Assembly: GCA_038046385.1 (NCBI GenBank)
Contig: JBBSWH010000001.1
Coordinates: forward strand, 64,001-128,000
DNA from: Nanobdellota archaeon
GTDB lineage: Archaea > Nanobdellota > Nanobdellia > Woesearchaeales > GW2011-AR4
Direction of reading: 5' to 3'
DNA length: 64,000 nt
Shown here: positions 1 to 64,000 of the stretch, piece by piece
Numbering within the stretch: the stretch's first letter is position 1
Layout: every line of letters starts with the position of its first letter
Position numbers and translations under genes: made by a program
Notes under the pieces: generated by a model
Told to the model about the DNA's origin: nothing
The model's database searches: none
What the model saw: only the letters and a program-made list of their open reading frames with translations

Positions 1-131
1 ATTTACAAACTTGCTGAAAGAAAAAGAAAGGTCTGAATTCTCAAGAGAGTTTAAGTCTGAGTTTTTGGAATAATCCCTTATAAAATGTTGTCCTGCTAAT
101 CTGATTCATCCTCTTTGGCGCATTCAAAGCA

Positions 132-1100
132 TTACACATCTGAAGAGAAAGGGCTCCAAACCATTACATACTCTTTTGTGATTGTTGAGACATCATAATC
201 ATTGTACTGGTTTATAAACCTTATTCTGAACTCGTCTGTAATTTTCTTAAGCTCTTCTGACCCACTTACATGGATTTCAGCCAATACATCGTATTTTCCT
301 AAAAGCTCTATCGCAAAAAGGCATTTATTTGTTGAATTGAAAAACCGGATAATCTCTTTTTTTGCAGAGGAATCTTTTAATGAAATGTTTATCTGAAAAA
401 ACGTCAAGCCCAATTTATCGAAATTAGGGGAGGTTACATAAGCCAGAATAATATTATCCTTCTCAAGTTTTTTGAGCCTGTACTTGACAACTTTATGGTC
501 TATTTTAAGCTTATCTGCAATCTCAATCAGCGGCATTCTGGAATTTTTAGATAATGCCGCAAGTATCTGCTTTTCAATTCCGTCTAATTCATAATTACCC
601 AGCTTTATAGGGTATACCCAGTCTTTATTTTCTTTGCCTTCATAGAGAAACCTTTGGTTAATCCTGTGGGTTGTCAAAAATGTCACTAAATCTTTCTCTT
701 GGATGTACTCCCCATACAATTCCATGAAATTATCCTGAAAATTGATTATATCAACAGAACTTTTTCCCATAACCAAAATGAAACAATCATAATTCCCTTC
801 AATGCTTGCAAGATAAGCGATATGCTCCTGCCTGCTGACATATTCAAATAATTCCTGCTCTTTTTGCGGCGTTATATTCTTGAATTTTATGTAGAACTTA
901 ACATAGTACCAGCCCAGCTTGGAGGTGTTAAAAACAGTGTAAAAATCCTTGATTACCTTATTTTTAATCAGCCTGTTAATCCTAAAGTTAACGGTTTCCT
1001 TGCTTTTGTTCAGCTTTTTGGCCAGCTGGGATGCAGAGATTCTGGCGTTTAAATCAAGGCTGCACATAATTTTTTTGTCCAATAAGTCTAAATTTTCCAT
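132..1100 (-). CDS. Lrp/AsnC family transcriptional regulator, tandem (double) domain
   Basis: Two wHTH+RAM units (DLLDKKIM..NARISASQLAKKL; LDGIEKQIL..NSRMPLIEIADKL); divergent from the 1212-3430 operon. Confidence 0.9.
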   Translation of the reverse strand: MENLDLLDKKIMCSLDLNARISASQLAKKLNKSKETVNFRINRLIKNKVIKDFYTVFNTSKLGWYYVKFYIKFKNITPQKEQELFEYVSRQEHIAYLASIEGNYDCFILVMGKSSVDIINFQDNFMELYGEYIQEKDLVTFLTTHRINQRFLYEGKENKDWVYPIKLGNYELDGIEKQILAALSKNSRMPLIEIADKLKIDHKVVKYRLKKLEKDNIILAYVTSPNFDKLGLTFFQINISLKDSSAKKEIIRFFNSTNKCLFAIELLGKYDVLAEIHVSGSEELKKITDEFRIRFINQYNDYDVSTITKEYVMVWSPFSSDV

Positions 1101-1200
1101 ATTATTACTACTTTTATGATTAATATATAAATATTTCGTATTTTGAGTAAAATTAACATAAAAACTTTAATATATCTAATATATGACGATTATTACTACT
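1101..1200. promoter_or_regulatory. Divergent promoter region with a 12-bp direct repeat ATTATTACTACT (1101-1112, 1189-1200), candidate Lrp operator
   Basis: Exact repeat seen close to both start codons; AT-rich TATA-like boxes lie between. Confidence 0.4.
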
Positions 1201-1211
1201 AAGTGATTAAC

Positions 1212-2129
1212 ATGCAAAGATACAATTTTGTTTCGGGAATTGAAAGGATAACTCAAGAAGAACTAGCTAGGCTTAGGACTAGCCCTAAAGGCAGCCATAT
1301 TGATTTAATCTTGAAAGAATGCCTCTTAGATGCGGAGTATGACCAAGGTAAACTAGATCTGGTGTTATCTTCACAAAATAACTTATGGATGATAAATTCT
1401 TTCCCAGATATCCATCCTTTCTTTAAAGATTCATGTGAAGGAGATTTGCTAAGAAGTGAATTTTTATTCCTAAGATATTTAGGAGATGGAGTTTTTGACC
1501 AGTCTAAAAGGGCGCAGTATGTTAAGTATCTGGAAGAAAAAGTATTGGGCTCGCTTCCGCAAAAAGTTATTTTTAGATTATGCGATTATAACAACCAGGA
1601 TTTTAATTTTTTAAGAAGTGATTACAGCAGCAGAGGGGCAGCCCGGCTGCTGGAGCAGGGTGAATTATTGGAAACTGATTTGGAAGTAATTAAATTATTA
1701 CAAAGAAGCGGCAGAGATGTTAAAGTTTTAGTGCCTTATGTTCTTTTTCCAGAAGAATTTGCCGATGTCAAAAAAAGAGTCAAGGAAAGTGTTGGAAATG
1801 TTAATGTAGGAACAATGCTTGAAGTTCCTGCAAACCTGCTTGAAATTGATAAGTATTCTGAAGCTGATTTTTATGTATTTGGCCCGGGAGATTTAACAAA
1901 AAGCCTATACGGCGGAATCGACAGAAATTCTCCGAACTTCAGCCTAGTCAACAATGGATTAGCAGTGCCCATGGTTAAAGATTGTTTGGACACTCTTGAA
2001 AGATTGGGACAGCGAAAAACAGTCTACTTAGTTAAAAACCTGATTGGCCGGGATTTTGGAGAGCATAAGAATTTGTGTTTAGTAAACATGTATTCTCCAT
2101 CGCAATTAGCAGCGGGTGCAAGAAAATGA
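1212..2129 (+). CDS. Stand-alone PEP-utilizer C-terminal (PEP/pyruvate-binding TIM barrel)-like protein
   Basis: LLRSEFLF, VIFRLCD, VLVPYV, GTMLEVP, FGPGDLT..GIDRN match PPDK/PEPS/EI barrel motifs; no phospho-His domain. Confidence 0.75.
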   Translation: MQRYNFVSGIERITQEELARLRTSPKGSHIDLILKECLLDAEYDQGKLDLVLSSQNNLWMINSFPDIHPFFKDSCEGDLLRSEFLFLRYLGDGVFDQSKRAQYVKYLEEKVLGSLPQKVIFRLCDYNNQDFNFLRSDYSSRGAARLLEQGELLETDLEVIKLLQRSGRDVKVLVPYVLFPEEFADVKKRVKESVGNVNVGTMLEVPANLLEIDKYSEADFYVFGPGDLTKSLYGGIDRNSPNFSLVNNGLAVPMVKDCLDTLERLGQRKTVYLVKNLIGRDFGEHKNLCLVNMYSPSQLAAGARK

Positions 2130-3430
2130 GCGATACACTTAATCATCATGAATCAATAGAAGAAAGCACATTATCCGATATTGCCGCAAATCTTGCCGGA
2201 AAAAAACCCATGAAGGAAACAGAAACAAAGTACGGCAATTCGTATTATTATGGGGCTTCTGATGATAAACCGGTTTCATTGGAGGCAATGCTTCAAACTG
2301 TTAAGGGCGCTGAAATTGATGATTTGTATGTCCACATTCCTTTTTGCATAGCTGCATGCAGCTACTGCACCTATCCAAAGATGATAGGGCCAAGTGAAGG
2401 GCAAGTAGCCAGTTACATCAGAGAATTAAGAAAAGAAATTTCAAAATACAAACAATTATTTGGGTTCTCCGGCTTAAAAACAATCCATGTAGGGGGAGGC
2501 ACTCCTAATTTTCTTAATCTTGAACAGTTAAGCGAAGTTCTGGGAATGATTACTTCTGAGTTTCCAACACGCAATCTAAAGGAGTTAGCCATTGAGGTTT
2601 CACCAGTCGGATTGAATGAAGACAAACTAAGATTAATTTTGAGTTATGGGTTTAACAGGATTAGTATTGGGATACAGACATTTGATGACGGAATTAATGA
2701 ACAAAACGGAAGGAAAGGCCAAAGAGTAGAAGAAGCAATCAGGCTCGTTGGAGTTGCAAAAAAATACTTCCCGAATGTGTCCATTGATTTGTTGGCAGGG
2801 CAGCAAGGCCAGACTGCAGAATCTTCCCATAAAGATGCTGAAAAGGCCCTTAAATTAGGCGTTAATTCGGTTTATCTTTATCAGGTAAGGCAGTCTTTTA
2901 AGGATGGAGGAATGGAAGAGATTCTGGCGTTAAACGATTTTCTCAATTATTTCAGCTCAAATGGATATGAAATCTTGTCACATAATCATATAATAAAAAA
3001 AAGAAATTCAGACGGCTATTGCGAGCAAAGAGGGGGGAGAGCCAGAATGGAGAATTTGCTGGGGATTGGCCCTGGCGCTGTTTCTGAAATAGAAGGGCAT
3101 ATTTTTAAGAACATTCGCCCTGCTAATTACCTAGCTGAAGGTGCCCAGATAGATGAAGGAAGCATAAAACTTAGAGCAGATAGAAACATTAAAGCCATGT
3201 TACTGGTAAGATCATTAAGATATTTTACCAAACCGGATGTCAATGGTATGCTGGTTGAAGATTATGTGGCTAAATTCGGAAGCAGCCCTTATGACGACTT
3301 TAAATCAGAGATTGATTTTATGAAAGGGGAAGATCTGATTAAAACAACACCGAAGAAAATAGAGGTTACTTCAAAAGGAATCCTGTTTACTCAATGGGTG
3401 GATAACTTTTTGACTAAGCACTATAAATAA
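2126..3430 (+). CDS. HemN/HemW-like radical SAM enzyme
   Basis: LYVHIPFC-CxxxCxxC (CIAACSYC), GGGTP, NRISIGIQTF, LGIGPGAVS; ATGA overlap with upstream gene. Confidence 0.85.
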   Translation: MSDTLNHHESIEESTLSDIAANLAGKKPMKETETKYGNSYYYGASDDKPVSLEAMLQTVKGAEIDDLYVHIPFCIAACSYCTYPKMIGPSEGQVASYIRELRKEISKYKQLFGFSGLKTIHVGGGTPNFLNLEQLSEVLGMITSEFPTRNLKELAIEVSPVGLNEDKLRLILSYGFNRISIGIQTFDDGINEQNGRKGQRVEEAIRLVGVAKKYFPNVSIDLLAGQQGQTAESSHKDAEKALKLGVNSVYLYQVRQSFKDGGMEEILALNDFLNYFSSNGYEILSHNHIIKKRNSDGYCEQRGGRARMENLLGIGPGAVSEIEGHIFKNIRPANYLAEGAQIDEGSIKLRADRNIKAMLLVRSLRYFTKPDVNGMLVEDYVAKFGSSPYDDFKSEIDFMKGEDLIKTTPKKIEVTSKGILFTQWVDNFLTKHYK

Positions 3431-3452
3431 AATTATTTTTTTAGCTTATTGT

Positions 3453-4799
3453 TTACATCCCTGGAAACTTTCCGCCGAACTTCTTCATCATCTTACCCAT
3501 ATCGCCTTTATTTCCTTTAAACATCTTAACCATTTTCTTGGATTGGCGGTGCTGTTTTATCAACTCCCTTATTTCTGATGCCGGCACTGCAGAGCCTTTT
3601 GAAATCCTGTCTAATCTTGATGAGTCGATTAAATCAGGCTCTTCCAATTCTTCTTTTGTCATGGAACTCATTGCTATTTTCCATTTTTTTAATTTGCCTT
3701 CCTGCACCTGAAGCATTTCCTTTGGCATCTTTAACTGCGAAAATCCTGGAATCATTTCGACAATCGAGCTTAACGGGCCCATCTTGGACATTGCTTCCAT
3801 CTGCTCGTACATATCAATGAGGTTGAATTCTCCTTTCAGGAATTTCTTTCCGAGGTCTTCTGCGTCCTCTACTTTGATAACCTCTTTTGCTTTTTCAAGA
3901 AGCGCTTCAAGGTCGCCCATTCCCAGCATTCTTCCGACAAACCCTTCAGGGTTAAACTGCTCAAGGTCTTCTGTTTTTTCACCGACTCCGATGAATTTTA
4001 TTGGAGCGCCTGAAACTGAACATGCTGTAAGAGCTCCGCCGCCTTTTGCAGTGCCGTCCATTTTTGAAACAATAACACCTGTGATATTGCAGCTTTTGTG
4101 GAACTGCTCGGCCTGCTTTTGAGCAGCCTGGCCGATATCAGCAGAAATAACCAACAGCCTTTCATTCGGCTTAATTTCTTTGTTGACATCTTCTATCTCT
4201 TCTATCAAATCTTCTGACAACGCATCACGGCCTGCAGTGTCAATTATCAGAACGTCAAATTCTTTGTATTCTTCTTTGTGCTTTTTCCAGATTGCTATCG
4301 GGTCTTTTGAGCTTTTGTCGTAGAATACCGGAACGCTTGCAGTCTTTCCGACTTGGGCAATCTGTTCCATTGCAGCAGGCCTGTGGACGTCTAATCCTAC
4401 AAGAGCGACCTTGTGGCCTCTCTTTGTGTAAAACCTTGCCAGTTTTCCTGCTGTTGTCGTCTTTCCGGAACCGAACAAGCCTACCAGCATAATCTTGAAC
4501 GGCTTTTCTGTCAATTCTATCTTATGCTGCTCTTTTCCGAGAAAATTAACCAATTCTCCATAGACAATGTTGACAATATGCTCTCTTTTTGTCAGGCCTG
4601 CAGGAGCTTCTTCTTCCAATGCCTTTTTCTTTATCTTTTCTGTTAAATCAAAGACTAGTTTTACGTTAACATCGGACTGCAATAATGCCCTTTGGATGTC
4701 TTTTATCAGCTCGTTGATTAATTTTTCATCAACAAAAAGGGATTTTGCTATCTTCTGCAAAGTGTTCTTTAATGAATCGCTTAATTTATCCAGTACCAT
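3453..4799 (-). CDS. srp54: Signal recognition particle protein Srp54
   Basis: GLFGSGKTTT, DTAGR, SKMDGTAKGGG, M-domain. Confidence 0.97.
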   Translation of the reverse strand: MVLDKLSDSLKNTLQKIAKSLFVDEKLINELIKDIQRALLQSDVNVKLVFDLTEKIKKKALEEEAPAGLTKREHIVNIVYGELVNFLGKEQHKIELTEKPFKIMLVGLFGSGKTTTAGKLARFYTKRGHKVALVGLDVHRPAAMEQIAQVGKTASVPVFYDKSSKDPIAIWKKHKEEYKEFDVLIIDTAGRDALSEDLIEEIEDVNKEIKPNERLLVISADIGQAAQKQAEQFHKSCNITGVIVSKMDGTAKGGGALTACSVSGAPIKFIGVGEKTEDLEQFNPEGFVGRMLGMGDLEALLEKAKEVIKVEDAEDLGKKFLKGEFNLIDMYEQMEAMSKMGPLSSIVEMIPGFSQLKMPKEMLQVQEGKLKKWKIAMSSMTKEELEEPDLIDSSRLDRISKGSAVPASEIRELIKQHRQSKKMVKMFKGNKGDMGKMMKKFGGKFPGM

Positions 4800-4851
4800 T
4801 ACTTCATGAGATAGAATTATTGTATAAAAAGGTTTGGTAAACCTTTATCAG

Positions 4852-5133
4852 TTATTTTCTTTTCATTGCTTTTCTTCTTTTCAGGAGTTTTTTCTGTTTT
4901 GCATTCATTTTGGCTCTTTTTTCATAAAGACGCTCATTAAATTCCTTATAACTAGGATCAATACTTTTTATTTTCTTAAAGTCCCTAAACCAATCTCTAA
5001 ATCCGTCCCTATAATCAACCCAATCATCATAAAAATCATTGATGAAGAAATCATATTTTATTATACCTTTTCTCGGTATTGTGGAATCTGGCGTGACATA
5101 TCCACTTTTTCTTCTATCTTTTCTGCTTACCAT
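4852..5133 (-). CDS. Hypothetical basic protein (93 aa)
   Basis: ORF with ATG at 5133 preceded by GGAGG. Confidence 0.55.
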   Translation of the reverse strand: MVSRKDRRKSGYVTPDSTIPRKGIIKYDFFINDFYDDWVDYRDGFRDWFRDFKKIKSIDPSYKEFNERLYEKRAKMNAKQKKLLKRRKAMKRK

Positions 5134-5226
5134 CGGACTGCCTCCGAACACCTTGGCTTTGATTACTTGATTGGCAAACAAAGCCTATGCCATTTTATGG
5201 CATTTGTGTTCCTATGGCATTCCGAT
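5132..5226 (-). other. Branched inverted-repeat element (outer stem + two hairpins) overlapping SD and start codon
   Basis: ATCGGA/TCCGAT, TGCC/GGCA, GAACAC/GTGTTC enclose GGCTTTG/CAAAGCC and ATGCCAT/ATGGCAT. Confidence 0.7.
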
Positions 5227-5279
5227 ATTCATAACCGACTGAGTCATTTTTTTAACCTTAAACCAATAATTCTCATTTT

Positions 5280-5645
5280 TTACATTGGAATTATTTTTAT
5301 TCCTTCTTTATCCTTGGTTAACGTTCCATGCTTTCCGGCAGAAATGTTGTACTCGTTTGCAATATCGCTTGGGATTCTAACTGCAATGCTGTTTCCCCAT
5401 TTTGAGAAAGTTATATCTTTTGCATGCCTTAATTTTCTGTATTTTCCCGCTAAAACTTTCAGCTGCTTCATATCCATCAGTTCTTCTCCGCATTCTAAGC
5501 ACCTATAGGCCTCAAAATCCAATCCATCCTGTTCCATAACATCTTTTTTCTTTTCCATTTTTCCTTTCTGGCATACCGGACACACTAAAAAATCACCTTG
5601 TGATTTTTTGTGCATTAAAAATCTTTTAGATTTTTCCTGTTTCAT
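5280..5645 (-). CDS. Putative antitoxin: YgiT/MqsA-type Zn finger + AbrB/MazE domain
   Basis: CPVC..CLECGE then KWGNSIAVRIP. Confidence 0.75.
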   Translation of the reverse strand: MKQEKSKRFLMHKKSQGDFLVCPVCQKGKMEKKKDVMEQDGLDFEAYRCLECGEELMDMKQLKVLAGKYRKLRHAKDITFSKWGNSIAVRIPSDIANEYNISAGKHGTLTKDKEGIKIIPM

Positions 5646-5646
5646 T

Positions 5647-5889
5647 TCAGTTACCTCGTTCTATTGTTTTAATAATAATACAATGGCCCAAATCCTCTCC
5701 AACACATATTATTGAGCCTTCTCTGCCTCTTTTGATGAATTTTATTCCGTGCTTTCCAAATCTTTTTGATTTGCCTGTCTGCAATGCATCATAAACTTGG
5801 TCTGGAAAAGCAATCTCTCTTTCTCTTGCCCTTTTAACTGCATGGACTTTGATGACAATCAGCTTGCCTTGAAAGTAAATGCTTTCCAT
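5647..5889 (-). CDS. Putative DUF4258-like (RelE/BrnT-fold) toxin
   Basis: HAVKRARER.I motif, C-terminal IIIKTI, coupled to antitoxin. Confidence 0.65.
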   Translation of the reverse strand: MESIYFQGKLIVIKVHAVKRAREREIAFPDQVYDALQTGKSKRFGKHGIKFIKRGREGSIICVGEDLGHCIIIKTIERGN

Positions 5890-6058
5890 TATGTAGATAC
5901 TTAGATATACATGTATATAAAGATTGCGGTTTTTATTATGGTTAATTGGTATTGATAGTTTACCCTATCACCACCCTCTAACAACAACAAAACCTTATAT
6001 ATGGACATCTATAGTAATGTCAATATTATAGAAATAATACTATACAAGGGGTTAATTA

Positions 6059-6865
6059 ATGAAGGTTGATATTCCTAAGAAACAGCATCCAAACCTGGAG
6101 CGCTATTACAAGGAAGACTTGGACATTGCGTACAGGTTCGCAAATGAAATCTACATGGAGTTAGGGGCTTTCATAAGGGCTGTTGTAATTTTCGGCTCAA
6201 CTGCGAGAAGAACCAAAGGGCCTTCTGGCGATATTGACATTCTGGTTGTTATTGACGATTTAATGATGAGCATGACGCCTGACGTTGTCGAGGCATACAG
6301 GCTGATTGTGCAAAGATCTATTGTAAAGACATCAACAAAGCTGCACATAACAACAATGCGCTTTACAGCTTTCTGGGAATACATGAGAAATGGCGATCCA
6401 GTTGCAATCAACCTTTTGAGAGACGGAGTTGCCTTGATTGATTCAGGCTTTTTTGACCCGATGCAGGTTCTTCTGAAAAGAGGCAAGATTAGGCCTACGC
6501 AGGAAAGCATCTGGACATACTATTCAAGAGCGCCAAATACACTTTACAATTCAAGATGGCATGTATCACAGGCTGTTCTGGATTTGTATTGGGCTGTTAT
6601 TGATTCAGCGCATGCTGCATTGATGAAAGTTGGAGAGATACCTCCGACGCCGGAGCACGTTGCGGATTTACTGGACCAGAAGCTTGTAAAGAGAAAAATG
6701 CTTGAGCACAAATATGTAATAATAATGAAGAATTTCTACAGATTAATGAAGATGATAACCCACAGGGAAATAACCGAAGTCAAGGGAGAAGAGTATGACC
6801 GGTATTTTAAAATTGCAGAGGATTTTGTCAAAAGAATGAGAAAGATTATCGAGCACGGGAAATAA
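6059..6865 (+). CDS. Minimal nucleotidyltransferase (MNT) fused to HEPN-like domain
   Basis: IFGSTARR..DIDILVVIDD; C-terminal helical YWAVIDSAHAAL..H. Confidence 0.8.
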   Translation: MKVDIPKKQHPNLERYYKEDLDIAYRFANEIYMELGAFIRAVVIFGSTARRTKGPSGDIDILVVIDDLMMSMTPDVVEAYRLIVQRSIVKTSTKLHITTMRFTAFWEYMRNGDPVAINLLRDGVALIDSGFFDPMQVLLKRGKIRPTQESIWTYYSRAPNTLYNSRWHVSQAVLDLYWAVIDSAHAALMKVGEIPPTPEHVADLLDQKLVKRKMLEHKYVIIMKNFYRLMKMITHREITEVKGEEYDRYFKIAEDFVKRMRKIIEHGK

Positions 6866-6879
6866 GCATTTTTTGATGA

Positions 6880-7068
6880 TTATCTCCAAAATTTTATTTT
6901 TTTCTTTGCCTTCTTAAACTGTTTTACCATTTTCTTTTTCTCAAATCCAAGAAGCAAAAGCCCTGCAAAAATCAAAAGAACTCCTTGGAGTATCGGAAGG
7001 AAAAGCCCTACTACTCCCAATATTATAAGGCACACTCCAAGTATTTTTTTTAAAGTTTTAAGCCACAT
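6880..7068 (-). CDS. Small membrane protein (PGPGW/DUF454-like)
   Basis: Hydrophobic hairpin GLFLPILQG. Confidence 0.6.
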   Translation of the reverse strand: MWLKTLKKILGVCLIILGVVGLFLPILQGVLLIFAGLLLLGFEKKKMVKQFKKAKKKIKFWR

Positions 7069-8003
7069 TATGTGTTCACTCTTATTGAAGAAACTGTTTT
7101 TCTGTCAAGAACAGCGCTTCCGATTCCTTTGCCGACAAAAAAAGACTGCTTGCTCATTGCGCTGCTGATTAAATCAAAGAATCCCTTTTCATTTTCATAC
7201 TCAACAAGCTCTGCAGTTATTCCTTCTTTATTTTCTATGTATGCAATAACTTCATCTTTTCCGCCAAGCTCGTCAACCAAGCCAAGCGTTTTTGCCTGCG
7301 CGCCTGTGAAAAACAACCCGTTTGCTATTTTGTCAACATCTTTTTTGCTCATGTGCCTGTTCTTTGCGACTTCAGATGCAAAATAATCCTTCATTTCGTC
7401 AAGGCTCTGCTGGAATAGCACTCTTTCTTCAGGAGTCATTTCCTTGAATGGGCTTCCCATATCTTTGTATTTTCCTGCAATCAGCCTTTCGTATGTTATA
7501 TTATACCTATCCAAAAATCCTGAAAATTCAAGATATGACGCAATCACTCCAATCGAACCGGTTATTGAAACCCTGTTGGCAACAACATAATCAGATGACG
7601 ATGCAATCCAGTATCCTCCAGATGCGCCCACTTCCCTTATCCATGCAACTGTTGTCTTGTTTGTCTTCTTTACAGCGTTAGCAATTTCTTCAGATGCAAC
7701 TGCTGATCCGCCCGGGCTATTTATTTCCAATATTATCGCTTTTATGTTGTTGTTTTTTGCAGCTTTTTCAATCAGCTCAACAGTGTCTGTTGATGAAACA
7801 ACGTCTTCAAAGAAAATACTGTCAGAGTCAGCCATTATAACCCCTTTGATTGGGATGACTGCTACATTTCCTTCAAGAGATTCAAAATCAGAATTTGAGA
7901 AAACAGATGCAAAAATTACAATGAAAAATCCAAGTATTGTAAGCCCGATAAGAATAAATATCGAGTATGCCCAGCTGAAATTTTCTGTTGGCTTGTTCAT
8001 CAT
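7068..8003 (-). CDS. sppA: Signal peptide peptidase SppA (S49)
   Basis: INSPGGS, ASGGYWIAS, TGSIGV, GKYKD. Confidence 0.95.
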   Translation of the reverse strand: MMNKPTENFSWAYSIFILIGLTILGFFIVIFASVFSNSDFESLEGNVAVIPIKGVIMADSDSIFFEDVVSSTDTVELIEKAAKNNNIKAIILEINSPGGSAVASEEIANAVKKTNKTTVAWIREVGASGGYWIASSSDYVVANRVSITGSIGVIASYLEFSGFLDRYNITYERLIAGKYKDMGSPFKEMTPEERVLFQQSLDEMKDYFASEVAKNRHMSKKDVDKIANGLFFTGAQAKTLGLVDELGGKDEVIAYIENKEGITAELVEYENEKGFFDLISSAMSKQSFFVGKGIGSAVLDRKTVSSIRVNT

Positions 8004-8194
8004 TCATCCCCCTTCTTAAAAGCCTGGAATATATCTTTGCGCCCCTGCTTTAGATTGTCAAGTATCTGGTCTTTTGCCATTTCCAAAAACCCAATGACTT
8101 CCTGCGGGCTAACATTCTGTGTTTTCATGGAAGTCTGTATGTTATTCCCGGCTATTTCTACTTTTAATAAAAAGTTTTTTTCAGGTTCTGCCAT
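8000..8194 (-). CDS. Hypothetical protein
   Basis: Tightly coupled ORF in the RDD-sppA operon. Confidence 0.65.
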   Translation of the reverse strand: MAEPEKNFLLKVEIAGNNIQTSMKTQNVSPQEVIGFLEMAKDQILDNLKQGRKDIFQAFKKGDE

Positions 8195-8698
8195 TTATAT
8201 CACCGTATAAGACTGTTTTTCCACAACCCTTGTCTTGCCAATAATTTCAGTAAGGCGCTGGTTTGATTTTGTAAAAAGCATAACCAAAGGATCGGCTATG
8301 ACCAACACATCAAAAGGAAAAATTGGAATAAACGCTGCGTTTCTTAAAGCCATCTGCCATCTCTTTTGAGGATTTAAATCGCTTACAACATACAGGTTCA
8401 TTATTTTTTTCCCAATTGTCTGGCCCATCCTGTTTTCCAGCTTGTAGAAATAAAGGAAAGTAAGAAGCGACATTCCGAAATAAATTGCTGCAATCTGGCC
8501 AGTTTGCTCTGTGCCGGCAAGCAATTTGTATGTATCAATAAAAGAGCCGTTTTGCGGAATCATTCCTCCTATGAATTTTCGGAATGGGATAAAAACAACA
8601 AGCACGATGATCAGCATGTCAATAAGGAATGCTACAATCCTTTTCCATATCAAGGCAGGGCTTATGAACTCGTCCTTTGGAAGGTTAATCTTCTTCAT
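8195..8698 (-). CDS. RDD family membrane protein
   Basis: WKRIVAFLID, GQTIGKK, QRL. Confidence 0.9.
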   Translation of the reverse strand: MKKINLPKDEFISPALIWKRIVAFLIDMLIIVLVVFIPFRKFIGGMIPQNGSFIDTYKLLAGTEQTGQIAAIYFGMSLLTFLYFYKLENRMGQTIGKKIMNLYVVSDLNPQKRWQMALRNAAFIPIFPFDVLVIADPLVMLFTKSNQRLTEIIGKTRVVEKQSYTVI

Positions 8699-8802
8699 AC
8701 TTATGGGTAATATTGGCTCTTTTTAAATGTATTTTTATCCATTAAACAAACAAAATCCCCTCATAGAAAGGTATATAAAGCAACCTCGGTTCAAAAGGTT
8801 AA

Positions 8803-9147
8803 ATGAGCAAGAAGAAAGAAGAGCAGGAAAAGCAGGAACATCTTCAGCATGAAATTTCTAGAATAATGACTCCAAGAGGCAACCAGACTTATGCGGTTGT
8901 TGAGCAAAGGCTTGGCGGATCAAGAATGAGGGCAAGATGCCTTGACGGAAAAACAAGAATCTGCAGGATTCCCGGAAGGCTGACCAGAAAATTGTGGGTA
9001 AGGGAAAGGGACATTGTCATTATCGAGCCATGGGAATATTCAGGGGACGCGAAAGGAGACGTAATCTACAAGTACACTCCGACGCAGCTTTCATTCATGA
9101 AGAAGAAAGGGTATCTGAAGCAGCTTGATGATTTTGAAGAATTCTGA
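8803..9147 (+). CDS. eif1a: Translation initiation factor aIF-1A
   Basis: LGGSRMRARCLDGKTRICRIPG..WVRERDIV. Confidence 0.95.
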   Translation: MSKKKEEQEKQEHLQHEISRIMTPRGNQTYAVVEQRLGGSRMRARCLDGKTRICRIPGRLTRKLWVRERDIVIIEPWEYSGDAKGDVIYKYTPTQLSFMKKKGYLKQLDDFEEF

Positions 9148-9202
9148 TTGTTATTACTTTATCATAGAAATATTTATATAGCGACGTGCAAATTCTTTGA
9201 AT

Positions 9203-9790
9203 ATGGAAAAGCGCATTGAGAGTTTACTTCTGATGAATGTTCTTCTGACTTTTTCTATGATTGGGTTTATTTTTGTTGTTTTTGGCCTTACGCAGTTTGC
9301 ATTTGCTTTTGAGCTTCTGGTACTGCTCGTTTTCATTTCATTATTTTCATTTGGAATGTACAATGCATACCATGGAAGAAGGGCAGGGTGGGTTCTGATT
9401 GCTGCAATGCTGCTTACAGTGATAGCGGACGTTATTTTCATTGCAGGAGCGTCTTCAACTCTTAGAATCAGCCATGTATCTACTTTGTTTTTTTCAGTGC
9501 TTGCATTGGCTATTGCGCTGATTAATCTGAATGGGAACCATGTTAAAGAAGAAAAAATAGAGCATGTTTCTGGCCCGTACTACAGCAAGTCAAGCGCTAA
9601 AGCAGAGAAAACAGAGCATGCAAAGAAAACATTCGAACCGGGAAAATACGTTGCTTCGAAGAAAGCGAACAAGTACCACACAGCAAAATGCGACTGGGCT
9701 CTTCGAATAAGCAAAGAAAACAGAATATGGTTCGACACCAAAGAAGACGCTGAACTGAAAGGATATGTTAGAGATAAGTGCGTTGAGTAA
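9203..9790 (+). CDS. Membrane protein with C-terminal Ada-like metal-binding domain
   Basis: 4 TM segments; YVASKKANKYH..C..I..ENRIWF..A..GY. Confidence 0.7.
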   Translation: MEKRIESLLLMNVLLTFSMIGFIFVVFGLTQFAFAFELLVLLVFISLFSFGMYNAYHGRRAGWVLIAAMLLTVIADVIFIAGASSTLRISHVSTLFFSVLALAIALINLNGNHVKEEKIEHVSGPYYSKSSAKAEKTEHAKKTFEPGKYVASKKANKYHTAKCDWALRISKENRIWFDTKEDAELKGYVRDKCVE

Positions 9791-9828
9791 GAATTCTAAA
9801 TTAAAATATTAAGAGAAAATTAAAAAAT

Positions 9829-10218
9829 TTATCCTGTAAATAGCCTTAAAACAGAAGCATATTTGCCCATTGTTGCTTCAATTATCTCTTTTAATTGTTT
9901 TTTTGCTGCTTCGTCTTTTGGATCAGCGTGGATTGCTAATGTTGCTTTGCTGAATACACTCCCGGGTGGCGTATACCTTGCGCTGCCACTAACCTCACTA
10001 TGTACATAACCCATTGAAAGTATGTTCCCTTTAGTTTTTGCAGGTATTCCCTTTCCAATAAGTGCCGATTCCAAATCCCCTAAAACCTTATGACCATCAA
10101 AATCTCTGCTAAGAAAACTTTTTGGCTGATATACCATACTTATTTCATATTGGTTAGGTACTCTTTCTTTAGATGATTTTTTTCCAAATGACATAGCTTT
10201 TTGGAAACTTTTCCTCAT
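9829..10218 (-). CDS. Hypothetical protein
   Basis: ORF 129 aa, no recognised motif. Confidence 0.55.
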   Translation of the reverse strand: MRKSFQKAMSFGKKSSKERVPNQYEISMVYQPKSFLSRDFDGHKVLGDLESALIGKGIPAKTKGNILSMGYVHSEVSGSARYTPPGSVFSKATLAIHADPKDEAAKKQLKEIIEATMGKYASVLRLFTG

Positions 10219-10279
10219 ATTTAAACCTTTCGTTTAGTCACTACTTTAGAATAAGAAAACTATTTCTTCCAGAGCAGGA

Positions 10280-10501
10280 TTACTTTAATTTGCGATAAAT
10301 CCAAATTACCGATTCAGATAAAAAAATAGCAACAAATCCGCCCAATGCGCCTATTGCCAGTGAAAACAGCACTAGAGACAAAAAAGGAGGAGGCGGATCT
10401 ACAATGGAGGAATATGACTGACCAATAGCCAATGAAATCAGAAACATTATGCCGCCGCTCCAAAAGAAAATTTTTTTTATATAATTAGGATTTTTGTCCA
10501 T
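10280..10501 (-). CDS. Small membrane protein
   Basis: Two TM segments. Confidence 0.55.
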   Translation of the reverse strand: MDKNPNYIKKIFFWSGGIMFLISLAIGQSYSSIVDPPPPFLSLVLFSLAIGALGGFVAIFLSESVIWIYRKLK

Positions 10502-10592
10502 AACTATACCCTGCTTTTTTAGATATATAAATCTTTGTGAGGAAACGTAATAAAAACTATAGCTTTTAGCTTGTGTTGATTAACCTACTGCA

Positions 10593-11036
10593 TTACTTTT
10601 TCCAGAGCAGAATAACAAGAAGCACAACACTTACGCTTATAGCGCTGTCTGCAACATTGAATACCGGCCAGATTCTGAAATCAAGAAAATCCGTAACGTG
10701 CCCCAAAAACAGCCGGTCAATCAAGTTTCCAACTGCGCCGCCAAGAAGAAGGCCGACTGCAAACTGCATTGGCTTTTCATCGTTTTTTATCTTTTTGACG
10801 GAATAGACAATGCCGAAAATCACTGCAAAAAAGATTATTATGAAAACAGCGTTCATTCCCTGAAACAAGCTGAACGCAGAGCCGGTGTTTGTTACATAAG
10901 TTATGTGGAAAATGTTTTTTATGACTGGAAGCGATTCATTAAGGCTGAAGTTTTTTCTTATAATCCATTTGGTTAACTGATCAAGAAACACAACAATAGC
11001 TGCAACAGAAAAAACAAATATATTTTTTTTATTCAT
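10593..11036 (-). CDS. lspA: Signal peptidase II (lipoprotein signal peptidase)
   Basis: DQLTK, NTGSAFS, GAVGNLIDR, VTDF, FNVAD. Confidence 0.92.
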   Translation of the reverse strand: MNKKNIFVFSVAAIVVFLDQLTKWIIRKNFSLNESLPVIKNIFHITYVTNTGSAFSLFQGMNAVFIIIFFAVIFGIVYSVKKIKNDEKPMQFAVGLLLGGAVGNLIDRLFLGHVTDFLDFRIWPVFNVADSAISVSVVLLVILLWKK

Positions 11037-11089
11037 TAAACCAAAATTAAGAACTTATGTATAAAAATGTTTTTAATCAAAAGAACTCG

Positions 11090-11197
11090 TTTTGCCATCG
11101 TTCGCATGTAATGTTTTAGATTATTACAAAAATTCCTCATGGAACCTCCTTTTTGTTAAAATATTTTATAGAAAATGCTCACAATTTGATGGCAAAA
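11090..11197 (+). repeat. Hairpin/MITE-like element copy E1
   Basis: TIR TTTTGCCATC/GATGGCAAAA; homologous to 16841-17006 and reverse complement of 27030-27194. Confidence 0.8.
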
Positions 11198-11593
11198 TCA
11201 ATAATACCTTCTTCTTCTGCCGGAGTCTTCCTGTTCTCCCCTTGCAATTCCTTCAAGGTTCACAAGCCTTTGGTTGATTGCATCAAGGGAAGCCTTGACA
11301 GCGTCAAGCTTGCTTGATATCACTTCAAGATTTTTTGAGTTTATGTAATTGTCATTGCTTGGCATTGAAGGCTGGAAAGACGGCTGCGATGGGAAATTCT
11401 GCGAAGGCTGGAATGAAGGATACTTCTGAAAAGGCTGCTGTGTCTGCGGCATTTCAAGCCCCATTCCCAGGTCAGGAGAAGGCCCTTGGCTGTTCATGTC
11501 CAATCCCAAATCCTTGTCAAGCCCGAGGTCTTTGCCTATGTCAGAGAAATCATCTTTTTTCTTCCAAAATGCAAGCTTGCTGAAAACGCCCAT
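11198..11593 (-). CDS. Hypothetical protein, low-complexity P/Q/S middle, C-terminal coiled coil
   Basis: GAGGTG SD; LEVISSKLDAVKASLDAINQRL. Confidence 0.75.
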   Translation of the reverse strand: MGVFSKLAFWKKKDDFSDIGKDLGLDKDLGLDMNSQGPSPDLGMGLEMPQTQQPFQKYPSFQPSQNFPSQPSFQPSMPSNDNYINSKNLEVISSKLDAVKASLDAINQRLVNLEGIARGEQEDSGRRRRYY

Positions 11594-11648
11594 CTATACA
11601 CCTCTTTTTTAAACTTTATTGACTGAAGCAATATATAAACATTGTGGA

Positions 11649-11807
11649 TTATATTCCTCTAATGAACAGGTAAAGCAGCGCAAGCGCCAAGGCGACGAAG
11701 CTGACAAAAAGTATTGTGTGGAAGAATTTCTTGAACATTTCGTGCAGTATAAACATAAGGACAAGGTACCCGAGCACAACTCCAACAACAATTGAGATTA
11801 TATCCAT
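11649..11807 (-). CDS. Small membrane protein, 52 aa (not in ORF track)
   Basis: MDIISIVVGVVLGYLVLMFILHEMFKKFFHTILFVSFVALALALLYLFIRGI*; GAGG upstream. Confidence 0.7.
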   Translation of the reverse strand: MDIISIVVGVVLGYLVLMFILHEMFKKFFHTILFVSFVALALALLYLFIRGI

Positions 11808-11907
11808 TTTGCCTCTGAGTATTCGAAGAGGTTTGTTGGACTATGTCCAATTTTAACTCTTTTTTAATTAATTAAGGTACACTTGAAGAACTGATTAAAT
11901 AACTTTT

Positions 11908-12912
11908 CTATTCTTTCTTATCATTTGCAGGTTTTGATACTGCCCAGTCTATGCTCTCAAGCGGCGTTTCATATCTTTCTCTTTCAAGAGCAAGCTTATG
12001 CCCGACTTCCTGCACAAGCGACCAAAGCATTATCTCCTGCTCTGCCTTGTTTAACTTTCTTAATTTGTGCTTTGCATCTACGCTCTCATCGCGCACAGCC
12101 ACATTTGACAGCATAGACCTGTAAAATTCAATCATTAAATCTGTAGGCATGGCAAAAGGAGACATAATCCTTGAAGTTTCGTTTCCTGGCTGAATCATAA
12201 ATTTGAAGTATGCGGCTATTTCCGGTGCAAATAAATAAATTGCTTTTGCTCCCCCCATCTGCCTTTCTCCAAACCCAAATGCCCAGTCACTTGCAGGGAT
12301 GCTTATTGTCGTGTTAAATCCGTTGGCTATTGCGTAATTGTTCACGCTGTCTGGGTTTGTGGCAACAGATCGCATCTGGAATCTGTAATCTTTGACCTTT
12401 TTTGTTCTGGAAGGGACACTGACAGAAACTATCGAGCCGGATTCAGAAGCAGCATTACCGCTGTAAATTTTCCCTATCTTTATATCCTCTCCTGTTTGCA
12501 TTCCATAAGACACTAGCCTCATCGCTTCGCACAGCTCAACAAGCCTTACGACTCTTTGCCTTCTATCCTCATTTCCAGCAAATGGCGCAAAAGCGTAGCC
12601 TGAATTGTACGGGTGATACACTTCTGAAAAAGCAGCTTCTCTTGCAAGAGCAGGAGTCATTGCGTTCTCAACAGCGTCTTCAAGAGAATCAGGAGATTTT
12701 ACTTCTATTGGCTGGGCGTTCATAAGGAACCTTTTAGAGTCCCTAAAAGAATCAGGAAGAATTTTGCTGTTAAGCACAATGCATTCTCCTTCGTCAAGGC
12801 TTAATACTCTTCCAGCAACCCCCCTGTTTGTTTCAACATAAACAGGAGCGCTTCCTTTTAAAATTCCTGCAACACTCGGATCCTTAAAATAATTTTTTTT
12901 AGCGCTGCCCAT
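11908..12912 (-). CDS. Hypothetical protein
   Basis: Long ORF overlapping upstream gene stop; no certain family. Confidence 0.75.
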   Translation of the reverse strand: MGSAKKNYFKDPSVAGILKGSAPVYVETNRGVAGRVLSLDEGECIVLNSKILPDSFRDSKRFLMNAQPIEVKSPDSLEDAVENAMTPALAREAAFSEVYHPYNSGYAFAPFAGNEDRRQRVVRLVELCEAMRLVSYGMQTGEDIKIGKIYSGNAASESGSIVSVSVPSRTKKVKDYRFQMRSVATNPDSVNNYAIANGFNTTISIPASDWAFGFGERQMGGAKAIYLFAPEIAAYFKFMIQPGNETSRIMSPFAMPTDLMIEFYRSMLSNVAVRDESVDAKHKLRKLNKAEQEIMLWSLVQEVGHKLALERERYETPLESIDWAVSKPANDKKE

Positions 12913-13678
12913 TTTTAGAAGTCTTTGCCCCGTACACATTTAAAAATATAGTCCTTATCCTTCCGATATAATTATTTACTGCCCTAAGATACCTTAATTC
13001 AATGTTTTCGCCTATTCCCACCTTCACATTGTCTTTTATCCTGCTGGAATTAAGTGAAATTGCCCATAATAGATCGTATATTTCTCTTGGCTCCACTTTT
13101 GAAAGCCTTTCCCTTAAAGGCACTATTGGGTTGTCTTTTCTTCTCACAAGCCCAAGGTAATAACTTTTGGAAGTTGTTTCTTCAATCATATTTGCAACAA
13201 CTTCCACAGGTCGGCCCTCTGAAAGCTTTGCATAGCGCTCTGTTTCTTTTTTTCTGTGAGTTGATTTGTAGTTATGGCTTGCTATGTAAAGCGCAAGAAT
13301 CTCTGATGGCTTAAGCGCAAGAAGAACACTGTGCGGAATGCCTCCTATGTTTTTTGGATGACCCGTCATGTCCACTTCCATTTCAGTAACTCCTGCATAG
13401 AGCCTTTTAAGGTTCCCATAGCCGCCGTAATGAGATTCAAAACTGGAGCCATCTTCCCTAAAACTGACTTTTGCGCGGAAAGATTTCAATATCTCCCCGT
13501 CTATTCCGTAGCTTCCAAATTTTGAAACAGCAGGAACAACACCAGCAACTTTTTTTTCAAGAGAATCACTTGTTGGTTTCGCATCTGCATCTTCTGCCAA
13601 TAAACTCAATTGAGCCTTGCTGTTGAGAGTTCTAACTCCTTTATGTCCTGCTAATCTTCTATGAATTACCCTTGCCAC
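12899..13678 (-). CDS. Hypothetical protein
   Basis: 259-aa ORF, TATA-like TTTATAAA upstream. Confidence 0.7.
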   Translation of the reverse strand: MARVIHRRLAGHKGVRTLNSKAQLSLLAEDADAKPTSDSLEKKVAGVVPAVSKFGSYGIDGEILKSFRAKVSFREDGSSFESHYGGYGNLKRLYAGVTEMEVDMTGHPKNIGGIPHSVLLALKPSEILALYIASHNYKSTHRKKETERYAKLSEGRPVEVVANMIEETTSKSYYLGLVRRKDNPIVPLRERLSKVEPREIYDLLWAISLNSSRIKDNVKVGIGENIELRYLRAVNNYIGRIRTIFLNVYGAKTSKNGQR

Positions 13679-13810
13679 AACGCTTTATTTACAGAATCTC
13701 TTTATAAACTTTTCTCATTTTACAACTAAGAAGTAACAAAATTATAATTCCTAATAAATTTTATAGATTGATAGGTTCAATCATCTACCTAAATAAAAAA
13801 ACCGAAGAAC

Positions 13811-14191
13811 TTAAGCAATCAAAACAGCGTTAACAATTCCATCCTGGCCCGGCCTTGATGTGATCTTTGCCTTTCCAAGCTCTGTGTCAATAACAGATCC
13901 CTTTGTCATTATATTCCTTCTTATGAAGTGCCTGTTAGCCGGATTGTCGGTGATTGTCTTTATTTTAACTTGTTTGTATGATTTTGTCTTTGGATTGTAA
14001 AGGTTTGCAGTGTCTGTGCTAAGCAATCTTAATTTTCTGTTGTCGCCCATTACTCTGATAGTCTGGACTCTTGCCTTGCCAAGCTTTGTGAACGACGGCT
14101 CACGCCCAAGCTCATATTGTTTTTTCTTCCTAAAATCCTTATACCTTGCGCCTGTCTGTTTTCTCTTCGGTCTTGCTTGTGATAATGCCAT
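13811..14191 (-). CDS. rps8e: 30S ribosomal protein S8e
   Basis: RKKKQYELGREP, RRNIMTKGSVI, TSRPGQDG. Confidence 0.96.
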   Translation of the reverse strand: MALSQARPKRKQTGARYKDFRKKKQYELGREPSFTKLGKARVQTIRVMGDNRKLRLLSTDTANLYNPKTKSYKQVKIKTITDNPANRHFIRRNIMTKGSVIDTELGKAKITSRPGQDGIVNAVLIA

Positions 14192-14286
14192 AACTTTTGG
14201 AAATTTTCTTGATTTATAAGGGTTTCTGTTTAAATACTGATTAGACAACAGATAATCTTTTATTCAAGGAAAGGTATGCTAATTGG

Positions 14287-14706
14287 ATGCAGCCGTTTGA
14301 AATAATAATTTTTGGAATGCTTTTGTTGGTGGTTTTGTATATTGGATATTTAATCGGAAAATTTGTTGCAAAAAGCAAAATACCGGAGATCAGAGAAACT
14401 GCGATAAAGCATTCGAGAGCAGTTCTTGCAGGCCAGTTCAGCGAGCAGATGTCGCCTTACCTTCCCGGATTCGGGCACAAGCCGACAGAGGCAAGATTCA
14501 TCGGCAAGCCGATTGATTTCATAGTCTTCAAGGGGATGGACGAGAAGAAAATTGAAGACGTAATCTTTGTTGAAGTCAAGAGCGGACAAAACAAACTTTC
14601 AGAAGTGCAGAAAAGCCTGAAATCAGCAATTGAACAGAAAAAAGTCTCGTGGCACGAATATAAAGTGCCGGAAAATGTTACGAACAGCGATGGGAAACAT
14701 TTATAA
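14287..14706 (+). CDS. Holliday junction resolvase-like endonuclease (Endonuc_Holl)
   Basis: SRAVLAGQFSEQ..PY, FIGKPIDFIVF, FVEVKSG. Confidence 0.88.
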   Translation: MQPFEIIIFGMLLLVVLYIGYLIGKFVAKSKIPEIRETAIKHSRAVLAGQFSEQMSPYLPGFGHKPTEARFIGKPIDFIVFKGMDEKKIEDVIFVEVKSGQNKLSEVQKSLKSAIEQKKVSWHEYKVPENVTNSDGKHL

Positions 14707-14733
14707 ACAATACCAGTTTTCATTTTCAATAAA

Positions 14734-15024
14734 ATGATGGAACAAGCAAGACCGTTGGACGCATTGAACAAGGCAAGGGACAAGAGAGTAATCCTTGAGC
14801 TGAAGAACAACAAGCAGTACATCGGGAAATTAAAGTCATTTGACATTCACGTTAACGTTGTGATTGAAGATGTTGAAGAGTACGAAATAAAATTCAAAAA
14901 AATATCTAAAAAAATCGATGAAAACACAACTGAAGAGTTTACAACAACAGAAACATTGCTAAGGAGAAAGCTTGGCTCAGTTTTTATAAGGGGAGACACA
15001 ATAACAGTTATTTCAACAGAATAA
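14734..15024 (+). CDS. Sm-like archaeal protein (LSm/SmAP)
   Basis: RPLDAL, GKLKSFDIHVNVV, VFIRGD; upstream of rpl37e as usual in archaea. Confidence 0.92.
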   Translation: MMEQARPLDALNKARDKRVILELKNNKQYIGKLKSFDIHVNVVIEDVEEYEIKFKKISKKIDENTTEEFTTTETLLRRKLGSVFIRGDTITVISTE

Positions 15025-15040
15025 AATTTCTAGGTGCTTA

Positions 15041-15152
15041 AATGAAAGGAACGCATTCAACTTTTTGCAAAAAACTTGACCAAAAGCATGAAAGTGCTAT
15101 ATTTGCTTCGCAAAATAGCACGAGAGGGCTACAATGAAAGGAACGCATTCAA
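15041..15152 (+). repeat. 20-bp direct repeat AATGAAAGGAACGCATTCAA flanking a 72-bp two-hairpin insert at the rpl37e start
   Basis: Exact copies at 15041-15060 and 15133-15152. Confidence 0.9.
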
Positions 15153-15313
15153 TGGGGAAGAAGTCCGGCAGCAAGAACATGATATACTGCAGGCGCTGCG
15201 GGAAAAGAACTTTCAACCTTGGGGCAAAATGGAGATGCGCTTCATGCGGATTCGGCATGAGCAAGAAGCTTCGCGGTTACAAATGGCAGAAGAAGCCAAA
15301 GAAGATTTCTTAG
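15134..15313 (+). CDS. rpl37e: 50S ribosomal protein L37e (59 aa, not in ORF track)
   Basis: MKGTHSMGKK..CRRCG..CASCGFG..LRGYKW. Confidence 0.95.
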   Translation: MKGTHSMGKKSGSKNMIYCRRCGKRTFNLGAKWRCASCGFGMSKKLRGYKWQKKPKKIS

Positions 15314-15367
15314 AAAGTTTTCAGCAACCTTTTTAAAGCAAGTTTATATCTTATTTTTTACATTCAT

Positions 15368-15499
15368 GCGGAGGTGCCGGAGTGGCCAAACGGGATAGGC
15401 TTAGGCGAGGCATCTTTTTGGTGTAAAGAGCCGAAAGGCAATGACTTTGAGACACCTATTAGCTTAGTGCTTACGCAGGTTCGAATCCTGTCCTCCGCA
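15368..15499 (+). tRNA. tRNA-Leu(TAG) with 48-nt intron at 37/38 (15406-15453)
   Basis: GCGGAGG/CCTCCGC acceptor, ATAGG/CCTAT anticodon stem, long variable arm, A73, BHB (CUUA/UGAG). Confidence 0.93.
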
Positions 15500-15675
15500 T
15501 TCATTTTCATTAGTGGATTCACAATCCACGACTGCGTAGCATGGTTTCTTTGGTCAAGCTTTCTTTTTATAAAGAAAGGTTGGTGGGAACCCTTACTCCG
15601 CATTCATTTTCAAATGCATAAATTTTATAAATAACCATATTTTCACAAACAAAATATGGAGAAGGGTGCAACAAA

Positions 15676-15894
15676 ATGGCAAGAGAAAAAGTAAAAAAAC
15701 TAAGCGTAAAGAAAGAGAGATATCTTAAATTCAGGAAGGAAAAGCCTCCGATGACCTTCACAGTGCCTGATCTTACAGAACAGCAGGTTGCAGAAAGAAG
15801 GGTAGATGAGCAGCACATCGGACAGTTTTGGAAAGGCTACAGAAGGCCGCCTGAAAGGTTCGTAAGCGAAAGAAAAGCAAAAAGCAAGCGATAA
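15676..15894 (+). CDS. Small basic hypothetical protein
   Basis: GGGTG SD, ATG start. Confidence 0.65.
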   Translation: MAREKVKKLSVKKERYLKFRKEKPPMTFTVPDLTEQQVAERRVDEQHIGQFWKGYRRPPERFVSERKAKSKR

Positions 15895-16006
15895 ACCTCA
15901 TTTTTCTGTTATTTTTTTCTATTCCAGTATACTGATAACTATACCAATAATACAAAACTTTTTAAATCATTTTTGATTTTAAAATCATACGTGGGGGTGT
16001 TTATAC

Positions 16007-16135
16007 TTGCAGTTCTCTAACAGTGAGAAGGAAGACTTCATAACTTTAGAGAACGGAATATTCACCCATAAGCAGATAGAAAGAAAGGGAAACATAGTTT
16101 ATATGCGAATGAAGAAGAGGGTGCTTAAAAAATGA
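16007..16135 (+). CDS. Possible 42-aa peptide
   Basis: GGGGTG SD, TTG start, ATGA overlap with next gene. Confidence 0.4.
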   Translation: MQFSNSEKEDFITLENGIFTHKQIERKGNIVYMRMKKRVLKK

Positions 16136-16299
16136 GCGAGAAAAACAAAAAAATTCTGCTGTTTATTGCCGTCGTTATAATTGTTGCAGTTCTGATTAAT
16201 TTTGTTTTTAGGGTTTTGAGCAGCCTTTCATGGATTGTGATAATAATTGCAGCAGCCATAGTATATATGAACTGGTCCAAAATAAAGAAAATGTTTTAG
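16132..16299 (+). CDS. Small membrane protein, 55 aa (paralog 1; not in ORF track)
   Basis: MSEKNKKILLFIAVVIIVAVLINFVFRVLSSLSWIVIIIAAAIVYMNWSKIKKMF*. Confidence 0.7.
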   Translation: MSEKNKKILLFIAVVIIVAVLINFVFRVLSSLSWIVIIIAAAIVYMNWSKIKKMF

Positions 16300-16301
16300 A
16301 T

Positions 16302-16469
16302 ATGGGCAACAAAAATTTCCTCAAATTCTTTGTTTTTTTTATTATTGCAGTTTTGATTTTAAATCTTATTTTATTTGCTATGAAAAAAGTCAATGAGCTT
16401 TTGTTCTGGGTGATTATTATAATTGCAGCAGTGTTTGCATATAAGATACTGCCTAAGATGAGAAATTAA
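16302..16469 (+). CDS. Small membrane protein, 55 aa (paralog 2)
   Basis: MGNKNFLKFF..WVIIIIAAVFAYKILPKMRN*. Confidence 0.7.
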   Translation: MGNKNFLKFFVFFIIAVLILNLILFAMKKVNELLFWVIIIIAAVFAYKILPKMRN

Positions 16470-16485
16470 TACTTAAATAAAAAAA

Positions 16486-16539
16486 TGTCAGAAATCAAAA
16501 GATTTCTGAGCATGCTCGTAAATCTTTTGATTTACGACA
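16486..16539. repeat. Double-hairpin/palindrome between convergent genes (possible bidirectional terminator or REP-like unit)
   Basis: TCAGAAATC-AAAA-GATTTCTGA and TCGTAAATC-TTTT-GATTTACGA around GCATGC. Confidence 0.75.
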
Positions 16540-16544
16540 GGCAA

Positions 16545-16691
16545 TTAAGCCTTTCCAAGAATCCTGAAAACCTTTGTGCTGCATACACCGCATGTGCCTT
16601 TCATTGCCTTCATGCCGTTCTTCATTATGACTTCTTTTCCTTCTTTGATTTCGACTTCTTTCCTGCACTTCATGCATCTTCCTCTTGCCAT
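16545..16691 (-). CDS. DUF5679-like small Zn-ribbon protein (48 aa, not in ORF track)
   Basis: MARGRCMKCRKEVEIK..MKNG..AMKGTCGVCSTKVFRI; GAGGTGA SD. Confidence 0.85.
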   Translation of the reverse strand: MARGRCMKCRKEVEIKEGKEVIMKNGMKAMKGTCGVCSTKVFRILGKA

Positions 16692-16840
16692 TTGATTCAC
16701 CTCGAGTTCTAATATAATATAGGATTTTAAGCCTATGAGTAAATCATATAAGATGTTATATATAAAGATTTGGGTTTTTTACTCATAAACTGCCCTAGTT
16801 TGCTACTATTAAGAAATTATTCTACAATCTCAAGAGTGGG

Positions 16841-17006
16841 GGTTGCCATCGGTTCGCATGTAATGCTTAGGCGATAAAGCGTCCGTTCCCCGTAAGGGAC
16901 TCAACTTGAGCATAGCTCAAGTGAGCAATTGAAGCTTTGCTTCAATTCGCTTCCCCCTTGTCCGCTAGCTGTAGATTTAAAAAAAGCTCACAAATTGATG
17001 GCAACC
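16841..17006 (+). repeat. Hairpin/MITE-like element copy E2 with nested double hairpin (16901-16950)
   Basis: TIR GGTTGCCATC/GATGGCAACC; GTTCGCATGTAATG and GCTCACAA shared with E1; CCCCGTAAGGGAC..TTCCCCC shared with E5. Confidence 0.8.
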
Positions 17007-17011
17007 ACAAA

Positions 17012-17677
17012 TCACTCTACAATCTCAAGAAGCTCTTTGATGTCATTTATCTCATAGTCTGCGCTTGAGCCGGATGCAGAAGGATTTCCGTATTTTGCGA
17101 AGCAAGTTGACATTCCCAATGACTTTGCGCCTTTTATATCCCGCTCTGGCCTGTCTCCAACCATTAAGCACTCGTGCGGCTTTACATTCAGCTTTTTGAA
17201 GGCGACCTTAAACGGCTTTGTGCTTGGCTTGAACTCTTTCGTATCATCAAACGTAACAACGACATCAAATATATGGTTTATTTTCATGGCAACAAGTCTT
17301 ATCCATGCCTTTAATCGCGGAGCGTCAGATACAATAGCCAGTTTTATGCCTTTTCTTTTCATTTCAAAAAGGACCTTGCTTACATTCGGATACGGCTCAA
17401 GGAATCCACTTCTTACTCTCCTGTAGGCCACGATGCCGCTTGCAAGTATTTCATAGTTTATTTCCTTTGTAACCTTCTTCAGAAACTTCTGGAATATGGT
17501 TTTTTCTTCCATTCCGTATTCATTATACAAGTCGAAAAGAATCTTCATGCCTTTTTCCTTGTCCATATCCAATCCTGCGCCTATCATCGCAGTCATTGCC
17601 GCATCGCAGCTCATTTTCTTCATTGTCATGAAGTCTATCAAGGTGTTGTCAAGATCGAAGATAATTGCTTTTATCAT
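17012..17677 (-). CDS. HAD superfamily hydrolase (subfamily IA)
   Basis: FDLDNTL, KP, MVGD..RDIKGA. Confidence 0.93.
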   Translation of the reverse strand: MIKAIIFDLDNTLIDFMTMKKMSCDAAMTAMIGAGLDMDKEKGMKILFDLYNEYGMEEKTIFQKFLKKVTKEINYEILASGIVAYRRVRSGFLEPYPNVSKVLFEMKRKGIKLAIVSDAPRLKAWIRLVAMKINHIFDVVVTFDDTKEFKPSTKPFKVAFKKLNVKPHECLMVGDRPERDIKGAKSLGMSTCFAKYGNPSASGSSADYEINDIKELLEIVE

Positions 17678-17731
17678 AATCAAAAGAAAAACAGAATAAG
17701 TTTAAAATTGTTTTGATGAAAAAAGAAAAAA

Positions 17732-18166
17732 TTAGCTAAGGTTACCTTTCCCTTTCTTTGGCTTAACTCTCGGGTTTACTCCCACTGCCATTTCGGTTAG
17801 CCATTCCACTATTCTTCTTAGCTGCTTGCTATGCGGATGAATACCATCATTGCTTAATTTTGCGCTTACATATCCGGTTACATCCCCGTTTATATGTGCT
17901 GGACCCAAATAAGTATGTCTTCCGTCTGCTCGTGTAACAACAACCCTATCTTTTTCTCTTTGAATATTGGATATATTTTGATTATAGCTAACTATAGAAG
18001 ATGCAGCGTCGCTTATTTCATGATTCCTTGCTTGAGGAATATCTCTTGGCGCACCAGCAACTGCAAATTCAAGTCCATGAGTAGGGTTGAACATAATCTG
18101 CGCCCCTGCTTTAGTCTCTCTGTATAACTTACTAACATAGTCTATAACCTGATTTGCATAACTCAT
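17732..18166 (-). CDS. Hypothetical protein
   Basis: GGAGG SD, 144-aa ORF. Confidence 0.65.
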   Translation of the reverse strand: MSYANQVIDYVSKLYRETKAGAQIMFNPTHGLEFAVAGAPRDIPQARNHEISDAASSIVSYNQNISNIQREKDRVVVTRADGRHTYLGPAHINGDVTGYVSAKLSNDGIHPHSKQLRRIVEWLTEMAVGVNPRVKPKKGKGNLS

Positions 18167-18292
18167 ATTAAAATACCCTCCAAATTTTTATAAACGGAAT
18201 AAACCTTTATTTATAAACTTTGTTTTTATCATTACATAATAGATAAACCAATATCAGCAAACTTTAAAAACAAACTATTCTTTTGAAACGCT

Positions 18293-19363
18293 ATGGAAAC
18301 GCTTGAATCACTGAAATGGCTCAAGGACAGAAATCTGTATGACCTTTCTTACAGTGTATCTACATCCCTGAAAAAAGTCTTTACGCCGTGTTTAGGGGTA
18401 AAGGACGAAAAAATGCTGATAGTCGGAGACATAGGCTATGAAAACAGAAACGTTGCGGCTGTGATGTCCGGAGCTTATTACCTTGCGGCGCAGCAGATGA
18501 AGCTAGATGCCAAATTAATATTCCAAAGCGTAAAATCGAGGGGAGATGTTTCTGACGATGATGTTGTGCAGGGACTTTCAGAATTAAAAGCAGGCAATAT
18601 CGTTATCCTTAACATGTCAGACAAGCTTGGAAACATTCAGGAGCTTGGAAAAAGTTTCAGGAGATGGATTGCAAAAAAGAACCATCGCTTCATATCGGCA
18701 ATGAGCCTTGGAGATTTGGCAACAAGCAACATTGAACTGATAACAAAAGCGATTGATGTTAATTACAGGCCGCTGCAGGTTCAGCATGAGGAAATAAGGA
18801 AAAAGATGGATGCTGCAAAAGAGATTCATATAACAACACCTGCAGGAACGGATTTGCATTACAACAAAGAGGGAATAAAAGCACTAAAAGCAGACGGGAA
18901 TTACACAATGCCCGGCACCGGAGGAAACCTGCCGGCAGGAGAGGTATACTCGCCGCCAAACGGCAAGAAGATTGAAGGCAAGGTTGTAATTGACGGAAGC
19001 TCAAGAACGCATGAGCACACGCTATTGATAAGAAAGCCGATTGAGCTTACAATCAAAGAGGGAAATATTGTTGACATCAAGGGCGGGGAAGAGGCAAAAC
19101 AGCTTGAGAATACGCTGAAGTGGGCTGCATCAGTTGCAAAAAACCCCGGCAATGTAAGAAGAGTATGCGAGCTCGGAATCGGATTAAACCCAAATGCGTC
19201 AATCATAGGCGCGATGATAATTGATGACAAGACGCTCGGAACAGCACATATAGGAATCGGCTCAAATTACTGGTTTGGCGGAAATATATATGCAATAATC
19301 CACCTAGACCAGGTTTTTAAGAATCCCACTATTTATTTAGACGGAGCAAAGCTAAAAATCTGA
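18293..19363 (+). CDS. M29 family (thermophilic metallo-) aminopeptidase-like protein
   Basis: GNLPAGEVY, ELGIGLNP, DDK..GTAHIGIGSN, HLD. Confidence 0.88.
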   Translation: METLESLKWLKDRNLYDLSYSVSTSLKKVFTPCLGVKDEKMLIVGDIGYENRNVAAVMSGAYYLAAQQMKLDAKLIFQSVKSRGDVSDDDVVQGLSELKAGNIVILNMSDKLGNIQELGKSFRRWIAKKNHRFISAMSLGDLATSNIELITKAIDVNYRPLQVQHEEIRKKMDAAKEIHITTPAGTDLHYNKEGIKALKADGNYTMPGTGGNLPAGEVYSPPNGKKIEGKVVIDGSSRTHEHTLLIRKPIELTIKEGNIVDIKGGEEAKQLENTLKWAASVAKNPGNVRRVCELGIGLNPNASIIGAMIIDDKTLGTAHIGIGSNYWFGGNIYAIIHLDQVFKNPTIYLDGAKLKI

Positions 19364-19370
19364 TAGTATG

Positions 19371-19491
19371 GCATAGCATCCTAAGGTCAAAATTCAATTC
19401 AGAACATAATCAACTGCGTTCAGGGGGACGCCCCCTACGGGGCATGAACGATACTTAAAGTAACACATTAAGAATTTTGAAGATGCTATGC
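19371..19491 (-). repeat. Hairpin/MITE-like element copy E3
   Basis: TIR GCATAGCATC/GATGCTATGC; reverse strand carries CCCCGTAGGGG..TCCCCCTG core as in E5. Confidence 0.7.
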
Positions 19492-19696
19492 ATTGTTTTC
19501 TTCCTTAACTATCATCCATTTTGGCAGGTCAACATTCGGATATTTCTTGTCAGAGCCTTCAAAATACGTTCCTTTTTCTTTTTCCATGCAATTCATTGAG
19601 CATAGTAAATATATAAAGATTGTTTAGTAAGATAGAGTGACTACACACGGCAGAATCAGGAAAGTATTAAAAGAGGATACTTAATGTTATACTGAA

Positions 19697-20041
19697 ATGG
19701 GATACAAACAAGCTATACTCGTAAGAGACGATTTGAAGCTTCCAAAAGGAAAGATGGCTGCACAAGTGTCACATGCTTCTGTAGATGCTACTTTGAAATC
19801 TGACAAAAAGATGGTTGATTTGTGGAAAAAAGAAGGCATGAAGAAAGTTATCCTTAAAGTGAATGAAGAAAAAGAGCTTTTCAAATATAAACAGATTGCA
19901 GAAGATGCAGGAATAAAAACAGCTCTGATAACGGATGCAGGACATACTGTTGTTGAGCCTGGAACAATTACTTGCCTTGCAATAGGCCCTGATGAAGAAA
20001 AAAAAATAAATGAAATCAGCGGAAAATTAAAGCTGATGTGA
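19697..20041 (+). CDS. pth2: Peptidyl-tRNA hydrolase Pth2
   Basis: GKMAAQVSHAS, KKVILKV, DAGHT, TCLAIGP. Confidence 0.96.
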   Translation: MGYKQAILVRDDLKLPKGKMAAQVSHASVDATLKSDKKMVDLWKKEGMKKVILKVNEEKELFKYKQIAEDAGIKTALITDAGHTVVEPGTITCLAIGPDEEKKINEISGKLKLM

Positions 20042-20098
20042 AAATATCAATTCTAAGAGACAATTTCTTGCTTTGTTGACATATCCGGTATTGATTAG

Positions 20099-20449
20099 CT
20101 ACTGTTGTCTTTTTAGGTAGCGTATCACTTCATCATCACTCAATTGGCTGCCGGAACTTCTTCCTCTTGTAAAATGCCCTGAAGCATATTCCTGGCCAAG
20201 ACTATAAAATAGTCCAGCCTTTCTGTCAATTTCATGTGCAGAATCTAATGCTCCCAATACAAACTCCCAATACCCTTTAGAACTTACAATGTGAGGCTCA
20301 AGCTGATCCCTTATACCCCTAACCAAATCAGCAACAACCTTTGCCTTATGAGCTGTTTGGGGTGTGTGCACTAATTCACTAATGAATGTTGTTCCATCCA
20401 TTATAAGATAATCTTTTGATACTTTTGTGTCTATTGTTGGATTTGTCAT
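20099..20449 (-). CDS. Orphan protein (MTNPT N-terminus)
   Basis: AGGTGA SD, operon of three. Confidence 0.7.
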   Translation of the reverse strand: MTNPTIDTKVSKDYLIMDGTTFISELVHTPQTAHKAKVVADLVRGIRDQLEPHIVSSKGYWEFVLGALDSAHEIDRKAGLFYSLGQEYASGHFTRGRSSGSQLSDDEVIRYLKRQQ

Positions 20450-20467
20450 TTTTTCACCTTTGAATAT

Positions 20468-20770
20468 TTAAGATACTAATGTTGGCTGTTTGTCATACCT
20501 TATGCTTATGCAGGCTGCCCCACCTTGTTCAAGCAATTCTACTAAGGCAAGGTGGTGGTCTAACACGCTTTTAGGATCTTGTGGGTTTAAACCCTCAAAC
20601 AAATGAGCATGTTGTGGGGAAATTGAGTAAGAACGAACCAAATATTTGCTGCCTACAGGAACTGTAAGCTCAACTACTTTTGAATGATTTCCCTGCGGCA
20701 ATTTGGATGTTAAACCTACTGTGCTTCCGCTATTCATTGCTGCTTGATCGATGCTTGTTGGGTTTGTCAT
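20468..20770 (-). CDS. Orphan protein (MTNPT N-terminus)
   Basis: GAGGTGA SD. Confidence 0.7.
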   Translation of the reverse strand: MTNPTSIDQAAMNSGSTVGLTSKLPQGNHSKVVELTVPVGSKYLVRSYSISPQHAHLFEGLNPQDPKSVLDHHLALVELLEQGGAACISIRYDKQPTLVS

Positions 20771-20815
20771 ATTAAATCACCTCTTCTGGTTTGTGTAATT
20801 TTTAACCTTTTTAAA

Positions 20816-21127
20816 TCAAGATATGTGGACATTTTTGTTCGTTTCAAGATAATTTATTGCGAATACCGATCCGTCTACAATTCCGTTTAAAAAATCAGGG
20901 CTTTGATTCTGAAGTAGTACTCTTGGACGAGTTCTTCTGGATAAAATCACTGCGTAAACTCCTTCCATAACTCCTGCTTGGTAATCTTCAGATATCTCTT
21001 GATTTTGACCCCTAATATTTGCCAGTGCCTGAAGTGATATTTCCTTAGCAATGTCTTCGCTGTCTAACCTTCCTTCCAAAGGTATTCTTGCTGTTAGCTG
21101 AGTCGTTAGTTGAGTCGTTGGTTGCAC
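20816..21127 (-). CDS. Orphan protein (MQPTT N-terminus)
   Basis: GAGGTGG SD, GTG start. Confidence 0.65.
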   Translation of the reverse strand: MQPTTQLTTQLTARIPLEGRLDSEDIAKEISLQALANIRGQNQEISEDYQAGVMEGVYAVILSRRTRPRVLLQNQSPDFLNGIVDGSVFAINYLETNKNVHIS

Positions 21128-21246
21128 GCTACCACCTCGTTTTCCTGTAAACTATAGTTATGTTTATTATAATTTATATAATTTATATATAAAATACGCG
21201 ACAAAATTGGTAAGATTTATAAGAATCTGGCAAATCCTATGATAAA

Positions 21247-21894
21247 ATGACAAATTTAACCCATGAAGTGTGGAATTATCTGGATTCTGAGCCAAGCATA
21301 AAGAAAGAGCTGAGCAGAGGCATAGTCAACATTATGGCGTTGGCGAAGTATATTATAGACACAAAGAATTTGGAAAAATCGCCTGATGCAGTTATAAGCG
21401 CAATAAGGAGATATGTTCTTGAAGAAAGGCATGCGCCGAAATTCCACAATGTTGAGGATATAATAAAAAATTCAAGAATTTCAACAAAAAATAAAATTGC
21501 CCTGATTGCAATAAAGCGCGATTCAACAGTTCTTGATGTCCTTCCAAATGTTTTTCCCCTGATAGAACTTTCGAGAGGAGAGGTCATGAGGTTATCGGAA
21601 GGAAAAGAATCATTAAAACTTCTTGTTGATGAAAAAAATCTGCAGAAAATTGCTGATGTTTTTCCAAAGAATAAAATAATAGGGATTACAAGAAACTTAA
21701 GCGAGTTAAGCATAAATCTTGGACCAGGCTCGATAGAGGCAGTTGGAGTTCTTGCAACAATAATGAATGAGCTTGCTGTTAATAATATCAGCATTGTTGA
21801 AGTGATTGGATGCCTGCCGGAGTTCATGCTTTTCTTCGATTCAAAAGACATTCTGAAGGCGCATGAAATTCTGATGAAGTTATCTGGAATCTGA
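21247..21894 (+). CDS. ACT-domain-containing putative regulator
   Basis: N-terminal helical DAVISAIRRY; C-terminal ACT (GVLATIMNELAVNNISIVEV). Confidence 0.8.
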   Translation: MTNLTHEVWNYLDSEPSIKKELSRGIVNIMALAKYIIDTKNLEKSPDAVISAIRRYVLEERHAPKFHNVEDIIKNSRISTKNKIALIAIKRDSTVLDVLPNVFPLIELSRGEVMRLSEGKESLKLLVDEKNLQKIADVFPKNKIIGITRNLSELSINLGPGSIEAVGVLATIMNELAVNNISIVEVIGCLPEFMLFFDSKDILKAHEILMKLSGI

Positions 21895-21895
21895 T

Positions 21896-22150
21896 TTAAC
21901 CGTACCTTAATTTCAGAATTAATACTGAAACAACCATTGCAAACGTTATAGAACTCATAACCACTAAAGATAAGCTTTCTTTAAGAAAACCGTAACCGAT
22001 CCAGAGCACTTGGCCAAAAATATTAATCAGCAGCCACGACAATGAAATATCTTGCGTTGATTTTGTTCTCCATGATTTTATCAGCTGCGGCAAAGAAGAA
22101 ATGGCAACCAATATACCGGCACAAAATCCCAGTAACTCTATTGACAACAT
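21896..22150 (-). CDS. SemiSWEET/PQ-loop transporter
   Basis: LPQLIKSWRTKSTQDIS, WIGYG. Confidence 0.88.
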   Translation of the reverse strand: MLSIELLGFCAGILVAISSLPQLIKSWRTKSTQDISLSWLLINIFGQVLWIGYGFLKESLSLVVMSSITFAMVVSVLILKLRYG

Positions 22151-22231
22151 AGATTTTATAAAATTTGATAATTTAAATAATTTACCATTAGCAGTTACCT
22201 TTTTAAATAACACTTTTTACCTAGACACTAT

Positions 22232-22319
22232 GGGCCCATAGCTCAGCCTGCTTAGAGCACAAGACTCTTAAGAATTTGGAGTTATCTTGGGGTCAGGGGT
22301 TGAAATCCCCTTGGGCCCA
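22232..22319 (+). tRNA. tRNA-Lys(CTT) with 13-nt intron at 37/38 (22271-22283); non-canonical C19/G56
   Basis: GGGCCCA/TGGGCCC, GCTC/GAGC, CAAGA/TCTTG, AGGGG/CCCCT; CUCU/GGAG splice helix. Confidence 0.8.
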
Positions 22320-22416
22320 CTTATTTTTCTATCCGTGCAATAAAATTGCACTTGATTCCGCACTCAACTGACGGAACAGTTGGTTCGACATCCCCTTGGG
22401 CCCACTTTATTTTTCT
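22305..22416 (+). repeat. Duplication of tRNA 3' end (ATCCCCTTGGGCCCACTT..ATTTTT) around a two-hairpin spacer; att-like scar
   Basis: Copies at ~22305-22330 and ~22390-22416. Confidence 0.8.
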
Positions 22417-22853
22417 GAACTTCGATTTTTGTTCATTCTAAATAAGAATACTCCAGCAACAATAGTAGCAAATATTGAAGTAATCATAGTAGATAGATTG
22501 CTACCAATCCCATTAGTTGGTAGCCAAGCTGGTAAATAAAATACTAATAATCCGGCAAGAACAACTAACAAAATTATTCCGACTACCTTCATACCTTTTT
22601 TAATCTTATTTTGATGTTCTTGATACCATGATGATAGTCTTAATGCAACATCATTTCCCACATAACCACTTAATCTTATAAAATAGAATCCAGATATAAA
22701 ATAAGAAAGCACAAACATAAACAACAAAATTACAACAGAGATTGCACCAAAATTTTTATTGGTTAAAAGAAAATAAAGAGTAATCCACATAAGCAACCAG
22801 AAAGTACAATTTTGAATTGTTTTTACTCTTTTTATCAGTTCTGATTGTTCCAT
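22407..22853 (-). CDS. AT-rich hypothetical membrane protein
   Basis: 4 TM segments; ends inside the tRNA duplicate. Confidence 0.6.
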   Translation of the reverse strand: MEQSELIKRVKTIQNCTFWLLMWITLYFLLTNKNFGAISVVILLFMFVLSYFISGFYFIRLSGYVGNDVALRLSSWYQEHQNKIKKGMKVVGIILLVVLAGLLVFYLPAWLPTNGIGSNLSTMITSIFATIVAGVFLFRMNKNRSSEK

Positions 22854-22887
22854 TCTTCTTAATAATTTGATAATGGATATTTAAACT

Positions 22888-23541
22888 TTACTCCCCAACC
22901 ATTTCCTGCAGCACTTCATAAGCCTTCATCGAATCCTTCTTGCTCAGGATGAAAGTCAGTTCTGTCATTGTTGAAACAATCTCGTAAATGTTTATGTTGT
23001 CCCATGCTAATTTTCGTACAGCATTAAAGATTACGCCAGGAGTATGCGTGAAATCGTCTGCAGTGAACACTATAGACAACGAAACCAAATCGTTTTCCTT
23101 GTTGATTATTTTTCCTGAAAGAAACTTGGCAAGCTTATCCATATATTTTTGATTGATAATAATGCTGACTTCGTTGTTTCCCAGTATAATATTCAGCGTA
23201 TCCCCCCTTTCAAAATTTACAAGAGTATGGACCGTTCTCAGCTTTGCAAGCAGATTCGGAGTTTTTACAAAAGTCAAATCGCACAAATTTGTTTTTAACA
23301 GCAATTCGCCGGTGTAGTCAAACTTCTTTGAATGCTTTCTTTGCTCAGATATTTCTTCAGAATGCCTTCTCAATGCCATCACTATGGCTGCATGGTTGAT
23401 TTTTTTTCCAAGCTCTTTTTCTATCTTCGGGCTTATCTCTTCTGCAAAATTACCGATGCTTATAAGATTCCTTCCAAGCGCTTCCTCAACAAAAGGCTGA
23501 TCCGATACAATTTTCTTTACTATGTGGCTTACTGTTACCAT
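22888..23541 (-). CDS. ACT-domain-containing putative regulator
   Basis: AAIVMALRR; TPGVIFNAVRKLAWDNINIYEIVSTMTELTF. Confidence 0.8.
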   Translation of the reverse strand: MVTVSHIVKKIVSDQPFVEEALGRNLISIGNFAEEISPKIEKELGKKINHAAIVMALRRHSEEISEQRKHSKKFDYTGELLLKTNLCDLTFVKTPNLLAKLRTVHTLVNFERGDTLNIILGNNEVSIIINQKYMDKLAKFLSGKIINKENDLVSLSIVFTADDFTHTPGVIFNAVRKLAWDNINIYEIVSTMTELTFILSKKDSMKAYEVLQEMVGE

Positions 23542-23557
23542 TTTTACCCCCTTAGAT

Positions 23558-23573
23558 TGTTATTATAATAACA
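23558..23573. promoter_or_regulatory. Perfect 16-bp palindrome TGTTATTATAATAACA upstream of ACT regulator, candidate operator
   Basis: Seen directly; lies between TATA-like box and start. Confidence 0.45.
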
Positions 23574-23734
23574 TTAAGTTAATATAATAAATATATATAC
23601 TTTTCGGTTATGGAATCAATCAACAGCCAACAGCATAGAAATCACAATTGCATAGAACTATTTACGTGGGAATTAAACAACGATTCTGACTTAATGTCGG
23701 ACTTTCAGGATAAATAATTTTGGTGGTTTATAAA

Positions 23735-24100
23735 ATGACAGGCACAACATCACAAACACTGGCAGATCCAGCATCAGATTTTTCGAGCTTGGATGCGCAA
23801 GTCGAAACTATTGTGCACTCGCAAAGAAGGAAACCGAACGGGCAACTTGCAGCTGAGTTAAATGCTGCTTTTATTGAACATGGGTTTTTGACCGCGACAC
23901 ATCAAAACGGACAAAGAACTGCTTTGATAGGGGTCAACTCATTCAGACATGCGAAAGTTCAGGCTGTCCTGGATCCGGCAAGCACAATTTATGCAAGATA
24001 TAACGGAAAACCATACGGGCTAGATGAGCCGATTCTTTGGGAAACGCCCACTGAGGGGACCGTGGCATGGAAAGCATACAACATGAAAATGGTATTTTAG
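23735..24100 (+). CDS. Orphan protein divergent from ACT regulator
   Basis: GGTGG SD, ATG 23735. Confidence 0.65.
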   Translation: MTGTTSQTLADPASDFSSLDAQVETIVHSQRRKPNGQLAAELNAAFIEHGFLTATHQNGQRTALIGVNSFRHAKVQAVLDPASTIYARYNGKPYGLDEPILWETPTEGTVAWKAYNMKMVF

Positions 24101-24232
24101 GCTGCCAATAAAACTTTTAACATTTTATTTTTTAAACATATTTTACCAAAAAATTATTTTTCTCCTAAAAATCAAAAACATTTTTTTATTTTTTCCGTAA
24201 TCTTTATATAGCATTAAAAGTTATTATTCTTA

Positions 24233-25867
24233 ATGCATAATCACAATAATAACGACAAGAACTTTGATGAGCTGTTTTGGGCAGACCAAATTGCAAAACA
24301 GATAACATCAAGGGAAAAATTTCATTACACCGACGATAAAGTCCCTAAATTTGACACTTACACAGTAAAAACTTCTGCATCATTGTCTGGCGTTTTGCAC
24401 ATCGGAAGATTAAGCGATACAATAAGAAGCGAATCGGTTGTGATTGCGCTGAAAGATGCTGGCATAAAAACAAAATTTATTTGGGTTGCAGAAAACATGG
24501 ACCCTCTGAGAAAAATTCCGAAGGGTGTTCCTGCAAATTTTGAAAAATACCTCGGAATGCCGGTAACAGACATTCCTGACCCTGATGGATGCCACGCATC
24601 TTATGCTGATCATCACATGGAAGAATATTTCAAGGTTGTAGATGAATTTGTTTTAACTGACATGGAAAAATTTTCCATGAGAGAAGAATACAAAAAAGGG
24701 AATTTTACTTCTTACATCAAAAAAATAATGGAAAAAATAGAGGATGTGCGCGAAATACAGAACAGGTACCGGACAAATCCGCTTAAAACAAACTGGAGCC
24801 CGTGGACGCCAATCTGCGACAACTGCGGAAAGATTGTAACGACGCACGTTACCGGAATCGAAAGCGGAATTGTAAAATATGAATGCACAGATTATGAATT
24901 TGAGACGACAACTGCAAAGGGATGCGGCCACAAGGGAGAAAATGACCCATTAAAAGGAAACGGAAAATTATTGTGGAAATCTGAGTGGGCTGCGCAGTGG
25001 GCGAGATGGAAAGTTGTTTCTGAAGGCGCAGGGAAGGAGTACCAGGTGCCAAACAGCGCATGGTGGATTAACGGAGAGATTACAGAAAAAGTTTTGAACT
25101 ACCCTATGCCTGAGCCGATATTTTACGAGCACATCACAATCGACAACCAGAAAATGTCTGCTTCTGTCGGAAATGTAGTCTATCCAAAAGACTGGCTCGA
25201 AGTTGCATCTCCTGAACTATTAAGATTGTTTTACAATAAAAGATTAATGACGACAAGAAGCTTTTCATGGAAAGATTTGCCTAATCTTTATGATGAGTAC
25301 GACAAAATAGCGGAAATCTGCCTTGGAAAAAATATTCTCGAGAACAAGAAAGAAGAAGCACATTACAAAAGGCTTTTTGAAGTAAGCTGCGGAAAAGATG
25401 CAAAGAAATCGATCGACATGAGCTTCTCGCATGCTGCAGTTATTGCGCAGACATTCCCTGACGAGGAAGACATGATTAAGGGCCTTGAAAAAACAGGCCA
25501 TTACAATAAGGATGACCATGACAGGATTTTTGAAAGGTTCCACAAAGTGAAAATATGGCTTAAAAAGCACGCTCCTGAAGATGTCAAGTTTGAGGTGCAG
25601 AAGCACGTTTCAAAAGACATAATAATTACGGAAAGCGAAAAAAAATTACTGCATGAGATATCCGCGCTGCTCAAGGAAAATGACTACAATGAACAGACTC
25701 TTTTTGAGGAGTTTTATACTGTCTCTACCAGGCACAAAATAAAACCTCAGGATTTTTTCAAGTCGGCTTACAAGGTTTTGCTTAACAAGGAACGAGGCCC
25801 AAAACTTGCGCCTTTCGTTCTTGCGCTTGGAAAAGAAAAAGTTGCTAAACTGTTTGAAAGCGCTTAA
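24233..25867 (+). CDS. lysS: Lysine--tRNA ligase, class I
   Basis: FWADQIA, SGVLHIG, KMSAS, GPKLAPF. Confidence 0.96.
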   Translation: MHNHNNNDKNFDELFWADQIAKQITSREKFHYTDDKVPKFDTYTVKTSASLSGVLHIGRLSDTIRSESVVIALKDAGIKTKFIWVAENMDPLRKIPKGVPANFEKYLGMPVTDIPDPDGCHASYADHHMEEYFKVVDEFVLTDMEKFSMREEYKKGNFTSYIKKIMEKIEDVREIQNRYRTNPLKTNWSPWTPICDNCGKIVTTHVTGIESGIVKYECTDYEFETTTAKGCGHKGENDPLKGNGKLLWKSEWAAQWARWKVVSEGAGKEYQVPNSAWWINGEITEKVLNYPMPEPIFYEHITIDNQKMSASVGNVVYPKDWLEVASPELLRLFYNKRLMTTRSFSWKDLPNLYDEYDKIAEICLGKNILENKKEEAHYKRLFEVSCGKDAKKSIDMSFSHAAVIAQTFPDEEDMIKGLEKTGHYNKDDHDRIFERFHKVKIWLKKHAPEDVKFEVQKHVSKDIIITESEKKLLHEISALLKENDYNEQTLFEEFYTVSTRHKIKPQDFFKSAYKVLLNKERGPKLAPFVLALGKEKVAKLFESA

Positions 25868-25905
25868 GGGAAAAGTTTTTTAAACAAAGGAAACTAACTC
25901 ATTCT

Positions 25906-27003
25906 ATGGAAAAAAAAGTATTAGACAAGCTTTCTCCAGAACTCAGGAAACTTATCATTCTTAGTAATGATAAATCTACCGGAACTTTGAGCGACAACAT
26001 AAAAAAAGCAAGCTTCCCAGTTTCTGCATTTGCGCAAAGAACTTTGAATCACACTAACGGAGGTTCAACTTTGCAGGCAGCTTTGTGGCTGAAAAATCAT
26101 TTGAAAAACGGGGGCAAAATAGTAGTCACTTTAGCCGGTGCTTTAAGCTCATTTCAAATCGGCGTTATGCTTGCAGAACTTATTAGGCAAGACAAGGTTC
26201 ATCTGGTTTCGGCAACAGGAGCAAACCACGAAGAATCATACTACAGATATGTTGCCCATTCACATTATGCAAACATTCCAAATTACACTGAACTAACGCC
26301 AAATCAGGAAGCAGAATTAAGAGACGCTGGTTTAAGAAGAATCACAGACACATTTTTGCCAGAAGACGAAAGTGTAAGGATAATGGAGCCGCATTTGCTG
26401 AAGATGTGGAAAGATGCATCTAAAAAAGGAGAAAGGTACTTTCCGCATGAATATTTCAGAAGGCTGTTCAAGGAAAAACTGATAAAGCCGGATAAGCTGG
26501 CAAACCCAAATGACTGCTGGGCATACGCAGCGTTTGAAAAAAACATCCCGATCATTGTGCCTGGATTTGAAGATTCCACAATGGGCAATATTTTTTCAAG
26601 TTACACTTACAGCGGCAAAAACAAAAAGAAAGGGGATACTGTTGTAGACCAAAATGTCATGAAATCAGGATTGGAATATTTTCATTTGATGTATGACTGG
26701 TATATGCAGGAAAGCAAAAACTCCCCGATTGCATTTTTGCAGCTTGGCGGGGGAATTGCAGCAGATTTCCCGATATGTGTTGTTCCGTCATTAAAACATG
26801 ATTTAAGGCTTCCAAAAGTGCGTGACTGGGCTGGATTTATTGAAATTGGATCGTCTCCAATGTCATACGGCTCATATTCCGGAGCAGGCGGAAAAGAGAA
26901 GATTACCTGGGACAAATTGTCCACACAGAGCTATTATAACATAATCCAGAGCGATGTGACTGTCGCTTTTCCGTGGATAGCTGCAATACTTCTTGATTTG
27001 TAG
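25906..27003 (+). CDS. Deoxyhypusine synthase-like protein (bacterial-type clade)
   Basis: TLAGALS, ATGAN, GGGIAADFPICVVP, SYSGA..EKITWDKL. Confidence 0.85.
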   Translation: MEKKVLDKLSPELRKLIILSNDKSTGTLSDNIKKASFPVSAFAQRTLNHTNGGSTLQAALWLKNHLKNGGKIVVTLAGALSSFQIGVMLAELIRQDKVHLVSATGANHEESYYRYVAHSHYANIPNYTELTPNQEAELRDAGLRRITDTFLPEDESVRIMEPHLLKMWKDASKKGERYFPHEYFRRLFKEKLIKPDKLANPNDCWAYAAFEKNIPIIVPGFEDSTMGNIFSSYTYSGKNKKKGDTVVDQNVMKSGLEYFHLMYDWYMQESKNSPIAFLQLGGGIAADFPICVVPSLKHDLRLPKVRDWAGFIEIGSSPMSYGSYSGAGGKEKITWDKLSTQSYYNIIQSDVTVAFPWIAAILLDL

Positions 27004-27029
27004 AATTCTAATATTATTTTGAAAAAACG

Positions 27030-27194
27030 AGTTTTGCCGTCAATACGTGAGCATTTTCTATTAAAACATTCAACAAAAAGGAAATTGTCCTAAAAATCTG
27101 TGGATTTTTGGGAACCTAAAAATGCCTAGCATTTTTTTGTCAATGGGAATTTTTGTAATATACTAGAACATTTAATGCGAACGACGGCAAAACT
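27030..27194 (-). repeat. Hairpin/MITE-like element copy E4 with nested double hairpin (~27085-27143)
   Basis: TIR AGTTTTGCCGTC/GACGGCAAAACT; reverse complement aligns with E1. Confidence 0.8.
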
Positions 27195-27246
27195 AACCAC
27201 TTATTAAATCAATAAATTAATAAACCATTTTTGTTTCTGCACAGGT

Positions 27247-27603
27247 ATGCGCGGGTACAAGGTTCTAAACGGCAAGATAGTCATAGGATTAGAGGAAAAA
27301 GTCAGAGTACACCATTCTTTAGGAAACAAGACTGTGACTGCAAAGATAGACACGGGCGCTACAAAAAGCTCTATTGATACAAACCTTGCAGCTGAACTCA
27401 AGTTAGGCCCAGTTATAAAATCAAAACTCATTAAATCAGCGCACGGCTCAAAATTAAGGCCGATAATTGAAGCTACAATCGAGATGGCCGGCCAAAAGAT
27501 AAAGTCAGAGTTTACTTTAGCTGATCGTGCGCATATGAAATATCGCATTCTTATCGGACAGAATATCCTAAAGGAAGGATTTTTGATTGACCCCTCACAA
27601 TGA
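27247..27603 (+). CDS. RimK-associated retropepsin-like protease
   Basis: AKIDTGATKSSID, FTLADRAHMKYRILIGQN. Confidence 0.88.
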   Translation: MRGYKVLNGKIVIGLEEKVRVHHSLGNKTVTAKIDTGATKSSIDTNLAAELKLGPVIKSKLIKSAHGSKLRPIIEATIEMAGQKIKSEFTLADRAHMKYRILIGQNILKEGFLIDPSQ

Positions 27604-27722
27604 AAGCAATAATAAAAGTTGACATGATTTGTGCTCTCGAAGAGAGTACATTTTTGATGAAACTTTTTCGTAAAAAGTTTCCCGGTGTCAACGGACGGAA
27701 CCGCTGATGAAAGCAGCAGTAA
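27600..27722 (+). repeat. Structured insert with duplicated rimK start (ATGAAAGCA..) encoding a coupled 35-codon leader ORF
   Basis: GTTGACA/TGTCAAC stem enclosing two hairpins; ORF 27600-27707. Confidence 0.75.
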
Positions 27723-28780
27723 TGTCCTTGGGAAGCAAAAGCTCGATGTGGATAATCGAGGCAATGAAAAAATATTTTGATTCTGTTGCGAACATTGATT
27801 TAAGGGATGTTGAAGTCAATCTTGGCTCAGGAAAGTTAAAGGCGCTTTATGAAGGCAAGGAAATTCCGCAGTACAGCTGCATTTATGCAAGAGGCTCCTT
27901 TAGATATGCTCCGCTTTTAAGAGCCGTGACTAGAACGCTTTACAGAAATTCTTATATGCCGATAATGCCGGAAACATTCACAATAGGCCATGACAAAATG
28001 CTTACTCATCTTGCGCTGCAGCATTTTAACATTCCGATGCCTGCTACGTATCTTGCATCCTCGACTAGAGCTGCGAAAAAAATACTCAATGAGATGAATT
28101 ATCCTGTTGTTTTGAAATTCCCTCATGGAACTCAGGGAAAGGGAGTAATGTTTGCAGAGAGCTATGCTGCAGCATCATCAATGCTTGACGCTTTGTTTGT
28201 GCTAAAACAGCCCTTCTTGATACAGGAATATATTGAAACCGGCGGAGTTGATGTAAGAGCTCTTGTTGTGGGCAATGAAGTTGTTGCTTCCATGAAAAGA
28301 AAAGCAATAAGGGGGGAAATGAGGGCAAATATTCATGCAGGCGGAACCGGAGAATCTGTCAATCTTGACCAAAGAACAAAAAGAATTGCAATTGACACAG
28401 CAGCATCAATCGGAGCAGATATCTGCGCTGTGGATATCCTTGAAAGCGCTAAAGGGCCTTTGGTAATTGAAGCAAACCTATCACCCGGACTGCAGGGCGT
28501 GACGAAAGCAACAGGGATAGATGTTGCCGACAAAATCGCAAAGTTTTTGTTTGAGAAATCCGAGATATTCTCTGCGCGCGACAGGGATGAAGCCACAACT
28601 AAAATATTTGAAGACCTTGGGTTAAGCAACGAAATGGCGCAGCAGATAATTACCAACATGGATTTTAGGGGGAACAGAATTCTTTTGCCAAAGATTGTGA
28701 CTGACATTTCCAAATTCACAGAAAGCGATGAAGTTGTCTTGAAAGTCGAGAAAGGGAAGTTTGTAGTTGAGAAGATTTGA
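27707..28780 (+). CDS. rimK: RimK-family ATP-grasp ligase with C-terminal AbrB-like domain
   Basis: GTQGKGV, LIQEYI, DVRALVVG, RANIHAGG, EANLSPG. Confidence 0.88.
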   Translation: MKAAVMSLGSKSSMWIIEAMKKYFDSVANIDLRDVEVNLGSGKLKALYEGKEIPQYSCIYARGSFRYAPLLRAVTRTLYRNSYMPIMPETFTIGHDKMLTHLALQHFNIPMPATYLASSTRAAKKILNEMNYPVVLKFPHGTQGKGVMFAESYAAASSMLDALFVLKQPFLIQEYIETGGVDVRALVVGNEVVASMKRKAIRGEMRANIHAGGTGESVNLDQRTKRIAIDTAASIGADICAVDILESAKGPLVIEANLSPGLQGVTKATGIDVADKIAKFLFEKSEIFSARDRDEATTKIFEDLGLSNEMAQQIITNMDFRGNRILLPKIVTDISKFTESDEVVLKVEKGKFVVEKI

Positions 28781-28784
28781 GAAA

Positions 28785-29120
28785 TCACTTGCTAATTTTT
28801 AGATTATTTCTATATTCTACAACTTGAGTATATATCTGTGAGTAAACTAATGTCATTAAAACTACCATTCCAATAAAACAAACAAGTCCCCAATAAATTA
28901 AGTTTATACTATTATTTTTAATACCAAAAAATGAGAATAACATTGCAGATATACCTAATACTATTATAGCAAAAATAAAAAAAGCGAACTTATAGGATTG
29001 AGATGGAGAAACATCTCCACTTTCTATAGAGAATGGAAATAATGTAAATGATATACTAATAAATAATATTGTACCATTAAAAACAATCTCCCCTAGAGTT
29101 GCGTTTTTATTATCTACCAT
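28785..29120 (-). CDS. Hypothetical membrane protein
   Basis: 3 TM segments, AT-rich. Confidence 0.55.
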   Translation of the reverse strand: MVDNKNATLGEIVFNGTILFISISFTLFPFSIESGDVSPSQSYKFAFFIFAIIVLGISAMLFSFFGIKNNSINLIYWGLVCFIGMVVLMTLVYSQIYTQVVEYRNNLKISK

Positions 29121-29535
29121 CGAATCTCACATACTTTATTAGTTTAGTCTCTTTTGTAGGTTCTACAAGTTTACCATTATGGTACAATATAGTTTGAGCA
29201 ATGTATCTTCCTTCTAAATCAGACCCGGAAACAAAATCCGATTGTCCAGAATCTAAATTAAACAAATAACCGTATAGGACAACCTGCCTATTCTCATCTA
29301 AAATTGTGATATTAAGATTATAATCCCCTATATCATTTCTTTTTGAAAATAACTCTACATATGGTTTTTTGTCAGTTATAGTAAAAACGCTAGCAACTTT
29401 TGCTGAATCCCCTTCTCCAGATATCACTAAAGATAAAGTAGTACTATTTTTTACTGGAATGACTAACAGGGATGTTACAACTAACAAGAATATAGCTAAA
29501 AAAATAAATTGTGATTGACCTTTTTTATTTAGCAT
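29110..29535 (-). CDS. Pilin-like protein with class III signal peptide
   Basis: MLNKKG/QSQFIFLAIFLLVV. Confidence 0.6.
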   Translation of the reverse strand: MLNKKGQSQFIFLAIFLLVVTSLLVIPVKNSTTLSLVISGEGDSAKVASVFTITDKKPYVELFSKRNDIGDYNLNITILDENRQVVLYGYLFNLDSGQSDFVSGSDLEGRYIAQTILYHNGKLVEPTKETKLIKYVRFDGR

Positions 29536-29622
29536 CTCCGTCTCATAATCAAGATTATATTTAAACTTTCCTCTTCTTTTCAGTTACCTTTATAAATAAA
29601 TTCTTAGTTAATTTCTTCTGAA

Positions 29623-31143
29623 ATGGACGAAAAGACAACAAGGAAGAGCATGAAGTATTCTGTCTATGACGGAGCTTCGTTTGCGGTGATGGAAGGCGCG
29701 ACTTCTTCATTCATGACACCGTTTGCAGTTGCGTTGAACGCTTCTTTGAATTTAATAGCTGCAATGTCGTACATTCCGCAGCTGGCGGGCGCTTTTATGC
29801 AGCTGTTTGCTGCCAGAATAGTTGAAATTGTAAGAGACAGAAAGAAAATACTAGTTTACAGTTCTTTCATCCATGCATTATTGTGGATTCCAATGCTTCT
29901 GATACCATATGCAACTCCTAATCAGAAATATTTGATTATAGTTTACATGGCTTTGCAGACAGTTGTTTCCAATTTAATGAATCCTGTTGGAAACTCTTTC
30001 CTCGGAGATATTGTGCCAGTAAATGAACGGGGAAGATTTTTTGGGTTAAGGAACAAAGTAGTTGGATTGAGCACTTTCATTTCAGCAATAATTGCAGGAT
30101 TAATCCTGAATCATTTTTCCCCTAAAAACCCAATAATTGGATTTACAATATTGTTTTCAGTTGCATTTGTTGCAAGAGCATTATCAGGAGTTTTTAAGTT
30201 TGGAATGACAAGCCCAGAAACACAGTTTGCACATGAAGACAAATTTTCTCTTAAAGATTTTGTAAAAAGAATGAACAAGACCAATTACGGGCATTTTGTA
30301 ATCTATATGATGTTTTTCAAGTTTGCTGTAAACATAGCGTCTCCTTTTTTTGCAGTCTACATGCTGAAAGACCTTGGATTTACTTATATCCAATTTACAA
30401 TAGTCACTGCTGTTGAACTTATGGCCAGCTTTCTCACAATGGGAATGTGGGGAAAGATGATAGATGAAAAGGGAACAAAATCTGTGTTGTATATCACTGG
30501 AATTTTAACTCCAATAGTTCCTTTTTTTTGGCTGTTTTCTGGTAACTTCTATTATATCATATTGATAGAGCTGTTTTCTGGAGTTGCATGGGCTGGCTTT
30601 AATTTAAGCACGTCAAATTTTATATTTGATGCAGTAAGGCCGGAAAACAGGGTGCGATGCATTACATATTTCAAGTTCTTTGAAGGCATTGCCTTATTCG
30701 CCGGAGCTGCTTTAGGCGGATTTCTAATAAGCCACATCCCGCATTGGATATTTTTGTCAAGCATACCTTTTGTTTTCCTCATATCAGGAATTTTAAGGAT
30801 AATCCCTGCAGTTACCATGATGCCGACACTGCACGAAGCACGCCTGATTGAACTGGACATCGGAGATTCTTTTTTCAAAAGATTCGTCAGGGTAAAGCCA
30901 AGCGAAGGAATTGTGTTTGAGGTCATTGGAAGGTACAACAAGAATTATGTTCCTGAAAAGAAAAAAATGCAAACAAAACCTGTTGAAAAGAAACCGGAGA
31001 AAAAACCGGTTGATTACAATAAGAAACTTTTGAAGTTCATAGACAAGAGTATAACACCCAAAAGAGAAAAGCACGACCTTACAAATGTACATGACATAGA
31101 ACAGATTACAGAAGATATTGAGAAAGGGAAGCTGAAGAAATAA
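29623..31143 (+). CDS. MFS transporter
   Basis: ~12 TM; LGDIVP..ERGRFFGLRN; WGKMIDEKG. Confidence 0.9.
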   Translation: MDEKTTRKSMKYSVYDGASFAVMEGATSSFMTPFAVALNASLNLIAAMSYIPQLAGAFMQLFAARIVEIVRDRKKILVYSSFIHALLWIPMLLIPYATPNQKYLIIVYMALQTVVSNLMNPVGNSFLGDIVPVNERGRFFGLRNKVVGLSTFISAIIAGLILNHFSPKNPIIGFTILFSVAFVARALSGVFKFGMTSPETQFAHEDKFSLKDFVKRMNKTNYGHFVIYMMFFKFAVNIASPFFAVYMLKDLGFTYIQFTIVTAVELMASFLTMGMWGKMIDEKGTKSVLYITGILTPIVPFFWLFSGNFYYIILIELFSGVAWAGFNLSTSNFIFDAVRPENRVRCITYFKFFEGIALFAGAALGGFLISHIPHWIFLSSIPFVFLISGILRIIPAVTMMPTLHEARLIELDIGDSFFKRFVRVKPSEGIVFEVIGRYNKNYVPEKKKMQTKPVEKKPEKKPVDYNKKLLKFIDKSITPKREKHDLTNVHDIEQITEDIEKGKLKK

Positions 31144-31154
31144 CTTCTTCGCTT

Positions 31155-31273
31155 AAGGTTAGCATCGGCTCAGGTTATCTGTTTTCTTATAATAGTTGAC
31201 ATCCCCGTAAGGGACTTCCCCCTGTCAACTTATCTGAGTTAATGAAATACCTTCGCAAATTGATGCTAACCTT
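31155..31273 (+). repeat. Hairpin/MITE-like element copy E5
   Basis: TIR AAGGTTAGCATC/GATGCTAACCTT; AGTTGACA/TGTCAACT stem around CCCCGTAAGGGACTTCCCCC. Confidence 0.75.
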
Positions 31274-31317
31274 CATAAAATCTTTTCAGACCAAAAAGTA
31301 TTTATTGTCCCTTTCAA

Positions 31318-31665
31318 ATGGATACTGTTATGGGAGTATCACCATTATACACATGCACACGCTGCAAACGTGAATTTAATTTTGACCATATCAAGTACGA
31401 TGAAGAAAAGAAGCTGATATGCGTTGAGTGCCTTGAGAAGCAGCAGAAGATAATGAAGAAGAAAATTGCTTCTGAAAGGCCTGATGATAATGCGCCGGTC
31501 AATTATATATGTATGACATGTAGGTTTAAGTTCGTTGTTAAGAAAGGCTCTCCAAAAGCGCTGAAGTGCCCGTACTGCAGCAAGACAAAGCTGATGATTG
31601 TAAAGAAATACAAGGACGAGAACGATTTAATCAATGATGCGATGAACCCAAGGTTTGATTATTGA
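31318..31665 (+). CDS. Multi-CxxC zinc-finger protein
   Basis: CTRC..CVEC..CMTC..CPYC. Confidence 0.75.
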   Translation: MDTVMGVSPLYTCTRCKREFNFDHIKYDEEKKLICVECLEKQQKIMKKKIASERPDDNAPVNYICMTCRFKFVVKKGSPKALKCPYCSKTKLMIVKKYKDENDLINDAMNPRFDY

Positions 31666-31673
31666 AAGATTAA

Positions 31674-32117
31674 TCACTTCCAAGTTCCTTTTCCGTCTTC
31701 ATTAATAACTTTCTTAAGTCTGCTAAACCCACGATGTATCATATCCACAAGGGTTTCTGAAGAGGCACCAATCGGCTTTGTCTTAATTGAAGCGAAGAAA
31801 TTACCAGTTGCTTTTGGGTCAATTGGAATTCCTGAATCAGCTCTTACTATTGTTCCGTTGACAGTTATCCCTTCACCTGGTTGTACTCTGGCAAGTCCTC
31901 CTTGAGGGTATATGTTATAGCGATGTACTAAAACCCCTTCCTCTTTAATTGTGTCTATATATTGCGGGCAGTCTGGATAATTTTCCATTATTACATCTAA
32001 AACCCTTTTGCCGGAACCAGAATATCTTCTAACCAGAGTCAACTGCGCATCATCGAGCCATAATCCTGGCGGAAGTGTTACATCTCCTATTTGAGTTGGA
32101 TATCCTGGCGGACTCAT
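31674..32117 (-). CDS. Hypothetical protein
   Basis: 147-aa ORF. Confidence 0.55.
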   Translation of the reverse strand: MSPPGYPTQIGDVTLPPGLWLDDAQLTLVRRYSGSGKRVLDVIMENYPDCPQYIDTIKEEGVLVHRYNIYPQGGLARVQPGEGITVNGTIVRADSGIPIDPKATGNFFASIKTKPIGASSETLVDMIHRGFSRLKKVINEDGKGTWK

Positions 32118-32432
32118 AGTGGCTAGTATACTTAGGCTTTATTTAAATCTTTCTATTTTTTATCACTCTCTAATGGTACTAAATAGATTACTGATAAACA
32201 ACTTTGCCCCATTTTAATTTTTCTATATTAAAAATTGAAAAATTTTTAATCCCGAAAATTTAGAAATTAAATTTTCGATATGGAAAATAATTAACTTTTT
32301 ACTTATATGTGCTTCCTATACCAGTATACAAATTAGTAACATTTATATACTAGTTACTATAAAGCATTAGTTGGTTTTTGATATTTTGAATATAAAAATA
32401 GCTAAAAAAATCTAAGTTTGAGGTGAATTAGA

Positions 32433-33512
32433 ATGGGAATGGATTTTGTAATCGAGAGCGCACTTAAGCAGGGAGTGCAACAGCATGAGGACTTGCAGAT
32501 AGGTCATGCTAACATCAAAGTTATTGGCTGCGGTGGCGGCGGAAGCAACATGGTCAGCTGGCTTTATAAAAAAGGAGTCAGAGGAGCAGAAATTATTGCT
32601 TGCAACACAGACAAGCAGCACCTCGAAATCACAGAAGCTGACAAAAGATTCCTAATCGGAAGAGAGCTTACAAGAGGGCTTGGATGCGGCGGATTCCCAG
32701 ACAAGGGAGCCAAGGCAGCACAGGAGACAATCTCAGAGATTAAAGAAGTTTTAAAAGGATCTGATATGGTTTTCGTATGTGCAGGAATGGGCGGAGGAAC
32801 AGGAACAGGATCAGCTCCAGTTGTTGCGCAGGTTGCAAAGGATGCAGGAGCAATTGTAATCGGAACAGTCACAATGCCATTCAAGATTGAAAGGGCAAGA
32901 ATCGACAAAGCCGAATTCGGACTTCAGCAGCTAAGGCAGAACAGCGACACTGTTATCGTAATTGATAACAACAGGCTGGTAAACATTGCTGGAAACTTGC
33001 CAGTTCAACAGGCATTTGCTGTAGCAAACGAGTTAATCTCAACAATGATCAGGGGAATTGTAGAAACAATCGCAGTCCCATCACTGGTTAACTTGGATTA
33101 TGCTGACGTTAAAGCAATAATGCAGGACGGCGGAGTCGCAGCAATCGGTGTTGGTGTCTCAGACACAACAAACAGAGTAGAGGAAGCTGTCAAAGGAGCT
33201 TTATCAAACCCACTATTGGAGATAAGCTACAAGGGAGCAACCGGTGCTTTGATTCACATCGAAGGCGGACCAGACATGACACTTGATGAAGTCAACAGAG
33301 TTGGAGAGCTTGTAACAGAATCGCTTGACACAGATGCAAACGTTATCTGGGGAGCAAGGGTTTCGGAAGCAATGAAAGGCAAGGTGGCTGTCATGACAAT
33401 TATCACCGGCGTTAACTCACCGTGGATACTTGGAAAGTCAGACAAGAAAACAAGAAACGTTGAAGCCAGAAAGATTTCAGACGAGCTTGGAATTGACTAC
33501 TTCACAGATTAA
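32433..33512 (+). CDS. ftsZ: Cell division protein FtsZ
   Basis: [26 protein letters not shown]. Confidence 0.98.
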
Positions 33513-33572
33513 ATCTGTGAATTTTTATTTTATTTTTTAATTTTAATTATTATTTAATGGAAGGTGATAACT

Positions 33573-34325
33573 ATGTCAGTAGATGAAAATCAGATTGTAA
33601 AGAAAATGGTTGCAGATATTGCGGACAAGAACGAAAAGTTCATGTCAAAATCAAATGATCTTGAAAATTTTAAAAGAATCGTGCCGGTTCTTCTTGAGAA
33701 GGGAATAGACAATGTTAACCTTTCAATGTTTGATGATGTTACACGCTCAAAACTATTAAATGCGCTTGGAGAAGAGTACATCAGAAGAGGAAACATGAAT
33801 GACTCTGTCAAGGCTTTTATTCTTGCAGGAAATCGTGCAAGGCTTGTTGAAGTTGGAGAGCATTATGAAGAAGTTGGTTTGTTCGGGAATGCAATCGACA
33901 CATACAGGCTTGCTGATGACATCGGAAAACTGCTTATAATCGGAAAGAAATGCCTTGAAAACGGCCACTTTGCAGATGCAATCAAAGCATTCAGGCTTTG
34001 CAACGATGTTGAAAACCTGACGAAGGTTGGCGACGAGTGCTTCCAGAAGGGAAAATGGGATTATGCAATTGAAATATTCAACGCAATCAACAGCACCGCT
34101 AAATTAATCGATATAGGGGACAAATGCCTAAAAGAAAGGCAGATTGGATATGCTTCAAAGGCATACGAGCTTTCGCACGACAAGGACAAATTGAGTGCGC
34201 TTGGAGATGTCTGCCTAAGGGAAGGGCTATTGGCAACTGCGCTGAAATCATATCAGATTGCAGGCAATGAGATGATGGTCACCTTCATAAGGGAGAACTT
34301 CGGCAACAAGCTGTCGAATTTTTAA
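33573..34325 (+). CDS. Alpha-solenoid (TPR/clathrin-repeat-like) protein
   Basis: ~29-aa repeats L..VGD.C...G....A...Y. Confidence 0.75.
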   Translation: MSVDENQIVKKMVADIADKNEKFMSKSNDLENFKRIVPVLLEKGIDNVNLSMFDDVTRSKLLNALGEEYIRRGNMNDSVKAFILAGNRARLVEVGEHYEEVGLFGNAIDTYRLADDIGKLLIIGKKCLENGHFADAIKAFRLCNDVENLTKVGDECFQKGKWDYAIEIFNAINSTAKLIDIGDKCLKERQIGYASKAYELSHDKDKLSALGDVCLREGLLATALKSYQIAGNEMMVTFIRENFGNKLSNF

Positions 34326-34386
34326 TATTTTTTTAAATTTTATTCATTCAACGATAGAGTAAGGAATATACGAAGAGGTCATAAAC

Positions 34387-34800
34387 ATGGAAACCGATGC
34401 ATTCAGCCAGAAAAGAATGGAATTAATGATTGACATGGCTACCAAGAAGCTCCAGCAGGAGATTAATTCTTTGAAAGAGCACATTGGGTCGTTGAACAGC
34501 GAAATGGGCTCATTGAAAAGTCAGGTTTCAAGAATTCAGTTCCAGCCTCAAAAAGCACAAGTTCAAAGGCAGGAAGTTTCACAGGAAGCGCCATCACAGG
34601 AAGATTATGAACAGCAACAGCCAAGCCAGGAAAAAAGAGAAACAAAAATTGTAGACTGCAGGCCCCATGGTGAAAGAACAGAATCTTTCCAGGGCGGATC
34701 TGCAAAAAATTCAGCAGAGCCGATAAGGCCGAGGTTCGGAGACTATCAATCCAAGGATGTCAGCATAGAGAAATTCTTTTACTTTGGGAATAAGAGATAA
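34387..34800 (+). CDS. Coiled-coil hypothetical protein
   Basis: N-terminal heptads, Q-rich linker, C-terminal DVSIEKFFYFGNK. Confidence 0.75.
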   Translation: METDAFSQKRMELMIDMATKKLQQEINSLKEHIGSLNSEMGSLKSQVSRIQFQPQKAQVQRQEVSQEAPSQEDYEQQQPSQEKRETKIVDCRPHGERTESFQGGSAKNSAEPIRPRFGDYQSKDVSIEKFFYFGNKR

Positions 34801-34857
34801 AATTTTTATTTTTTAGTGTTTTTATTTAGATTAAATCTCTATTTACTATTCTCATTT

Positions 34858-35139
34858 TTAATCCACCATAAACAATTTATTGTCAGTCACGTCAAAATAG
34901 CCCAGTCTTGCGCCTGCATCGAGAAAAGCATGAGCGTAGCATACTGCTCCGTAAGCATTCACAATGTCACCTTTCTTCTCAAAATGCTTCGCATCATCAT
35001 AATAGCATTTAGATAAATTAAGAAGGTCTTCTGCAGCTTTCTTTTCTGCTGCGTTTAATGTGCCTTTTATCTTGGCTTTTTCCATTGCCTCTGCTGTCAG
35101 CTTAAAGTACTTTGAAAGCTTAGATTTCAATTCTTCCAT
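34858..35139 (-). CDS. DUF357 family protein
   Basis: YYDDAKHF..GD.VNA...YAHAFLDAGARLG. Confidence 0.88.
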   Translation of the reverse strand: MEELKSKLSKYFKLTAEAMEKAKIKGTLNAAEKKAAEDLLNLSKCYYDDAKHFEKKGDIVNAYGAVCYAHAFLDAGARLGYFDVTDNKLFMVD

Positions 35140-35217
35140 AGCCTATGGGTAAGCCTATCTCATTTAAAAAGATAATGAAAAAAAAGAATAATAAATTAAA
35201 AAAATAAAAGAAAAAGC

Positions 35218-35994
35218 TTACTTTAGATAAGCCCTTAATTCCTTTGCCTTCTCAATTCCAATGTCAAGCATCTTGCTGATTTCATCCTGTGTAAGAGGCT
35301 GATCTCCGCCTTTCTGCAGTGCGCAAAGCGTTCCGTCTTCCATGGAAGAAACAGTCAGTCTTGCGTCAATGACCTTCTCTTCTTCAGTGTCTGGATCAAC
35401 AATGAAATTGTTGCCTATCTTGATAACGGTTACTGCAATCGGTACCTTTTCAAGCTGCATCTGCTTGTCGGTCTTTTTCTTGTAATCTACCTTTTCCCCA
35501 TTGTAAGCAGGGAACTTTGTATTTTTCAAGGCCGCAATTGCTCCTAAGGACGCAGCATCAAATAAATTACCTGCATCGTTTATTGGGCAGATATCTATAA
35601 TGACCATCCATATACTTTTGCCTTTTTCTATGCACAGCTTCTTGAAATCAAGGGCTTTACTCTCTCTGATTCCACGGTCAACAACTCTTGCGAGTTCTAT
35701 TGCTTTTATTCCAGGGGGACCAAGCTCATAGTCTGGGCTCGACATAGGCAGCAATTCTGCTCCTACTATAATAGTGCCTTCATCTGGCGAGTCAGGGTAT
35801 GGCTCTCCAATCTCTAATTTGACACCGACCATAATCTCTGTTTCTCCAATTTTGACTCTTGCAGAGCCTTCGGCTGTCTTTATGACTCCGTACTCTACTG
35901 AAATAGGGCCTCTGTATTCTGTTGGCTTTCTTCCGTCAAGCCTTGTCTGATTATTCAGCAAGGTTACAATGTGGGTTCTTAATTCTTTGAACAT
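35218..35994 (-). CDS. rrp42: Exosome complex component Rrp42
   Basis: RLDGR, AEGSARVKIG, ELARVVDRGIRES. Confidence 0.95.
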   Translation of the reverse strand: MFKELRTHIVTLLNNQTRLDGRKPTEYRGPISVEYGVIKTAEGSARVKIGETEIMVGVKLEIGEPYPDSPDEGTIIVGAELLPMSSPDYELGPPGIKAIELARVVDRGIRESKALDFKKLCIEKGKSIWMVIIDICPINDAGNLFDAASLGAIAALKNTKFPAYNGEKVDYKKKTDKQMQLEKVPIAVTVIKIGNNFIVDPDTEEEKVIDARLTVSSMEDGTLCALQKGGDQPLTQDEISKMLDIGIEKAKELRAYLK

Positions 35995-35996
35995 TT

Positions 35997-36704
35997 TTAC
36001 TCAACCTCGTGATATTTTTCCTTAAGCGCCTTTTTTTGCACTTCATAAATTTCCATGCAGGCCTTCTTTGCCATCTCAAGCGCTTCTGTCAATTGTTCTT
36101 TGCTTACTTCTCCGTCCATCTGCAGCAAGGTTATCTTGCCAGAGCCGGTCATCATTGCAACTGGTATGTCAGCCACTGGGCCATCTGGATAGCTTTCTTC
36201 AGAGTAATCAAGGTCAACAACCATTTTGTCATCGACTCTTCCTACAGATACTGCTGAAACAAGGTCTCTCATATCGAGGCCTGCATCGGCTAATGCCATT
36301 GATGCTGCGCAAATTCCTGCGCATCTTGAGCCTGCTTCTGTTTCCGGCAGTTCAATAAAAACATCAACCACGGAGTTTGGATAATCTTCTAAGTTAAGAA
36401 CCGGCAATAGTGCTTTTTCTGTAACTAATGAGATTTCTTTTGACCTTCTTGATCCTCCTGGCCTTACTCTCTCGCCTGAGCTTGAGAATGGCATCATGTT
36501 GTAATTGCATCTTAAGATTCCAGTCTGCGGATCCTGCATGAATTTTGGGTGCAGATTTCTTGGACCGTACACTGCTGCGTAAGCCATTGTGTTCCCTATC
36601 CTGAACATTGCAGAGCCGTCTGCTCTTTTGATGACTCCTACTTTTGCTTCAATAGGCCTTGTTTCGTCAAAGCCCCTGTTGTCTATTCTTTGTTTGTAAC
36701 TCAT
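35997..36704 (-). CDS. rrp41: Exosome complex exonuclease Rrp41
   Basis: ADGSA, AVYGPR, RRSKEIS, LLQMDG. Confidence 0.95.
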   Translation of the reverse strand: MSYKQRIDNRGFDETRPIEAKVGVIKRADGSAMFRIGNTMAYAAVYGPRNLHPKFMQDPQTGILRCNYNMMPFSSSGERVRPGGSRRSKEISLVTEKALLPVLNLEDYPNSVVDVFIELPETEAGSRCAGICAASMALADAGLDMRDLVSAVSVGRVDDKMVVDLDYSEESYPDGPVADIPVAMMTGSGKITLLQMDGEVSKEQLTEALEMAKKACMEIYEVQKKALKEKYHEVE

Positions 36705-36705
36705 T

Positions 36706-37398
36706 TTAATTCACCTGTTGACTAGTCTCAAGGAAAGCCTTTATTTTTTCAGTTAATCCACTGAGATGGCTTTCTTTCTCTATCTTTCTTATTGCGTTGA
36801 TTGCCCTCATCTCATTGACAGGGGATCCTTCAATCCACACAAGACCGTTCTGGCCGACTGTGATGTTGCACTGTGTTGCTTCTTTTATCATCATGACCAT
36901 TGAGCCCTGCTTGCCGATTATTCTCGGAACCTTGTGCGTGCTGACTTCAATTATCCTTCCGCCCTTCAATTTTCTCAATCCGGGGCCTTTCATTGTAACG
37001 TCTATAAGCTTCTGGCTTGTGACATTTGCAATCTTGCAGACAATATGCTCCCCAAGGTCGTAATACTGCGTAAGGTTTGCGCCTCTTGCAATAAAATCTG
37101 AAGTTGCGTCCTTCATTGACAGCATTGCAGAGTATGCGGAGTTTGTGTCTATTCTCCATCCATTGAATCCAACGTCAATCACTTTGCATATAATGGTGTC
37201 TCCTATCTTTGGCATGTACCTTCCTGACATCGGGATCAATTTTATTGTCCTTCCATCCAGCATAACAAGGCCTAACCTGCCTGCCATTATGCTATCTCCT
37301 TCCCTGTATGTTCCCATACCTGGGAGTATATCCATTCCTGTTCCAAGAATTTCTCCCGGAACTGCTATATCTTTTTCATTAACTGTTATTCCTGACAT
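36706..37398 (-). CDS. rrp4: Exosome complex RNA-binding protein Rrp4
   Basis: S1+KH, VPRIIGKQGSM, GQNGLVWI. Confidence 0.95.
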   Translation of the reverse strand: MSGITVNEKDIAVPGEILGTGMDILPGMGTYREGDSIMAGRLGLVMLDGRTIKLIPMSGRYMPKIGDTIICKVIDVGFNGWRIDTNSAYSAMLSMKDATSDFIARGANLTQYYDLGEHIVCKIANVTSQKLIDVTMKGPGLRKLKGGRIIEVSTHKVPRIIGKQGSMVMMIKEATQCNITVGQNGLVWIEGSPVNEMRAINAIRKIEKESHLSGLTEKIKAFLETSQQVN

Positions 37399-37431
37399 TT
37401 TTTGTCCTCCTATTTTATTTTTTAATTTTAT

Positions 37432-38133
37432 TTATTTCGTCTTCAAAACTTTGCTTTCAAGATTGCCGTGGCATATCTTGTTTAATTTGTCGTAAAAGTC
37501 ATTTTCAAGTCCGCCAGGGATTTCGACAACTGCAGTCCAGTTTCCGTTATCCTGCCACGCTTCCCTTAAGATTGTGGCAAACTGCTTTATTGTGGCATAG
37601 CATTTTGGCGCGTATTCCGGCGTTATTTTGATTGCAATCTCTTTTATTTCAAACTTTATCGGAAGAACAACTCTTAATTTCTTCAAAGCTTCCTGCACTT
37701 GCTCCTGAACTGGCTTGAATTCATCAACATGTATCTTTGCTTCTTCAAAAGCGTTTTCTATTCTTTGCGCAGGATGCGGCAAATGGGTTTTTGGATCAAC
37801 ACCGTTTGTGTGGATTATGGTTATCATCTGCTTTCTTTTTTCTTTTCTTAATCCATCACGATATTCTTGCGTTAACTGTATTTCTCCGTTTTGTATGATG
37901 ATCTTTGCAACTTCCTCTGCGTCGCTTGTACCAAAAAGCTGCTTCATAGCAGTCTCAGAAGCTTCCAACCCTTTTCTTGCGTCAGAAAATATCCTTGAGG
38001 CAGCAAGCACATCGTGAACACTGATGCTTTTGCCTTCCCTTAATGCAAGAGCGCCCTGGCAGTCTACAAGTATTTCAAACTCGTGCCCATCTTTCTTTAA
38101 TTTTGCTATGACTGCATGATCAACTGAAACCAT
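37432..38133 (-). CDS. sbdS: Ribosome maturation factor SBDS
   Basis: FEILVD, GEIQLT, DPKTHLPHP. Confidence 0.95.
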   Translation of the reverse strand: MVSVDHAVIAKLKKDGHEFEILVDCQGALALREGKSISVHDVLAASRIFSDARKGLEASETAMKQLFGTSDAEEVAKIIIQNGEIQLTQEYRDGLRKEKRKQMITIIHTNGVDPKTHLPHPAQRIENAFEEAKIHVDEFKPVQEQVQEALKKLRVVLPIKFEIKEIAIKITPEYAPKCYATIKQFATILREAWQDNGNWTAVVEIPGGLENDFYDKLNKICHGNLESKVLKTK

Positions 38134-38137
38134 AAAC

Positions 38138-38890
38138 TCACTTCTTCACCAATTTTTTATCATCTTTCAATTCAGATGAAATCTTTTCAAGCTTCTGTTT
38201 TGGAACTCTTTTGAATTTCTTTTCTGCTATTGTAATATAGGCTGCATCAACCCTTTCAACATTGTAGTTTTCACCCAAAACCCTTTTCAGGGCTTTTAAG
38301 CAAAGCTTCAATCCGTTTTCAATTGTGATGTCTTGCTTGTATTCGCTGTGTAAAATTTCCTCAACTTCAATCTCCCCTTCTCCGATTGCAGTTGCCCTGT
38401 ACTGGAAATAAATTCCGATAGGGTCTGTCTCGAACAATTTTGGAGTGTTGTCGTCAATCCCAGCTATCAACACAGAAACTCCGAATGGCCTTAACCCGCC
38501 GCTTTGTGTGCATACCTGCTTTAAATCGCAAATATCCTTTACAATTGACGATGTGTCAATTTCTGAATCATAAGTTACCCTGTTCTGTTGTGCTTTTAAC
38601 TGGGCTCTGTCAATAAGGACGCGTGCATCGCTTAAAATACCTGATGCTGAAGCTCCAATATGATCGTCAATTTGCCATATCTTTTCTACGCTTTCAGGAA
38701 CAACTAGGGTGTCAACTACTCTTTTGTCTGCAACCAGCAAGACTCCATCAGAGCATACAACTCCTATTGCAGTTGATCCCTGTCTCACTGTTTTTTTAGC
38801 GTATTCTACCTGTAGTAATCTTCCGTCTGGGCTGAACATGGTTATTGCCCTGTCATATCCCATCAACTGGTGTGGCATTGGTTGCTGCAT
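38138..38890 (-). CDS. psmA: Proteasome subunit alpha
   Basis: GYDRAITMFSPDGRLLQVEYA, RPFGVS. Confidence 0.97.
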   Translation of the reverse strand: MQQPMPHQLMGYDRAITMFSPDGRLLQVEYAKKTVRQGSTAIGVVCSDGVLLVADKRVVDTLVVPESVEKIWQIDDHIGASASGILSDARVLIDRAQLKAQQNRVTYDSEIDTSSIVKDICDLKQVCTQSGGLRPFGVSVLIAGIDDNTPKLFETDPIGIYFQYRATAIGEGEIEVEEILHSEYKQDITIENGLKLCLKALKRVLGENYNVERVDAAYITIAEKKFKRVPKQKLEKISSELKDDKKLVKK

Positions 38891-38893
38891 TTT

Positions 38894-39268
38894 TTATTCA
38901 TCCTCCGATTTTTTTAGATAGTTATTTTCTGCTTTTCTTAATATTCCTGAAACGCCAAGGCTTCTTATTATTACTTCCTTGTCGCCTATTCTGTCTGCAA
39001 ACACGAATGATGCCTTGACAGCATCAACTTGTTTGTGATTGACTTTTAAGATGCCTCTTTGTTTTTCAGCATCCCACTTATTTGCCAATGGCATTATGCC
39101 GGCGTCTGCCATGCTGAACATGCCGAGGCAATTGTGCGCTGCCCTCATTATTTCTTTTGAGACAGGCTCAAAGTCTGCTATTTTGCCTTTTGAGATGACT
39201 TCGAAAGCGATGTAACGCTTCTTTTTCCTTAAACTTGGCAAAATAGGCTTTATCTTCGTTTTTACCAT
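38894..39268 (-). CDS. rnp2: RNase P subunit Pop5/Rpp14
   Basis: KKRYIAFEV, GVSGILRKA; superoperon context. Confidence 0.88.
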   Translation of the reverse strand: MVKTKIKPILPSLRKKKRYIAFEVISKGKIADFEPVSKEIMRAAHNCLGMFSMADAGIMPLANKWDAEKQRGILKVNHKQVDAVKASFVFADRIGDKEVIIRSLGVSGILRKAENNYLKKSEDE

Positions 39269-39421
39269 CCCAAATACGAGAAGAAATCATTATTGATTAA
39301 CTCCGTTCTCTTCTCCCTGTTAATGTTAGAAATAGGCTAATACTATATAAAGTTTTGCTAAATTAAATTGATATTACTAACAATACGTTTATAAACGGAG
39401 TGCACTTCTTAATAATCTAAG

Positions 39422-39781
39422 ATGGCAGATTTCAGAAAGAACCAGGGAAGAACATTTGGCAGAGATTCTAGAGGGCCTAACAGAAGAGATTCTGGAAGAT
39501 CCGGCGGAAGAGACTTTGACAGGCCAAGAAGAGATGGTGGATTGGAGATGCACGAAGCAACATGCTACAAATGCGGACGCCAGTGCGAGGTTCCGTTCAA
39601 GCCAATGGGCAGCAAGCCAGTTTACTGCAGCGGCTGCTTCAAGAAAGAAGGGGATTCAGGCGACTCATTTTCAGCTCCAAGAGAATCATTTTCAGCTCCA
39701 AAAGGGAAAGATTATTCAGCAGATTTGGAACAGATAAACAAAAAGCTTGACAAGATAATGAAGGCTTTAGAACTTGATTAA
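39422..39781 (+). CDS. CxxC-x17-CxxC domain protein with RG-rich N-terminus
   Basis: ATCYKCG..CEVPFKP..KPVYCSGCF. Confidence 0.88.
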   Translation: MADFRKNQGRTFGRDSRGPNRRDSGRSGGRDFDRPRRDGGLEMHEATCYKCGRQCEVPFKPMGSKPVYCSGCFKKEGDSGDSFSAPRESFSAPKGKDYSADLEQINKKLDKIMKALELD

Positions 39782-39783
39782 AA

Positions 39784-41127
39784 TTATTTTCTTATAAGGA
39801 TAAGCAGTTCTTTTTTCTTTTCTTCCATCATTTTTTCTGTATTAGCTTCAAGGTTTAATCTCAATAAATGCTCTGTGTTAGAAGGTCTTATGTTAAACCA
39901 CCAAACACCAAACTCAACAGTTACCCCATCAAGCCTTGACGTTCTTTTTGGGTTTTGTTTTTTGTAAATATTTTCAATTTCGTCCATTTTTGCATTTTTA
40001 TCTTGGACTTCAACATTGGTTTCTTCAATTTTATGGTAAACTTTGAATTCTTCAAGCAATTCTGACAGCGTCTTTTTTTCTTTTGAAACAATTTCTGCAA
40101 CAATCAGGCTTGTTATTATGCCGGAATCCGCTCTGTAATTGTCCCTGTAATAATAATGCGCAGAATGCTCGCATGCAAACAATGCTTTTGTTTTTCGCAT
40201 TGTGTCTTTTATGAAAGAATGCCCGACTCTTTCAAGAATTGGAACTCCGCCGTATTTTTTTATTGTTTCCGGCACGATTTTGCTGCAAACAAGGTTATAG
40301 ATTATTTTCTGCTTTGGCGTTTTTTTCAGAAGATTTTTTATTATCAATGCCGAAATCAACGAGCTGTTTATAACATCTCCTTTTCCATCCACAAAGAAAA
40401 TCCTGTCTGCATCTCCGTCAAATGCAATTCCGAAATCACATTTGTTTTTTTTAATTGTTTCCTGCAGCTGGACAAGATTTTCGTACTTTGAAGGGTCTGC
40501 AGGATGATTTGGAAAATTACCGTCGAGATTAAAATATAGCGGAACAATTTTTATATTGAGGTTTTTGTAAACCATTGGCACAATCTTTCCAGCCATTCCA
40601 TTGCCAGCATCAGCGGCAATTTTTAATTTTGAAAGTTTTTTTACATCGATGAAGCTTTTTACGTGATTTACATATTTTTTCAGAATTTCTTTTTTGATTA
40701 TCTTTCCTTTATTTCTTATTTTTACATTATAATCATCATTTTCAATTATTGATTTTATTGCCATTAATCCAGTGTCCTCGTTCATTGGAACTGCATTTTC
40801 CCTGCAGAATTTTATCCCATTGTATTTTTTTGGATTGTGCGATGCTGTGAACATTACTCCTGGCAAGTTCAAGTATCCTGATGCAAAATAAACTGCATCT
40901 GTGCATACCTGTCCGATGAACACAACATCGCAGCCCATGTCATTTGCGCCATGCATGAATGCTTTTGACAATGATGGAGAAGAGATGCGCATATCTGTTC
41001 CGACAACAATCTTTTTTGCCTTTAGAAAATGAACGAATGCTTTTCCTATTTTGTATGCTACTTCTTCTGTGATTGTTTCGCCGTAAACACCGCGAACGTC
41101 GTAGGCTTTGAAGATTTCTGATAGCAT
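39784..41127 (-). CDS. Phosphomannomutase/phosphoglucomutase
   Basis: FKAYDVRG, TASHNP, FDGDADR, CEHSAH. Confidence 0.93.
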   Translation of the reverse strand: MLSEIFKAYDVRGVYGETITEEVAYKIGKAFVHFLKAKKIVVGTDMRISSPSLSKAFMHGANDMGCDVVFIGQVCTDAVYFASGYLNLPGVMFTASHNPKKYNGIKFCRENAVPMNEDTGLMAIKSIIENDDYNVKIRNKGKIIKKEILKKYVNHVKSFIDVKKLSKLKIAADAGNGMAGKIVPMVYKNLNIKIVPLYFNLDGNFPNHPADPSKYENLVQLQETIKKNKCDFGIAFDGDADRIFFVDGKGDVINSSLISALIIKNLLKKTPKQKIIYNLVCSKIVPETIKKYGGVPILERVGHSFIKDTMRKTKALFACEHSAHYYYRDNYRADSGIITSLIVAEIVSKEKKTLSELLEEFKVYHKIEETNVEVQDKNAKMDEIENIYKKQNPKRTSRLDGVTVEFGVWWFNIRPSNTEHLLRLNLEANTEKMMEEKKKELLILIRK

Positions 41128-41176
41128 TTTAGAAACAGGAAATTTTATTTATTTAAATCTTTGCTTAAATTGACTT

Positions 41177-42043
41177 TCATTCCAGCTCTTCGTCGTCTTC
41201 TTCGACTTGGGTAACGCCTTTCCAGTTCTTTTCTGCGATTTTGTACCTTTCTATGTTGCCGATGTCAAACCACTGGCCTGCAAACGGAAATCCTCGTAAT
41301 CTTCCCGCTTTTGCAAGCTTCGGAAAAACATCTTTTTCAAGCATCGAGAAACCATTTGGGATCATGTCAATCGCTTCTGGCTCCATTATGTAAAATCCTG
41401 CATTGATTAAATTTGAAGGAGCGTCTTCTTTCTTCGGCTTCTCGATAAATTCGACAATTCTTGAACCATCTAATCTTGCAACACCGTAATGGGAAGGATC
41501 GTCAACTGTTGTCAAGGCAAGCGTTGCCAGTGCATTCTTTCTTTTATGCAGCCTGAACATTCTTGGTATATTAATGCTTTTTAATTCATCCCCATTTGAA
41601 ACAATGAAGCTGTCTTTTATGTATTTTTTAGCAAGTTTAAGAGGGCCTGCTGTGCCAAGCGCTTCATCTTCCTCAACATAAGTTATATTCACTCCAAATT
41701 TGCTTCCGTCTCCAAAATATTCCTTTATGTTGTTTTTTAAATAGCCGACGCACAAAATAACATCCCTTATTCCGTATTTTTTTATCAGGTCAAACAAATG
41801 CTCAATTATTGGCTTTCCGTTGACGTCAAGCAAAGCTTTTGGAGTCTTGTCTGTCAATGGGCGAAGCCGTGTTCCTCTTCCTCCAACAAGAAAAACAGCC
41901 TGTTTTGGAATGTTTGCGCCAAGCGCATCTGAAAGAAGAAACTCAATTTCCTGCGATCTGTTTTTTATGCCCATGCCGTCTACTCTTTTATCTATCTGCT
42001 TTATCAGTTCCTTGTCGAGAGTTATGGTTATGCGCTCTTTCAA
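41177..42043 (-). CDS. Sugar-phosphate nucleotidyltransferase with N-terminal ribbon-helix-helix domain
   Basis: KERITITLD..NRSQ.IE; GGRGTRLRPLT..PK; EKP; WFDIG. Confidence 0.88.
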   Translation of the reverse strand: MKERITITLDKELIKQIDKRVDGMGIKNRSQEIEFLLSDALGANIPKQAVFLVGGRGTRLRPLTDKTPKALLDVNGKPIIEHLFDLIKKYGIRDVILCVGYLKNNIKEYFGDGSKFGVNITYVEEDEALGTAGPLKLAKKYIKDSFIVSNGDELKSINIPRMFRLHKRKNALATLALTTVDDPSHYGVARLDGSRIVEFIEKPKKEDAPSNLINAGFYIMEPEAIDMIPNGFSMLEKDVFPKLAKAGRLRGFPFAGQWFDIGNIERYKIAEKNWKGVTQVEEDDEELE

Positions 42044-42096
42044 AAAAATACCCCAGTTTAGAAGTTTAAAGCGTATTTATAAATATTTCGTTTTTT

Positions 42097-42116
42097 GTAT
42101 GATAAAGTATGATAAA
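42097..42116. promoter_or_regulatory. Tandem GTATGATAAA x2 between divergent TATA-like boxes, candidate RHH operator
   Basis: Exact 10-bp tandem repeat. Confidence 0.45.
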
Positions 42117-42162
42117 TCGAAAGCTTTATATATTATATATAAATTCGCTAATATGTGGGGTC

Positions 42163-43119
42163 ATGGACAGAAATCTAGCTTTGGAATTTGTAAGGGCCAC
42201 TGAAGCTGCAGCAATAAACTCAGCTTATTGGGTCGGAAAAGGCAATGAGAAGTCTGCAGACCACGCTGCTGTTGAGGCAATGAGAAAAGCTTTTTCTGCC
42301 ATAGATTTTGACGGAACAATTGTAATTGGAGAAGGAGAAAGAGATGAAGCTCCGATGCTATTTATAGGCGAGAAAGTCGGTTCAGGAAAGGGGATGAAGT
42401 TGGATATTGCAGTTGATCCGCTTGAAGGAACAACAATCACTGCAAGAGGTGATCCAAATGCCATGTCTGTAATGGCAGCAGCTCCTCATGGGCATTTGCT
42501 TAACGCACCTGACACTTACATGGACAAAATTGCCGTGGGTCCAAAATGCGTTGGTATAATAGATCTTGATGCTTCTGTTGAAGAAAATTTACATGCTGTT
42601 TCAAAAAAGCTTGGAAAGCCGCTTGATGAAGTCACAGTCATGCTGATGGACAGGGACAGGCACAAAGAACTGATTGAAAAAGTAAGAAAAGTCGGCTGCA
42701 GGATAAGGCCGATAATAGACGGAGATATTGCAGGAGCGCTTGAGCCTTCAATAGACGTCTCCGGAGTGGATATCTTAATCGGAATCGGCGGAGCTCCTGA
42801 AGGAGTTGTAGCTGCTGCTGCATTAAAATGCCTTGGCGGCGAGATACAGGGAAGATTAAAGTTCAGAAATGATGAAGAAAGAAAAAGGGCAATCAAGATG
42901 GGAATGAAAAATCCAGACCAGAAGCTTATGATGCATGACCTTGTCAAAAGCGATTCTGTAATGTTTGCCGCAACCGGTGTAACTGACGGCACAATTCTGA
43001 AAGGAGTTGAATTCACAAGCACCGGCGCAAAGACGCATTCGATTGTTATGAGGGCAAAGACAAAAACAATCAGATTTATCGAAGCAACACACCATTTTGA
43101 CCATTTTCCTGAATATTAG
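42163..43119 (+). CDS. glpX: Class II fructose-1,6-bisphosphatase
   Basis: VIGEGERDEAPML, DPLEGT, GGAPEGV, ATGVTDG. Confidence 0.96.
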   Translation: MDRNLALEFVRATEAAAINSAYWVGKGNEKSADHAAVEAMRKAFSAIDFDGTIVIGEGERDEAPMLFIGEKVGSGKGMKLDIAVDPLEGTTITARGDPNAMSVMAAAPHGHLLNAPDTYMDKIAVGPKCVGIIDLDASVEENLHAVSKKLGKPLDEVTVMLMDRDRHKELIEKVRKVGCRIRPIIDGDIAGALEPSIDVSGVDILIGIGGAPEGVVAAAALKCLGGEIQGRLKFRNDEERKRAIKMGMKNPDQKLMMHDLVKSDSVMFAATGVTDGTILKGVEFTSTGAKTHSIVMRAKTKTIRFIEATHHFDHFPEY

Positions 43120-43166
43120 TTTTAATTTAATAAAGCAATTAAAATAAAATCAGCGGGGTGTATCTT

Positions 43167-44207
43167 ATGTCTACAGATGAATTAAAGAAGACAATCAAAG
43201 ACATGGTTGTCGCCGGAAAAGGAGTTCTTGCAGCAGACGAAAGCACAGGCACTGCCGGAAAGAGGCTTGCAAGCATTAATACTGAAAACACAGAAGAGAC
43301 AAGAAGGCAGTACAGAAATCTTATATTAACAGCCCCTGGAATCGAGAAATTCATCTGCGGGGTCATACTTTATGAAGAAACTTTAAGCCAGAAAACAGAC
43401 AGTGGCGTTTTGTTCCCGACACACCTTAAAAATATTGGAGTTGTTCCAGGAATCAAAGTTGACGAAGGGCTTGCAGAATTTGAAGGGTCCATTGAGCAGT
43501 ACACAAAAGGGCTTGAAGGCCTGGGAGAAAGGCTTGAAAGATACAAAAAATTCGGCTGCAGGTTTGCAAAATGGCGCGCAGTGTACCACATAACAAACGG
43601 CACTCCGACAGACATGGCGATAAAAAGAAATGCGCATGACCTTGCAAAATACGCAAAAATATGCCAGGACCATGGATTTGTGCCGATAGTGGAGCCGGAA
43701 GTTTTGATTAACGGAACTTATTCAATCGAAACATCATATGAAGTCAATGACAAAGTTCTGAAGGAAGTTTTTGCAGCATTGAAAGAAGAAGGAGTTTTGC
43801 TTCAGTATACAATACTCAAGCCGAGCATGGCAATATCCGGAAAAGAAGCAACTAACAGGGCAAATGTTGACGAGGTTGCAAAAAAAACTGTGATGGTTTT
43901 GAAGGCAAATGCTCCTTCTGATTTGGCAAGCATCAATTTTCTTTCAGGAGGGCAGGCAAATCAGGAATCAACTCAGCATCTTAACAGGATGCACACACTT
44001 GGAGAAAAACTTCCATGGTACGTTAGCTTTTCTTATGCAAGAGCACTGCAGGAGCCTGCTTTGAAGGCATGGCAGGGCAAGAAAGAAAACCTAAATGCAG
44101 GCCAGCAGGCATTTTTGAAACGTGCAAAGTTAAACAGTTTGGCTACAATGGGGAAATACAAAGAGGACATGGAAAAAATGGAACTTTCTGTGCTGATGAA
44201 GCACTAA
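43167..44207 (+). CDS. fba: Class I fructose-bisphosphate aldolase (eukaryote-like type)
   Basis: GVLAADES, GIKVD, FAKWR, VPIVEPEV, LKPSM, FLSGGQ, SFSYARALQ. Confidence 0.95.
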   Translation: MSTDELKKTIKDMVVAGKGVLAADESTGTAGKRLASINTENTEETRRQYRNLILTAPGIEKFICGVILYEETLSQKTDSGVLFPTHLKNIGVVPGIKVDEGLAEFEGSIEQYTKGLEGLGERLERYKKFGCRFAKWRAVYHITNGTPTDMAIKRNAHDLAKYAKICQDHGFVPIVEPEVLINGTYSIETSYEVNDKVLKEVFAALKEEGVLLQYTILKPSMAISGKEATNRANVDEVAKKTVMVLKANAPSDLASINFLSGGQANQESTQHLNRMHTLGEKLPWYVSFSYARALQEPALKAWQGKKENLNAGQQAFLKRAKLNSLATMGKYKEDMEKMELSVLMKH

Positions 44208-44208
44208 A

Positions 44209-45228
44209 ATGACTAGAGTCGGCATTGTAGGATACGGAACAATCGGAAAGAGAGTTGCAGATGCTGTTGCAATGCAAAAAGACATGAAGCTAATTGGAGT
44301 TTCAGCGAATTCATACAGCTTTAACATGGAAGTTGCCAGGAAAAAAGGCTACAAACTTTTTTCAATGACACCAGAAGCTGAAAAAGAGCTTAATGAAAAT
44401 GGGATGAAAGCAGATGGAAACTTCAAGAGCTTATTGGAGAATGTGGATGTTATAGTTGACTGCACCCCCAAGAAAATAGGAAAAGAAAATCTTGAAAAAT
44501 TCTACAGGCCGATGAAGATAAAGGCGCTTGTGCAGGGCGGGGAAAAGCACGAAACTACAGGAGTATCATTTGTCGCGCAGTGCAACTACAATTCAGCATT
44601 AAACAAGAATTTTGCAAGAATTGTTTCATGCAACACAACAGGCTTGTGCAGAACGCTTGATGCCGTCAATAAAAAGTACGGGATAAAGAGCGTTCATGCA
44701 ACAATGATAAGAAGGGGCGCTGATCCGGGAGATATCCATCACGGGCCAATTAATGCAATTGTGCCTGTTCTCGAGATGCCAAGCCATCACGGCCCGGATG
44801 TTCAGACAATTCTTCCCAATGTTGAGATATTCACAACAGCATTAAGCGTTCCATCAACTCTTATGCATCTTCACACATTAACTGTTGACGTCAACAAAAA
44901 GCCAAAATTAGACGAAGCAATTGAGCTTTTCAACAGCACAACGAGAGTAAGAGTTGTAAGGAATGCAGAGCACTTAAGATCAACAGCAGAGATAATGGAG
45001 TTTGCAAGAGACCTTGGCAGATTAAGGGGAGACATGCCTGAAATCTGCGTGTGGAAGGAAGCAGTCGGAGTGACATCAAACTCGCACAACAAGCTGCTTT
45101 ACATGCAGGCTGTCCATCAGGAATCTGACGTTGTTCCTGAAAATATTGATTGTATTCGTGCATTGATGGGATTTAAGGACGGAGAAAAATCAATCAAGAT
45201 GACGAATGAGACATTTGGGATAAAGTGA
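44209..45228 (+). CDS. gap: Type II (archaeal) glyceraldehyde-3-phosphate dehydrogenase
   Basis: GYGTIGKRVADAV, VSCNTTGL, SHHGPDV, VHQES.VVPEN.D. Confidence 0.96.
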   Translation: MTRVGIVGYGTIGKRVADAVAMQKDMKLIGVSANSYSFNMEVARKKGYKLFSMTPEAEKELNENGMKADGNFKSLLENVDVIVDCTPKKIGKENLEKFYRPMKIKALVQGGEKHETTGVSFVAQCNYNSALNKNFARIVSCNTTGLCRTLDAVNKKYGIKSVHATMIRRGADPGDIHHGPINAIVPVLEMPSHHGPDVQTILPNVEIFTTALSVPSTLMHLHTLTVDVNKKPKLDEAIELFNSTTRVRVVRNAEHLRSTAEIMEFARDLGRLRGDMPEICVWKEAVGVTSNSHNKLLYMQAVHQESDVVPENIDCIRALMGFKDGEKSIKMTNETFGIK

Positions 45229-45376
45229 TTTTATTTTTTACAATAAATAGTGCGAGCAATGGGGCGAGCCTAAATATTGTTGCGAAGCAACGGAAATAAA
45301 ATTAATAAAAACTCAATTTAAAATAAAATCATTAAACTAAAATAAATAAAAAATAAAACTAAAAAGGTGATTCATA

Positions 45377-46492
45377 ATGAGAATAGGCGTTCCAAAAGAA
45401 ATTAAAGACAGAGAAAACAGAGTTGCATTGACCCCAGACGGAGCAAAACAACTTTTTGATAATGGCCATAAAGTTTTTGTCGAGAGAAACGCAGGCCTTG
45501 GAAGCGGATTCAAGGATGAGGAATATGTAAAATCAGGGGCAAAGATAGTTGACACTTCAGAGGCATGGGGCTGCGATACTGTTGTCAAAGTAAAAGAGCC
45601 TCTTGAAGCCGAATACAAATTCATGAAGGAAGGGCAGATAATCTATACTTATCTGCATCTTGCCGGTGTTACTCCGACGCTGACAGAAGCACTGCTAAAA
45701 AGCAAGGCAACGGGAATTGCATATGAGACTGTTGAAGATGCCTACAAAAGGCTGCCTTTGCTTGCTCCGATGAGCGCAGTTGCGGGAAACATGGCGACAC
45801 AGGTTGGAGCTTATTATCTTGCAAAATTCAACAACGGAAGAGGAATGATGCTCGGAGAGGTTCTTGGAAACTTTTACGGAAAAGTTGTAATTATCGGAGA
45901 CGGAGTTGTCGGAAGGCACGCAGCAAAGACAGCTTATGGAATGGGCTCAAATGTCTATCTTTTCGGAAGGCATGAGGAAAGGATGGACTTATTGAGGGAT
46001 GCAATCGGAAGAAGGTCGCATATAATGCTTTCAACAGAAGAGAATATTGCAGAACACATCAAGGATGCTGATTTGGTTGTCGGCGCAGTTCTTGTCACAG
46101 GCGCAAAAGCGCCTTATGTTGTCACAGAAGAAATGATAAAAACAATGCAGCCGGGAAGCGTTATTGTTGACGTCAGCATAGATCAGGGCGGATGCATCGA
46201 GACTTCAAGGCCGACAAAGCACTCTGACCCTGTTTATGAGAAGCACGGCGTAATACATTATTGCGTGACCAACATGCCTGGAGCTTACCCAAGGACATCG
46301 ACATTTGCATTGACAAACGCAACACTTCCTTATTTGGTAAAACTAGCGAATAAAGGATTTAATCAGATTGTGAAGGATGATGCCGGCTTTGCAAAAGGCG
46401 TTAACACTTACAAGGGCTACTTAACCTACAAGCCGGTTGCAGAAGCTCTTGGTGTTGAAAGCAGTTTCAAGGATTTGAAAGAGATGGTTTAG
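45377..46492 (+). CDS. ald: Alanine dehydrogenase (bacterial type)
   Basis: GVPKEIK..ENRV, LPLLAPMS, DQGGC, HYCVTNMPGA. Confidence 0.95.
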   Translation: MRIGVPKEIKDRENRVALTPDGAKQLFDNGHKVFVERNAGLGSGFKDEEYVKSGAKIVDTSEAWGCDTVVKVKEPLEAEYKFMKEGQIIYTYLHLAGVTPTLTEALLKSKATGIAYETVEDAYKRLPLLAPMSAVAGNMATQVGAYYLAKFNNGRGMMLGEVLGNFYGKVVIIGDGVVGRHAAKTAYGMGSNVYLFGRHEERMDLLRDAIGRRSHIMLSTEENIAEHIKDADLVVGAVLVTGAKAPYVVTEEMIKTMQPGSVIVDVSIDQGGCIETSRPTKHSDPVYEKHGVIHYCVTNMPGAYPRTSTFALTNATLPYLVKLANKGFNQIVKDDAGFAKGVNTYKGYLTYKPVAEALGVESSFKDLKEMV

Positions 46493-46499
46493 ATTTTAT

Positions 46500-64000: not shown

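Follow-up and report, generated by a model that had tools for sequence, protein, structure and literature searches.

The start of the ribosomal protein gene rpl37e is duplicated in this Woesearchaeota genome around a 72-nt insert, which is best explained as a small, non-coding, structured mobile element placed after codon 6 and which, judged by its sequence, is of one family with the tRNA and 16S rRNA introns of the lineage. We consider it moderately probable that our explanation holds as a whole, namely a mobile element, a duplicated gene start, expression of the gene by termination and reinitiation, and integration in the manner of an att site. Coordinates refer to the window, the whole stretch of 64,000 nucleotides that was analyzed (positions 64,001 to 128,000 of contig JBBSWH010000001.1), unless a contig is named; the genome is designated G000.

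The Duplicated Start of rpl37e

The upstream copy of the start is preceded by a native Shine–Dalgarno run, AGGTG (15029-15033; forward strand, as are all features of this locus), which fits the 16S rRNA 3' end ..GGATCACCTCCT; this anti-Shine–Dalgarno sequence was taken from the 16S rRNA of a congener, the 16S rRNA gene being absent from this assembly. Repeat copy 1 (15041-15060), an upstream pseudo-start made of one leader base, rpl37e codons 1–6 and one further base, is identical at 20 of 20 nt to repeat copy 2 (15133-15152) within the intact gene, at a spacing of 92 nt, and the direct repeat stretches to 25 nt at 92% identity from 15036 and 15128. The second ATG (ATG2, at 15134) is the true start, because its open reading frame (15134-15313, 59 amino acids) matches the Pfam family Ribosomal_L37e (PF01907) from model position 1, over positions 1–52 of 53 (E = 7e-17). 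From the first ATG (ATG1), a leader ORF of 31 codons (31 amino acids; 15042-15137) runs through the insert and ends on a TGA that overlaps the rpl37e ATG as ATGA.

The insert itself (15061-15132) is matched by the covariance model of the family core at 15050-15089 (45.5 bits, E = 1.2e-7). The consensus fold of four orthologous inserts contains two hairpins. Hairpin 1 (15057-15079), whose outer stem takes in the final four bases of repeat copy 1, has a stem extension that covaries in other family members; hairpin 2 (15094-15121) has 12 base pairs, with one compensatory pair (U–A to C–G) and one G–U change among the four species. The folding energy of the 151-nt region was no better than that of shuffled sequences (z = 0.08), and an Rfam scan of 14500-16000 returned nothing relevant. 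The repeat, the AGGTG run, the two-hairpin insert, the 31-codon leader and the ATGA overlap had all been described in a first-pass annotation of this DNA and are all present in the sequence, and the ATG spacing of 92 nt, of the form 3n+2, is read from it directly; that annotation missed a weak Shine–Dalgarno-like run within the insert (15122-15128), 5-7 nt before ATG2.

Upstream lies an Lsm gene (14734-15024; PF01423), probably in one operon with rpl37e, and downstream an intron-bearing tRNA-Leu gene. The Lsm protein of G000 has 96 amino acids, with about 20 extra residues (encoded at 14880-14950) compared with relatives such as that of locus L035 (about 74 amino acids); the extra segment is apparently also present in G002 (78% identity over the full length).

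An Element Family Shared with tRNA and 16S rRNA Introns

The elements share a layout of a terminal CAAC, a first hairpin, a conserved CTTGACCAAAA box, a second hairpin and a GTTG-type end. The first half of the rpl37e insert is the conserved core, which runs from CAAC through a T5/A5 hairpin, whose extension varies and covaries, to CTTGACCAAAA. Eleven copies of this core, set apart by a clear score gap in the nhmmer search, are found in the 1.28-Mb genome of G000, where only copies supported by the covariance model or by nhmmer were counted; with the covariance model it is found in 42 of 43 genomes of the genus, at 1–18 copies per genome. The same core forms the 5' end of introns at about position 37/38 in several tRNA types (L127 and other loci) and lies inside 16S rRNA genes (L122, L124). 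Base pairing in these tRNA and 16S introns joins the terminal CAAC to a GTTG close to the 3' end. The rpl37e insert shares this layout, with a GTTG-type motif only a few bases upstream of ATG2 that is intact in the G015 insert and altered in the other filled loci; the inverted repeat is only 4 nt long. This kinship with the tRNA and rRNA introns, all of which the covariance model matches, had been overlooked in the first-pass annotation.

Only 24 tRNA genes were predicted in G000, 18 of them with an intron (aragorn). Several of these introns were placed at odd positions, and many tRNAs were probably missed or have non-canonical introns. In G056, which has 18 cores, units containing the core are repeated head to tail about every 68 nt (L152, L154, L175, and L214), forming short tandem arrays.

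No autonomous relative or parent transposon of the element family was found. A Y1 transposase is present in 23 of the 43 genomes of the genus, unrelated to core copy number, and we rejected it as the mobilizer for this patchy presence that does not track the core counts. G000 encodes three tyrosine recombinases, none of them linked to an element. A reverse transcriptase was not found in G000 (85% complete), and retro-models are unsupported.

Copies at tRNA 3' Ends and at Other Protein Genes

Loci with a 9–44 nt duplicate of a gene end include tRNA 3' ends and the ends of spt5, secY, and rimK. A second family member of 86 nt lies within the window just 3' of the tRNA-Leu gene (15510-15595, reverse strand), flanked by 17-nt repeats (15493-15509 and 15596-15612) that duplicate the 3' end and trailer of this tRNA-Leu(TAG) (15367-15500, with a 48-nt intron). 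Other copies of the family are likewise antisense and just 3' of tRNA genes, with repeats of 17–19 nt of the tRNA end, tRNA 3' ends being frequent sites of the elements; at one such end (L141) two different family members stand in tandem between three repeat copies. Further copies are located at the start of spt5 (33-nt repeat), behind secY (44-nt repeat), and behind another gene (geneY), where the pseudo-copy keeps its stop codon.

The first-pass annotation had also noted the same design at rimK (27600-27715, forward strand), and this recurrence holds, as it does for spt5. At rimK, 9-nt repeats containing the ATG (27600-27608 and 27707-27715) flank a 98-nt insert (27609-27706) that belongs to a related second element family; the leader of 35 codons is open and ends as TGATG, its TGA overlapping ATG2, and ATG1 still overlaps the stop codon of the upstream gene. 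At the rimK junction of 30 congeners (L231-L260), the gap to the protease-like upstream gene exceeds 500 nt at its longest and is an ATGA overlap at its shortest. Across species this gap holds at least three element types, which marks it as an insertion hot spot.

A scan for duplicated starts covered the whole G000 genome, and the listed pairs were read individually. Two weaker candidates, to be taken as leads only, are C3:31814-31892 and C15:5268-5359 (both reverse strand), with a duplicated start of 12–13 nt and a leader that terminates 15 or 4 nt ahead of the real start codon; the insert at C3 is similar to that of rimK and has GTTG and then a Shine–Dalgarno run at its end. Rejected were a 10-nt repeated start at 37230/37398 (reverse strand) of the window, which is an in-frame internal repeat of an S1-like protein with no insertion, and the pairs C1 159064/159154 and C17 12476/12587, which are internal protein repeats or chance matches. 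Next to a tRNA-Ser gene (C15:15281-15470; L120), interleaved direct repeats of 30 and 32 nt at spacings of 108 and 126 point to a more complex rearrangement of the tRNA 3' region. Nearly identical 74-nt inserts between 16-nt direct repeats 90 nt apart occur at 51900-52005 of the window (C1:115900-116005) and at C6:173639-173744, and may be another element or a disrupted RNA gene.

Filled and Empty Sites and the Origin of the Insert

The rpl37e locus was read in 19 genomes of the genus, G000 and the 18 of 24 congeners with a usable rpl37e locus (the count leaves out G003, G005, G010, G017, G018, and G023). In 14 of the 19 the start is single-copy, an empty site, and a homologous insert is found at exactly the same place in the remaining five (G000, G008, G013, G015, and G024); the comparison with orthologous loci that had been proposed at the outset thus identifies a true insertion into an essential gene. 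A sixth filled species is represented by L052, whose L37e begins with one extra codon. An additional 80 loci were screened for an upstream copy with a pattern fitted to MKG-type starts, which other N-termini could escape. The related records are Woesearchaeota, mostly from groundwater. Insert length at the filled loci ranges from 72 to about 130 nt, with nested extra modules of 42 and 57 nt in G015 and G024, respectively. The inserts of G000 and G008 differ at about 15 of 72 positions (hand count), similar to their flanks, and the Lsm protein of G000 is most similar to that of G002, an empty-site species (78% identity), versus 59% for the filled G008.

The repeats do not behave as a simple target-site duplication, given their lengths of 9–44 nt and the mostly synonymous differences between copies. 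Repeat length differs between sites (9, 17, 18, 20, 33, and 44 nt) and is constant at a given site. About 20 of the 23 codon differences between pseudo- and real copies, counted by hand from printed sequences, are synonymous: five of five in G013, four of four in G024, two of two in L052, one of two in G015, most of those at spt5, and seven of seven at secY, where the copy lies behind the element and keeps its stop. The pseudo-start of G013 equals the real start of G019. In G000 and in G008 the two repeat copies are identical within each genome and carry lineage-specific changes. The prevalence of synonymous differences between copies hints at a homology-guided integration between species.

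An element accompanied by a short copy of a gene end would recombine inside this copy and so integrate as at an att site, which would let it recur at the same site across species and be lost precisely. Several features of the loci are of this type: the direct repeats are gene ends and the gene is reconstituted (rpl37e, spt5, rimK, secY, and several tRNAs), and the copy carried by the element departs from that of the host in the way expected of an orthologue, with stops kept. Against this model, no recombinase is tied to the element, whose small size leaves no room for such a gene, a duplex circle of about 90 bp would be physically awkward, and the identical copies of G000 and G008 with their lineage-specific changes suit a plain target duplication as well.

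Alternatively, a single ancient insertion of the transposon type, with a true target-site duplication, could have been passed on vertically and then lost repeatedly through recombination between the repeats, which gene conversion would occasionally have homogenized. That site, orientation, and composite insert are alike in all six species, that the divergence between the G000 and G008 inserts (about 15 of 72) is flank-like, and that the repeats in these two genomes are identical would all follow from such a history, which we regard as less likely than not. A neutral pseudo-copy should decay at all codon positions, and this reading is therefore disfavored by copy differences that are nearly all synonymous and by the stops kept in the secY and geneY pseudo-copies. 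Repeats of 9–44 nt fall far outside the range of known transposase staggers. The tandem double integration at one tRNA end (L141) and the position of G000, nearest by Lsm to the empty-site G002 (78%) as compared with G008 (59%), also speak against it. Att-like integration seems to fit these observations better than one old duplication of the target, even one followed by gene conversion, and on this point we are less certain.

Probable Translation through the Insert

Insertion at the DNA level would have come with a duplicate of the initial 20 bases of rpl37e, which remains whole by virtue of the downstream copy. Ribosomes starting at the old binding site on copy 1 would then read the open leader across the two hairpins, stop at the ATGA overlap and reinitiate at the true rpl37e ATG, and the Shine–Dalgarno run at the 3' end of the insert may aid reinitiation or allow some direct initiation. 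As far as can be judged from sequence, expression of rpl37e is probably by this termination–reinitiation through the open leader, which is the best supported route and as yet unproven.

The open leader of a single genome is weak evidence, and the case rests on comparative data. When the rpl37e insert was shuffled, 24% of the sequences remained open to within 15 nt of ATG2; the chance of an open leader by shuffling is 0.24 for rpl37e, 0.12 for rimK, and 0.30 for spt5. In all six filled rpl37e loci the leader is open until position +1 or -5 relative to ATG2, ending on the TGA of ATGA in five and on a TAA 2 nt before ATG2 in L052; the filled loci are related, so that six of six are not six independent trials. 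The nested additions of 42 and 57 nt in G015 and G024 are multiples of three and stop-free, and the other two frames bear stops in 27 of 28 frame-cases. Outside the six native codons, the sequence of the leader peptide is not conserved.

In three species, rimK carries the same element type with its two ATGs spaced by 107, 111, and 143 and leader stops at -2, -3, and +1, so that the leader reaches ATG2 in all three though the spacing phase differs; in two rimK loci occupied by other elements the leader stops early. The empty rimK site is an ATGA overlap with the upstream gene, and the leader therefore preserves or restores an existing chain of coupling. At spt5, where starts were located by tblastn and self-comparison (L293, from G045, and L299 could not be scored, and G045 was scored from L172), the leader stop is at most 9 nt from ATG2 in three of six loci and lies at -22 to -29 nt in the other three. 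The earlier proposal of reinitiation is favored by these comparisons, with leaders that end at or near ATG2 in six of six rpl37e and three of three same-element rimK loci; such an ending is lacking at the two other rimK loci and is loose at three of six spt5 loci. The 3n+2 spacing did not prove to be a rule, all three spacing phases being found, and the trait that is kept is a stop near ATG2.

Ribosomes could instead use ATG2 directly by means of the insert-borne Shine–Dalgarno run, the leader being a by-product and its openness incidental or weakly selected. G008, G013, and G024 have a run of the GAGGTGG type that fits the congener 16S 3' end, placed 6 nt before ATG2; the runs of G000 and G015 are weaker. 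With leaders left open in 12–30% of shuffles and leader stops that are early or distant at some loci, direct use of ATG2 has to be considered, and we judge it rather unlikely. The L052 insert has no such run and still has an open leader ending 2 nt before ATG2, the nested 42- and 57-nt additions preserved frame and openness, and the rimK leaders reach ATG2 in three different phases; moreover, the run sits directly 3' of the 12-bp hairpin.

RNA splicing and ribosomal bypassing had been named in the first-pass annotation as alternatives only, and both are disfavored, the former by the missing bulge–helix–bulge motif and the latter by the mismatched copies of G013 and G024. For splicing, the 92 nt made up of the insert and one repeat copy would be cut from the mRNA as a bulge–helix–bulge intron by the tRNA splicing endonuclease. 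The core and end architecture is common to genuine tRNA and 16S introns of the genus, and the genus is rich in tRNA introns (18 of 24 predicted tRNAs by aragorn), both of which speak for the idea. To restore the ORF from ATG1, splicing must cut both repeats at equivalent points, and the 4-bp central helix would thus fall in identical repeats and require a self-complementary 4-mer, which is absent; no bulge–helix–bulge motif was found at rpl37e, the best score at any admissible position in all six filled loci being 7 of 13 pairs. The gene is intact when unspliced, the downstream copy keeping rpl37e whole so that splicing is unneeded, and an intron would not require an open leader. We regard splicing as very unlikely.

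In translational bypassing, ribosomes that reach the end of repeat copy 1 would hop and resume at that of copy 2. The repeats are matched and identical in G000 and G008, and copy 1 evolves in a coding-like manner with differences that are mostly synonymous, but the copies differ at five (G013) and four (G024) of 20 positions, the last codon included. Bypassing, as in phage T4 gene 60, is not known to require an open reading frame through the gap, and here no stop follows the would-be take-off codon and the leader is open throughout. A coding-like pseudo-copy is also found behind secY, where ribosomes should not arrive, and bypassing is, like splicing, highly improbable.

Contigs independently built from four runs of two studies carry the region 14800-15450 with the insert free of differences and joints, some of these runs possibly being the source sample. 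The excised form of the rpl37e insert was found in none of these contigs, which lose rare variants and so leave polymorphism possible. The suggested check of assembly support thus came out in favor of the insert, which is unchanged in the contigs of four runs and has homologues in the assemblies of other studies. An assembly or binning artifact has a negligible probability, given this agreement of independent contigs across the insert and the homologous inserts assembled in other studies.

Implications for Intron Arrival and Genome Annotation

The arrival of archaeal introns at new sites is still unexplained, and a 2026 preprint on Asgard tRNA introns reports several arrival routes tested and none found (10.64898/2026.10.13.758758). 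One family that occurs both as introns of the spliced type in tRNA and 16S rRNA genes and as unspliced, repeat-flanked DNA insertions offers a testable system for such arrival, to which the empty and filled sites among close relatives add. We tentatively propose, and would not call it probable, that tiny intron-derived elements of Woesearchaeota home to the ends of conserved genes, among them a ribosomal protein gene, spt5, secY, and tRNA genes, with a 9–44 nt copy of the target as address, move between species by recombination in that copy, and also serve as genuine tRNA and rRNA introns, those at gene starts being tolerated by means of a leader that hands ribosomes to the real start. If this holds, it would link the arrival of archaeal introns to homology-guided insertion at the DNA level.

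The duplicated gene end together with coupled translation would allow a compact genome, by simple means, to accommodate insertions in essential genes. For annotation, loci with duplicated starts yield spurious short ORFs and may mislead the calling of start codons. A literature search, with supplements outside its scope, found no description of mini-elements of this duplicated gene-end design. We regard intron-related mini-elements that duplicate gene ends as a variation on known themes, namely att-type integration, MITE-like elements, and coupled translation.

Comparison with Known Systems

Integrative plasmids and viruses of archaea, of the SSV1 and pNOB8 types, are described as recombining with the 3' end of tRNA genes (PMC3293823). 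As in the account given there, a copy of the gene end stands as a direct repeat at either border and the gene is restored, mismatches between element and host copies are inherited, and tandem integrations occur (PMC3293823). Unlike them, the elements described here are 60–130 nt long and encode nothing, with no dedicated integrase identified, and they are found also at the 5' ends (rpl37e, spt5, and rimK) and 3' ends (secY) of protein genes.

An "intron transposition" between tRNA genes is reportedly known from the Thermoproteales (Fujishima, in 2010). Our family resembles archaeal bulge–helix–bulge introns in that the same core and CAAC...GTTG ends are spread over tRNA types and 16S rRNA; the occurrence of one core in the introns of several tRNA types and of 16S marks it as an intron family spread over unrelated genes. 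The rpl37e copy differs from such introns in having no splice motif, a long flanking repeat and an intact protein gene.

MITEs, REP elements, and Rickettsia palindromic elements are small, hairpin-forming, non-autonomous, multi-copy sequences that are tolerated in or beside genes. The rpl37e family is likewise small, hairpin-forming, non-autonomous, and multi-copy; its repeats are 9–44 nt long and site-specific, whereas those of MITEs are fixed at 2–10 nt, and, again unlike MITEs, it has terminal inverted repeats of only about 4 nt, a low copy number (1–18 per genome), and no parent transposon that we could find.

Overlapping ATGA and TGATG gene pairs in archaea are reported to be coupled by termination–reinitiation (PMC6728339), and coupling to need overlaps or very short distances (PMC10666635). 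The ATGA of rpl37e and the TGATG of rimK, with the stop at or near the start, resemble these pairs as they are described there (PMC6728339, PMC10666635). The difference from known coupling is that the upstream ORF of rpl37e is no gene, the leader having been made by the insertion from six native codons and element sequence.

Inteins and translational bypass elements are inserts that a built-in trick renders harmless. IStrons and group I introns are described as self-neutralizing insertions (PMC4227781). The rpl37e insert shares with these four systems that a selfish insert in an essential gene is rendered harmless; unlike in IStrons, inteins, and bypass elements, the trick here would be a duplicated gene end with coupled translation, and involve no splicing of RNA or protein and no hopping.
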